NCBI GenBank assembly: GCA_039180865.1
Contig: JBCDCZ010000002.1
Coordinates: forward strand, 2,196 to 66,195
DNA from: Pseudomonadota bacterium
GTDB lineage: Bacteria > Pseudomonadota > Alphaproteobacteria > Rhizobiales > JACESI01
Reading direction: 5' to 3'
DNA: 64,000 nucleotides
Below the pieces are notes generated by a model, which was not told where the DNA came from, did not search any database, and saw only the letters and a list, made by a program, of their open reading frames with translations. The position numbers and the translations under genes are program-made. Positions 1-64,000 of this stretch are shown piece by piece. Every line of letters begins with the position of its first letter. Position 1 is the stretch's first letter.

Positions 1-458
1 TCCCGGTGCCGGGCGTGATGTCGGCAATCCTTGTCTCGATGGATGACAAATATCTCTACCTCAACAACTGGCTTCACGGCGATATGCGGCAATACGATAT
101 TTCCGACCCGCATAATCCGAAGCTCACCGGCCAGGTCTATATGGGCGGACTTCTCGGCAAGGCGCCAGAAGTGAACGGCGTGAAGATGGCGGGCGGGCCG
201 CAGATGTTTCAGCTCTCGCTCGATGGGCGTCGGCTTTATGTGACGACGTCCCTCTTCAGCACATGGGACAATCAGTTCTACCCTGAGATCCGCGAGCGCG
301 GCGGCGTGATGATCCTGATCGATTGCGACCCGGAAAACGGCGGCATGGCGATCAACAAGGATTTCATCGTCAATTTCGGCAAGGAACCGAACGGTCCGAG
401 CCGGTGCCATGAAATGCGCTATCCGGGCGGCGATTGCACATCCGATATCTGGCTATGA
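1..458 (+). CDS. Selenium-binding protein (SBP56/SELENBP1, methanethiol oxidase family), C-terminal part; truncated by window start
   Basis: Motifs [42 protein letters not shown] and C-terminal [15 protein letters not shown] typical of SELENBP1-like proteins. Confidence 0.9.
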
Positions 459-853
459 CACAGTTTACCGTCACCATCGCCAATCAGGAGAACGCGGCCT
501 TCGAAGTCGATGCGCGCAAACCGCTGCTTGAAACGTTGCGGGAGCAAGGCGTCGATCTTCCCTATGGCTGCAAATATGGCGGCTGCATCACCTGTGCCGC
601 GAAGCTCATTTCCGGCGAGGTCGATCAGCGGCGGCAGGTGGCGCTTAACAATCGCCAGATCAACGACGGTTATGTGATCCTGTGCGTGGCGCGTGCCGTT
701 TCGGATATCACATTGGAAGTCGGCGTTGAAAGCCACGACAAACTCTACCGCAATCCATTTCTCGATCCGCTAGCGCCCCATGAACTCAAGGCCAATATCG
801 CAACGCCGCAAGATCAGGTTTCAGAAGCGCCATTAGAGGAGCCTTCAAATTGA
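455..853 (+). CDS. 2Fe-2S ferredoxin (plant-type) with C-terminal extension
   Basis: [13 protein letters not shown]...ILC cluster motif; ATG at 455 overlaps the upstream stop (ATGA). Confidence 0.9.
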
Positions 854-1326
854 CCGTACTCGAAGACCTCTCGCACACAGATCACGACGTCCCCTATTCC
901 GACGATTATCTCCAGACCATCCTGAAGAGCGTCAAAACCATCGCAATGGTCGGCGCGAGCCCGGACAAGACCAAGTTTAGCTATGGCGTGCTGCGGGTTC
1001 TGCATGAAACGGGCTATGACATGATCCCGATCAATCCGCGTCCGGGCCTTGAAGAGATAAGGGGGATCAAGGTCTATCCGTCGCTTGAAGCGGTCGACCG
1101 GCCAATCGACATGGTGGAAGTCTTCCGGCGTCCGGAGGATCTCCCCGCGATTGCCGAAGAAGCCGTCGCCGTCCGCGCAAAAGTCCTCTGGGGGCAGATC
1201 GGGGTCAAAAACGCGGAAGCCGCCAGGATCGCGGAAGACGGCGGCATGAAGGTCGTGATGGACCGCTGCCCGAAGATTGAACTCTTCCGCCCATTTTGGA
1301 AACCGAGGCTGGATTTGAAGATTTGA
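850..1326 (+). CDS. CoA-binding protein (YccU-like)
   Basis: TIAMVGAS, IPINP, IDMVEVFR, LWGQIG, VVMDRCPKIE; TTG start overlapping upstream stop with GAGGAG RBS. Confidence 0.9.
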   Translation: MTVLEDLSHTDHDVPYSDDYLQTILKSVKTIAMVGASPDKTKFSYGVLRVLHETGYDMIPINPRPGLEEIRGIKVYPSLEAVDRPIDMVEVFRRPEDLPAIAEEAVAVRAKVLWGQIGVKNAEAARIAEDGGMKVVMDRCPKIELFRPFWKPRLDLKI

Positions 1327-1402
1327 GGGGGTGGTGCAACCGACCTCAGGTCAAAAAGCCAAGATTCGTCACCGAAGATGAGTGGATTGCCTCAAACGCC
1401 CC

Positions 1403-2455
1403 TTACGACCGCACCAATCCTCTATACTGAGACGGGCTCAGGCCCGTCGCCCGCTTGAAGAAACGCCGGAAGGCCCGTTCGTCCGAATATCCCGTTTCCT
1501 CCGCCACCACTTCGAACGTGATCTTCAAATCGCCCAGTATCAGCCCCTTTGCTTTCCTGAGACGCGCTTCATCGATGAGGGCGCGCATTGAGGTCCGCCT
1601 TGACGCCGCAATCCGTTGCGCGATCCGAAGGCTGATCCCGGCTTCCGCCGCGACAGCGCCTGCCGAATAATTGCCGTTCTCGACGCATATCGATGCGGCC
1701 CTTGAGAGCGATTGCAAAGCATTGCAAGCAGTTTCAATTTCGCGGTTGCGCGCAAATTCCTGCAGGTAGATGCGACCGGCTTCATACAAAATTCTGTTTT
1801 TAGCAGCGTTCGCTTCGCTCAAATCCGCTTTTTTGAAGACAAGAATTGCATCGCCGTTTGGGCGGTTAAACTGTGGCGGAGCGCCAAACATATCCTGATA
1901 GTGGGCCGAGCGCGCATGGTCTGAAAATCCGAACCCGACTTCGCTCAACATGGCATTGGGGCCCATGACGTCCCGCATCAGGCGCCACCTTAGCGCCATC
2001 CCGATTTCCTGCATGACGCCATCATTCGTTCCGTCTGCCGGATGACTGAAATGGAACGATACGAAATTCTCTGACTCGTCCAGCCATGTCTTTGTTCTAT
2101 CCGCTAGAAGCCTGCTGTAATGGTGAAAAATCTCAAGAGCGTGAAGCCCCGTTGGAGCAAACTTCGCCGCCTTCTCAAGACCTCCAAAGTACAAATACGA
2201 TGTGCTGTTCGCGATCTGGAGCGTTGGCGCCGCAAAGGACTGAGAGTCAAAGAGGCTCAAAATAATCCGCGCCGGCAGACCTTCAGATACCCTGTTATCG
2301 GTCCCAAGAATCTCAGATGTCGAAACCCCTGCGACGGCCTCGAGATCTTCAACCGGAACACCGTTCCCGAGAGCAAAAGCGATCGCCGGTGCCAATATCG
2401 TCGATGAAACGGTCGGCTTGGGAATGTCTGCGGTCGGGGTTGTGTGATAACCCAT
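1403..2455 (-). CDS. AraC-family transcriptional regulator
   Basis: C-terminal VAEETGYSDERAFRRFFKRATGLSPSQYR HTH; OruR-like N-terminal domain. Confidence 0.88.
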   Translation of the reverse strand: MGYHTTPTADIPKPTVSSTILAPAIAFALGNGVPVEDLEAVAGVSTSEILGTDNRVSEGLPARIILSLFDSQSFAAPTLQIANSTSYLYFGGLEKAAKFAPTGLHALEIFHHYSRLLADRTKTWLDESENFVSFHFSHPADGTNDGVMQEIGMALRWRLMRDVMGPNAMLSEVGFGFSDHARSAHYQDMFGAPPQFNRPNGDAILVFKKADLSEANAAKNRILYEAGRIYLQEFARNREIETACNALQSLSRAASICVENGNYSAGAVAAEAGISLRIAQRIAASRRTSMRALIDEARLRKAKGLILGDLKITFEVVAEETGYSDERAFRRFFKRATGLSPSQYRGLVRS

Positions 2456-2903
2456 TCTACGCGTCCTCCTTCACGGGGCGAGCGTGAATCGCTGACGCGC
2501 AAAGGAAAGCGCCCGAGATGCGTTGCAGTCAGAATGTAAGTGAAACAGGTCTTTCGCCCGGCTGGGTTCAAAGAGCGCTTGATCCATGGGACAATCCCTC
2601 TGTCACGTTGCACAACCCCAAGAATGCCGTAACGGCAGTCGTGTAACGAAAAGAAATCTTACGATATCGCGCCCTGTAACCGCAGACCGTAAACTGTCCC
2701 ATCGGACGGTGTAATGGGTCCTTCCGTCGCACGCTCTTTTGGCTACGATGTTTGCGGCTGGGATTGAAACAAACGGGGCCGGTTCTTTTCTTCGTTAATG
2801 GCTCACTCCCAAATATGAGGGAAGACTGGCCTCGTCTGTTTCTTAATGCCGTCCCAGCACCATCCTCTCGTGCTTGTCGGCCTTCCCCATGTTCGAAGAC
2901 ACG

Positions 2904-3662
2904 TCAAAGAAACGTTTGCGCGAAATAGACGAGCGACAGGATCAGTCCGAAGATAATAACGATGGCGCGCAGATAGCGGGCATTGACGTGCTTTGCCAAA
3001 CGGCCGCCCGTATAGCCGCCGACGGTGCTTCCGACCATCATAGCAATCGCCTGCGGCCAGGCAATCAATCCCCCAATCCCGAAGACCAGGATGCTCAGGA
3101 TCGTGAAGCTCGTCGCAAGAAGGTTCTTGATGCTGTTTGCGGTGTGAAAATCAGAGAAGCCGAGAAGCTGCGCGATCGCAAGAAGGATGATCCCGAGGCC
3201 CGCACCGAAATAGCCACCATAGATTGAGGATAGGAACAATGCAGCGTAGATCGCCATCGTGCCACGCCCCTCGCCCATGGCATTGAGCACCCACGCGCGC
3301 AGAGTATCACCGAATGCAAAGAGGCCGGTCGCAAGAAGAATAAGCAAGGGAATGAGCCGGACGAAAAGCTCCGGATCGGAGGCAAGGAGCAGGACCGAGC
3401 CTGCAACCGCCCCAAGACCGGATACCAAAAGGAGCGGCAGAAGCTGTCTGCCAAGATCGCGCAATTCCTCCCGATAGGCCGGAAGGGCTGCTGCGTTCGA
3501 CGGCAGAAGCGCAAGATAGTTCGTCGCATTCGCCACCACAGGCGGCAAACCGGCAGCCATGAGAGCGGGGAAGGTAAAGAGCGTCGCACCGCCCGCAATC
3601 GCATTCCACGCGCCGCCGAATAGGCCAATTCCGATCAGAACAATTGCCTGTGTCGCATCCAT
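2904..3662 (-). CDS. TauE/SafE sulfite exporter family membrane protein
   Basis: NAIAGGATLFTFPAL, ANATN, YGGYFGAGLG motifs; multiple hydrophobic helices. Confidence 0.9.
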   Translation of the reverse strand: MDATQAIVLIGIGLFGGAWNAIAGGATLFTFPALMAAGLPPVVANATNYLALLPSNAAALPAYREELRDLGRQLLPLLLVSGLGAVAGSVLLLASDPELFVRLIPLLILLATGLFAFGDTLRAWVLNAMGEGRGTMAIYAALFLSSIYGGYFGAGLGIILLAIAQLLGFSDFHTANSIKNLLATSFTILSILVFGIGGLIAWPQAIAMMVGSTVGGYTGGRLAKHVNARYLRAIVIIFGLILSLVYFAQTFL

Positions 3663-3737
3663 GATGGGTCCTCCGATTTTTATCGGACCCTATGGCTTTG
3701 CTTGATTTCGAAAAAACGAATAAATACGATTGTTGCC

Positions 3738-4598
3738 ATGAACAAAAACGAACGCCTGCCCATCGACTCCGATCTCCTGCAAACCTTTGTGAAGATTGCG
3801 GAATGCGGAAATCTTACGCTTGCCGCATACAGGATCGGACGCACCCAGTCGGCGATCAGCGTTCAGCTTCGCAAGCTTGAAAGGGGCCTCGAAACTGTGC
3901 TCTTCGTGCGAACGGCGAAGGGGATGAGCTTGACCCCGGCTGGAGAGACCCTGCTTTCCCATGCCAAGCCAATCCTTGCCGAAATCAGAGAAACCGCCAA
4001 TCTCTTTCGGGAGCCCCTGACCGGATCGATCCGTGTTGGCCTTCCCGACGATTTCGACGAATGTGTCCTGGAACTCATCCTCGCGGAGTTTTCAAAATCT
4101 CATCCGGGCGTGCAGGTACTGGCGAAATCCGGATGCACGTCGGGTTATGCCGCGTCGCTGAAAACAGGAGAGCTGGATGTTGCCGTTTGCTCGGGCCTTG
4201 AGGATCCGGGCGGTGAGCCCCTCAACGCGGAGCCGATTGTCTGGGCCACAAGAGAAGGAAGAACCTGGCCCAAGGACGAACCCGTGCCGTTAGCGCTCCT
4301 CGATCGCCCGTGCTATTGGCGCGATCTCCCGGCCAAGACTTTGGGTACAGCCGGTAGAGAGCACCGGGTCGCCTTTCAAAGCAGCAGTTTTACAAGTCTT
4401 CAGGCTTCGCTAAGGGCTGGGCTTGCGGTCGGGCTCTTGCCGCAATCTTGTGTGGGTGACGGCATAAAGGTGCTCTCCCGAGCGGAGGGCTTTCCAGATC
4501 TCCCGATCACCCGCCGGTCCATTCTCTCCTCCCCGCACGCACCGGAATCGCTGACACGCGCAATGGGCGACGCGATCCGCAATGCGACGCTTAGATAA
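3738..4598 (+). CDS. LysR-family regulator divergent from the TauE gene
   Basis: LLQTFVKIAECGNLTLAA..IGRTQSAISVQLRKLE HTH. Confidence 0.93.
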   Translation: MNKNERLPIDSDLLQTFVKIAECGNLTLAAYRIGRTQSAISVQLRKLERGLETVLFVRTAKGMSLTPAGETLLSHAKPILAEIRETANLFREPLTGSIRVGLPDDFDECVLELILAEFSKSHPGVQVLAKSGCTSGYAASLKTGELDVAVCSGLEDPGGEPLNAEPIVWATREGRTWPKDEPVPLALLDRPCYWRDLPAKTLGTAGREHRVAFQSSSFTSLQASLRAGLAVGLLPQSCVGDGIKVLSRAEGFPDLPITRRSILSSPHAPESLTRAMGDAIRNATLR

Positions 4599-4684
4599 TC
4601 CGGTCTGTCATTTAAGCGTTTGTTTGTTCTGAAAGAAGTCGTCGAAAACCAATAGTTTGGCCTTTGCAGCGGGCTATTTTCAAC

Positions 4685-5119
4685 CTACCGGTGCATCTCT
4701 TCCGCACTATCCGGCATGATGAAGCGGTCAGCGGGAATGGCGGCAATTGTGGTGATCTCGATCAACAATTTTGGGTCATAAAGCGATGACACTTCCAAAG
4801 TGGTTGTCACGGGAAACGGAGCTTTGAAAAAACGCGCCCTGATCTCACCGCACTGCATGAAGGCTTGAATGTCCGTCGTGAACTGCTGGAGCGACACGAT
4901 ATCGCTCATCCTTCCACCCATCGCATTAAGGATATCAGAAATGTTCATCAAGACCTGTTCGACCTGCGCGGCCATATCCCCCTCACCGACGATCTCTCCA
5001 TCCTGGCGAAGCGCAACCTGCCCCTTCAGGTAAACAGTCTTCTCATCGCCCGTAATGACGGCCTGAGAGAACGCCCCGAAAGGCGCCCAGACATTGGGCG
5101 GGTTGACGCTTGTTGCCAT
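4685..5119 (-). CDS. RidA/YjgF/UK114 family protein
   Basis: FSQAV, YLKGQVA, R.RFF..PFPVTT.LEV..L...LLIEI. Confidence 0.88.
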   Translation of the reverse strand: MATSVNPPNVWAPFGAFSQAVITGDEKTVYLKGQVALRQDGEIVGEGDMAAQVEQVLMNISDILNAMGGRMSDIVSLQQFTTDIQAFMQCGEIRARFFKAPFPVTTTLEVSSLYDPKLLIEITTIAAIPADRFIMPDSAEEMHR

Positions 5120-5358
5120 GGTGCGGGCTCTTTATTCTGTTGGGTTTCTGCGATCCGGTTTTCCCAAACGCGATCACCAGATGGAATCCGTAGAAGCGCT
5201 GGTCAGTCCAAAGAGCTTCACAGTTGGACAAGGCATTCCCCCGACAAGATGTAGCCTCCACCACCGCTCTTCGCCTTCTTGCGGTCTTGTGTAATCCACC
5301 TCTCGAAAACCATCGTACAAATGCTTAGATAAGCACCACAGGTCTTCCGGAGCTTTCC

Positions 5359-5691
5359 ATGGCCGACGCAGGCGTATCGACGATACTAGTTCTCATTGGG
5401 ATCACTGGCTTCATCGGCTTGGCGGTGGCGGCATGGCCTTATGTCGCGAGGATCAAGCCTGAAAACGAGCCGATGCTTGGCTCCCATTTCGTTTTCCTGT
5501 CGGTCCTTTTTATCGGTGCGGCTGTCGTGTTCGCAGTCTCTGTCAGCCTTATCACGTCGCTTGGCCTCGGCGCTTACATGGCAAACTGGCTGTCCCAGCT
5601 GGTACTTTTGGCGTTGGTGTTCACGCCCGCATTTTACTCAGCGAAACTTGCAGTCCGCGTTCCGATGGCCGAGCGGGATCTGCCGGAATAG
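5359..5691 (+). CDS. Small hypothetical membrane protein (about 3 TM)
   Basis: Three hydrophobic stretches; GGAG RBS upstream. Confidence 0.6.
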   Translation: MADAGVSTILVLIGITGFIGLAVAAWPYVARIKPENEPMLGSHFVFLSVLFIGAAVVFAVSVSLITSLGLGAYMANWLSQLVLLALVFTPAFYSAKLAVRVPMAERDLPE

Positions 5692-5765
5692 GCGAAGCAC
5701 CCCCCGTCTACCGCGCCCTCACCTCAATTCATGCAAACCGCTTTCAAAAGGCTCCGGCACCCGCC

Positions 5766-6125
5766 TCAGGCTTGACTGAACACCTTGTTGGTGATCCGCC
5801 ACTCGCCCTCAAACTTCAAGAGGGTGAAGTAGTCGACAAAATCGTATCCATGCCAGTTCGAAATAGCGACCCGGGCGGTCGCGACGCCGTTACTCTCGTC
5901 CACACGTGTCGTCTCCCAATTGAGTTGAGGAGCATCCTCGTGCTCATCGACATAATCGTAAAGAAGTGCCATAGGCCCCGCGAAGAGTGCGCCATCGAGA
6001 TACCCGTAGATCTGAGCATCCGGATGCATCACCGCACGCATCAAAGCGCTGTCACCAAGAATAGCGCCGCGGGCATATTCCCTGAGACAATGTTGGATAC
6101 CGTCGTTGGTTAAGAGTGTCGTCAT
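5766..6125 (-). CDS. NTF2-like putative lumazine-binding family protein
   Basis: FVDYFTLLKFEGEWRITNKVF C-terminal motif. Confidence 0.85.
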   Translation of the reverse strand: MTTLLTNDGIQHCLREYARGAILGDSALMRAVMHPDAQIYGYLDGALFAGPMALLYDYVDEHEDAPQLNWETTRVDESNGVATARVAISNWHGYDFVDYFTLLKFEGEWRITNKVFSQA

Positions 6126-6252
6126 GCTCTAGCCTTCCTGTTGGTGATGCAGGAAAGCTAGCCATTCAATTGGGCCCGTGCAGGTTGAGCCCGCATCCTG
6201 GGATTGGTTATCCCATGTTGCGCGGTTCCGGCTCACTTTATAGGTTTCCTCG

Positions 6253-7071
6253 ATGGACGCACCTCACCTATCTCAAAAAGGCCGGTCAGAGCGATTGCTG
6301 GAATTATCCGTGTTCCTGCGCCATATGCGCACCCGCGCGGCACCGGTTCCCGATGAGGCCGATCGGCGGCGCACCCGTCGAACGCGGGGCTTGCGGCGCG
6401 AAGAGGTTGCCGCGCGCGCTGGCATCAGCACTGACTGGTACACCCGTATTGAACAGGGACGGGACGTCAATCCGTCATCGGAAGTCCTCGACGCCCTCAG
6501 CGACGCGCTGGAACTGAGCGTGTCGGAACGGGATCACCTCCTCGCACTGACGGATACGACGCAAGGTCACCTGATCGGGCCGCCAAACCATGCGTCAGGT
6601 CTTACACTTCTCGCCGATCAGATGCCAACAGCTCCGGCATTCGTCCTCGACCCGTCATGGACCGTTCTTCATCAGAACCAGGCGAGCATCGCGCAATTCG
6701 GCGACTGGTCGCGTGACACGGACGGTTCGTCCAACTTCCTCGTACGCTTCTTTACCGATCCATTGATGACGAACGGGATCGAAGACTGGACCCGGCACGC
6801 AAAGCTGACTGTGAGGCAATACAGAGCTGTCTTCGCGAAACGAATTGATGATCCTGCGGTTCGGGACGTCGTGCGCTCTTTATCGAAAGACTCGCCGGAC
6901 TTTGCGGATTGGTGGGCCGGGGCCGACGTTGCCGGAAAGGACGACGGTGTCAAAGTCTTCGTCAATGCGAAGGGTGAAAGGACGACGTTTGATTACGTCA
7001 TGGTGCGGCACTGCGAGGCAAGCGACTGCGAACTGATTGCCTTCATTCCAAGAACCGGGGTGCAGGGCTAG
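6253..7071 (+). CDS. XRE HTH / MmyB-like transcriptional regulator
   Basis: RRTRGLRREEVA.RAGIS.DWY.RIEQGR..NPS; PAFVLD..W.VL..N ligand-binding domain. Confidence 0.9.
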   Translation: MDAPHLSQKGRSERLLELSVFLRHMRTRAAPVPDEADRRRTRRTRGLRREEVAARAGISTDWYTRIEQGRDVNPSSEVLDALSDALELSVSERDHLLALTDTTQGHLIGPPNHASGLTLLADQMPTAPAFVLDPSWTVLHQNQASIAQFGDWSRDTDGSSNFLVRFFTDPLMTNGIEDWTRHAKLTVRQYRAVFAKRIDDPAVRDVVRSLSKDSPDFADWWAGADVAGKDDGVKVFVNAKGERTTFDYVMVRHCEASDCELIAFIPRTGVQG

Positions 7072-7172
7072 ATTGCGCCACTATGCCTTTACGCAAAGCG
7101 CTCTTCCGGCGTAGCATCCATTCTTAAGCTGCTACAAGCCTAACAGAGGCATTTTCCAAAAAGTCGAAACGT

Positions 7173-8030
7173 CTAGATTTGCACCGCGCTTTTAAACCCC
7201 GCAGATAGCACCTTTAAAACGTTCTGCGGATGGCCGTAATTGACCCTTGTGTGAAGCACGATCGGTGAACGCGGGAGGTCCGGAAGGCCCAATCGAGCGC
7301 CGACATCCACGGCACCGAACGGCAACATACGCCGCGCAAGGGCAGCAATACCAAGTTCCGCCATGACCGCCGCGCTGACAGCTGCAACACCGCCGCCAAC
7401 GAAGATCTCAGCCCATTTGATACCGGCCTGATCGAGCAACTCACAGGCCATCGTTCTGACACCGCAGGGTTCGGGCATGGTGGCAATCGGCAGTGGCTCC
7501 CCTTCCCTATGATGCCAGCCGGGCGCTGCGAACCATCCGAACCGGTCTTCGGCAAGGACGACACCATCCTCTCTTTCTACGGTTTTACGAACGATCACCG
7601 TGTCGAATTCCCGGCAGTCGAATCGCTTCAGCAAGTCCGCGCTGGACCCGATCTGAAGCTCGATTACCACATGCGGATCCTGTGCATTCATGCGTGCGAT
7701 CAGGGCCGGAAGGTCCGGGCCCGCAACATGGTCGCTGATAGCGATGGTGAGCCGGTGCCGCGATCTCGAGAGCTCAACGAACGCGCGGTCGTGAACCTCC
7801 AAAAGCTGACGGGCATAGGTGAGGAAGACGGATCCCCGCGCCGACAGTTCCACATAGCGGGGCGTGCGCTCGATGAGCTTGCATCCCAAGCGCTCTTCCA
7901 GCCGCTTCAGTTTCAGGCTGACAGCCGATTGCGTGGTTCCCGTTGCTTCGGCTGCCTGCGTGAAACTTCCAAGTTCCGCGATCCGGACAAAGGCCTGAAC
8001 GGCATCGAGATCCAAAGGGCGACCCATCAT
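7173..8030 (-). CDS. LysR-family regulator
   Basis: LDAVQAFVRIAELGSFTQAA...TTQSAVSLKLKRLEERLG. Confidence 0.93.
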   Translation of the reverse strand: MMGRPLDLDAVQAFVRIAELGSFTQAAEATGTTQSAVSLKLKRLEERLGCKLIERTPRYVELSARGSVFLTYARQLLEVHDRAFVELSRSRHRLTIAISDHVAGPDLPALIARMNAQDPHVVIELQIGSSADLLKRFDCREFDTVIVRKTVEREDGVVLAEDRFGWFAAPGWHHREGEPLPIATMPEPCGVRTMACELLDQAGIKWAEIFVGGGVAAVSAAVMAELGIAALARRMLPFGAVDVGARLGLPDLPRSPIVLHTRVNYGHPQNVLKVLSAGFKSAVQI

Positions 8031-8123
8031 TTCATTTTCTCATAATAACTATCATTATCTATTTCACTTCTTAATCTCTATCTTCAAATGAAAGGAAAGC
8101 CAACCCGATTGAAAGGACAGATC

Positions 8124-8504
8124 ATGCCCCTCATCCGTGTCTCTCTGCGCAAAGGAAAATCCGACGCCTACAAACAAGCGATCTTCGACGGTGTCTATCA
8201 GGCAATGCGCGACATGTTCGATGTGCCGGAGGACGATCAATTCATGACTTTGAGCGAGCATGATTCTGCAGACTTCCGCTACAGCGCCACCTATCTTGAT
8301 GTGCCGAGAAGCGAAGACGTCGTCTTCATTCAGATCACGGCGAACAACACACGGAGCCTTGAGCAGAAGAAGGCGTTTTACAAACGGATGGCAGACTTAC
8401 TTGGCGACAATCCCGGCCTTCGCTCGGAAGATCTGCTCATAAGCCTTGTTGAAGTCTCAAAAGAGAACTGGTCGCTTGGTTACGGCCTCGCACAATATGC
8501 GTGA
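8124..8504 (+). CDS. Tautomerase family protein (N-terminal Pro, YusQ/MSAD-like)
   Basis: MPLIRVSL start after GAAAGGA RBS; FIQIT....RS.EQKKAFY; ENWSLG.G.AQY. Confidence 0.88.
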   Translation: MPLIRVSLRKGKSDAYKQAIFDGVYQAMRDMFDVPEDDQFMTLSEHDSADFRYSATYLDVPRSEDVVFIQITANNTRSLEQKKAFYKRMADLLGDNPGLRSEDLLISLVEVSKENWSLGYGLAQYA

Positions 8505-8558
8505 GCACCCTGACCCACTTATCCCATGAAGCCTCGCTACCGCCGAGCTTCAGCCCGA

Positions 8559-8595
8559 CCCGCGCCGGAAACCCAACCATGGCGCGGGCTTTTTG
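8559..8595 (+). terminator. Putative intrinsic terminator
   Basis: CCCGCGCC...GGCGCGGG stem followed by CTTTTTG, between convergent genes. Confidence 0.55.
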
Positions 8596-8659
8596 TATTT
8601 TATGGCTTCTGCTGAAACGAAGCCTTCCCTTGCTGGCTCACCTCAGCCAACCGGCCGAC

Positions 8660-9475
8660 CTAGGCTGCGTCTCTCACACGCTTGAAAAGCTGCTCGGCCT
8701 TATCCGGCGAGCCGGTCATGCTGTAGCATTCGGCAAGACCAATCGCGACAAGGAGCGTATCGGGATGTTTTGGACCAAGCTCGCGCTCCATAATTTCCAG
8801 CGCGCGCACGTAAAGCGGTCTCGCTTCGTGATACCGCCCGGTTTGAGTATATAGAAAAGCAAGGCTCTTCATATTGCTTGCACCGACATGGTTTTCCAAT
8901 GCCGGATCCCGGTCAATGGCGTCAACTCCGCGTTTATAAAGCGCTTCGGCATCGCTCGGACGCCCGGAGTACTGATAAATAAAGGCAAGACTGGTTACGC
9001 TCTCAAGTGTGTCGGGATGATCCGGTCCAAGCACCCGTTCACGGGCTTCGAGGGCTTGCTCTACAAGTCGCATCCCCTTCCTGCGCTGGTCGACATCCCA
9101 ATAATGAAGCCCAAGATTATGGACGCTCAACAATGTTTTCGGATGATCCGGGCCGCGCACCCGCTCGCGGACCTCATGAACGCGTTTATAAAGCCTACCG
9201 GCAGCCTCATCCCGACCAACCATCCTGTAATAACCGGCGAGAGTGTCTGCGGCGGCAAGCGTTTCAGAATGCTCGGGACCATAGGTTTTCTCGGCATTTT
9301 CCAAAGCTTCTTTGCCCCGCCTGATCGCCTCGTCGGTTCGCCCCGCTCGATGGGCATCGCTGATGGTCTGATAGGCCCCCCAGACTGCCGTCTCGTCGGA
9401 TGTGTCGGTGGCCACCACAAATCCGCCCGAAATGAACGCCAACAACAGACAGGCATAAATTAAACGTCGAGGCAT
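8660..9475 (-). CDS. Exported tetratricopeptide-repeat protein (kinesin-light-chain-type TPRs)
   Basis: Repeats ALE.RERVLGPDHPDTL; N-terminal hydrophobic signal/anchor. Confidence 0.85.
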   Translation of the reverse strand: MPRRLIYACLLLAFISGGFVVATDTSDETAVWGAYQTISDAHRAGRTDEAIRRGKEALENAEKTYGPEHSETLAAADTLAGYYRMVGRDEAAGRLYKRVHEVRERVRGPDHPKTLLSVHNLGLHYWDVDQRRKGMRLVEQALEARERVLGPDHPDTLESVTSLAFIYQYSGRPSDAEALYKRGVDAIDRDPALENHVGASNMKSLAFLYTQTGRYHEARPLYVRALEIMERELGPKHPDTLLVAIGLAECYSMTGSPDKAEQLFKRVRDAA

Positions 9476-9690
9476 CGCTATCTTTCCGAATATTCACTTT
9501 GTCTAAAAATATGATTGGACTGACATAATTACAGAAGGCGGCAGCAAGGAGAATAGGTGTTTCGTCATAGGATGCGGGCTCCGCCATTCGCCTTTTTGAC
9601 CCCCGCCCGGAAGCAGAGATCGGCGTGACCAAGCGTTGGGGAGGCTTTTGGCGGCGAGCGTGGCACTCCGGCTTACCATCACACTATTCA

Positions 9691-10809
9691 TCACGTGGTG
9701 GCGAAGAACTTCGGACGGAAGAGGCGAAGCGCGATGGCGCCAACGCCTGTGAGCGCGACCGCCATCACGACGACCCAGCCGATCAACGGAATGAGCGCAA
9801 TCACGCCGACCGTAAGCGCGCCAACACCTGCTGAAAGCGCCCGTGCGCCAAAGCTCCCCGGTTCGGGGCGTCCGATTGCCATCAGCAAGCCAACGCCGAC
9901 CGCATAAGACGCCACCACATAGCCCGCAAAGACCGCAATCAGCGCAAGCAGCACGGCTGCCGGTGCGAGCGGGAGGCCGATCACCGAAATGAAGAGGATG
10001 AGCGTTGCACCGATGATCATCGACTCGGTCAAAAGCCCGTAGAAAAGTGTCCGCCAGGGTCTCGCCAGAATGGAGCGGCGAAGATCGGCAAGCCGTCCCG
10101 GCACGAGGGCTGCGATAAGGGACGCGACAGCGGCCACTGCGACAATGCCGATGAGGAAACCAAGCAAAGCCCTCGTGAAACTCTCAAATGTGAGAACCCG
10201 CGCTGCCGACCAGCCTGTTGCCTGCATACGCTCGATCCTGTCGGAAGAAATCACGCTTTCCGGGATTTCGATCGTGCCCGGCTTTTCTTCAAAAAGCGTG
10301 AGCCTGCCGTCGATCCTGGCGCCATCGTCGAACGCGACCTTCTTCGCAGTCATGCGGACATCGCCGCCAAGGACGGAAGAAATCCTGACGTCGCGGCCCG
10401 AAATCAGTGCGGTGCCTGAAACCGGCCCGGCGATGGTTAGGTTCGCGCCGGAAATTCTGAGATCACCCGCGACATCGGAAACATCGACATTGTAGCCAGC
10501 AAGCGTCGCATCGCCTGCGATCAGCTTGTTGACGGTCACATCCATTCCGGCGGCATAGGCATCGCCGCCAATCGCGCCCGTGACGACAATTTTCCGGCCT
10601 GCGAGATGGGCCGAGCCATTGATCGCCTCTTCGCTTCGGACAGTCGCGCCCGCCATGAAGAGGTCGTCAGCGCCAGTGGTTTTATTGATGGGCGCCGATC
10701 CGGCCATAAACCGATCGCCGTTCAAATCGAAGGGCTGTTTTTCTTCTGCCGCCTGGAGCGGTGAGACGGCGATGCCAAGCGCAATCGCCGCAAGCATTAA
10801 CCTGCACAT
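9691..10809 (-). CDS. Membrane protein with N-terminal bactofilin-like beta-helix repeats and C-terminal TM domain
   Basis: Signal peptide; repeats GD.(Y/F).AG..V.V; several C-terminal TM helices ending IPLIGW. Confidence 0.75.
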   Translation of the reverse strand: MCRLMLAAIALGIAVSPLQAAEEKQPFDLNGDRFMAGSAPINKTTGADDLFMAGATVRSEEAINGSAHLAGRKIVVTGAIGGDAYAAGMDVTVNKLIAGDATLAGYNVDVSDVAGDLRISGANLTIAGPVSGTALISGRDVRISSVLGGDVRMTAKKVAFDDGARIDGRLTLFEEKPGTIEIPESVISSDRIERMQATGWSAARVLTFESFTRALLGFLIGIVAVAAVASLIAALVPGRLADLRRSILARPWRTLFYGLLTESMIIGATLILFISVIGLPLAPAAVLLALIAVFAGYVVASYAVGVGLLMAIGRPEPGSFGARALSAGVGALTVGVIALIPLIGWVVVMAVALTGVGAIALRLFRPKFFATT

Positions 10810-10967
10810 GATGGTTCCCCGATTTTTGTGTTTATTGAGACGTTCCCGGGAATTCTACCTACGGAGAGATACGGTACCCTTGATGCACGTCAATGACGGA
10901 TCAAACCACAAAAGAGACACTATCTCCTTGAGGTGTCTTCTTTTTTTAACGATCGAACGGATCAGAT

Positions 10968-11348
10968 ATGACGCAGGACCACCCGAATATCGCTTTGATG
11001 AAAATGCTCGACCCGCGTGATCTCGACGCCTCCGAGCAACGGTTCGCCGAGACCTTTGTGTGGCATTACATCAACCCCAACCTGCCAGATCTTGAGGGGG
11101 ATTATATCGGTTTCGAGGGCCTGAAACGATTCTTCGGGGCTCTCGCCGGAAAGACCGCCGGCACTTTCAGAGTAGAACCTCTTTCCATCTCAGCCGCAGG
11201 CGACGAGCTTGTGGTGACACATGTGCGCGATACGATGAAGCTTGCGGGCGTCGAGACCGTGGTCGATGCGGTCGTTGTCTGGCGGATCGTTGGCGGCAAA
11301 TTCGCTGAAGCCTGGGATATCCCGACTGCCTACACTTTTCCCGATTGA
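10968..11348 (+). CDS. SnoaL-like / NTF2-fold protein
   Basis: F...FVWH, G.Y.G.EGL..FF, VVWRIVGGKFAEAWD. Confidence 0.8.
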   Translation: MTQDHPNIALMKMLDPRDLDASEQRFAETFVWHYINPNLPDLEGDYIGFEGLKRFFGALAGKTAGTFRVEPLSISAAGDELVVTHVRDTMKLAGVETVVDAVVVWRIVGGKFAEAWDIPTAYTFPD

Positions 11349-11410
11349 TGGGATTGGGAGTGGTTAAAAAATAACCTGTCGGAATGCTGTACGCTGGTTT
11401 TACTTGCCAA

Positions 11411-12292
11411 TCACTCCGCGCTCCCTCCCTCACCTCTCAATGCCTGGTCCAACAAGGCGACCAATTCTCTCTGGGTGTCTTCGTTTGCCACCGCTTTCGG
11501 CAGTGTTCTGAATTTCCGGTTCGCAACAAACAGACCAGAGCGTCCGTTGAACGCTTCTGGATCTGCGCTCGCGACAACCTTCGCCGCCTGCTTATCCGGC
11601 GCGCTGAACAACAAAGGCGCGAGCCATTGCAGCGGTTTCGGCATTGCTGAGTTTCCGCTTGTGGTCATCGCGGTTCTTGTTGCGCCCGGATCGATCGCGC
11701 GGATCAGAATATTGTCGTCTGCAAGCCTTTCGCTCAGGGCTGGCGCAAGCGCTGTCGCCGCCAATTTTGTCTGTCCATAAGTGCTCATTAATCCGCCCAC
11801 TTTGCCGGGCCTAGCGAGGTCATGCAGTTTCAGAGACTTTTGCGCGTTTACAGCACTTGACGAAAAGATCACGACCATTGCGGGTGTCTGACCCAACGGC
11901 CGCGCCATTTTTCCGGTAAGGCCCATGGTCAGGTGATACCTGGCCAGCACATTCACCGCGAATTGCGATTCAAATCCCTGCGCGCTCAACATTCTTTGTG
12001 CAGTCAGAACCCCTGAGTTGTTGTAAAGCGTGTCAATGCGCCCCGGCAGACGATAAATCGTGTCAATCGCTGCCTGGATCTCAACCGTATCCATCAGATC
12101 TGCAATGATGATTTCAATCCTCAAAGACGGATTGACGGAAAGAAGTTCAGTCTTCTGCGACTGCGATTTTGCTTCAGATCGATTGACCAGAATCAGATCC
12201 TTGCCTGCGGTTGCGAGTTGTTTGGCAATCTCGCTCCCAATGCCACCTGTAGACCCTGTAATGACAGTCCAATTTGCATCAGTCTCGGTCAT
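11411..12292 (-). CDS. Short-chain dehydrogenase/reductase
   Basis: ITGSTGGIG, NNSG, YGQTK catalytic motif. Confidence 0.9.
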   Translation of the reverse strand: MTETDANWTVITGSTGGIGSEIAKQLATAGKDLILVNRSEAKSQSQKTELLSVNPSLRIEIIIADLMDTVEIQAAIDTIYRLPGRIDTLYNNSGVLTAQRMLSAQGFESQFAVNVLARYHLTMGLTGKMARPLGQTPAMVVIFSSSAVNAQKSLKLHDLARPGKVGGLMSTYGQTKLAATALAPALSERLADDNILIRAIDPGATRTAMTTSGNSAMPKPLQWLAPLLFSAPDKQAAKVVASADPEAFNGRSGLFVANRKFRTLPKAVANEDTQRELVALLDQALRGEGGSAE

Positions 12293-12334
12293 CGGTTACC
12301 TCTTCTAAGACGTGCACACGGTGTATTTCTTCAT

Positions 12335-12350
12335 AGTGTATATGTAAACT
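12335..12350. promoter_or_regulatory. Probable MarR operator
   Basis: Imperfect palindrome AGTGTATATGTAAACT in the short SDR/MarR divergent spacer. Confidence 0.45.
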
Positions 12351-12365
12351 TATTGAGGTTCGCAA

Positions 12366-12791
12366 GTGACACTTTCTCCGGCTGACGCTCTTTGTGAATT
12401 CGTGCCACCATTTCTTCGCTTCCTGCGGGAGGGGACTGCGAAGATCGATCTGTCTCCTGCCCGGTTTCAGATCCTGCAGGCGCTGCGTCAGGCGCAACCC
12501 AGCTCGATGGTGGAACTCGCTGACAGATTGTCGGTCACCAAACGCAACATCACGAGCCTTGTTGATGCGCTTGAAATGGATGGATTGGTCAAACGAAGCC
12601 CGCATCCGACCGACAGGCGGTCGAAACTCGTCGCTCTGACCGAGAAGGGCGAGGCAACGTCCCGGGAAGCTGCAAAGCTTCAAAGACAACATCTTGAAGA
12701 CCTGATCGCCACTCTGACGCTGGAACAGCAGGCTCTGATGGCTGAAGCGCTCGTACAGCTCACCGAAGCGATGACGTTAGATCGTGGCTAG
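12366..12791 (+). CDS. MarR-family regulator
   Basis: LADRLSVTKRNITSLVDALE..GLVKR.PHPTDRRSKLV.LT.KG. Confidence 0.92.
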   Translation: MTLSPADALCEFVPPFLRFLREGTAKIDLSPARFQILQALRQAQPSSMVELADRLSVTKRNITSLVDALEMDGLVKRSPHPTDRRSKLVALTEKGEATSREAAKLQRQHLEDLIATLTLEQQALMAEALVQLTEAMTLDRG

Positions 12792-12854
12792 GAGCCCGAC
12801 GTTGCCGAATAAGATGAAATTCAGACGGTGTTGAGCCGGCAGCGGCGACGGGCC

Positions 12855-13652
12855 TTATTGTGATGTGCGATGGGGTGAGCGTTGCAGCCCTTTAATGCGC
12901 CAGCGAAAATCGCAATAGGCCGAGCCATCCGCAATCGTCTGCGAGCGTACCAGATCAACCCCGAAAGTTTCCGCGGCGCCATAGTCGAGGTTGCACGCCC
13001 CAAAGGGCGTCGCTTCGGGTGAGCCCATCGTCTTGAAGTAATCGGCAAGCGGGCAGCGCGTCACGTCGAAGGCGACCACTTCGCCCTCTTCCGGCTTTCT
13101 TTGGCGGTGGATGAAGGCAGCGGAGAAGAAATAGCCGGTCAGGATACTGAGGACCCATTTGACCCGCGCGCCCCTTTTTGCGCTTCTCAGCCTTGAGACG
13201 GTATAAAGAAATGCGGGCGACGGTCGGTAGACCTTCATGCCGACTGCTTCGATGATCGGCCCCGCCTCCTTTAGAGGAAGCCGGTGATCCTTGAGTGCAC
13301 GATAAAGTGCCAGGTTCCACTCCATTTGCCGCATCATCATGTTGACGGAAAAAGTATGGCGAGGACGGTTTGGCTTGAGCCGCCTTTGCCAGCGTAAGGT
13401 CTGTGCCCAGATCTCTTCCCAGCCATAGGGGAACCGTTCCCTCAGTGTAGGGAGGGCAGCCTGCCGAAACGCGTAATTCGGCGCAAACACATAATAAAAA
13501 AGATCGAGAGTCATCATCCGCCTTTCCGACACCCTTTTCCAGGGCCCTCTTCGGGCAATCAAACTGAGGGATTCTACGTGGGAATTGGGCAGCTGTCCTT
13601 GCGCTCGATCAATAACGCACGGGTCGATCACTGTGCGGTTATATATCGACAC
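12855..13652 (-). CDS. L-2-amino-thiazoline-4-carboxylate hydrolase-like protein (true start may be about 13517)
   Basis: FDVTRCPLADYF, CNLDY, L.RSQTIADG..YCDFRW motifs. Confidence 0.78.
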   Translation of the reverse strand: MSIYNRTVIDPCVIDRAQGQLPNSHVESLSLIARRGPWKRVSERRMMTLDLFYYVFAPNYAFRQAALPTLRERFPYGWEEIWAQTLRWQRRLKPNRPRHTFSVNMMMRQMEWNLALYRALKDHRLPLKEAGPIIEAVGMKVYRPSPAFLYTVSRLRSAKRGARVKWVLSILTGYFFSAAFIHRQRKPEEGEVVAFDVTRCPLADYFKTMGSPEATPFGACNLDYGAAETFGVDLVRSQTIADGSAYCDFRWRIKGLQRSPHRTSQ

Positions 13653-14376
13653 TCAAACCGTCATAGGCGCATTCGTGGGAAAGCGCTCCCACGCGCGACA
13701 GCATGTCGTCATTCATATGGGTGAGGATGAGACGCTTCGGCTGAATCAAAGGAAGCTTTTCTTCCAGCGTTCTCAAATCGAGATGAAGCGGTACCTTCTT
13801 CTCATAGAAATACGCTTCGGCAATCATGAGATCGGCATTGCGGCCGATGTCGATCAAAGCGTCCGTCCACTCCGTATCGCCGGTATAGGAAAGGATCTTT
13901 CCCTCAGCCCCGATCCTGTAAGCATGAAACGGACCTTCCGGCTTGCCGTGCCGCACACGAGCGGTTGTCACTTTCACATCGTCGAAACGCACGGTCTCGC
14001 CGGGTGAAAGCTCTTGAAGCGTGAGCTCGAATTTCGGGTGAACCTTTGACGAGCCCGGAAAGGTCGTCTCCATCACGCGGATATACCAGTCTTCGAGGCC
14101 AACTGGGCCAAAGATTGAAAGCGGCCGATGGCGTTTTGAGAAGAATTGCGCGTCGAGCATAAAGTAAGGAATGCCGCCGAAGTGATCGCCGTGAAAATGG
14201 GTGATCAGGATCGCGTCGATTGTATTCGGATCAAGGTTTTGGGCTTTGAGCGCAATCATGGAAGACGCGCCGCAATCAATTAAAAATGCGCCCGTTTCGT
14301 GGCTCACATGAAAGCAGGTGTTAAACCGCCCGCCGCTTCCAAACGCATCGCCCGATCCTGCAAAGGTGATCTTCAT
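13639..14376 (-). CDS. Metallo-beta-lactamase fold hydrolase (RNase Z/BN-like)
   Basis: GSGDAFGSGGR, LIDCG, THFHGDH, YTGDT, LTH. Confidence 0.92.
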   Translation of the reverse strand: MKITFAGSGDAFGSGGRFNTCFHVSHETGAFLIDCGASSMIALKAQNLDPNTIDAILITHFHGDHFGGIPYFMLDAQFFSKRHRPLSIFGPVGLEDWYIRVMETTFPGSSKVHPKFELTLQELSPGETVRFDDVKVTTARVRHGKPEGPFHAYRIGAEGKILSYTGDTEWTDALIDIGRNADLMIAEAYFYEKKVPLHLDLRTLEEKLPLIQPKRLILTHMNDDMLSRVGALSHECAYDGLSVDI

Positions 14377-14448
14377 GCCCTTATTCCATTTGGTGTGACC
14401 GGAATAAAGCCGATTGGGCGGGATGCAGAGGAACTGAGCCTTCGACCC

Positions 14449-14751
14449 TCAAACATTCACCACATCGTGCCAGTCGGGATGCTTCAATGCCTGTGCTCTA
14501 AAAAACGGGCAGAGCGGCATGATTTTGAGACCCTTTTCGCGCGAATCCGCCACGACGCGCGCGGCAAGGGCAGCGCCGACGCCAAGGCGGCGAAAACTGT
14601 CCGGCACGCCGGTATGATCGACAATGATCATCGTGCTTCCGGCCTTGGAAAACGTCAGTTCACCCGGTTCGTCATGGCCGTCAACCACCGCAACATAGCG
14701 CCCCTTGCTGTCGCCGTCTTCCAGCGTGATCGTCACCTTCTCTGCTGCCAT
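14449..14751 (-). CDS. Small GNAT acetyltransferase (YjdJ-like)
   Basis: IIVDHTGVP..FR..GVG..L, I.PLCPF. Confidence 0.88.
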   Translation of the reverse strand: MAAEKVTITLEDGDSKGRYVAVVDGHDEPGELTFSKAGSTMIIVDHTGVPDSFRRLGVGAALAARVVADSREKGLKIMPLCPFFRAQALKHPDWHDVVNV

Positions 14752-14765
14752 CGGAACAGTTCCTT

Positions 14766-15719
14766 CTATTGGGGCGCTATGCGTGGGACACCCGGTTCGC
14801 CGAGCGCACATTCAAGCGCCGCGCGATCCCATTTACCAGTGATCGCGGCTGCCTCATAGGTGGATTGCAGGAAATGAAGAAGCGTTTCTTCCGGATCGTC
14901 TGACCTGCGCACGGCCTCATAAGGCAGAAGGAACTCGCCAAGGTCTTTGCTCCAATAGGCTTCCTCCGGGAAGACGGGGTGGTCAGAGAACACGTCCGGC
15001 GTCGGATAGCAGTAAGAATAAAACATCGGCTCGCCAACGCCGGCACCTGCCCAAAACCCGGCGGATGAGACTTCATGGGAATAGGCTTCGCGCGTCACGC
15101 TATCGGGAAGGTTCGGAACCCCGCCTGGATGGGGCGGCGCCTCGCGGCCTGAAAAACGGGTGACGGCGAGATCGAACGAGCCCCAGAAGAGATGGGCCGG
15201 CGAGGATTTGCCCAAGTAAGACGTGCGGAAGCGCGAAAAGACCGATTCAATGCGGATAAGTGCTGCATGAAACCGTTCAACCGCGTCCCGGTCATAAGGG
15301 CGTTCCACGGTGTCCTTCACGAAAGGGACCGCATCCTTGATTTCATTCGGGCTTCCATGAATTGCGAAGGTCTGGCCGAGCCCCTCAACTGCATAAGCGA
15401 CCCTGCGGTGGAATTCCGCGATGCTCATAACTTCCAGCGCAAAAGCCTCACGGCGGCCGCCGGTCGTCTCAGCAACAAAAATATGATCGTAGAGATCGAG
15501 TGTCAGTGTCGTTTGATCCGCTCCGTTCGGAATCGGCCCGGTGGTGAGCCCGCGTGGTGTGATGTAAAGCGTCGCGTGCCAGGAATGGATCATCCAGGGT
15601 GTGAGCGCGAGACGGTATTTACCGATGATCTGGCTCCAGAGATGAAGGGCATCATGGGTTTTTACCCAGGGCTCGAACGGAATGTCGGGCCAGGGTTTAT
15701 CTTTTGGTGCGATCGTCAT
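14766..15719 (-). CDS. DUF5996-family protein
   Basis: LHLWSQIIGK, HSWH..LY...RGLTT, FWGSFDLAVTRFSGR, EAYSHEVSSAGFW. Confidence 0.85.
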   Translation of the reverse strand: MTIAPKDKPWPDIPFEPWVKTHDALHLWSQIIGKYRLALTPWMIHSWHATLYITPRGLTTGPIPNGADQTTLTLDLYDHIFVAETTGGRREAFALEVMSIAEFHRRVAYAVEGLGQTFAIHGSPNEIKDAVPFVKDTVERPYDRDAVERFHAALIRIESVFSRFRTSYLGKSSPAHLFWGSFDLAVTRFSGREAPPHPGGVPNLPDSVTREAYSHEVSSAGFWAGAGVGEPMFYSYCYPTPDVFSDHPVFPEEAYWSKDLGEFLLPYEAVRRSDDPEETLLHFLQSTYEAAAITGKWDRAALECALGEPGVPRIAPQ

Positions 15720-15932
15720 GGGGCCAGACCTTTCCCGACTGCCGGTTTTTTCTAAGATTTAGGCCATATCGACGTTATCGCAATGGCAGTTAATACCAAG
15801 TCCGCAGGATTGCGTTTTGGGGTGTGTGAATGTGTGTATTAAAGTCGATTCAAGGGTTCGAGCTGTCCGACACGCCTTGGTTTCAGGGGCTTTTTCAATT
15901 GTTTTCTCTTATAAAATAGATTAGAACATACC

Positions 15933-16412
15933 ATGAACATTATAGAGGCAGTGATGAGCGATTTGAGCGACTATGACGCAAAGTCCGGTACTCTTGTGCC
16001 GGTTTTTACCGTGGAAGTACAGACACTTCCTGAAGATACCGACCGTATTCTCGACGAAGTCATGAAGGTCCATCCGCTCAGCTTCGGACGCTATCAGCGC
16101 AATGCCAGCATTTCGGCAGTCGGCAAGGAAACGGCGCAACCGGAATCCAATTCGACAACGACAAGCCATGTTCCGGGCTTTCAGGCGGGATCAACTGAGA
16201 CCTATCCGATGGTGGAATTGAAGATCTCCATAGAGCGCGACCTCGATCAGCTCGCCCAGGTAATGGATGCGATCATCTATGCCCACCATTACGAAGAGCC
16301 GGTCATTTTCGTGCGAGAGGATTGGGCAAGCCGCGCGGCCTATGATCCAAAGAGCGACAATCCCAACCGCTGGTGGAACAATGGCAAGGGCCTGCCGGAC
16401 CGACTTGAGTGA
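15933..16412 (+). CDS. Conserved hypothetical protein resembling the NIF3-insert/YqfO PII-like domain
   Basis: PL.FGRY, AHHYEEPVI motif. Confidence 0.6.
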   Translation: MNIIEAVMSDLSDYDAKSGTLVPVFTVEVQTLPEDTDRILDEVMKVHPLSFGRYQRNASISAVGKETAQPESNSTTTSHVPGFQAGSTETYPMVELKISIERDLDQLAQVMDAIIYAHHYEEPVIFVREDWASRAAYDPKSDNPNRWWNNGKGLPDRLE

Positions 16413-16688
16413 CGTTGGATGAGAGGACGTGCTATTCGCTTGTTTCCCCGGCCTCCGAGCTGGCCTCCGAGCTGGAGCCCAAAAAAACGTGGGGCCGACG
16501 ACTGTAGGTGATCGCTGTCCCACTTCGCCCGTTCAGAAATAAACTGGCGCTATAGAGCCAATCTCCCCTGCTCCCGATCAAACTGAACGTTCGTGCTGGA
16601 TCCCGACTCAAAACAGAGTTTACAACGTTAAAGGACCGTGAGGTTCAGGCGTGATCCGGCGCAAAAAGCGAAGTCCCCTCACGCCGCC

Positions 16689-17171
16689 TCAGCCGTCAAC
16701 CCTTCTTCCCGTTGCAAACTCATAGGACCGCGCGACAATGGTTTTTACTGTCTCCAGTTCATCCCCATTGCGCGGAGAGTAGACCATGATGAGGCCGGGA
16801 GGAAGGCGCCCGAGTGTAACGAGAAAGTGGTCCTCACCGAATCCCGCTTCGATCACCACTTTGGCATCCTCTGGCGTCACTTGAACATGCATGCTTCCAT
16901 TGTCTGGATGCGGGTGAATATGGGCAAATTCCCGCCCGATCATGAACGCGTCGTGATTACACTTGCACTCTTCGTGCAGAACAAGCGCCCGGGCGCCTGG
17001 AACAGAAATCCCGCTATGCTCGTTCGCAACGTTCGGCAGCGAAAAACACCATTCGTGAAGTTTCTCAATCACGTCATCCGGCCCATGCTGATTAAGCTGT
17101 GCATGGGGGATCCGGCTGGTTGTGTCCGGTTTTGGCCCGACGCGCTGGGGCAGAGTGAGTGCTGATGCCAT
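16689..17171 (-). CDS. DUF5519 luciferase-like domain protein
   Basis: IPHAQL, SVPGARAL, REFAHIHP..DNGSMH, YSPRN..ELE. Confidence 0.8.
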   Translation of the reverse strand: MASALTLPQRVGPKPDTTSRIPHAQLNQHGPDDVIEKLHEWCFSLPNVANEHSGISVPGARALVLHEECKCNHDAFMIGREFAHIHPHPDNGSMHVQVTPEDAKVVIEAGFGEDHFLVTLGRLPPGLIMVYSPRNGDELETVKTIVARSYEFATGRRVDG

Positions 17172-17254
17172 TGGGGTCTCCATCCGATTGCATGGACTGA
17201 ATATGACTGCTATTTTTCGCAAACCAATTCACTCTTTTTGCAAACAGCTTTTGC

Positions 17255-18163
17255 ATGAAAGCACAGCGCAGCCGAAAAGATCAAAACCTGGACTGGGCCG
17301 ACATCCCTTACCTTCTCTCCGTATGCGAGGCAGGAAGCCTATCGGGTGCTGCGAAGGCAATGGGCGTCAATCATTCGACTGTGTTCCGCCGAGTTGAAAG
17401 CGTAGAGGCGAAACTCGGCGTACGGCTTTTTGAGCGCCTTAGCCGCGGCTATGTGATGACCCCTGCGGGCGAGCTCTTTTACGAACGTGCGATCCTTCTC
17501 TGCGATGGGCTTGACGGGATCGAGCGCGAACTCGGCGGTCGGGATCTACGCCTTGAAGGCCGCCTTACCGTTACAACGACGGACTCCCTTCTCCATTGTC
17601 TGGCGCCAGTCTTTTCCGCCTTTCAACAAAAGCATCCGGATGTGGAGTTGCGCCTGGTATCGGATGTCCGTGGGCTTGATCTCATGCAGCGCGATGCGGA
17701 TATTGCCCTCCGCCCGACCGACAATCCCCCGGAGCACTGGGTCGGTAGAAAACTCGCTCCCCTCTCCTTCGCAACCTATGCACATGAGGGTTACTGGAAG
17801 GCGGCACGTGACTTGCCGGAAGAAGACCACCGCTGGGTGATGCTCGGCGATGATCTCAATCAGTCGCCGATGAGCCGGATTACCATCAACCGAAAACATG
17901 AAAACGCAAAAGTCACGGTACTGAACACGATGATGAGCGTTTTCGATCTCGTTTCATCCGGATTCGGGATCGCCGCCATGCCCTGCTATCTCGGCGACAC
18001 GCAGGAAAAGCTCGTCCGCCTTCACGAACCAGATGACACCGCCAACTGGCATTTGTGGCTTCTCGCACACCCGGATGTACGCCGTAGCGCGCGGGTGAAT
18101 GCGTTTTACGATTTCGCAACGTCGAACATTACGGCCAAGTTTTTTGGAATGCCTGATCCGTAG
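17255..18163 (+). CDS. LysR-family regulator
   Basis: GSLSGAAKAMGVNHSTVFRR; LWLLAHPDVRRSARV. Confidence 0.93.
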   Translation: MKAQRSRKDQNLDWADIPYLLSVCEAGSLSGAAKAMGVNHSTVFRRVESVEAKLGVRLFERLSRGYVMTPAGELFYERAILLCDGLDGIERELGGRDLRLEGRLTVTTTDSLLHCLAPVFSAFQQKHPDVELRLVSDVRGLDLMQRDADIALRPTDNPPEHWVGRKLAPLSFATYAHEGYWKAARDLPEEDHRWVMLGDDLNQSPMSRITINRKHENAKVTVLNTMMSVFDLVSSGFGIAAMPCYLGDTQEKLVRLHEPDDTANWHLWLLAHPDVRRSARVNAFYDFATSNITAKFFGMPDP

Positions 18164-18196
18164 GGCATCAAGAGGAGGTGGGTTCCTGTCATTCCC

Positions 18197-18568
18197 TCAC
18201 CCTTTGTCGGCGAGCCACGCCTCCGCCTTATCAACCTCAGTGAGCCCGAAACCCTTGATCTCGATACCTGGAAAGAGTGCGCCTTCGACTTCGGCAGCCG
18301 TCTTGATCCAGCCGGCATCAGTCAAAACCGCGCAGCGGTCGAACTTTCCGAGGAGCCCGAAGAGTTTCGGCAGGCGGGCCATCTCAACACCCAAGGCCCC
18401 AAGGCTCGGCCAGGCCATCTCAGGGATCGTGTAAAGCATCCGGCCATTTTCGATGCCTTCCGACTTTTCTATGAGATCGTCGAGCGCTTTACGCATCGTG
18501 TCTGAATCGATTGCTCCGCTCACATGGAGATCGACACGGTTTGCCGAAGGTTTGGTGATTTCGAACAT
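18197..18568 (-). CDS. SpoIIAA-like STAS/SEC14 domain protein
   Basis: KFDRCAVLTD..WI, FPGIEIK.F...E...AEAWL. Confidence 0.85.
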   Translation of the reverse strand: MFEITKPSANRVDLHVSGAIDSDTMRKALDDLIEKSEGIENGRMLYTIPEMAWPSLGALGVEMARLPKLFGLLGKFDRCAVLTDAGWIKTAAEVEGALFPGIEIKGFGLTEVDKAEAWLADKG

Positions 18569-18667
18569 TGAAGGTTCTCCCCGAAAACGCTTTCGCTACC
18601 TCCTTCATTAGGTGGGCGGCAGCAGTCGGATCTGCAACCTTTTCAAGCAAACCGACGGGAAGAAAAT

Positions 18668-19267
18668 CTACCTAGCGACCCCGTCCAATATCTGATCAAC
18701 CATTGTCTCAGGCTCAGGCCATGGATGGTTGCGGATCGTATTGTAACAAAGGCAGGCACCGATCAGGCTGGATATCAGTCCGTCGGCCCGTCTTCCAACC
18801 CCCCCGGCACCGCCGCCCATCACATCACCGACCAGCTTACGGAAGATTTGGAACTGTGCTTCTGTCCCGGTGTCGGTCAGGAATGCGTCGACATTGGGCC
18901 TGCTGACGTCGTTCGACATGAAGACGAGGCGGAAATGATCCGGGTTTTCCACCCAATACGTGACAAAGGCGATTGCAGCTGTTTTCAGCCGTTCCAGCGG
19001 ATCCGAAACATCCGTAAGGCGTTTAAGGATCTCATCCCCCATTTCTGCAAGGATATGATCCCAGAGCTGCATCAGGATCTCGGTTTTCCCGTCAAAATGG
19101 GCATAGAGCGTTGTCGCGGAGCATCCAACATCTCGTGAAAGCCGCCGCATGGAAACCGCCTCAAAGCCCTCTTCCTTGTAAATCGCAAGGGCTGCCGCGG
19201 CGATCTTTTGACGAAAGCGGATTATCTCGTCTTCGCTCCGTGGGGGGCGCCCGACGGTCTTCACCAT
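18668..19267 (-). CDS. TetR/AcrR-family regulator (WHG-type C-terminus)
   Basis: GRPPRS, GFEAVSMRRL...VGCSATTLYAHF.GK. Confidence 0.92.
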   Translation of the reverse strand: MVKTVGRPPRSEDEIIRFRQKIAAAALAIYKEEGFEAVSMRRLSRDVGCSATTLYAHFDGKTEILMQLWDHILAEMGDEILKRLTDVSDPLERLKTAAIAFVTYWVENPDHFRLVFMSNDVSRPNVDAFLTDTGTEAQFQIFRKLVGDVMGGGAGGVGRRADGLISSLIGACLCYNTIRNHPWPEPETMVDQILDGVAR

Positions 19268-19286
19268 ATCAGAACTCCGATATATT

Positions 19287-19351
19287 TGTAACGCGTTTCA
19301 ATTAAACGTTGCGTTGAGTACTGTATATAATATATGTAACGCGTATCAATT
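19287..19351. promoter_or_regulatory. Two TetR operator-like sites
   Basis: TGTAACGCGTTTCAATT (19287-19303) and TGTAACGCGTATCAATT (19335-19351), near-palindromic, in the divergent spacer. Confidence 0.7.
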
Positions 19352-19388
19352 TATTTAAACCAGCCGAAAGCCGGAGGATTGCGAGGCG

Positions 19389-19817
19389 ATGATCAACGGA
19401 CTTCTCCTGAAGGTGGTGCTCATCCTCGCCGGGCTCGCAATCATGGCGCTCGGCCTCAATATCGGCCTCGGCGGTATTCAGACACTCGGCTGGCAGGTGT
19501 CGGACCCCTACCTCACGGTTACCAATCACGCCCTCTTCACGGTTCAGGACAACCATATCCGTTTCATCGGCGGCCTCTGGTTTTGTATCGGTGCGATCTT
19601 TTTCTTGGGCGCGATTTTTCAGACTACCCTTCGCGCCACCCTCATCATCTTGTGTTTAGCTGTCGGGTTTGCGGGTTTGTTCCGGCTGAGTGGGGCTGAC
19701 GTTCTCAACGCGGCAATCCTTCCCTCTCTGGCGCTGGAGTTGATCGCGTTTCCTCTGCTTGCTCTTTGGATCTCTCGCACCGGAAAGACCGCACCGCCAT
19801 CGACTGTTCCAGTATAG
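19389..19817 (+). CDS. DUF4345-family membrane protein
   Basis: QDNHIRFIGGLW, G.FRL, LEL..FPLL motifs; 4 TM. Confidence 0.8.
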   Translation: MINGLLLKVVLILAGLAIMALGLNIGLGGIQTLGWQVSDPYLTVTNHALFTVQDNHIRFIGGLWFCIGAIFFLGAIFQTTLRATLIILCLAVGFAGLFRLSGADVLNAAILPSLALELIAFPLLALWISRTGKTAPPSTVPV

Positions 19818-19862
19818 ATCTGCTCCCCGTGTCTCATACGACACTTTCGAAACCTGAAGTCT

Positions 19863-28803: not shown

Positions 28804-29508
28804 ATGTCAGTAGAAAAAGTGGCCCTTATCACAGCTGGAGGCAGCGGTATGGGAGCCGACGCAGCACGCCGCCTTGCGGACGATGGGTTCAAGGTGGGTA
28901 TCCTGTCTTCTTCCGGCAAAGGCGAGGCACTTGGCGAAGAGCTCGGCGGCTTTGGCGTAACGGGCTCAAACCTTGATGGCGATGCTTTGGCGGCGCTCGT
29001 AAAAGGTGCAGAAGAGCGATGGGGCCGCTTAGATGTCCTCATTAACTCGGCAGGACACGGCCCGAAAGGACCAGTGCTCGAGATCAGTGACGATGACTGG
29101 CATCAGGGCATGGAAGTCTACCTGATGAATGTGGTGCGCCCGACGCGCCTGGTCACGCCCCTGATGCAGCGCCAAGGTGGCGGCGCAATCATCAACATCT
29201 CCACCTTCGCAGCTTTTGAACCGGATCCCTTGTTCCCGACATCCGGCGTCTTTCGGGCCGGTCTTGCAGCCTTTACCAAACTCTTTTCGGATAAATACGC
29301 CGCGGAAAACATCCGAATGAACAATGTGCTACCTGGCTTCATCGACAGCCTGCCGGAAACCGAGGATCGAAGAGCGCGGATCCCAATGGGGCGCTACGGC
29401 CATACAGAGGAAGTCTCCGCGCTCATCTCGTTTCTCGCGTCTCCCTCCGGGGGATATATGACGGGGCAAAATCTCAGGATTGACGGCGGGCTGACACGTT
29501 CAGTTTAA
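28804..29508 (+). CDS. Short-chain dehydrogenase/reductase
   Basis: ALITAGGSGMG, INSAG, NNVLPG, GQNLRIDGG. Confidence 0.92.
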   Translation: MSVEKVALITAGGSGMGADAARRLADDGFKVGILSSSGKGEALGEELGGFGVTGSNLDGDALAALVKGAEERWGRLDVLINSAGHGPKGPVLEISDDDWHQGMEVYLMNVVRPTRLVTPLMQRQGGGAIINISTFAAFEPDPLFPTSGVFRAGLAAFTKLFSDKYAAENIRMNNVLPGFIDSLPETEDRRARIPMGRYGHTEEVSALISFLASPSGGYMTGQNLRIDGGLTRSV

Positions 29509-29671
29509 AGGCCGCATACCGTATAAGGCATCCCCAGTCGTAACCCAGAGATCCGAAGGCTTTGCGACGCGCAATGAGGCCGTTTGTCCGGCCCATCCTC
29601 AAAGAGCCCGCTTCATTGCGATGCACTGAAATGGTACCGTCCGCTCACCTTAGAAACAGGACGAGTCCCAG

Positions 29672-30058
29672 ATGCCAAAAGCCATTATTCCCCAGGATTT
29701 AGAAAGCTATGTCACTGCCTGGAAGATGTCTCCAGGACTGGAGCATAACGGCTTCATCTTCATGACGGGCTTTACCGGTGCAGACGCGGACGGCAGATAC
29801 TCAGATCAGCCAGGTGATCAGATTCACGCAGTTTTCGAGAAAATCAGCATGGTTCTGAGTGAGGCGGGCCTAGGCTTTGAGCACATCGTGGAAATGACAA
29901 GCTACCATGTCGGACTTCGCGATCATCTCGCGGAGTTCAAGGAGATCCGAGCCAAGTATGTTCAAGAGCCTTTTCCCGCATGGACAGCTATCGAAGTCGC
30001 CGGATTTGTACGCGAAGGTGCGATTATAGAAATCAGATGCATCGCAAGACGAGACTAA
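29672..30058 (+). CDS. RidA family protein
   Basis: IVEMTSYHV, PFPAWTAIEV, IIEIRCIA. Confidence 0.88.
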   Translation: MPKAIIPQDLESYVTAWKMSPGLEHNGFIFMTGFTGADADGRYSDQPGDQIHAVFEKISMVLSEAGLGFEHIVEMTSYHVGLRDHLAEFKEIRAKYVQEPFPAWTAIEVAGFVREGAIIEIRCIARRD

Positions 30059-30106
30059 GCGCACCCGAAGCGGTCCTTTCCACCCCCGAACAAGAGAGAT
30101 TACCCG

Positions 30107-30457
30107 ATGACATTAAAACGGACCCCTTATCAGGGGCTTGGGCGATGCAGAGCCGTCGTCTCCGACGGCCTCGTCTATGCGGTTGCGACCGACCCTCATG
30201 AGGCGGACGGGATCCTTGAGCAGACGAAAAACACACTCGAGGAATTGGAACGCCTTTTGGTCGAGGCGGGAAGCGGCAAGCCTGGTCTTCTTCAGGCGAC
30301 CGTGTATGTTGCGGACATGAAGGAAAAGGCAGCCATGGACAGCGTCTGGATCGACTGGATCGGGCCGGAGGAGAACTGGCCGCAACGGGCCTGTGTCGGG
30401 GTCGATCTCGCGGGCCGCGATCTCATCGAAATCGTCGTCACCGCCAAGGTTCTTTAA
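30107..30457 (+). CDS. RidA family protein (YoaB-like)
   Basis: MDSVW..WI, PQRACV...L....LIEIVVTA. Confidence 0.88.
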   Translation: MTLKRTPYQGLGRCRAVVSDGLVYAVATDPHEADGILEQTKNTLEELERLLVEAGSGKPGLLQATVYVADMKEKAAMDSVWIDWIGPEENWPQRACVGVDLAGRDLIEIVVTAKVL

Positions 30458-30572
30458 GGACCCGACGTGCGTAGGCACGACGGGCGTTTCGATTATCCCG
30501 TTGCCAAAGCAAACAAAGCCGGGGTGCTGAAACACCCCGGATTCTATAGGTCGGTTTTAAAGGAGCGGAGCC

Positions 30573-31253
30573 TTAAAACTTCAACCCGTCCGCGCCTGCC
30601 GCAGCCTGGTTGCTATTCGGCACTGCAGCCGCAGCTGGCAAGTGTGTTTGTGCGCCCGAATTTGGCTGAACTGGGAAAGGCACCTGTGTGTGCTGCGATC
30701 GTCCCGTCTGCTGAGGCGCGACATAGGCCGGTGCAACAATCTGCGGCGCACTTCCCTGTTGCGGAGCGGCGTCATAGGGCTGCGCGCTACCCTGGACAAC
30801 ATGCGGTTGAGCCGGAACGCGGCGTGCCAGAACGGCGTTCGATTGCTGATAGAGCAACACAAGGCCGGCGTTACTGAGCTTGCCGGTGACCGGCAAGCGA
30901 TTTGCCGCCTGAAACTGCCTGACAGCCGTTCTCGTCCGGCGCCCGGCGACACCGTCCGGAACGCCCGCATCAAAGCGCAAAACGTTCAAGCGGGTCTGGA
31001 TATCGAACATCGCATCGACATCGGCCTGACTGCGTCTGGCGATGGATCTCGGGCGATACCGTTTCGTATAAGTTCGCGTCTTCTTTCTTTTGTGATGTTT
31101 GTAGACTTTGTGGGCCACATAGCCTGCGGCAGCGCCAGCTGCGAGGCCGCCAAGGATTTTCCCGGCTTTTCCGGCCTGCACCTGTGTAATTGGTGCGGAC
31201 AACAAAAGTGCGGAGCTAAGAGCAAGAATACTTGCAGATTTGATAAGGGACAT
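30573..31253 (-). CDS. Exported protein with peptidoglycan-binding domain
   Basis: Signal peptide; IQTRLN.L.FDAG.PDGVAG.RTR.AVRQFQ....L..TG; low-complexity Q/P tail. Confidence 0.8.
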   Translation of the reverse strand: MSLIKSASILALSSALLLSAPITQVQAGKAGKILGGLAAGAAAGYVAHKVYKHHKRKKTRTYTKRYRPRSIARRSQADVDAMFDIQTRLNVLRFDAGVPDGVAGRRTRTAVRQFQAANRLPVTGKLSNAGLVLLYQQSNAVLARRVPAQPHVVQGSAQPYDAAPQQGSAPQIVAPAYVAPQQTGRSQHTQVPFPVQPNSGAQTHLPAAAAVPNSNQAAAGADGLKF

Positions 31254-31651
31254 GGGGTTTCCAATCTTCGGTTCGTGGGGTCGATGATTGGAGAGTAAGA
31301 AGCGAATTTTTCAGCTCGATTTCTGACAGGTTTCTGTTTCGTTTCAGCAGCGCATTGAAGGACCGCAATGTCTGCGTTTTGAGCCGGATTGGCGCTCAAT
31401 GTGCCTTGCTGAGAGACCGTTAGATCCATCTTATCGTTGACTTTTTTTGAACTAGCCGCAGCGTGAAACAATTGAAACGCGAAAAGAAATGAACGCGCAT
31501 CAAAAGACCCTCATCCTGACAGTATTGCAATCCCTCACCCCAAAGAGAGGGAGACAAGGATACTGAATACAATGATCCTCTTTCGAGCGGCTTTTAACGG
31601 CAAACCGAAGCCGAAATCATAAGACAGCGACCGTAGAAAACCTGAAGGGCA

Positions 31652-31684
31652 GAAGGGGTGCAAAAAGCCTCGCACCCCCCTTTC
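31652..31684 (-). terminator. Intrinsic terminator downstream of the RTX gene
   Basis: GGGGTGC...GCACCCC hairpin with short U-runs on both strands. Confidence 0.55.
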
Positions 31685-31727
31685 CGGACTGACCTTCAGC
31701 GGCTATGAGCGCCGCCACGCCTCTCCA

Positions 31728-34700
31728 TCACATGAAGAAATCATCATTCGTCGGGGGCGGAGCAATCGGCTCCTCGACGAGTTCAAAGCGGACGGAATCC
31801 GCAATGACGGTCCCCGGATCGCTTGCATCTGCCGCGCTGTACCGCACAAAGAGCGTCTCACCCGCTTCGACCTCGACAAATCCTAGTTCTTCCCATCGGG
31901 GTCCGAGGCGATCACTCATATCGAAGTCCTCGAAGACAAAGACATCGTCGCCTGCACCGAACGCAATATCGATTGCTCCCGTATGGCCGCTATGGGCCTG
32001 ACCACCCGTATCTCTGATGTCGCGCAGCGAGACCTCGTATGTGCCTGAGGTTTCGGCGACGGCTTCAAAGGATATCGTCGCGTCGCTCCCGGACTCCGCG
32101 AAGAGGAAATTGTCACCAAGGAATCCGCCGGGAAAGGCCGCACCGGCATCCTGCCAGTCGCCCGTCAGGATTGCGTCATCGTTGTCAACGATCAAGAGCC
32201 GGTCGGCGATAAGGGCCGGATCGTACCCGCTATACACATCACCGGCGATCCGCCCTGTCAGAGTAACACCGTCCCGGGTCTCCTCGACGAGATTGAAATT
32301 GCTGGCAGACGTGGCACCGGTCGTGATCGCGGCAAAAATATGGGCGTCTTCGGTGACAAAGCGCGGCGCGTCATTGTCGACAGGCCCGTTATGCCAGGAC
32401 CCCAGAATTTCGCTGACACCGCCATTGATCGTCTTCACAATGGTTCCCGGACCTTCCGTCTTGAGCCCGAGAACGACGAAGTTTGCGCCATCATTGACGA
32501 TGTTTGCCTCAAAACCCAAAGCCTCGGTGTCTCCTTCAGTATTGAGCTGCCGGGCATAGGCGTTTTGATCTTTCAGCTGGACGGATGGGCCAACAAAGTT
32601 CTCAAAGTACACATCGCCTTGCTCCCCTTCCGCGACCGCCTCATACCGCCCGCCAGTAATATCCTGGAGAACGACCGTGCGGTCACTGTCATGGAGGAAG
32701 ACCGTGGGATTTCCCCCATTTCCGAAAGCATTTATTGCTTCAAAGGTGACGACGTCCGGTTCACCGTCGGCGATGCGAAAGACCGTATTTCGCCCCAAAT
32801 TCCCTGGATCGGATCCGATAACGCGTTCAACATTTCCCCGAACGACGATTTCTCCTTCGAATATCCATCGTTCGTCAGCCGCTGGAATGTAGACCGTCGT
32901 GGCACCGGAATCGATTGCAGCCTGGAACGCCGCAGTCGCATCGACACCCGGAACACCGCCGAAATCAGCGATGTTTGCCCAATTGTCGAAATCGGGATCA
33001 AGCGGCACCTCCGGTGTTTCCCTCAGGTCCAAGCCAATCCGCGTATCGGGACTATCGAACAACTGGAACGCACCGCCACGACCAGACGTTGCAGAACCGA
33101 CGGCGAAATACTCGTCGATATCGTCCACATTGACGTCTCTGTTTCCGAAAAACCCTTGGATCTGGTTTTCCAATGATCGATTGAAGCCCTCAGTCGTTAC
33201 ATTCTCGCCGTAAAAGAAACGCGTATTGATGATCGCCGGGTCCGCCATGTCGGGATCCGTCGACGTAAATTCGCTGTCAATCAGCAGTGCCCGCGAGGAT
33301 TGATTACCGTTCACCAATCCAACGCCTGGTCCCTCATAATCGACCTGACGCGCGAAGATACCGTCGGCAAATCCGTTATTGATCCCGACCTCTTGTCCGC
33401 GCAGGGTCAGACCTTCAACGGTGACGCTGTTTCCCTGAAACCGGTTGTCGATCCCGATGTTGAACCCTTCGATCGTTACATCCTCAATGAATATCGGGCC
33501 GGTCTCCCCCGTCGTCAGATTGAGGCCGATCGATCCGCCATCGTCCGAGCGGATCGTGACATTGCGGATCGCGGATTGATTGTTGCCATTGAAAGAAAGG
33601 CCAATGGCATCGGGGTTCCCCACACCGATATCGAAGGTGACATCCATGACGCGGTTGTTGAAGGCCTGGGCGACACCTGGCGTATATTCAAAGATCCCGC
33701 CCTGGAAGTTGAGATTGTCGGCAAGTTTGAAAATCGTACCGTCTTCGCTCTCCCCCTGGATCGTGATGAAATTCGGAACCGGCGTACCAACGCCGTTGGG
33801 AAATGTGAGCGTGTCGGAGATGTCATAAACGCCGTCCTCGAAGAAATATGTGACGCGTGTTTGAAACGTATCGAATAGGGCTTGAAGGGCTGCCGTATCG
33901 TCGATTCCGTCATCAGCGATGACGCCAAAGTCGGCCACATCGATGATCCCGAAATCATCCGGGAACGGAATGGGTGAATCGAAGGAAAAGTCGGCTTCGC
34001 TAAGCTGATCGCCGCGCACGCCATCGATGAACACCGATGTTTCCTCAAGGCCAATTGTTACACCGCGCCCGGAGTCTGAAAATGTTAATTCTTCAAAGGA
34101 ACCGTCGGTAAAACGGATTGTGTCGACGCCCAGTTCAAAGCCATGGAGCGTGTCACTCCCGTCATCGGTTCCAAAAATGAAGGCGTCTGAACCTTCGCCA
34201 CCATTAAGCCGATCATTACCCGCGCCGCCGATGATCGTGTCATCACCATCACTTCCTTCAATGCGGTCATCGCCGAGGCCGCCAAAGAGTTCGTCGTTAC
34301 CGCTTCCGCCGGATTGCCGGTCATTTCCGTCCCCGCCGTCAATCACGTCATTACCGGCACCGCCGGATTGCTGGTCGTCACTGACGCCGCCGATCAGCGT
34401 GTCATTTCCACCGTTGCCATCCTGCCGGGCAGCGACCGTGAGGCTTGAGGCATCGAAAACATCGGCACCCTCATTGCCCGTCACCCGTTCGATGCTGGAA
34501 AGGCCCTGATCGAGCGTGAACGCCATTTCCGTTGTGACTCTCACTTCATCGAAGCCATCGCCACCATCGATCAGCGTATCTTCGGCGTCGACGAAGAAGT
34601 CGTCGTCCCCTTCACCTCCGTAAAGTGCGTCGGCACCGGCACCACCATTGAGCCGGTCATTCCCCTCACCTCCAATGAGGGTATCGTCACCGTCATTTCC

Positions 34701-35738
34701 CTCGATCCGGTCGTCACCAAGACCGCCTGAGAGTTCGTCATTGCCTGTGCCGCCAGCTTGCCGGTCATTGCCGTCGCCGCCGACAATTGTGTCATCGCCC
34801 TCGCCGCCTGACTGACGATCGTCGTCGATGCCACCAATCAGGGTATCATTGCCACCGTCGCCATCCTGCCGGGCCGCGACGGTGAGGCTTGACGCATCAA
34901 AGACATCGTTACCATCATTACCCGTCACCCGTTCGATGCTGGAAAGCCCCTGATTAAGCGTGAAAGCTGCTGTCGTTGTGACCCTGACTTCATCGAAGCC
35001 GTCACCGCCGTCAATCAACGTGTCTTCGGCATCAACAAAGAAGTCGTCATCCCCCTCACCGCCGTAGAGTGCGTCGGCACCGGCACCACCATTGAGACGG
35101 TCATTGCCCTCGCCTCCAAAGAGCGTATCGTTGCCGTCATTCCCTTCGATCCGGTCGTCGCCAAGGCCGCCAGTAAGCTCGTCATTGCCGGCTCCGCCGG
35201 CTTGCCGGTCATTTCCGTCCCCACCGTCGATTGTGTCATCGCCTTCGCCACCTGACTGACGGTCGTCGCCAACGCCACCAATCAGCGTATCATTGCCACC
35301 GTTGCCATCCTGGCGTGCGGCGACCGTCAGGCCTGATGCGTCAAAGACATCATTCCCGTCATTTCCCGTCACCCGTTCGATGCTCGAAAGTCCTTGATCG
35401 AGTATGAAGGCCATTGCCGTTGTGACCCTGACTTCGTCAAAGCCCTCACCGCCATCAATCAGAGTATCTTCGGCATCGGCGAACAGGTCGTCATCGCCGG
35501 CACCACCGAAGATTCGGTCGGCGCCCGCGCCTCCATTGAGCCGGTCGTTGCCGTCGTTCCCAATCAGCGTATCGTTGCCGTCGCGGCCTTCCAGGCGATC
35601 ATTGCCCAAACCGCCCTCCAGGACATCGTCGCCTTCGGTCCCGGTGAGCCTGAGCGGATCCGTTGCTGCGGTTTCAGTTTCGGGGTCTGCCAGTCCAATA
35701 TCCGGCAGATTCTCGTTGTCTGAGAGAAACGATGACAT
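31728..35738 (-). CDS. Large RTX Ca-binding protein with Pectate_lyase_3/GH55-like beta-helix domains and a C-terminal golvesin/CBM-like domain
   Basis: GGxGxD nonapeptides in the N-terminal about 550 aa; DVADFGV..DDG.DDTAALQ and NIADFG....DATAAFQAAIDSGA..VYIP beta-helix starts; IVDNDD...GDW...ADSVRF C-terminal domain; GAGG RBS before 35738. Confidence 0.85.
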   Translation of the reverse strand: MSSFLSDNENLPDIGLADPETETAATDPLRLTGTEGDDVLEGGLGNDRLEGRDGNDTLIGNDGNDRLNGGAGADRIFGGAGDDDLFADAEDTLIDGGEGFDEVRVTTAMAFILDQGLSSIERVTGNDGNDVFDASGLTVAARQDGNGGNDTLIGGVGDDRQSGGEGDDTIDGGDGNDRQAGGAGNDELTGGLGDDRIEGNDGNDTLFGGEGNDRLNGGAGADALYGGEGDDDFFVDAEDTLIDGGDGFDEVRVTTTAAFTLNQGLSSIERVTGNDGNDVFDASSLTVAARQDGDGGNDTLIGGIDDDRQSGGEGDDTIVGGDGNDRQAGGTGNDELSGGLGDDRIEGNDGDDTLIGGEGNDRLNGGAGADALYGGEGDDDFFVDAEDTLIDGGDGFDEVRVTTEMAFTLDQGLSSIERVTGNEGADVFDASSLTVAARQDGNGGNDTLIGGVSDDQQSGGAGNDVIDGGDGNDRQSGGSGNDELFGGLGDDRIEGSDGDDTIIGGAGNDRLNGGEGSDAFIFGTDDGSDTLHGFELGVDTIRFTDGSFEELTFSDSGRGVTIGLEETSVFIDGVRGDQLSEADFSFDSPIPFPDDFGIIDVADFGVIADDGIDDTAALQALFDTFQTRVTYFFEDGVYDISDTLTFPNGVGTPVPNFITIQGESEDGTIFKLADNLNFQGGIFEYTPGVAQAFNNRVMDVTFDIGVGNPDAIGLSFNGNNQSAIRNVTIRSDDGGSIGLNLTTGETGPIFIEDVTIEGFNIGIDNRFQGNSVTVEGLTLRGQEVGINNGFADGIFARQVDYEGPGVGLVNGNQSSRALLIDSEFTSTDPDMADPAIINTRFFYGENVTTEGFNRSLENQIQGFFGNRDVNVDDIDEYFAVGSATSGRGGAFQLFDSPDTRIGLDLRETPEVPLDPDFDNWANIADFGGVPGVDATAAFQAAIDSGATTVYIPAADERWIFEGEIVVRGNVERVIGSDPGNLGRNTVFRIADGEPDVVTFEAINAFGNGGNPTVFLHDSDRTVVLQDITGGRYEAVAEGEQGDVYFENFVGPSVQLKDQNAYARQLNTEGDTEALGFEANIVNDGANFVVLGLKTEGPGTIVKTINGGVSEILGSWHNGPVDNDAPRFVTEDAHIFAAITTGATSASNFNLVEETRDGVTLTGRIAGDVYSGYDPALIADRLLIVDNDDAILTGDWQDAGAAFPGGFLGDNFLFAESGSDATISFEAVAETSGTYEVSLRDIRDTGGQAHSGHTGAIDIAFGAGDDVFVFEDFDMSDRLGPRWEELGFVEVEAGETLFVRYSAADASDPGTVIADSVRFELVEEPIAPPPTNDDFFM
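34180..35640 (-). repeat. About 3 tandem 444-bp (148-aa) RTX super-repeats
   Basis: CCCGTCACCCGTTCGATGCT recurs at 34477, 34921 and 35365 (period 444). Confidence 0.9.
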
Positions 35739-36330
35739 TCCACAATCCTCCATTCCCGGTAGAGCGCTAGCGAAAATCCACAATGCCGTAGCCCTACTCG
35801 GGTACCGTTTGAATTCGCTCAGACGATTGTGGAGAATTGTGTTTCTACCGGGATGAAAAGCGCGGCGTTCAGGCGGCGATTTGTCATTGGGATCAACACC
35901 TAGGGCTTTTGAGAGGTGTGCGACGATCTGTCAGGATACGCCATCGAATCGCCGAAATTACAGCACCAAACGTCCGGGCCGGATCCCGGCAAATCGCGTA
36001 AACCACTGTAATTGTAAGACGAATAGAGCGGGCCGAACTCTGCCCCTGAAGTTTACCGATCCGATCGTGACGGCGATCAGGTCGGTCGCAGGAGTATTCT
36101 GTCGAAAGACCGATCAGTCTCAAAACATCAAGTCTGGTTCCGCAGCGATACGAGAAGTGAAGAGACCGGCTTGATAAGAGGTTTCGAAATGGTCATTCGA
36201 AGACGGTAGATGGCGACGAATAGTCTTTGCGCATCAGGTGCATGCATCCTGCTGCATACTAATCGGAGAATTACTTTCGATCCAGGTTGACTTTTTCCGC
36301 CGCCATCGGTTGTACCCGCTGCGATCATTA

Positions 36331-36897
36331 TCACTCACTGAGGCCAGCCGCCTTTTCGAACACATACCAGTTTCCTTCATTCCACATGATGTGCTGAACC
36401 ATCTTGCGGATCTTCCAACCCTTCTCCGTGTGCACCAGCCAGTTATCGTAATACCCGACCATGGTCTGAACCGCCCCACCCCGCTCATTCGGAAGATAGT
36501 GGGAGGCGTTAAGGAGCGAGCGCACATAGGCCGTATCGCCATCGACCTCGATCATTAGCGGCATCGCGATGTGCTGAGAGCCGTCGAGCTTTGCGAAGAA
36601 AGGTTTGACGGCAGCGATCCACTGATCCGCAGTCATTGTGGTCAAGCCGTCGCCAATCGAGGCCGAGAAGTCCATCTCGATTTCGTCGACGAACACGGAC
36701 CGATGAAGGGTCCAGTCCTTCATATCGAAGGCAAGGCCGTAATTGACGATAACCTGGCCGATCTCTTCACGATCGAGCAGAAGGCTGACTTGCTCCTCAG
36801 GAGAAGTAGCGCGATCGATAAGAGGTGCCTGTTGTGAATGAGCGGGGCCACTCAGGGCAAGCATCACGGTCAGTCCGGCTGCAAAAAGGGTCTTCAT
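36331..36897 (-). CDS. Exported SnoaL-like (scytalone dehydratase-like) protein
   Basis: Signal peptide; LLDREEI, D.KDW, SQH, GYYDN.LV....GWKI. Confidence 0.82.
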   Translation of the reverse strand: MKTLFAAGLTVMLALSGPAHSQQAPLIDRATSPEEQVSLLLDREEIGQVIVNYGLAFDMKDWTLHRSVFVDEIEMDFSASIGDGLTTMTADQWIAAVKPFFAKLDGSQHIAMPLMIEVDGDTAYVRSLLNASHYLPNERGGAVQTMVGYYDNWLVHTEKGWKIRKMVQHIMWNEGNWYVFEKAAGLSE

Positions 36898-36924
36898 AAC
36901 GCGGTCCTTTGTTTCCAGGTGAGT

Positions 36925-37428
36925 TCACTCGGCGGCCGGTTTGCCGTCGGAAATATGCTCATGCATGATCCGCCAGCCATCGGGAGTGCGGACCCAGACC
37001 AGCGTGAAGTGTTTGAATACATCGAGTACCGTCCCGTCGGTGAGTTCCAGTTCACCCGTCATGTCAAAGGTCACCAGCGCCCAGTTGCCCTGCGGGCGAA
37101 CCAGCAGATCGCGAACCTCCCCCGGTTCGAAGCGGGATATTCCTTCGAAGGCTTTGGGCCAAATGGGGGCATATTCCGCCCAGCCTTCCAGGCGACTGTC
37201 AGCGCCTGGTACCGCGAGGGCATCGGTGTCGAGTGCGGTTAACCGATCATCCGTCAGATAGATCTGTTGCGCGATTTCCATGGAGAACGGGTGCTCAGGC
37301 GTATCGCGCCATTGCTGAAAATACCGGTTCTCGATCACGTCGGCGAAATCGGGTGCGTCTTGCGAAACGGCAGGGGTTGCTAGAGCGATCCCCGCGGCGA
37401 GCGTAACGAGTGCGACTGTCTTCAACAT
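36925..37428 (-). CDS. Exported SnoaL-like/NTF2 protein
   Basis: Signal peptide; TLVWVRTPDGWRIMHEHIS. Confidence 0.82.
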   Translation of the reverse strand: MLKTVALVTLAAGIALATPAVSQDAPDFADVIENRYFQQWRDTPEHPFSMEIAQQIYLTDDRLTALDTDALAVPGADSRLEGWAEYAPIWPKAFEGISRFEPGEVRDLLVRPQGNWALVTFDMTGELELTDGTVLDVFKHFTLVWVRTPDGWRIMHEHISDGKPAAE

Positions 37429-37467
37429 TTTAAGTCTCCTTCAAGAGTTTTGCTGACCAGACCGGGA

Positions 37468-38316
37468 TCAGGCGGCTGATTGCGAGTACACGGTCGAGGC
37501 CGACACCTCTTCCCACTGGTCGACGTCGCCGCGAACCTGATCGAGTTTTCTGCGAATTACACCGACGGCATCTGCACCCAGAGCAAGGTGGAGCGGCGGG
37601 TCTTCGGTCTTCACGATTTTGAGGATCGCCTCGGCCGCCTTTGCCGGATCGTTCGGCTGCTTCCCGTCCAAGCCGCTGATGAAGGACCGGAACTTGCCGG
37701 CAGGCGTCTCGGCATATTCAGCCCTCTTCGCTTGGGTGAAACTGAGCGAACCAGCCGCGAATTTCGTGCGGAAGATGCCGAGCGTCAGGATCGTCGTCTT
37801 GATCCCGAAGCCAGCGACCTCCTGAGCGAGCGCTTCCGACATCACGTCTGTTGCCGCCTTGGCGGCGGAGTAAACGCCGAGGCCCGGAAATCCGGTGAAA
37901 CCACCCACTGCTGAGAATGTCAGGATATGGCCTGATTGCTGGCGCCGGAGCAGGGGCAGCACCGCCTGAATGACGTTGAATTGCCCGAAGAAATTCAATT
38001 CGAACAATGCGCGTGCCTCAGCCTCGCTCGTTTCTTCCACGGCGCCGACGGTACCGGCCCCCGCATTGTTCGCAACAACATCGATACGGCCAAAGCGTTC
38101 AACAGCTTTTGTTACGGCTGAATCAACCGCAGCACGGTCTGTCACATCGGCAATCAATGCGATTGCACGTCCGGGCGCCAGAGCTTCGAATGCTTCCGCC
38201 TGCTCCGGTTTCCGCAGCGTTCCGGCGACCCGGCCGCCAGCATCAAGTACGGTCCTTGCCAGTGCGCGGCCAATACCGCTTGAAACACCGGTGATGAAAT
38301 AGGTCTTGGTCGTCAT
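37468..38316 (-). CDS. Short-chain dehydrogenase/reductase
   Basis: FITGVSSGIG, NNAG, YSAAK; PLHLALGADA. Confidence 0.92.
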   Translation of the reverse strand: MTTKTYFITGVSSGIGRALARTVLDAGGRVAGTLRKPEQAEAFEALAPGRAIALIADVTDRAAVDSAVTKAVERFGRIDVVANNAGAGTVGAVEETSEAEARALFELNFFGQFNVIQAVLPLLRRQQSGHILTFSAVGGFTGFPGLGVYSAAKAATDVMSEALAQEVAGFGIKTTILTLGIFRTKFAAGSLSFTQAKRAEYAETPAGKFRSFISGLDGKQPNDPAKAAEAILKIVKTEDPPLHLALGADAVGVIRRKLDQVRGDVDQWEEVSASTVYSQSAA

Positions 38317-38432
38317 CTGTTGTCTCCTTGTCTCGCACGACGGCTTTCCGTCTCGATGAACAGGAGATAACAGCTGCGGTTTTATGAATGTATCCATTGT
38401 TTTTTCATCTTATAGATGCAATTTTCGCATTT

Positions 38433-39341
38433 ATGAAAACCAGTCTCGATGACCTGCACCTCTTCCTTCGGATCGTTGAAACAGGGAGCCTGCGCGCGGC
38501 AGCGGAGGAAATCGGCACCGACCCGTCGAATGTCTCACGTCGGCTCGGTGGCATCGAAGATCGCCTCGGCATCAAGCTGATCGCACGATCGCGGGTTCGT
38601 TCATCCCCGACCGATGCCGGTCGCACCTACTACGACCGCCTCAAGCCCCTTCTTGAGAGGATTGAAGCTGTTGATGATGAAGTGGCAGGCGCGGCAGATG
38701 AACCGCGCGGTATTCTCAGGGTGTCAGCCCCCATCGATTTCGGCGTTCAGCATGTCGGCCTTTGGCTTTATGAACTCGCCGCGCTGGCACCACGGCTTTC
38801 TGTTGATCTTCTGGTCAATGATCGTTTTGTCGATTTCGAGGGCGAAGGCCTGGATGTGGCAATCCGCATCGGCGAGCTCGCTGACAGCGCGCTTCGCGCG
38901 CGAAGGCTTGGCGCCATGCCACTCGCCATCGTCGGCTCGCGCGCCTATGTTGACGAGCGAGGTGCCCCGGACCGGCCGGAGGACCTTTCAGACCATCACT
39001 TTGTTCTCTACTCAGGCCTGCAAGCCGGTAACGAACTGAAACTCAGCAAAGACAATGGCGAACGAGCGCGAGTGCGGGTCAATTCAACCTTCAGTGTCAA
39101 CAATCTTGGCGGTGTCGGGCGGATCGTCGAAGCTGGTGGAGGTCTTCATGCCGGACCGCTTTGGTACTTTGCGGAGGCTATTGAAAGCGGCAGTCTGGTT
39201 CGCGTGCTTCCGGAGTGGTTACCACCGACTTACCCGGTTCACGCGCTTTATGCACCCGGATCCTATGTCCCGGCAAAGGTCCGGCGCTTCATTGACCTTG
39301 CAGCGACCAGAATGCGCGCAACCGCTGGTATCGTTGCCTGA
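38433..39341 (+). CDS. LysR-family regulator (CrgA-like)
   Basis: LDDLHLFLRIVETGSLRAAA; G.DVAIRIG.L.DS; PAKVRRFID. Confidence 0.93.
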   Translation: MKTSLDDLHLFLRIVETGSLRAAAEEIGTDPSNVSRRLGGIEDRLGIKLIARSRVRSSPTDAGRTYYDRLKPLLERIEAVDDEVAGAADEPRGILRVSAPIDFGVQHVGLWLYELAALAPRLSVDLLVNDRFVDFEGEGLDVAIRIGELADSALRARRLGAMPLAIVGSRAYVDERGAPDRPEDLSDHHFVLYSGLQAGNELKLSKDNGERARVRVNSTFSVNNLGGVGRIVEAGGGLHAGPLWYFAEAIESGSLVRVLPEWLPPTYPVHALYAPGSYVPAKVRRFIDLAATRMRATAGIVA

Positions 39342-39505
39342 GCGCCCTCAGGCAAAACCGGACCCTCACTGCAAGGCTTTGAGCCGAAGAACGGTCTGGC
39401 TATTCAGTGGGGCGTGACAGCAAATCTGCCCCGAGATGCGAGGGATGACAGTCACGTCACTCCCAAATGAGACATGGATCATAAACTCTATCCGTGCTTA
39501 CACCG

Positions 39506-40504
39506 TCATACAGCAAAGGGAGCGGCGGCTTTGTCTCCTTCCGCGATTTGGGACGCAATCCGCCGTAATACCGCGGGAACGACCCGATCGCGTGGATTGC
39601 CACCACCCGAAACATGATGGGGAAAGCGCAGGATCATCTGATCGACCGCATTTTTTAGAGCGGCTTCGTCGATATGCGGTACGCTTGCAGCAAGAGTATC
39701 GGCGAGATCCCGTGCAGCCATAAGATACTCTCTCGTTTCAAAAATCAGGTCTCGCAGAAGCCCCGACCTACCATGCCCCTGGAAGCTTTGGGTCCGTTCC
39801 GGAAAGTGCTCAAGCACGGCCTCCAGTTGGGCAAACCAGGTCTCATGACTGTGGAATGGCATTGGAACCTTTCCGTTCTGCACGAAGTCTCCGGGAAACA
39901 CGATGTCATGTTCGGGGAGATGCACCATCGCCGTTGCATCGGCTTCGCCGGGTGTGAGTTCGGTGATCTGCAAGAGAACGCCACCAATGTTAACGACCTG
40001 TCCATGAGCCAGCGTACGGTTCGGCAGAGCTGATGAGATCTCGGCCTGTGTCGCAAACCGTTCTTTATGGCGTTTACGCCGCCCGGCGTTAAAGCCATAG
40101 GTGTCCTCTGCGATTGTCTTGCGGGTTCTCTCGGTTGCATAAATCGCCACATCGGGAAAGGCAGCACGAAGAACTGGAAGACCGCCGTAATGATCGGTGT
40201 GAGCATGGGTAATAAAGACCGCCGCGATCGGGCGGCCCGTGCGGGTTGCCAAAGCAATCGCGCGCTCGGCTTCGGGAAGCAGTCTCTGGGCGTCCACGAG
40301 CACAAGACCATCATCGGTATCGAACCAATGCGTGTTCACGCTATCAACGTCCTTGATATCCGAGGCGTAGGTTTCAACGCGCAGAAACCGTCCGCCATCC
40401 GGGGAAGACTGTGCCCGTGCGGGCGCGGAAGCGGCGAACGCTGCGGTAAGACCGGCCGCTCCTTTAAGGAGAACGCGGCGGTTTGGACGAAATCGATCTG
40501 CCAT
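39506..40504 (-). CDS. Tat-exported metallo-beta-lactamase fold hydrolase
   Basis: NRRVLLKG twin-arginine signal; THAHTDH, GD, GHG. Confidence 0.87.
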   Translation of the reverse strand: MADRFRPNRRVLLKGAAGLTAAFAASAPARAQSSPDGGRFLRVETYASDIKDVDSVNTHWFDTDDGLVLVDAQRLLPEAERAIALATRTGRPIAAVFITHAHTDHYGGLPVLRAAFPDVAIYATERTRKTIAEDTYGFNAGRRKRHKERFATQAEISSALPNRTLAHGQVVNIGGVLLQITELTPGEADATAMVHLPEHDIVFPGDFVQNGKVPMPFHSHETWFAQLEAVLEHFPERTQSFQGHGRSGLLRDLIFETREYLMAARDLADTLAASVPHIDEAALKNAVDQMILRFPHHVSGGGNPRDRVVPAVLRRIASQIAEGDKAAAPFAV

Positions 40505-40538
40505 AGTCCAGGCTCCAATCATCTGTCAGGTTACGGTT

Positions 40539-41480
40539 TCAGTTGGAGCTTTGAACGGTGGCACCAAATTCCTGCGCCACTCTTCGAACCGCGAAGCCGA
40601 GCACGTCCCGGCGCGTGGCACCGGCGACCCCTTGCAGAAAGGGCCATTTTGCCTCGAGAGCAAAGACGATCTCCCCTTCTTCCGGCTTCGTCAGAACAGC
40701 GTCTTCGGTGGCGCTGCGCGTCAGGTGTTCCATCACCCTGAGGAACCGTCTTTGATCGGGGATAGCCGCAACATTGGTCGGTGCGGGGCCGTGTCCCTGA
40801 TAGAGCCTTTCGCAGGCATCGAAACGCTCCTCAATCACATCAAGCTGGTGGAGCCATTCCACGATGCTCTCGAACGGGACGGCGGGGGCACCGATATTGA
40901 TAAGATCACCGATGAAAGCGACATCCGTATCAAGAACATCAACCATAACGGTCGCTTCCGCCTCGCTTGCAGCAAGAACCGAGAACGCCAGACGTTCGCC
41001 GCCGACCTCGAGGACATCGCCGTCTGCGATTGTGTGCGCATCCGCAACTGCAGCAGTCAGAGCCTCTTGCGGCGGGAACCTCTCACCATGACGCTCGTTG
41101 CGCATCGCGATAAAGCCGCGGCCATCCTCCCGGATCGAACGAAGTGTCGTTTCGTCAGTGATGATTTGCGCCTCTGGAAAGGCCGTCATCACCACCGGGA
41201 GCCCGCCATAGTGATCGGTATGCGCGTGGGTAATGATGATATGCGTGACATTCCCGGACGTCGTCGCGCGAAGGTGTTCGATCATGCGTTCTGCTTCGGG
41301 GAGAAGGCGTTGCACGTCGACCAATACGACACCTTCCGTCGTTTCGAACCAATGAGAATTCACGGAATCCACGTCGTTTACCTGGCTCGCATAGCTGTAG
41401 ACTTCGACCGCCGACGCAGAATGCGGTGCACTCAACAAGGCAAGGGAAATGGCGAGGTATCGCAACATGCTGATCTCCAT
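40539..41480 (-). CDS. Sec-exported metallo-beta-lactamase fold hydrolase (paralogue of neighbour)
   Basis: Signal peptide ending ASA; THAHTDH, GDL, QGHG. Confidence 0.87.
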   Translation of the reverse strand: MEISMLRYLAISLALLSAPHSASAVEVYSYASQVNDVDSVNSHWFETTEGVVLVDVQRLLPEAERMIEHLRATTSGNVTHIIITHAHTDHYGGLPVVMTAFPEAQIITDETTLRSIREDGRGFIAMRNERHGERFPPQEALTAAVADAHTIADGDVLEVGGERLAFSVLAASEAEATVMVDVLDTDVAFIGDLINIGAPAVPFESIVEWLHQLDVIEERFDACERLYQGHGPAPTNVAAIPDQRRFLRVMEHLTRSATEDAVLTKPEEGEIVFALEAKWPFLQGVAGATRRDVLGFAVRRVAQEFGATVQSSN

Positions 41481-41542
41481 CCTTAGGTCCGGCAGATCAA
41501 AATGATTGCCGCTCTGACATTGGATTCACTTAGCATTCAGGC

Positions 41543-41568
41543 TATTTTTGACAAGTTGACCAAAAATA
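41543..41568. promoter_or_regulatory. Probable TetR operator
   Basis: TATTTTTG-N10-CAAAAATA inverted repeat between divergent MBL and TetR genes. Confidence 0.55.
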
Positions 41569-41618
41569 AAATTTTCATGATACTGGCGAATCCCGTCGTC
41601 AGTGGTCTAGAGAGGCAC

Positions 41619-42206
41619 ATGGTTGGAACCCGGAAATTCGATGAAACGGCACTTGCAGATCAGCTCGTCCGCGCCTTTTGGAAACACGGTTATCGTACCG
41701 CCACGTTGACAACGCTTGCGCAAGCAACCGGTGTTCTGCGCGGCAGCCTTTACAATGCCTATCGAAGCAAGGAGCGTTTGATGCTCATGGCGCTTGAGCG
41801 CTATTCCATCGAACAAAGGGGACCGGTGATCGAAGCCCTTGCCCGCCCCGATATCCGGGAGGCCATAGAAGGCTATTTCGACGCCCATGTCGCACGCATG
41901 GCGAACGATAAGAACCCTACGGGTTGCCTGATCTGCCAGACAACCCTCGAATGCGGTGAAGCCGACGGTCCGATTAACGATCACATCCGGGCTCACCACA
42001 AGAGGTCCGAGGCGGCGCTTACCGAACGCTTCGAACGCGCAATCACCGAGGGGGATCTTGTTAGCAATTACGAGGCAAACGAACTGGCGATCTATTTTCT
42101 GGGAGTGTCACGGGGCATGGCGGTGATCCATCGTGCTTATGGTGATATTGACCCGGTCCGGACCATGGCGCGCGCTGCAATGGAGACGCTAAACCGAACG
42201 GAATGA
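41619..42206 (+). CDS. TetR/AcrR-family regulator (NemR/ComR-like)
   Basis: RKFDE, FWKHGY..AT...L..ATGV.RGSLYNAY.SKE; GCLI. Confidence 0.92.
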   Translation: MVGTRKFDETALADQLVRAFWKHGYRTATLTTLAQATGVLRGSLYNAYRSKERLMLMALERYSIEQRGPVIEALARPDIREAIEGYFDAHVARMANDKNPTGCLICQTTLECGEADGPINDHIRAHHKRSEAALTERFERAITEGDLVSNYEANELAIYFLGVSRGMAVIHRAYGDIDPVRTMARAAMETLNRTE

Positions 42207-42305
42207 TCAGTTGAAATCGATGCTTGGCCGCGGATTTATTACCCCGATTGACGGGCTCTCACTTTCACCCCTACCCTTCTTTAATATAACCAGAGGAACG
42301 CGGCG

Positions 42306-42935
42306 ATGACCTTTGAGACCTATCTGATTTATCTCGCCGCTGTTGCCGTCTTCTTCGCGACACCACCCGATACAAGCCAGCTTCTCATCATCTCCAACAG
42401 TGTCCGCTACGGACTGAAACGCAGCGCCTACACGATCGCCGGGGACCTCACCGCAAACTGCCTTCAGATGACTGCGGCGGCCTTTGGCCTTGCCGCCATC
42501 ATAGCGGCGTCGGCAGGCGCGTTCATTTGGATCAAATGGCTGGGTGTCGTTTATCTGTTGTGGATCGGGCTTCAACTCATATTTGCGAAAGACCACCTTG
42601 AAGACGTGTCTGCGACGGCCTCTGGCCGGTCTCTCCGCCTGTTCCGCCAGGGTTTTGTCACCTCTATGGCCAACCCCTTTGCTGTCGTCTTCTTTGGCGC
42701 GCTTTTCCCGCAATTCATCGATCCGGCACTCCCCATCCTGCCGCAACTCCTCATCCTCGGCGTTACCTATCTCGTGGTGGACGGAGCCCTCCTCATCCTG
42801 TGGGGCTGGTTAGGCGTTCGCGCAGCCCGGGCGCTTCGACGATACTCCTTCAACCTCATCAACAAAGTCTGCGGCAGCCTGATGATCGCCGCAGCCCTCC
42901 TTCTTGCGGGCAAGGACTTCCAGCGCGAGCGATAG
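42306..42935 (+). CDS. LysE/RhtB-family translocator
   Basis: TPP, IKWLG..YL.WIG, FRQGF.TSMANP..VVFF.ALFPQFI. Confidence 0.92.
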   Translation: MTFETYLIYLAAVAVFFATPPDTSQLLIISNSVRYGLKRSAYTIAGDLTANCLQMTAAAFGLAAIIAASAGAFIWIKWLGVVYLLWIGLQLIFAKDHLEDVSATASGRSLRLFRQGFVTSMANPFAVVFFGALFPQFIDPALPILPQLLILGVTYLVVDGALLILWGWLGVRAARALRRYSFNLINKVCGSLMIAAALLLAGKDFQRER

Positions 42936-42961
42936 ATGTTGCGGCCCTACAAACCGGGCTG

Positions 42962-45616
42962 TCACCCAACGTCGCGCGCCGGGTCCTCCTCTTTCAGAAA
43001 CTCGAACGCTGGCATGGGCTCTGCGAGGTAAGCCCCTTGTCCAAATATGCAGCCGATCTCCGTCATGTCCTGAAGGTGCTGGGCCGTTTCAATCCCTTCA
43101 ATAGACGTTTCAATACCCAGTTTTCTCGCAAATGCCGTGATTGATTGAACAATAGCCTTCGAAAGAAACTTGTTCGAACCTTCCGACAAGAAAGTGTGTG
43201 CGATTTTCAGCCGGTCAAAGGCAAACCGCTCCATGTGGGAAAGAGACGCATATTCCGTTCCGAAATCATCAATCGCAATATCGACCCCGAGCGCCTGAAT
43301 TTTAGAGAGTTCCCCCATGATGTCGGAAGCTTCCTTCAGGAACACCGTCTCGGAGATTTCGAGTTCCAGTCGCAGAGCCGGAAAATCATGTTCATCCAAA
43401 GCCCAGACGATTTGATCATAGAGCGCACCGTCACCCAGTTGACTGGCCGAAACATTGACCGACACACGCTGATCGCCTGGCCATTGGCTGGCGGTCTCGA
43501 TGCTCTGTTTCAGCATCCAGTTGCCGAGATTGGCCATGGCACCGTTTTCTTCCGCAATCCGGATAACTTCCGACGGTGCGATTGGTAGATGCGATCTGTC
43601 TTTCCAGCGCAGTAGTGCTTCCGCACCGACCCGCTTCAGCGTTTTGAGTTCAAAAACAGGCTGGAAGTAAAGCTCAACATTCTCCTCGATGCCGGATGAT
43701 CTGACGGCTCTCGCGACCTGCGTCTTGAGTTTCTGTTCCGCTGCCAGATCGTCGTCATAAAAACGGTAGGACCCGCGGGAGAATTCCTTCACCTTATAAA
43801 GAGCCAGATCGGCCTCGTTGAAAAGGCTATCAGAATCAGCGCCTTTTGCTCTCAAAATCCGGATACCGACACTGGCACCGATTTGAACGTGCTTTTGAAG
43901 GATCCTGAAGGGATGGCACATAATCTCGGTGATCTTGGAGGCCATCGCCTCCGCGATCGATCGCGCATTTGTCTTGCTACAGGCGAGTAAAATCGCAAAT
44001 TCATCGCCCCCAAGGCGCGCTACCAGATCACCCGTCCTGACACACCCAATCAACCGCTGCGCAGCGCTCACCAACAATTCGTCACCAGCCTGGTGGCCAT
44101 GCGTATCGTTCACCGCCTTGAACTTATCAAGATCGAGCAACATCAAGACGATGCAATCATCGTCGCTTTCAGCAAGCCTTTTTCGCTCATCCAATGCGTC
44201 ATTAAACGCGAGTCTGTTCGGCAGGCCCGTCAGAGGATCGTGCCTCGAGGCATGTTTATCGCGCTCGGCCGCGTGGATCTCCGCCGTCACATCGGAATGG
44301 GTCCCCACCCACCCACCGCCCGGCATAGGAACATGATTGGACTTGATGACCCTGCCGCTTTTGGTCTGGAACTGGGATGTCAGCGTTTTGTTGGCTTTTA
44401 AACTTTCATGGATCTTGCGAATCTGATGGTCGATATCGCCTACGAATTCACCTCGGGCTTTTTCAGCCTCAAGCAGCGACCGAAAGTCAGCGCCTTCCCG
44501 GATCTCGCCTTCCGGCTTTTCAAAAATCTCGATATATCGCTCGTTCCAGACCGTTAGACGATCGTCTTTGCCAAAGACGCTGACCCCCTCATCCATGCTT
44601 TGAAGAATGGTTGAGAGTTCTGAGGATCGCTCACGGGCAATCTTTTCGGATTTCTTGATGAATTCTTCGGTTCGCTTTTGTGCGGTAATGTCCTGAAACG
44701 CACCGATCAGCTTTGTCACGGCCCCGTTTTCATAAACCGGATTTCCGAGCGCTCGAACCCATATTCTATTTTCGCTGGCCGTAACCAGTTGCAGCTCCAG
44801 ATCCCAACCCGTCCCGGTTTCGATGGCTGTTTCAACGGCAGAACGAATTATGGGTTGCGATTCCGGCGCGTAAAAATCGATGGCTGTCGCAAGCTGCGGC
44901 TCGTAGTCAAGCGGCACTTCATGGATGCGCTTCGTTTCATCGGTCCACATGAGACGTTGCGGGTCGAGCGTGAATTCCCATCCGCCGACACCCGTCATAT
45001 CCTTAATCTGTTGAAGGAGAAGGACAGTCCGTTCTATCTCTTCGGATTTTTCCTTTTCCCGCCGTTTTGCCGCTTCCAGTTTGGTATTGGTCTTGAACGC
45101 ATTGATGAGGCCTTCCGCAACACGGCCAAGATCAAGCAATTGCGCACGCTGTGCGTCGGTCAGGTGGCGGGGTTTCTGGTCGATGACGCAAAGTGTGCCG
45201 ATATTGTGTTCACCGTCAATAGCGATCGGCACGCCGGCGTAAAAGGCTATTTTGGGGTCCCCTGTCACCAGGGGATTTTCCGCAAATCTTGGGTCGAGCC
45301 GCGCATCCTCGACGACCATCGGCTCCGTGTCCGCAATTGTGTGAGCGCAAAAAGCAACCTCCTTGCACGTCTCAGAGACGCCCAGTCCGACCTTCGCCTT
45401 GAACCATTGCTCGTCTTTGCCAACGATCGAGATCAGAGCGATAGGGCAGTCCAGAATGCTTGCGGCAAGCTGGACAATCGCATCGAATTCCGGTTCACGG
45501 CCGGAATGCCATACGCCGGATTGGTTCAGGGCGACCAAACGGCCTGCTTCGTTGGGGAGTTTTGGATAGGTGTTCAAGATTTGATGGCCTGTGGGGTTTC
45601 GCGTCAAACGGCGCAA
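42962..45616 (-). CDS. GAF-PAS-PAS-GGDEF-EAL c-di-GMP signalling protein
   Basis: GAF (AFCAHTI, FYAGVP, GTLCVID), PAS folds, HDPLTGLPNR, RTGD..ARLGGDEF, EALLRW, DDFGT. Confidence 0.93.
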   Translation of the reverse strand: MRRLTRNPTGHQILNTYPKLPNEAGRLVALNQSGVWHSGREPEFDAIVQLAASILDCPIALISIVGKDEQWFKAKVGLGVSETCKEVAFCAHTIADTEPMVVEDARLDPRFAENPLVTGDPKIAFYAGVPIAIDGEHNIGTLCVIDQKPRHLTDAQRAQLLDLGRVAEGLINAFKTNTKLEAAKRREKEKSEEIERTVLLLQQIKDMTGVGGWEFTLDPQRLMWTDETKRIHEVPLDYEPQLATAIDFYAPESQPIIRSAVETAIETGTGWDLELQLVTASENRIWVRALGNPVYENGAVTKLIGAFQDITAQKRTEEFIKKSEKIARERSSELSTILQSMDEGVSVFGKDDRLTVWNERYIEIFEKPEGEIREGADFRSLLEAEKARGEFVGDIDHQIRKIHESLKANKTLTSQFQTKSGRVIKSNHVPMPGGGWVGTHSDVTAEIHAAERDKHASRHDPLTGLPNRLAFNDALDERKRLAESDDDCIVLMLLDLDKFKAVNDTHGHQAGDELLVSAAQRLIGCVRTGDLVARLGGDEFAILLACSKTNARSIAEAMASKITEIMCHPFRILQKHVQIGASVGIRILRAKGADSDSLFNEADLALYKVKEFSRGSYRFYDDDLAAEQKLKTQVARAVRSSGIEENVELYFQPVFELKTLKRVGAEALLRWKDRSHLPIAPSEVIRIAEENGAMANLGNWMLKQSIETASQWPGDQRVSVNVSASQLGDGALYDQIVWALDEHDFPALRLELEISETVFLKEASDIMGELSKIQALGVDIAIDDFGTEYASLSHMERFAFDRLKIAHTFLSEGSNKFLSKAIVQSITAFARKLGIETSIEGIETAQHLQDMTEIGCIFGQGAYLAEPMPAFEFLKEEDPARDVG

Positions 45617-45718
45617 GCCCTACACCTTCGCCCGTTTACGTTAATGATCGGTATAAATGCCCCAGGTGCTTTCGCGTATCCCAATCATGTGGCGACCTAT
45701 CAAAGCAGGCAGAGACCC

Positions 45719-46549
45719 TCAGTTCCAGTCGCCAAAAAACCTATCCCAGATTTTCTCGCCGATCAGGCAATCATAGCCAGAAACGCGTTCCACCCTCGCC
45801 TCTTTCGGTTTTAATCCAGCAAGTTCCAGGATCAGCTTCTGGCGCACCGCATCGGGGAAATCCTGCCATTCGCGCACGGGGATCACAAAGGCTGCCGGAC
45901 CGGTGATGACGCAATGGCGGTAATATTCATCGAGATCGTCAAGATGCCATTGCGAGCCGAGACCCTCCTGGGTCATCAGAGGCAGTCCGTTTATCGTAAT
46001 ACCTCGAGACGCCGCATCTGCTCGAGCGGACAGGACCGCGCGCCCGTCGTTGTTTGGCCCATCACCGGAAATATCGATCACACGGCGCATGCCTTTGAAG
46101 CCGTTTTCCTCAAATCGCGGAATGGAGTAATCGATGATGCCGGAGATCGACGTGCGCCGGAGTGAGGTGTTGAAATTGGCTGTAAGTTTCGCAGCAAAGG
46201 CTTCCAAACCTTCGCGGCTTTCCACAAGTGTCCAATCGACAATGACGCGCTGGGAATAGCTCCCCGCCCATTCCACGTAGGTAAGCGCCACTTTACCATG
46301 GAGCCCGCCCAAGGTGATCGCCTGTACGACCTCATCGCTCACGAGCGCTTCGGCATAACCGCGTCTCTGAATCTCGAGTTCACGCGCTGTCATTGAGCGG
46401 GACACATCAACGGCAAGGATCAGTTCCACATCGACAGGCGTCTCGGAGCGGGCCGGAACGACAAGGGCCGTCAAGGCTGCAAGGGCAACAAGACCGGATC
46501 GGAGCGTGCGCATAGTTCGAGTTGAACGGGAATCCGTTCGCTTGTCCAT
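45719..46549 (-). CDS. DUF1194 (VWA-like) exported protein
   Basis: VDVELILAVDVSRSM, RRVIDISGDGPNN, ITINGLP, KLILEL. Confidence 0.9.
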   Translation of the reverse strand: MDKRTDSRSTRTMRTLRSGLVALAALTALVVPARSETPVDVELILAVDVSRSMTARELEIQRRGYAEALVSDEVVQAITLGGLHGKVALTYVEWAGSYSQRVIVDWTLVESREGLEAFAAKLTANFNTSLRRTSISGIIDYSIPRFEENGFKGMRRVIDISGDGPNNDGRAVLSARADAASRGITINGLPLMTQEGLGSQWHLDDLDEYYRHCVITGPAAFVIPVREWQDFPDAVRQKLILELAGLKPKEARVERVSGYDCLIGEKIWDRFFGDWN

Positions 46550-46752
46550 GCGCTATTTGACCCAATAAAGCCTCGCCGCATCACCTTTTCGTCAGGGCGC
46601 GAGCAGGCTGCGCTTGATTGTTGAAAACCTTAGACTGAACGAACGTGGAAGAACCTAAAAGACGGCAATCAGTCATTTAACGCACGCCATCCAAGATACG
46701 GATCTTCGCGACTCCAAGGGCCATTCACCGTATTTTTGATGCGCCAATCCAC

Positions 46753-47637
46753 CTAATCCAGGCGTTGTGTTCTCCAAAATCTGGGCGTTTGTCCAAAACG
46801 GCGCCTGAAGGCTTTCGCGAACTGCGCCGGGCTCTCAAACCCTACGCTTTGGGCAACGTCAATAACACTCCTGCTCCTCCTGGACGCCAGATATTCAGCA
46901 GCCGCGTCCAGTTTTTTCTGAAGGACATATTGATAAGGCGTATTCCCGGTTGTTGCCTTGAAACGCCGTGAAAAGTGATGGCGGCTCAAACCAGAAATCT
47001 TCGCTAACTCATCAACGAGAATCTGACGATCTATATGCTGCCCCACATAGACATCGATATCCTCAATCATACTGCGGGACAAGGGCACGACACTCTCTAT
47101 TTCGTCTGAGTGTTCTACCTCCTGAACAGCCTCGTCCAAAAGCTGATGAACGATCATAAAGGCTGCGTATTTCAGGACACTATCGGAGGACATGCCCGGA
47201 TTCGAATAGCCGATCTGCATCATGGTTTTCTCAACCAGCGGATCGTGAAACGGCTTGGAAATGACGTCGTGCCGCAATCTGTTTGGCCATTTATCTCCAA
47301 AGACTGAGACAAGTGCCTTCACCTCTACCCCAAGGCCGATGACTCTTAACTCAGGCCAAGAGCCGAAACCTGGAGATGAGGGTGCGGCGATACCGATGTC
47401 CCCTGGTTCGATGTAGGCATCAAAATCCTGTCCGCTTGTTTTCTGGCAAACGCGCCCGCCGCCGGAAACGCATAGCAGTACAAAAAGCGCCGGCACATTC
47501 GGAACCGGCCCGCTTAAAGCCTCATATGAGGCATCATACATCATAATCGAATTCGATGAATCGATCTGAATGCTGTGAACCTCAGCCCCAAGGTCGGTAA
47601 GACGCTGCTGAACAATACCTTTGGGTGGAATCGGCAT
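46753..47637 (-). CDS. AraC-family regulator divergent from TonB receptor 1
   Basis: LAKISGLSRHHFSRRFK..TG.TP; VAQSVGFES..QFAKAFRRRFG.TP. Confidence 0.92.
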   Translation of the reverse strand: MPIPPKGIVQQRLTDLGAEVHSIQIDSSNSIMMYDASYEALSGPVPNVPALFVLLCVSGGGRVCQKTSGQDFDAYIEPGDIGIAAPSSPGFGSWPELRVIGLGVEVKALVSVFGDKWPNRLRHDVISKPFHDPLVEKTMMQIGYSNPGMSSDSVLKYAAFMIVHQLLDEAVQEVEHSDEIESVVPLSRSMIEDIDVYVGQHIDRQILVDELAKISGLSRHHFSRRFKATTGNTPYQYVLQKKLDAAAEYLASRRSRSVIDVAQSVGFESPAQFAKAFRRRFGQTPRFWRTQRLD

Positions 47638-47677
47638 ATGCGCTCCCCAATGAAATCGCTATCACAACGCTAAGTTA

Positions 47678-47698
47678 ACATGAGTATTTTTGTCAAGT
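47678..47698. promoter_or_regulatory. Iron-responsive operator-like box (TGA-N9-TCA; RirA/IscR type)
   Basis: ACATGAGTATTTTTGTCAAGT between araC and the TBDR gene; a similar box lies at 61134. Confidence 0.65.
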
Positions 47699-47798
47699 TA
47701 GCGAGAATACATCATTTCAGCGCACGATCGGGTTAGATATCATTCAATCATACCAATAGTATAGCCCAATCAATCGCAATAAATGCGGGGGCGCTTTG

Positions 47799-49916
47799 AT
47801 GAAAATTCATGCAACTTACAGTCTCTTGATGACGACCGCGCTGGCGGGGCTGGTCACTCCTGTTTTCGCGCAAGAGATCCAAACTTCCAACGGTACGGCG
47901 ATCCTTCTCGATGAGATCGTACTTAGAGGCGACAAGGTCGGACGCACGATACAGTCGGCAACAGCAGGCACTACTGTCATAAACGGTGAGACGGCAAATG
48001 CAGCGGTCAATCAGGACATCGATGACGTTGTTGCCGCTGAAGCCAATGTCCTTGCCAATGAAGGGTTCTCACTGCCGTCGATCAGGGGAATCGATTCCAC
48101 CAGCGGTGGCAGGCCAAGCATAACGGCCGGTTCGCAACCAAGAACTCCCATTCTGGTGGATGGCGTGGCCTTGCCATCGAATGAGTCATCGGCGATTTCA
48201 TCGGTTTCTACTTGGGATATCGATACTGTTGAAGTGGGGCGCGGACCACAACCAACAAACACCGGGCGCAATGCAATCGGTGGCGCTATCCGCGTTTTCA
48301 CAAATGATCCAACCTATGATTTAGAGTTTGCGACCAGGATCGGATATTTCAACCAGAACGGAACGATAAACGGCGCAGCGCTTGTTAACATTCCGATCGT
48401 GGAAGACCAGGCAGCCCTTCGCTTTACGGCGGAGGGAAGCTTTGGAGACAGTTTCGTTGATATTGTTCCATCAGTTCCGGCCGGTTTCGATCCAAACCAG
48501 GAGACATTTGGACGGGTGAAAGGCAAATTGCTGCTGGAGCCCTCGAGCCTGCCAGGTTTGAGTGTTTTGGTAAGTGTCGACCATCTGCGCAACGAAGAAC
48601 CGATTGACGGCTTCGTGGATGATGTCGAGGCTGTCAGTATCAGTGGGGCGAACCCATTCGGGCTTGTATCTTCCTTTGAGGAAGTCGATCAGACAGTCTA
48701 CCAAGCCCGTGCAAGCTATGACTTCGACGAGCGCTTCACGCTGGTGAGCCGTGTTGCCTATCTCGACAATTCGCTCCTCTTTGCTGATACCGGAGACGTC
48801 TTCAACTTTGGCTTTCCGTTCGCTTTGGGCGCGACCGGTTTTGACAAAGACCAAATCGAAGGTGAGGTCTATCTCCAATTCAGGGATTTGGGCGTCATCA
48901 GACGAGGTGTCTTCGGTGTCATACACAACACTGAGAAAGAAGACGGCTTTAACAGCGGCACGCTCGAATTTACAGCGGATGGCGAGATCAACAACACGGG
49001 TGTTTACGGTGAAGTCGAAGTGTCGGCGGATCGCTTCGTTGACGGCTTGACATTCATTGGCGGCGGGCGCCTTGAGATTGATAATCGGTTCCGCGACACC
49101 TTTGCTCCTGCGGGCAATCCGGTTGGCGCTTTCTACGGCAGCGAGACGGAGTTCCTGCCGAAAGCCGGTATTCGATATGAACCGACCGACAACCTTACCT
49201 TCGGCTACACATTCTCCAGAGGGTTTCGGGCCGGTGGCCTCGACGTTGATTTAACGGCGCCCATATTCGGTCTGCCACTCTCGATTTCCGAGTTTGGGTC
49301 GGAATTCATCAATCAGCACGAAGTGTACGCAAGAGGCTCGTTCCTCGATGGTAAGCTCGACCTTTCTGCCACCGGTTTTTACTACAAGTGGGACGATGCA
49401 CAGGTGGAGGGCGCAGCATCTTTCTTCGGCGGCGGTGTTGTGCTGATCGGAAACGTACCCGAAGCCATCGGGTTCGGCGGTGAGTTTAATGCTGCATACA
49501 AAATCAACCAGCAGTTCAGTGTCAAAGCAGCTCTTGGTCTGCTCGAAACGGAAATCACAGATGCGGGAACGGGACTTGCGACTTTTGAAGGTTCGGCCCT
49601 TCCCCGCGCACCCGAATTAACAATATCCGGTGGTCTCACCTGGCAGCCGATGGAGAACTTAAAGGCTGCGGTTGATGTCCGACATATCGGCGAAACATTC
49701 ACCGGTCTCGGCGAAGCCACGCTCGATAACTACACCGTCGTCGATGTCTCCGCCGGGTATACCGTCAGAACCGGAAGTTCCGAGTTTCAACTGGAAGGCT
49801 TCGTCAACAATATCTTCGATGAAAGCTTTATTACCTTTTCCGAGGCTGGCTTCATAACTCTGACGGCGGTTGGACGCCCGCGGACTTTCGGTGCGCTCCT
49901 GACGGCGAAATTCTGA
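47799..49916 (+). CDS. TonB-dependent siderophore receptor (FyuA-like)
   Basis: Signal peptide, LDEIVL TonB box, VEVGRGPQ...GRNAIGGAI plug, NNIFDE, C-terminal Phe. Confidence 0.92.
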   Translation: MKIHATYSLLMTTALAGLVTPVFAQEIQTSNGTAILLDEIVLRGDKVGRTIQSATAGTTVINGETANAAVNQDIDDVVAAEANVLANEGFSLPSIRGIDSTSGGRPSITAGSQPRTPILVDGVALPSNESSAISSVSTWDIDTVEVGRGPQPTNTGRNAIGGAIRVFTNDPTYDLEFATRIGYFNQNGTINGAALVNIPIVEDQAALRFTAEGSFGDSFVDIVPSVPAGFDPNQETFGRVKGKLLLEPSSLPGLSVLVSVDHLRNEEPIDGFVDDVEAVSISGANPFGLVSSFEEVDQTVYQARASYDFDERFTLVSRVAYLDNSLLFADTGDVFNFGFPFALGATGFDKDQIEGEVYLQFRDLGVIRRGVFGVIHNTEKEDGFNSGTLEFTADGEINNTGVYGEVEVSADRFVDGLTFIGGGRLEIDNRFRDTFAPAGNPVGAFYGSETEFLPKAGIRYEPTDNLTFGYTFSRGFRAGGLDVDLTAPIFGLPLSISEFGSEFINQHEVYARGSFLDGKLDLSATGFYYKWDDAQVEGAASFFGGGVVLIGNVPEAIGFGGEFNAAYKINQQFSVKAALGLLETEITDAGTGLATFEGSALPRAPELTISGGLTWQPMENLKAAVDVRHIGETFTGLGEATLDNYTVVDVSAGYTVRTGSSEFQLEGFVNNIFDESFITFSEAGFITLTAVGRPRTFGALLTAKF

Positions 49917-49976
49917 CGAAGACATACCCCTGGAAAGGATTGGTAGTGCTCTCGACAAGTACGAAACAGTAGACCC

Positions 49977-52232
49977 ATGCGCTGGCATGTCTTATCAATT
50001 GTTGGACTGCTTTATGCCGTTCAGTTCATTCCCTTCTTTTTCGCCATTCTTGCGCTTCCGATCGTGATGCGTCAGGAGGGGTATTCGGCAACGACCATCG
50101 GTCTTGTTCAGCTGGCCGCGATCCCTTACGTGTTCAAGTTTCTCTGGGCACCCTTGATCGACCGCTACAAGCTTGGAAAGGACCGATACAAATCCTGGAT
50201 TGTTGTTCTTTCGAGCATTCATGTTGTAAGCATCATTGCACTTGCGATCTTCGATCCCTCCGGCCCGCTCGTTCTTCTATTTATAGCATTGATGGTCGCC
50301 TGTATCGCAGTCAGCACGCAGGATGTTGCGGTTGATGCACTTGTGATCTCTTTGCTGCGGCCATCAGAGCGAACAATGGGCTCGACCTTCCAGAACGCCG
50401 GGGCCTATACCGGAGCGATTATCGGCGGCTTCGGATTTCTTTATATCTACGATAATATAGGTTGGACTATCGCCTTGTTGATTCAGGCGGGATTATTCGC
50501 CCTTCCCCTCATCGTGCTGGTGTTTGTCAAAGAACCGCCGCGGCTGCGCGGCGTACCGCCGGTCAATTTGAAGAACGCATTTCGTTTCTTCACGCAGCCA
50601 AGGATGGGACGGTGGCTTGCGATCCTAGGAACGATGCGCCTACCCCTTATCATGACGATGCTACCCATGCGTCTCATGATGGTCGATCAGGGAATGTCGG
50701 CTGAAGAGATTGCCGTTTGGTTTGGCCTGTTCGCAATGTGCGCAGGCGGTGGCGCAACGATGATGCTTGGTCCTCTCCTGCGCCACCTTCCGAGAGTTCG
50801 GGCGATCTATATTGTGGGCTTCATCAATGTTCCGGTCCTTGTCGGCGTGGCCTTTATCGCCGCCGCATTTCCAGCTGAGATCCGCTACGCGATCATCATA
50901 GCTTGGGCGGCGATCGCCATGACGGATATCGTCATGTTCCGCGGTGCCATGGACAAGGTCCGTCCGGAAATACCGGGCTTTGATTTTTCCGTTCAAATCG
51001 CAATCTATATGATGCTGCCCGCTTTGACGGATCCGATCGTCGGATATGTCATTGACACGCATGGCTATTTACCAACCTTCCTGATTGCAGTCCCCTTGGG
51101 TCTGGTTCCCCTCGCCGTCCTTTATTTTGCAATTGCGCGGTTCAGCAGTTCGGCGCGGGGTCTTGATGGTGAACGGGTGAAGTCAACGGGCGTTATGGCC
51201 TGTAGAGACCCGAATGCCCTTCTTAAGTTTTGTGAGGAAGAATTCACCGAACACGGCATTACCTGCACCTGGCCTGAACTCAATTTGCTGCGTATGGAGG
51301 AGATGGGCTGCCTCGTCGAGATGAGAGGTTTGAAGGATTCCGTCGATATTCTGATCGAGACACCAAGCGACAACTTCCAGGTCTTCATACGCGACGAAAT
51401 CGTTGAGCACCTGGAGGAATTTGATCCCGTGGCGATACACGATCTGCGTTGGACGGGCGGCATCAAAGTCGGCGAAATGCCGTCTAACTTCAGAATCCTG
51501 CGCGCAAAGAAACGAGAACAAGTATTTCCGGGTCTCATGAGAGTAACACTGGAAGGCATCGACGTAGAGGCCCTTACCAGAGACGGTATTCATATCCGCC
51601 TTATGATGCCGGAGGAACGTGGCCGCGCGCCGGTCTGGCCGGTAATCGCTGAAAACGGCAGCACCGCATGGCCAGAGGGTGACGACAAACTGCATTCACG
51701 CTACGTGACAATCCGCGAGATCCGGATGGATGAACGTGAGATCGATGTCGATATCGCGCTTCACAACGGCGGTTTGATTTCTGACTGGGCCTGCCTCGAA
51801 GGCGATGAGCAAGAGGTCGGAGTCATGGGTCCGTTTGGTGACCCTTATCTCGAACATCAGGATAATGTCGTCATGGCGGCCGATTATACCGGTCTACCCG
51901 CGCTCGCCCGCCTCATAGAAAGCGCAGATCCGAAAGCGACCGGACAGGTCTTTGCGACAGCGCCCTCACAGGAAGAGCTGGAAGCCTACCTGCCGAAAAC
52001 CGCCATGAAGATCACCGCTGTGACCCCAGACAGCTTTTCAGAACAAATCGCCGATCTTGTCCGCTCCTGCACCAATGACGTTGTTTCTTATGCTTGGTTT
52101 GCCGGCGAATTCAGCGCAGCACAGAAAGTACGCAAGATTTTCAAACAGGATTTCAGCCTAACCAAGAAAACACAGCTCAGCGTCGCCTACTGGAAGGCCG
52201 GATCCCCGGGACATACGTCCCGAGCAACTTGA
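49977..52232 (+). CDS. Fusion of RhtX/FptX/AmpG-like MFS siderophore permease with DUF2218-like domain and siderophore-interacting (ViuB-like) reductase
   Basis: N-terminal about 390 aa with KFLWAPLID, STQDVAVDA; C-terminal LMRVTL, HIRL, RYVTIR, VGVMGP, D.TGLPA, WFAGE, YWK in one frame. Confidence 0.88.
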   Translation: MRWHVLSIVGLLYAVQFIPFFFAILALPIVMRQEGYSATTIGLVQLAAIPYVFKFLWAPLIDRYKLGKDRYKSWIVVLSSIHVVSIIALAIFDPSGPLVLLFIALMVACIAVSTQDVAVDALVISLLRPSERTMGSTFQNAGAYTGAIIGGFGFLYIYDNIGWTIALLIQAGLFALPLIVLVFVKEPPRLRGVPPVNLKNAFRFFTQPRMGRWLAILGTMRLPLIMTMLPMRLMMVDQGMSAEEIAVWFGLFAMCAGGGATMMLGPLLRHLPRVRAIYIVGFINVPVLVGVAFIAAAFPAEIRYAIIIAWAAIAMTDIVMFRGAMDKVRPEIPGFDFSVQIAIYMMLPALTDPIVGYVIDTHGYLPTFLIAVPLGLVPLAVLYFAIARFSSSARGLDGERVKSTGVMACRDPNALLKFCEEEFTEHGITCTWPELNLLRMEEMGCLVEMRGLKDSVDILIETPSDNFQVFIRDEIVEHLEEFDPVAIHDLRWTGGIKVGEMPSNFRILRAKKREQVFPGLMRVTLEGIDVEALTRDGIHIRLMMPEERGRAPVWPVIAENGSTAWPEGDDKLHSRYVTIREIRMDEREIDVDIALHNGGLISDWACLEGDEQEVGVMGPFGDPYLEHQDNVVMAADYTGLPALARLIESADPKATGQVFATAPSQEELEAYLPKTAMKITAVTPDSFSEQIADLVRSCTNDVVSYAWFAGEFSAAQKVRKIFKQDFSLTKKTQLSVAYWKAGSPGHTSRAT

Positions 52233-52356
52233 AACGGTTTTTTCCAGCTTTGAGCTCACATCTATCCGTCATCGGCGGAGCTACCAGCGAACGAAAAACG
52301 CGCCAGTGCACAAGCGCTTTCACGTCCCATGAGGCGCTGCCAGACCATTGGCGTGG

Positions 52357-53253
52357 TTATCTTTCCTCTCGTGTTTCCGCCGCTGGATGGGAGAGCAGGA
52401 CCTTATTAGTGAGCCCCGGTGCGGCGAGCATTGCATGCGCTTTTGCACCTTCGCTGAGTGGCAGCACTGTCTCAATTAACGGGTAAAGCGTTCCGTCGGC
52501 GAGCCAGCCGACAATGCGCTCAAGATCCGCCTCGGTGGGCGCGTTTTCGACTACAATCGGCGTGATTCCGCGGGCCGTCTGAAACTGACCGCCGGGCTTC
52601 CACCATTCCGGGATAACTGTTGCATAAGCGCCCCCGTCCCTGACTGTCGCAAATGCCGCGAGCGCGTGCGCCGCGCCTCTCACATCAATCGCGGCATCAA
52701 CCGATGATGGTGCCGGATTGTCGACCACGGTCAGACCGAGGGCTCTGGCGATCTCGCCCGCTGCCCTACCGACGGCGCCGTCGAGATTGTTCACATGAAC
52801 TGTTTGCCCCGGTGTCAGTTTTAAGGCTTCAACACTGTTGAGTGCGGTAATGGAGGCAAGCGGAGCGGCAGCGGCCATTTCAAGTGCAACTGTGTCGGAG
52901 AGTTTCACCACTTGGGATTTCGGAAGAACAACAACTTCTTGATGCGTTCCGACACGGGATGATGGCTGCTTGCTCATCACCATCACACGGTCGCCCACGG
53001 CGAGGCCCCGCACATCGGGACCAACGGCTTCAACCCGACCTGCACCGTCCCAGCCGAGCACCATCGGAAAACGCTCCGCTTCATCGGGCAGGATGGCGCC
53101 CGCCCGTACGCCAAGATCGACCGGGTTCACTGCTGAGAGGTGCAAGCGAACTGCGACTTTATCGCCGGAGCTTTCGTCGATTTTCGGTTCTGCCATGTCC
53201 GCGAGATGCAGCACATCCGGGTTACCATATTTCTCGAGAATAAGAGCCTTCAT
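52357..53253 (-). CDS. NADP-dependent quinone oxidoreductase-like (MDR) protein
   Basis: AVNPVD, LGWDGAG.VEAVG, GAVG, PL.E...AH. Confidence 0.88.
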   Translation of the reverse strand: MKALILEKYGNPDVLHLADMAEPKIDESSGDKVAVRLHLSAVNPVDLGVRAGAILPDEAERFPMVLGWDGAGRVEAVGPDVRGLAVGDRVMVMSKQPSSRVGTHQEVVVLPKSQVVKLSDTVALEMAAAAPLASITALNSVEALKLTPGQTVHVNNLDGAVGRAAGEIARALGLTVVDNPAPSSVDAAIDVRGAAHALAAFATVRDGGAYATVIPEWWKPGGQFQTARGITPIVVENAPTEADLERIVGWLADGTLYPLIETVLPLSEGAKAHAMLAAPGLTNKVLLSHPAAETREER

Positions 53254-53365
53254 GGATGCCTCCGTTCCGGCGCGCCTGTTTGAAAGCGCGTCAGGGGTTG
53301 AGATGAGGCATTCTATTGGTCACATATAGTTACTCATGAAAAGTGGGTACCTTCAGGTAACCGGT

Positions 53366-53770
53366 ATGTCAGATGAAAACAGGGATGAAGAAGACCGGCG
53401 ACACGCTGATCATGCGACCGGTTTTGAATGCTGGGGCGTCTATAGCCGTGAATGCGCTACGCGCCGCACGCTCATGCGAATTGCCGACAAATGGACAATT
53501 CTGATCATCGGCCGCCTCACGCAACGGGCTTGCCGCTTTGGCGAACTCCGTCGCTCGATCGAAGGCATTTCATCGAAGGTGTTGACCGAGCACCTGAGGG
53601 AATTGGAAAAAGACGGGCTGCTAACCCGCACCGTCGAGCCGACTTCGCCGCCATCTGTGACCTATGAGCTAACCGATCTTGGCGTAAGCCTCGGGGCTGT
53701 AGCGCTCTCCATCAAAGAATGGGCCGAACACCACGCCGACGAAATCGAAAGGCATTCGCGGAGCATGTGA
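53366..53770 (+). CDS. HxlR-family regulator
   Basis: C, IADKWT.LI, RFGEL...I.GIS.KVLT..LRELE.DGL, P.V.YELT.LG. Confidence 0.92.
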   Translation: MSDENRDEEDRRHADHATGFECWGVYSRECATRRTLMRIADKWTILIIGRLTQRACRFGELRRSIEGISSKVLTEHLRELEKDGLLTRTVEPTSPPSVTYELTDLGVSLGAVALSIKEWAEHHADEIERHSRSM

Positions 53771-53903
53771 GCTTTTAGCAAGCAGCGTAGCATCTACATG
53801 CTGCCAAATCATGATCGGCTCACACAATGTGCACCGAGAGGCGAACCCACTCTTCGCCAGACAAAACGATATCACGACAATCCGGTTCGACGTGTGTCCA
53901 CTC

Positions 53904-55067
53904 CTATTCCGGAACTATTTTTCCAGGCAATGAGTTCACCGTCATCGTTTCCGATGGCTGGAAATGGATGACCGAACGGATCGACTCTCCCGCTTTCAGA
54001 AGATCGAATGCGGTGTTGATCTGATTATGGGTCATGTGGTGCGTGATGTAGGGATCCACGCTGAAATCACCGCGCAACCATTCATCGACCATGCCGGGAA
54101 GCTGGCTGCGACCGAGAACACCGCCGAAGGCCGTTCCGCGCCAGACGCGGCCCGTCACCAATTGGAACGGTCGGGTTGATATTTCCTGCCCGGCACCTGC
54201 AACGCCAATCACCGTGCATTCGCCCCAACCTTTATGGCAGGCTTCAAGGGCAGCGCGCATCAGGTCGACATTGCCGACGGCCTCGAATGTGTAATCGAGC
54301 CCCCCTCCGGTCATCTCAACGAGCACATCCTGGATCGGCGCATCATAGTCTTTCGGATTGATGCACTCAGTTGCCCCAAGCGCCATGGCAAGCGGGAACT
54401 TTGATGTATTGATATCAATACCGATGATCTTGGAGGCGCCATTCATGACGGCACCCTGGATCACGGCCATGCCGACGGCGCCGAGACCGAAGACTGCGAC
54501 GGTTGCACCGGCCTCCACCTTGGCAGTGTTACGCACAGCGCCCATGCCGGTCGGCACGGCGCAGCCCATAACCGATGCTTTGGAAAGGGGCGCTTCCTTT
54601 GAGATCTTTGACACCGCAATCTCGGGTAGCACGGTGTATTCACTGAACGTGCTCGTCCCCATATAGTGCAGGATCTGCTTACCCTTGTAGGAAAAGCGAG
54701 ACGTTCCGTCCGGCATTACCCCGGCACCCTGGGTCTTGCGAATGGTCTGGCAGAGATTAGTCTTGCCGGACTTGATGTAAGGATCGTTCGGATCTTCAGG
54801 AATATAAAGCGGGATAACGTGGTCGCCCGGGACAACCGACGTCACGCCCTTACCAACCTCTTCAACGATGCCGCAGCCTTCATGACCCAGGATGCAAGGA
54901 AACAATCCCTCCGGGTCTTCGCCTGAAAGGGTAAAGACATCGGTGTGGCAAAGGCTCGTCGTCACAATCCGGACCAGAACCTCACCCTCTTTCGGGCCTT
55001 CAAGATCGATTTCCTCGATTTCCAGGGGCCGGTTTGGCTCCCATGCAATCGCCGCACGTGTCTTCAT
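53904..55067 (-). CDS. frmA: S-(hydroxymethyl)glutathione dehydrogenase / class III ADH variant lacking three structural-Zn cysteines
   Basis: [46 protein letters not shown]; structural loop reads [19 protein letters not shown]. Confidence 0.93.
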
Positions 55068-55092
55068 CGTTCTTCTCCCATTCCTCTTCCAA

Positions 55093-55746
55093 TCAGTGAT
55101 AGACCCGTTGCACCGGCCTGTTCTCAAGATCATTCACCGGATCGAGCACAAGAACGAGGCGTGTTTCGCCCGTTCCCTCGATCGGGGGTGAGCGATGCAG
55201 AAGCCCCGATTTCGACCCGTCAGGCCAGAGCGTGCCGCGCAGCACCATGGGCGCGCCGGTCGCGACCGTAAAGACACGGCGCGGCTCTTCTCCATCGGTT
55301 GAGATGCCGTACTGGGTGCCTGTTCCGCGATAGGTGCAGATCATGCGGGCAAGGATCGAATCGATATGAAATTTCCGGCAGGCATTCGTCGTCACCACAT
55401 CAAGGCGCATGCGCATATAGTGAACCGCCATCAGATCCGAAAAGAGACGGGACATATCGGCAATGTCCTCAACGAGCAAATCTCGCTCAGGATCGTCGGG
55501 CGTACCGGCAATCTGGCAAAGCTGATACACAGCCTCCAAGACAGAATCGCCGTGAAGAACCACCCTGCCCTGCGGCAGGTATTTGGGATCGAGCCCAGCC
55601 ACCCAATCCTTGAGGTCCGGCGCCATTTGCCGGTTCCAGATCGCGGCAGCACAGCCTGGGCGATGGATGGCGTTCAGCCCCTCCGGCGTATGGGCCATGC
55701 CGACACCGACCACAGCCTCTTCAACAATGTCGCCAACAAGCATCAT
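55093..55746 (-). CDS. DUF1826 protein
   Basis: AIWNR, RLDVV...CRKFHID, R.ICTYRG.GT, GLLHRSP, RLVLVLD; TAATG-coupled to the GTPase stop. Confidence 0.88.
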
Positions 55747-56960
55747 TATTCTGCCGCCTCCTGTACACGTCTCCAAAGCGGGAACGGATCCGGGTAATCC
55801 GGCAGGTCTTCGACCGATGATGCGGTCTCTGACGGAACCAGACAGCTATCAAGGCGAGCCTTCAATTCCTGCCAATCGATCTCTGCGCCGATGAAAACAA
55901 TCTCCTGGCGGCGGTCGCCCCATGGCTCTTTAAAGTGGGCGTTCATGTAAGCCTTGGCAGCTTCATGGGTCGGGCGGCGTTCTTTCGGGACCGATACCCA
56001 CCAATTCCCCAGGGGAGAGACTGAGGAGAGCGCTCCGGCAAGCGAGAATTCCGCCACCCATTCAGGCCGCGTGGCAATCCAGAAATGACCCTTCGCACGG
56101 ATGACACCCGGAAGCTCATTGTTGAGAACGTCCGCGATCTTTTCGGGCACGAAAGGCTGGCGTGCGCGATAGACAAAGGATGTGACGCCATATTCTTCCG
56201 TCTCCGGCACATGATCGGCGAAACCGTAAAGTTCCTTCGCCCACATCGGGTGCTCGTGGGCTTTTTGGAAATCGAAGAGACCGGTCTCAAGAATGGTATC
56301 AGCCGAAACATTGGAATGATCCGTCTCGATGATCTTCGCGTCACCATTGAGACTGCGAATGATCTTGCGCGCCGCATCCACCCGTTCCGGACCCGCGTCG
56401 CTCACCTTGTTGAGGATCACCACATCAGCGAACTCGATCTGATCTGTCAGAAGATGAACAAGGGTCCGGTTATCCTCTTCGCCGAGGGTCTCGCCCCTGT
56501 CGTGGAGGAAGTCGTGGGAGGCGTAATCTTTCAGAAGGTTTACGGCATCTACGACCGTTACCATCGTATCGAGTCTTGAGACATCGGAGAGGCTCACGCC
56601 CTTTTCATCTACGAACTCAAAGGTCGCGGCAACGGGAAGCGGCTCGGAGATCCCAGTCGATTCAATCAGGAGATAATCAAACCGGTCTTCCTGAGCCAAA
56701 CGGCCGACTTCCGCCAGAAGATCATCGCGGAGTGTGCAGCAAATGCAGCCATTCGACATTTCAACGAGTGTCTCGTCGGTGCGGCTTAACTCGGTATCTG
56801 CGCGCACGAGATCGGCGTCGATGTTGACTTCCGACATGTCATTGACGATCACGGCGACGCGGCGGCCTTCGCGGTTGTTCAAAACGCGATTGAGCAATGT
56901 GGTTTTTCCAGCGCCCAAAAAGCCGGATAGAACGGTGACCGGAAGTCGTGTATCAGCCAT
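55746..56960 (-). CDS. zigA: COG0523 (ZigA/YciC/CobW) metallochaperone GTPase
   Basis: [47 protein letters not shown]. Confidence 0.92.
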
Positions 56961-56993
56961 AGTACGGCACTCCTTCTGAGGGGGAATTTTCAC

Positions 56994-57036
56994 GTAACTT
57001 ACACAGTTACTAGACTTACGCAACTGCCATTGTTAC
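56994..57036. promoter_or_regulatory. Tandem Rrf2-type operators
   Basis: GTAAC-N7-GTTAC (56994-57010) and GCAAC-N7-GTTAC (57020-57036) in the zigA/rrf2 spacer. Confidence 0.65.
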
Positions 57037-57066
57037 GAGACTTGTGAAATCTGAGGATAGCTTTTT

Positions 57067-57477
57067 ATGAAGCGCAATAGCCGCCTTTCCCTGGCGCTCC
57101 ACACACTCGGCCATATGGCGACGGAACCTGACGCACCGCGCACATCTGCCGACATAGCGGCCCATGCGGGGACGAACCCGGTTGTCGTGCGCCGGGTCCT
57201 TGGCACGCTCAGGAAAGCGGGCCTTTTGACATCAGAAAAAGGCCATTCCGGCGGCTGGCAGCTCGCGAAATCCCCGCGCGAAATCACCCTTGCCGATATC
57301 TATCTCGCCTTGGATGAACGCCTGATTACGACCGATGATGACGAGCACAGCCACGATTGTTCGCTCGAGCATGCGCTTCACCATCAGGTCCTGACTGTGA
57401 TGGAAGATATCGAGCGCAGCCTGATCGAGCGTCTTTCAGCGACGACTATTGCCGATATTTGTGAAACGGCGACCTAG
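57067..57477 (+). CDS. Rrf2-family regulator (YwnA/SaiR-like, no 3-Cys Fe-S motif)
   Basis: SRLSLALH, TNPVVVRR, GGWQLA..P.EITLADIY. Confidence 0.92.
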   Translation: MKRNSRLSLALHTLGHMATEPDAPRTSADIAAHAGTNPVVVRRVLGTLRKAGLLTSEKGHSGGWQLAKSPREITLADIYLALDERLITTDDDEHSHDCSLEHALHHQVLTVMEDIERSLIERLSATTIADICETAT

Positions 57478-57569
57478 AGCACCCTTGTAGTCTAACGCCC
57501 TAAGCCGCCGCCACGCCTCACCTCTTATAAGGCCCGTTACCTTGATTGACCTTCATTAGGAGCTGCTGA

Positions 57570-58391
57570 TCAGACCAGAGCGATCAGGCGGCACGGCCCG
57601 CCAGTACCGCCCACATGTTTGGGTGCACCGACCACAAGGGTCGCACCAGTTGCGGGCAACTCATCAAGATTTGCGATGTTCTCAACGGCCCACCGGTTCG
57701 CGGGAAGCCATGTGTAATGGGTGATGAAATCAGCCGAGATGCCGTAGTCGATCGAAAGCGTATCGACGGCAATGCCAACGACTTCCGCTTCTTCGAGAAG
57801 CATTTTGACGGCCTCCACGTGAAAGCCCGGAAAGTGCATCTTTCCGGCATCGTCGGCATTGCGGAATTTCGGTGTACCGAGGCGCTTCTGCCAACCTGCA
57901 TTTTGCGCGACACAGGCACCCTGTGGAATAGGTCCGTGCTTGCCGATCCAGGCTTTCAGGTCATCCGGAGTGATTTGCGCATCCGGATCAACATCCGCCT
58001 TTTCCTTGATATCAACGATTGCCAGCGGAGCAACGAGGGATTCGACCGGAACTTCATCAATGGACGCGCCGCCATCGGTAAAGTGCAAAGGCGCATCGAT
58101 ATGGGTTCCCGTATGCTCGTTTACGCGCAACGACTTCAGATTGAATTTGTGGGTGGCGTAAGTGAAGACATCCTCATCGAAAAATTGCTGCTCACCGAAA
58201 TAGGTCGGGAAATCGTGGGTAAGCGTGTGAGTGAGATCGACCGCCTTTGTTGCCACTTGCGCCAGAACCGGGCGCGGCGAAAGCGTGGATGCGGCGACCA
58301 AAGCTGCCCCTGTAGCGGCAGATCCACGAAAGAAGTCGCGCCTGCTCAACGCTTTTCCTTTGACATATTCCATGATGACTGGATGGCACAT
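57570..58391 (-). CDS. Tat-exported cyclase family (kynurenine formamidase-like) metallohydrolase
   Basis: SRRDFF twin-arginine signal; EHTGTHIDAPLHF, VDTLSID, VENIANL. Confidence 0.9.
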   Translation of the reverse strand: MCHPVIMEYVKGKALSRRDFFRGSAATGAALVAASTLSPRPVLAQVATKAVDLTHTLTHDFPTYFGEQQFFDEDVFTYATHKFNLKSLRVNEHTGTHIDAPLHFTDGGASIDEVPVESLVAPLAIVDIKEKADVDPDAQITPDDLKAWIGKHGPIPQGACVAQNAGWQKRLGTPKFRNADDAGKMHFPGFHVEAVKMLLEEAEVVGIAVDTLSIDYGISADFITHYTWLPANRWAVENIANLDELPATGATLVVGAPKHVGGTGGPCRLIALV

Positions 58392-58455
58392 GACACCTCT
58401 CCCCTGTGCGTGCGTGACCGGATATCCGCTTTATCAAGCGGGTCGCGCAAACGAG

Positions 58456-58473
58456 GTTATGTTATACAATACC
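58456..58473. promoter_or_regulatory. Zur-box-like element upstream of the cyclase
   Basis: GTTATGTTATACAATACC; 15/18 match to the palindrome GTTATGTTATAACATAAC. Confidence 0.5.
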
Positions 58474-58540
58474 AACGAGCAATTCACATTCTTCCAGATG
58501 GATCGGGAGTTCGTGGGACGGCGCCTGGTTTCGTGACCCA

Positions 58541-59776
58541 TCATTTTTTGTTTAAGATAGATCTCGCGCAATCATCAACGGGCCTTCGTGACTCGTTTTC
58601 AAAAAGCTGCACATACTGAAGCCCCAAGAACAAACCCGCCGACGAAATCAGGCCCGCAAAACAAAGAATGATTGAAAGGCCGAGACTATCGAGAAGGCTG
58701 GTGCTCACTCCTGCAATCACCAGAAAAACAAGTGCTTCGAGGCTCGTAAAGCTCGCTAGATCCGTTGCTTGCCGTCCGGGGCGGCACAATCCGAGAAGAA
58801 TAGTGCGGTTGGCGGTAAAGGTCGCATAGACGACAAGGTTTGCCCACAAAATGGAGGCCACGATTAAGATCGGGCCAATCTCGTTCAGAGCGAGAAATGC
58901 AAACGCCAAAGCGGCGATGACATTGAGGCTTCCAATACCGATCAGAACACGGAACCCGCCAAACAGATCGATCAGCGGCTTTGCGAGCAACGCGCCTGTA
59001 AAGCCGAGCAAATTGCCGAAGACCAGACTTATGAGACCGCTTTCAGAAACACTGAAACCGGCATCAATCAGCAGAACGGATTTCGCTCCGAACGGCACCA
59101 CAATAGACGCGCTCACCAAGCTCGAAACAATGAAAAGGCGCGAGACTTCTTTTTGCCTTAGGATCGAAAACTGCGAAAGTAAGCTCGGTTTCGTCTCAGG
59201 ATCCAAGGCTGGTCCGAATGACAAGAAACTGTAAGCGATGACCAAAAGCACAACGGAACAGATCAGAAGAGTTGCGACAACACTTTGCCAGCCAAGCGAG
59301 CCAAGAAGGTAAAGCACGCCAGCGCCAAGACTGAAACCAGCGAGCGCAGAAGCCGCAGCCTGCACAGACGCACCCTTTGAGTGATCGCGCTTATCGAGCC
59401 CTTCTGCAATCATCCCGCCAAGCGATGTCAGCGCCGTTCCAAGGGCAATGAAAAGCAAAACAGCAATAACAATAATCTGTATGGCGTCGGTTTCAGGATT
59501 CGTCGTCAACAAAGCTGCCAAAAGTAATGAGACCGCAAGCTGACTGCCGAGTATCCATATGCGGAAGCGTGGTTGGCCCCTCACCCGGAAACGATCGATC
59601 AGCGGTGCCCATATAAATCGCAGTGTAAACGGTATACCGGCGATAAAAATCAATGCGATTAGCGAGGATGAGGCTCCTGCCTCGCGCAGGAATAGAGCAA
59701 TACCCTGGGACGCGAACTGAGCGATCAAAGCACAGGCAAACGATATTGTGCCCAACGTGACTAAGAGTGGCTTCAC
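58541..59776 (-). CDS. RhtX/FptX/AmpG-like MFS siderophore permease
   Basis: RFIWAPLIDR motif, about 12 TM, LLIDAGFS. Confidence 0.85.
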   Translation of the reverse strand: MKPLLVTLGTISFACALIAQFASQGIALFLREAGASSSLIALIFIAGIPFTLRFIWAPLIDRFRVRGQPRFRIWILGSQLAVSLLLAALLTTNPETDAIQIIVIAVLLFIALGTALTSLGGMIAEGLDKRDHSKGASVQAAASALAGFSLGAGVLYLLGSLGWQSVVATLLICSVVLLVIAYSFLSFGPALDPETKPSLLSQFSILRQKEVSRLFIVSSLVSASIVVPFGAKSVLLIDAGFSVSESGLISLVFGNLLGFTGALLAKPLIDLFGGFRVLIGIGSLNVIAALAFAFLALNEIGPILIVASILWANLVVYATFTANRTILLGLCRPGRQATDLASFTSLEALVFLVIAGVSTSLLDSLGLSIILCFAGLISSAGLFLGLQYVQLFENESRRPVDDCARSILNKK

Positions 59777-59855
59777 TTATGACATTCCTAAGAGGTGTAA
59801 GGTGAGCTAAGCGCTACAACCTGCAGGCAGAGACCATTGACGCCGTAAGCGCCAA

Positions 59856-64000: not shown

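Follow-up and report, generated by a model that had tools for sequence, protein, structure and literature searches.

The replacement of zinc proteins as a means of sparing zinc is well known for ribosomal proteins and for a few enzymes. In the detoxification of formaldehyde and nitrosothiols, class III alcohol dehydrogenases (ADHs) are among the most conserved enzymes. A 64,000-nt stretch of an alphaproteobacterial contig (JBCDCZ010000002.1), hereafter the window, carries a class III ADH gene that lacks the canonical structural zinc site and stands last in an operon with a COG0523 GTPase gene and a DUF1826 gene. What has become of an enzyme of this kind, and what does its company mean? Our answer is that the gene belongs to a ‘C-minus’ clade that, on the sequence comparisons given below, probably consists of zinc-sparing isozymes: working class III dehydrogenases that would keep the catalytic zinc, would have lost the structural one and are, in many bacteria, encoded in zinc-starvation operons.

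The product scores 623.9 bits against the TIGR02818 equivalog HMM (cut-off 543.95), with the match spanning 1–368 of 368; this is slightly above the 615.4 bits of the canonical copy of the same genome. The start ATG at 55067 has a GGGAG Shine-Dalgarno sequence ahead of it, and the length of 387 aa is that of 107 of the 121 proteins counted (120 database matches and the query). With the canonical enzymes FrmA, AdhC and GSNOR (TIGR02818; PDB 4dl9, 1m6h and 3uko) the protein shares a full-length alignment, the catalytic Cys-His-Glu-Cys set and the NAD-binding GxGxxG (GLGAVG, residues 194–199). It also shares D-P-E and Arg positions, which we take to be S-hydroxymethylglutathione contacts. The catalytic zinc ligands C40, H62, E63 and C169 are present in the window copy and invariant in the ADH alignment (A1).

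The situation at the structural zinc site is different. The alignment with PDB 4dl9 (tomato GSNOR, E = 5.8e-150) has no gaps in the structural-zinc loop, which comes after the conserved HVIPLY, and the structural positions of the window copy are therefore D92, D95, I98 and C106. The motif C-x2-C-x2-C-x7-C, a membership mark of class III ADHs, is absent. The initial annotation had described a class III formaldehyde dehydrogenase without the canonical structural-zinc Cys4 and with intact catalytic ligands, and the TIGR02818 and 4dl9 comparisons bear this out. The AlphaFold2 model has a mean pLDDT of 96.4 (96–97 in the loop and 81–89 in the C-terminal tail), a confidence that is silent on zinc since the method ignores metals.

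Table 1. Features of the ADH operon and its surroundings (positions in the 64,000-nt window; a dot stands for no assigned strand)
Feature	Position	Strand	Basis
Class III alcohol dehydrogenase / S-(hydroxymethyl)glutathione dehydrogenase, C-minus clade, 387 aa	53904..55067	-	TIGR02818, PDB 4dl9, AlphaFold2
Clade-specific C-terminal tail, residues 370-387; conserved P371, T374, L380-P381-G382	53907..53960	-	198-sequence comparison
Degenerate structural-zinc loop, residues 92-106: D92, P93, D95, P96, I98, C106	54750..54794	-	clade alignment, 4dl9 alignment
DUF1826 protein, 217 aa, conserved H127-x-D129...H184...R196	55093..55746	-	PF08856, 179.9 bits
ZigA-like COG0523 GTPase, 404 aa, CxCC motif present (GCICC)	55746..56960	-	NF038288, PF02492, PF07683
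Two 17-bp palindromes GTAAC-N7-GTTRC between zigA and the Rrf2 gene, putative operator	57020-57036, 56994-57010	.	pattern scan
YwnA-type Rrf2-family regulator, 136 aa, one conserved Cys, divergent from zigA	57067..57477	+	TIGR00738, 81.3 bits
Tat-signal cyclase-family (PF04199) protein, recurrent neighbour of C-minus operons	57570..58391	-	PF04199
Zur-like box, ~70 nt upstream of the cyclase-family gene	58455..58474	.	PWM, 16.0 bits

The codon for D95 (54783–54785) was recovered with 0 differences in a 152-base Logan contig at depth 33 from sequencing run X1; this contig is a second assembly rather than an independent sample, X1 being probably the source sample. Run X2 yielded related but non-identical contigs only. 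Run X1 also contains a loose end with another member of the clade, which has Cys at position 95.

To describe the clade we used 198 distinct sequences, obtained from 201 (121 proteins and 80 loci) by removing a duplicate and two sequences of unusual length. Among them, D92 and I98 are found in 198 of 198 and C95 and C106 in 197; the two prolines of the loop are nearly as constant (P93 in 197, P96 in 190), and in the C-terminal tail P371, T374 and G382 are invariant. Asp at position 95 occurs in the window copy alone. The clade state, as read from these sequences, is thus D-C-I-C, with two of the four cysteines lost and a third lost only here. The initial annotation had three of four Cys replaced (D, D and I), a statement that stands for the window copy and has to be revised for the clade, with D95 in 1 of 198. 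Among canonical class III sequences from the same order, C-x2-C-x2-C-x7-C was present in 21 of 21 and a comparable C-terminal tail in 0 of 21. Among 43 distant full-length ADHs (the usable part of a 50%-identity representative library consisting mostly of fragments and fusions) 42 have four Cys and one has DCCC. The degenerate loop is a real feature and not chance variation.

The best 120 database clusters, nearly all of 386–387 aa, are 83–94% identical to the query; they belong to Roseibium, Tritonibacter, Leisingera, Paracoccus, Rhodovulum, Sinorhizobium/Ensifer, Agrobacterium, Rhizobium, Cohaesibacter and Halomonas. The 80 genome loci, at 90–94% identity, were likewise drawn from many families. 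Nine of 151 sampled genomes of the order, this one included, are carriers (91–100% identity), every other match being at most 66% identical; three sampled genomes of the window's own family have canonical copies only. A quick maximum-likelihood tree of 29 hand-picked C-minus rows and 21 canonical rows splits the two sets by one branch (SH-aLRT 99), with a stem of 1.07 changes per site, short tips and mixed taxa. This pattern is consistent with one origin, strong constraint and horizontal spread. A phylogeny of the loop variant had been proposed with the initial annotation as a check; both the tree and the order sample return a discrete clade. The long stem, the D-C-I-C loop (D-D-I-C in the window), the two extra prolines and the 18-residue tail set it apart from canonical FrmA. 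The C-minus clade, a compact one, has a wide distribution in alphaproteobacteria of sea and soil and is represented among cultured isolates, for example in Roseibium algae, Amaricoccus macauensis and Roseovarius albus.

The near-invariance of D92, C95 and C106 fits a metal-free loop and a surviving three-ligand or altered site equally well, so far as sequences can tell. This brings up the first alternative, namely that the site has been re-tuned rather than lost, with E91 or D92, C95 and C106 (here with D95) binding zinc in a lower-coordinate form or else a harder metal, for instance Mn, Fe, Mg or Ca. All four residues E91, D92, C95 and C106 are kept in 197–198 of the 198 sequences, the DCCC representative mentioned above has a carboxylate in place of one structural Cys, and in some archaeal ADHs Glu or Asp is a ligand of the structural zinc. 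However, I98 cannot bind metal, the loop has been reshaped by two prolines, and the window copy does without C95 while being otherwise 94% identical to its nearest relative. We regard an altered site as an unlikely outcome. It should be said that neither this alternative nor the two considered below and the zinc-sparing reading are mutually exclusive: each of the three could hold together with the latter.

The initial annotation had also proposed to look for a second, canonical frmA in the genome. There is one: contig C32 carries a 369-aa class III gene, 57% identical to the C-minus ADH and with the four-Cys loop PECRECDYCTSGKTNLC, directly upstream of the S-formylglutathione hydrolase gene fghA (TIGR02821, 430.6 bits). 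The C-minus gene has no fghA beside it and, unlike canonical FrmA genes, stands in a zigA/DUF1826 operon. Relative to this housekeeping paralogue the zinc ligands lost (D/D/I/C against PECRECDYCTSGKTNLC) are those of the structural site only.

Such a pair of genes is not the rule. Four of the eight other carriers in the order sample have no gene but the C-minus one above the TIGR02818 cut-off, and FghA was not found in any of these four genomes, which are 93–100% complete. Among larger carrier genomes 17 of 19 have at least two TIGR02818-level genes, and FghA was found in 16 of 19 and not found in three. The C-minus enzyme is therefore not always a back-up paralogue, and oxidation of formaldehyde to formate may perhaps not be its role everywhere. 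A GSNO-reductase role needs no FghA.

In the window the order of genes is zigA, DUF1826 and adh. The TAA stop of zigA overlaps the ATG of DUF1826 as TAATG, so that the two genes are translationally coupled, and the ADH gene begins 25 bases 3′ of DUF1826; the gene is thus placed directly downstream of a COG0523 metallochaperone and DUF1826, as had been stated from the first reading of the sequence. The ZigA-like protein scores 582.9 bits against NF038288, slightly below the cut-off of 600. Directly upstream of the ADH gene, ∼30 nt away, 60 of 80 loci have a DUF1826 gene, whole or remnant, as counted with an HMM built from the loci themselves. In 36 of 81 loci a ZigA-like gene precedes the ADH gene on the same strand, so the co-operonic linkage with a COG0523 GTPase expected of a client is conserved; znuA precedes it, likewise on the same strand, in 12 of 81. 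In two loci (L021 and L012) the genes znuC-znuB-znuA-zigA-DUF1826-adh are contiguous on one strand. In three loci (L026, L078 and L079) zigA is reduced to short remnants and DUF1826-adh is kept; in four others (L011, L027, L049 and L059) DUF1826 itself is a remnant and the ADH gene is kept. Of the 151 genomes of the order sample 22 have DUF1826, namely 9 of 9 C-minus carriers and 13 of 142 non-carriers, where related genomes do not count as independent.

Upstream regions of the loci are enriched in Zur-like boxes. The 12-base core ATGTTATAACAT, with at most two mismatches, is found upstream in 35 of 81 loci; matches number 39 in 230 kb of upstream sequence against 15 in 243 kb downstream. With a position weight matrix (PWM), a Zur-like box of at least 15 bits within 3.5 kb was detected upstream in 43 of 81 loci and downstream, as a control, in 13 of 81, counts that are not independent and are partly circular because 24 of the ATGTTATAACAT-core sites of these very loci went into the matrix. 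Counting loci with either such a box or a same-strand znuA gene upstream gives 52 of 81. There are 23 loci with neither a Zur-like box nor znuA nor an Rrf2 gene upstream, and for 17 of these the sequence upstream is <2.3 kb. The text of PMC5387054 gives a Zur motif of Paracoccus denitrificans that was verified by EMSA, and the motif found here agrees with it. Co-occurrence with COG0523 and DUF1826 had been another proposed check, and the clade indeed proves to have a strong association with DUF1826 and ZigA-like GTPases as well as with znuCBA and Zur-like boxes. It is because of the DUF1826 gene upstream in 60 of 80 loci and the Zur-like box or znuA in 52 of 81 that we consider the zinc-sparing reading the best one.

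The window itself has a different switch. Between zigA and a divergent Rrf2-family gene there is a gap of 106 bases that holds both palindromes, and a PWM scan found no Zur-like box between the two genes, i.e. no Zur operator for the window operon. GTAAC-N7-GTTRC has 14 strand matches in the 4.7-Mb genome, three of them (two sites) in this gap. The pair of palindromes and the same regulator are also present in four other loci (L004, L026, L032 and L073); a divergent Rrf2 gene is upstream in 7 of 81. In the order sample an Rrf2 homologue of at least 60% identity is found in three genomes, in one of which (G033) it adjoins DUF1826 remnants. The regulator resembles YwnA (PDB 1xd7, 1.1e-13; also 1ylf) in being a 136-aa winged-helix protein without the three-Cys cluster motif and with one conserved Cys, as seen in an alignment of eight orthologues; what distinguishes it is its recurrence beside zigA/DUF1826 operons (the seven loci and G033). 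We know of no role in zinc or formaldehyde control for the YwnA-type subtype of Rrf2 proteins. The match to the model of the redox sensor HypR is weak (46.4 bits against a cut-off of 180). A His-rich patch of the window Rrf2 protein was considered as a zinc site and rejected, as it is not conserved in seven orthologues.

The only Zur-like box near the window operon is the one listed in Table 1, which belongs upstream of the neighbouring cyclase-family gene; homologues of this PF04199 cyclase follow the ADH gene in four loci (L003, L014, L042 and L012). Elsewhere in the genome a zur-znuCB/znuA cluster with Zur-like boxes is found on contig C317, and others are found ahead of COG0523 genes on C84 and C100 and of a cyclase-family gene on C283. 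The C100 gene is part of a separate COG0523/DUF1826 pair, whose DUF1826 gene is the second of the genome. Since this pair has a Zur-like box, the window copy may answer to another signal. Given the Rrf2 gene with its palindromes and the Zur boxes elsewhere, the window operon is an extra copy that would respond to a different signal, or to a zinc signal through a different protein. A PF01297 match on contig C95 was rejected as a zinc marker; ahead of it is a TTGCAA-rich repeat, unlike Zur boxes. Downstream of the ADH gene (52357–53770) there are genes for an HxlR-type regulator and a quinone oxidoreductase, taken as an unrelated unit and found beside the ADH gene in 0 of 80 loci. A consensus scan of 53300–58600 gave one promoter-like match (2.6 expected) and eight terminator-like matches (5.1 expected), which is chance level, and all were intragenic.

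These observations on the switch would suit a second alternative, a stress-proof isozyme. Here the loss of the zinc-thiolate cluster would make the GSNO/formaldehyde dehydrogenase resistant to oxidants, NO and electrophiles that attack the Cys4 site, and the window operon would be switched by a thiol-based Rrf2 protein of YwnA/HypR-like type, not by zinc. The cluster-less divergent regulator with its single conserved Cys and its weak match to HypR, the promoter with two conserved palindromes and no Zur-like box, an arrangement shared by seven of 81 loci, and the Zur-boxed COG0523/DUF1826 pair already present elsewhere in the genome all go in this direction; the carriers without FghA fit a GSNO-reductase role. 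On the other hand, upstream of the ADH gene a Zur-like box or znuA is present in 52 of 81 loci, and the partners are a GTPase of zinc-chaperone type and DUF1826. The saving in thiols is small: the mean number of Cys is 9.1 in the clade and 11.0 in canonical sequences, a difference of only about two, and 197 of 198 sequences retain C95 and C106. Resistance to thiol stress in general, which the initial annotation had offered beside zinc-sparing, comes out weak on the same count. We consider a stress-proof isozyme improbable as the main explanation.

The remaining alternative concerns DUF1826. In an alignment of 50 DUF1826 sequences (A2) the residues H127-x-D129, H184 and R196 and a C-terminal His are conserved. 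No sequence-level relative was found in PDB (best E 0.88). The AlphaFold2 model (pLDDT 84.9), searched against PDB with Foldseek, has 315 matches at E ≤0.001, and the top ones are all Fe(II)/2-oxoglutarate dioxygenases, with TM-scores of 0.4–0.5. Given this resemblance, the ADH may serve to remove an aldehyde that DUF1826 produces. DUF1826 would then be an Fe(II)/2-oxoglutarate oxygenase that releases formaldehyde or another aldehyde, for example by oxidative demethylation, and the ADH a dedicated sink with no chaperone-client role. The conserved residues, the adjacency of DUF1826 and adh in 60 of 80 loci, which persists beside the zigA remnants, and those carriers without any class III gene other than that of the C-minus enzyme can all be read in this way. 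A prediction of the complex of ADH (A1) and DUF1826 (A2) gave no answer (score 0.00, mark 0.32). With TM-scores of only 0.4–0.5, 13 order-sample genomes that have DUF1826 and no C-minus ADH, DUF1826 beside COG0523 in other Zur regulons (PMC2770081, legend to Figure 4), the ADH gene kept where DUF1826 is a remnant and FghA missing in some carriers, metabolic coupling of this kind is doubtful and the least likely of the three.

We return to the zinc-sparing reading. It is an established pattern that Zur regulons encode zinc-free paralogues of zinc enzymes beside COG0523 genes (Haas et al. 2009, PMC2770081). The Zur-regulated paralogues treated in that text, C-minus L31/L36, DksA2, PyrC2, HemB2 and FolE2, have likewise lost ligand cysteines, have COG0523 beside them and a canonical copy elsewhere. 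The C-minus ADH shares these features and, in relatives, also the place behind Zur boxes. It differs from them in two respects: the local switch in the window is an Rrf2 regulator, and only the structural site is lost, whereas the catalytic ligands stay. The nine Zur-linked paralogue families in the text of Haas et al. (2009) include no ADH, and the words ‘alcohol dehydrogenase’ and ‘formaldehyde’ occur 0 times in it. A change of ADH isozyme under zinc limitation as such has been described: zinc-free ADH paralogues are mentioned in general terms in the text of a review of Zur (PMC6103462), and a swap from a Zn-type to an Fe-type ADH in Acinetobacter in that of PMC12458113. Those swaps bring in another enzyme family or a non-class III enzyme; the C-minus enzyme, in contrast, keeps its family and drops one of two zinc sites. 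The order of a ZigA-type GTPase gene followed by DUF1826 is also that of P. denitrificans pden1338 and two hypothetical genes, as far as the text of PMC5387054 goes. To such ZigA-DUF1826 pairs the operon considered here adds a third gene, the C-minus ADH, and it does so in only 9 of the 22 DUF1826-carrying genomes of the order sample. Full-text searches of the literature turned up neither a class III ADH devoid of the structural zinc site nor a gene for one in a Zur regulon; the supplementary tables of PMC2770081 (alphaproteobacterial Zur sites) and PMC5387054 (regulated genes), which lay outside the search, might list it.

Taken in this way, the C-minus ADH would be a working glutathione-dependent formaldehyde or GSNO dehydrogenase that forms a distinct, horizontally spread clade. 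Its Cys4 zinc knuckle would have been rebuilt as a zinc-independent loop, in which Asp and Ile stand for two ligands and two prolines have been added; an 18-residue C-terminal tail would have been gained, and the catalytic zinc site kept. Because the knuckle would be rebuilt in this manner and the catalytic site kept, the enzyme is expected to need one zinc per subunit instead of two and to fold without a structural metal. The saving would amount to at most half, as the catalytic zinc is still needed. The adh gene would be the last gene of zinc-starvation operons of the form (znuCBA)-zigA-DUF1826-adh, and the ZigA-like GTPase may supply the remaining catalytic zinc. The sequence comparisons directly establish the clade, its pattern of residues, its linkage to neighbouring genes and the Zur-like boxes in relatives; we infer the zinc stoichiometry, the activity, the induction at low zinc and any chaperone-client relation of the C-minus ADH, as we do the loss of metal binding by its loop. 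For the clade, the zinc-sparing paralogue put forward in the initial annotation holds up for the most part, and the linkage to zinc-starvation genes has turned out as predicted; the promoter of the window lacks a Zur-like box, the enzyme is not always a back-up and D92, C95 and C106 are retained in the clade, and in these points the proposal does not carry over as it was made.

A bolder view of the whole arrangement can be put together, to which we give little credence. In some marine alphaproteobacteria the zigA-DUF1826-adh operon would have been rewired from Zur to a YwnA-type Rrf2 protein, the latter being a new kind of zinc sensor or a sensor of thiols or aldehydes. DUF1826 would be a 2-oxoglutarate oxygenase, and a formaldehyde dehydrogenase made for the purpose, with a single zinc in each subunit, would clear its aldehyde product. 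In this dehydrogenase bacterial ZigA-type chaperones would have their first defined enzyme client beyond the metabolism of folate and histidine.

If the zinc-sparing reading is true, a two-zinc enzyme that sheds its structural zinc only would represent a new, graded form of zinc-sparing. The natural D-C-I-C and D-D-I-C loops, together with the prolines and the tail, illustrate how a zinc knuckle may be replaced in an MDR dehydrogenase. Since the C-minus clade is compact, widespread, present in cultured isolates and found with DUF1826 and often with a ZigA-like GTPase, it offers a practical system for the study of the zinc targets of COG0523 proteins and of the function of DUF1826.

Upstream of zigA, which encodes the ZigA-like COG0523 GTPase, the intergenic gap separates this gene from a divergent YwnA-type Rrf2 regulator gene and contains two conserved 17-bp palindromes, GTAAC-N7-GTTRC; one Cys is conserved in the regulator. 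The Rrf2 gene and the palindrome pair were also found in four related loci (L004, L026, L032 and L073), while in other relatives the position that this arrangement occupies in the window is taken by a Zur box. Three of the related loci (L026, L078 and L079) have zigA deleted, with short in-frame N- and C-terminal remnants left upstream of DUF1826; despite the deletion, the DUF1826-adh pair is retained.

The protein encoded by DUF1826 may be an oxygenase, because its AF2 model resembles Fe(II)/2-oxoglutarate dioxygenases, which are its best PDB matches (TM 0.4-0.5). Conserved in this protein are H-x-D...H...R and a C-terminal His.

The operon is flanked on both sides by iron-uptake-type genes. 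An HxlR/DUF24-type regulator gene, divergent from a quinone-oxidoreductase-like gene, is convergent with adh; this pair was found beside adh in none of the 80 related loci.

Features in and around the operon, with window positions
Feature	Position
TonB-dependent receptor	within 47796-52232 / 58541-60920
MFS transporter + siderophore-interacting FAD-binding reductase fusion, 751 aa	within 47796-52232 / 58541-60920
Second MFS gene	within 47796-52232 / 58541-60920
DUF2218-SIP fusion	within 47796-52232 / 58541-60920
Quinone-oxidoreductase-like gene and HxlR/DUF24-type regulator	52357-53770
DUF1826	55093-55746
YwnA-type Rrf2 regulator gene, divergent from zigA, with the two palindromes	56994-57477
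Tat-signal cyclase-family (PF04199) gene, Zur-like box ~70 nt 5' of it	57570-58474

Four genomes in the sample of the order (G105, G025, G068 and G009) carry the C-minus enzyme, which lacks the Cys4 structural-zinc site, as the sole gene above the cut-off of TIGR02818, the class III HMM. S-formylglutathione hydrolase (FghA) was looked for in these four genomes and not found, and the two-step formaldehyde pathway in its usual form seems to be incomplete in them.

Elsewhere in the window's own genome, Zur-like boxes accompany a second, divergent COG0523/DUF1826 pair (contig C100) and a further COG0523 gene (C84). Contig C317 carries a zur-znuCB/znuA cluster that has two such boxes; a genome-wide Pfam FUR search did not pick up its zur gene. 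On contig C283 lies a second cyclase-family gene, whose Zur-like box (27.7 bits) is stronger than that of the gene in the window, and cyclase-family homologues follow adh in related loci L003, L014, L042 and L012. The Tat-signal cyclase-family protein is possibly a periplasmic member of the zinc-starvation response.
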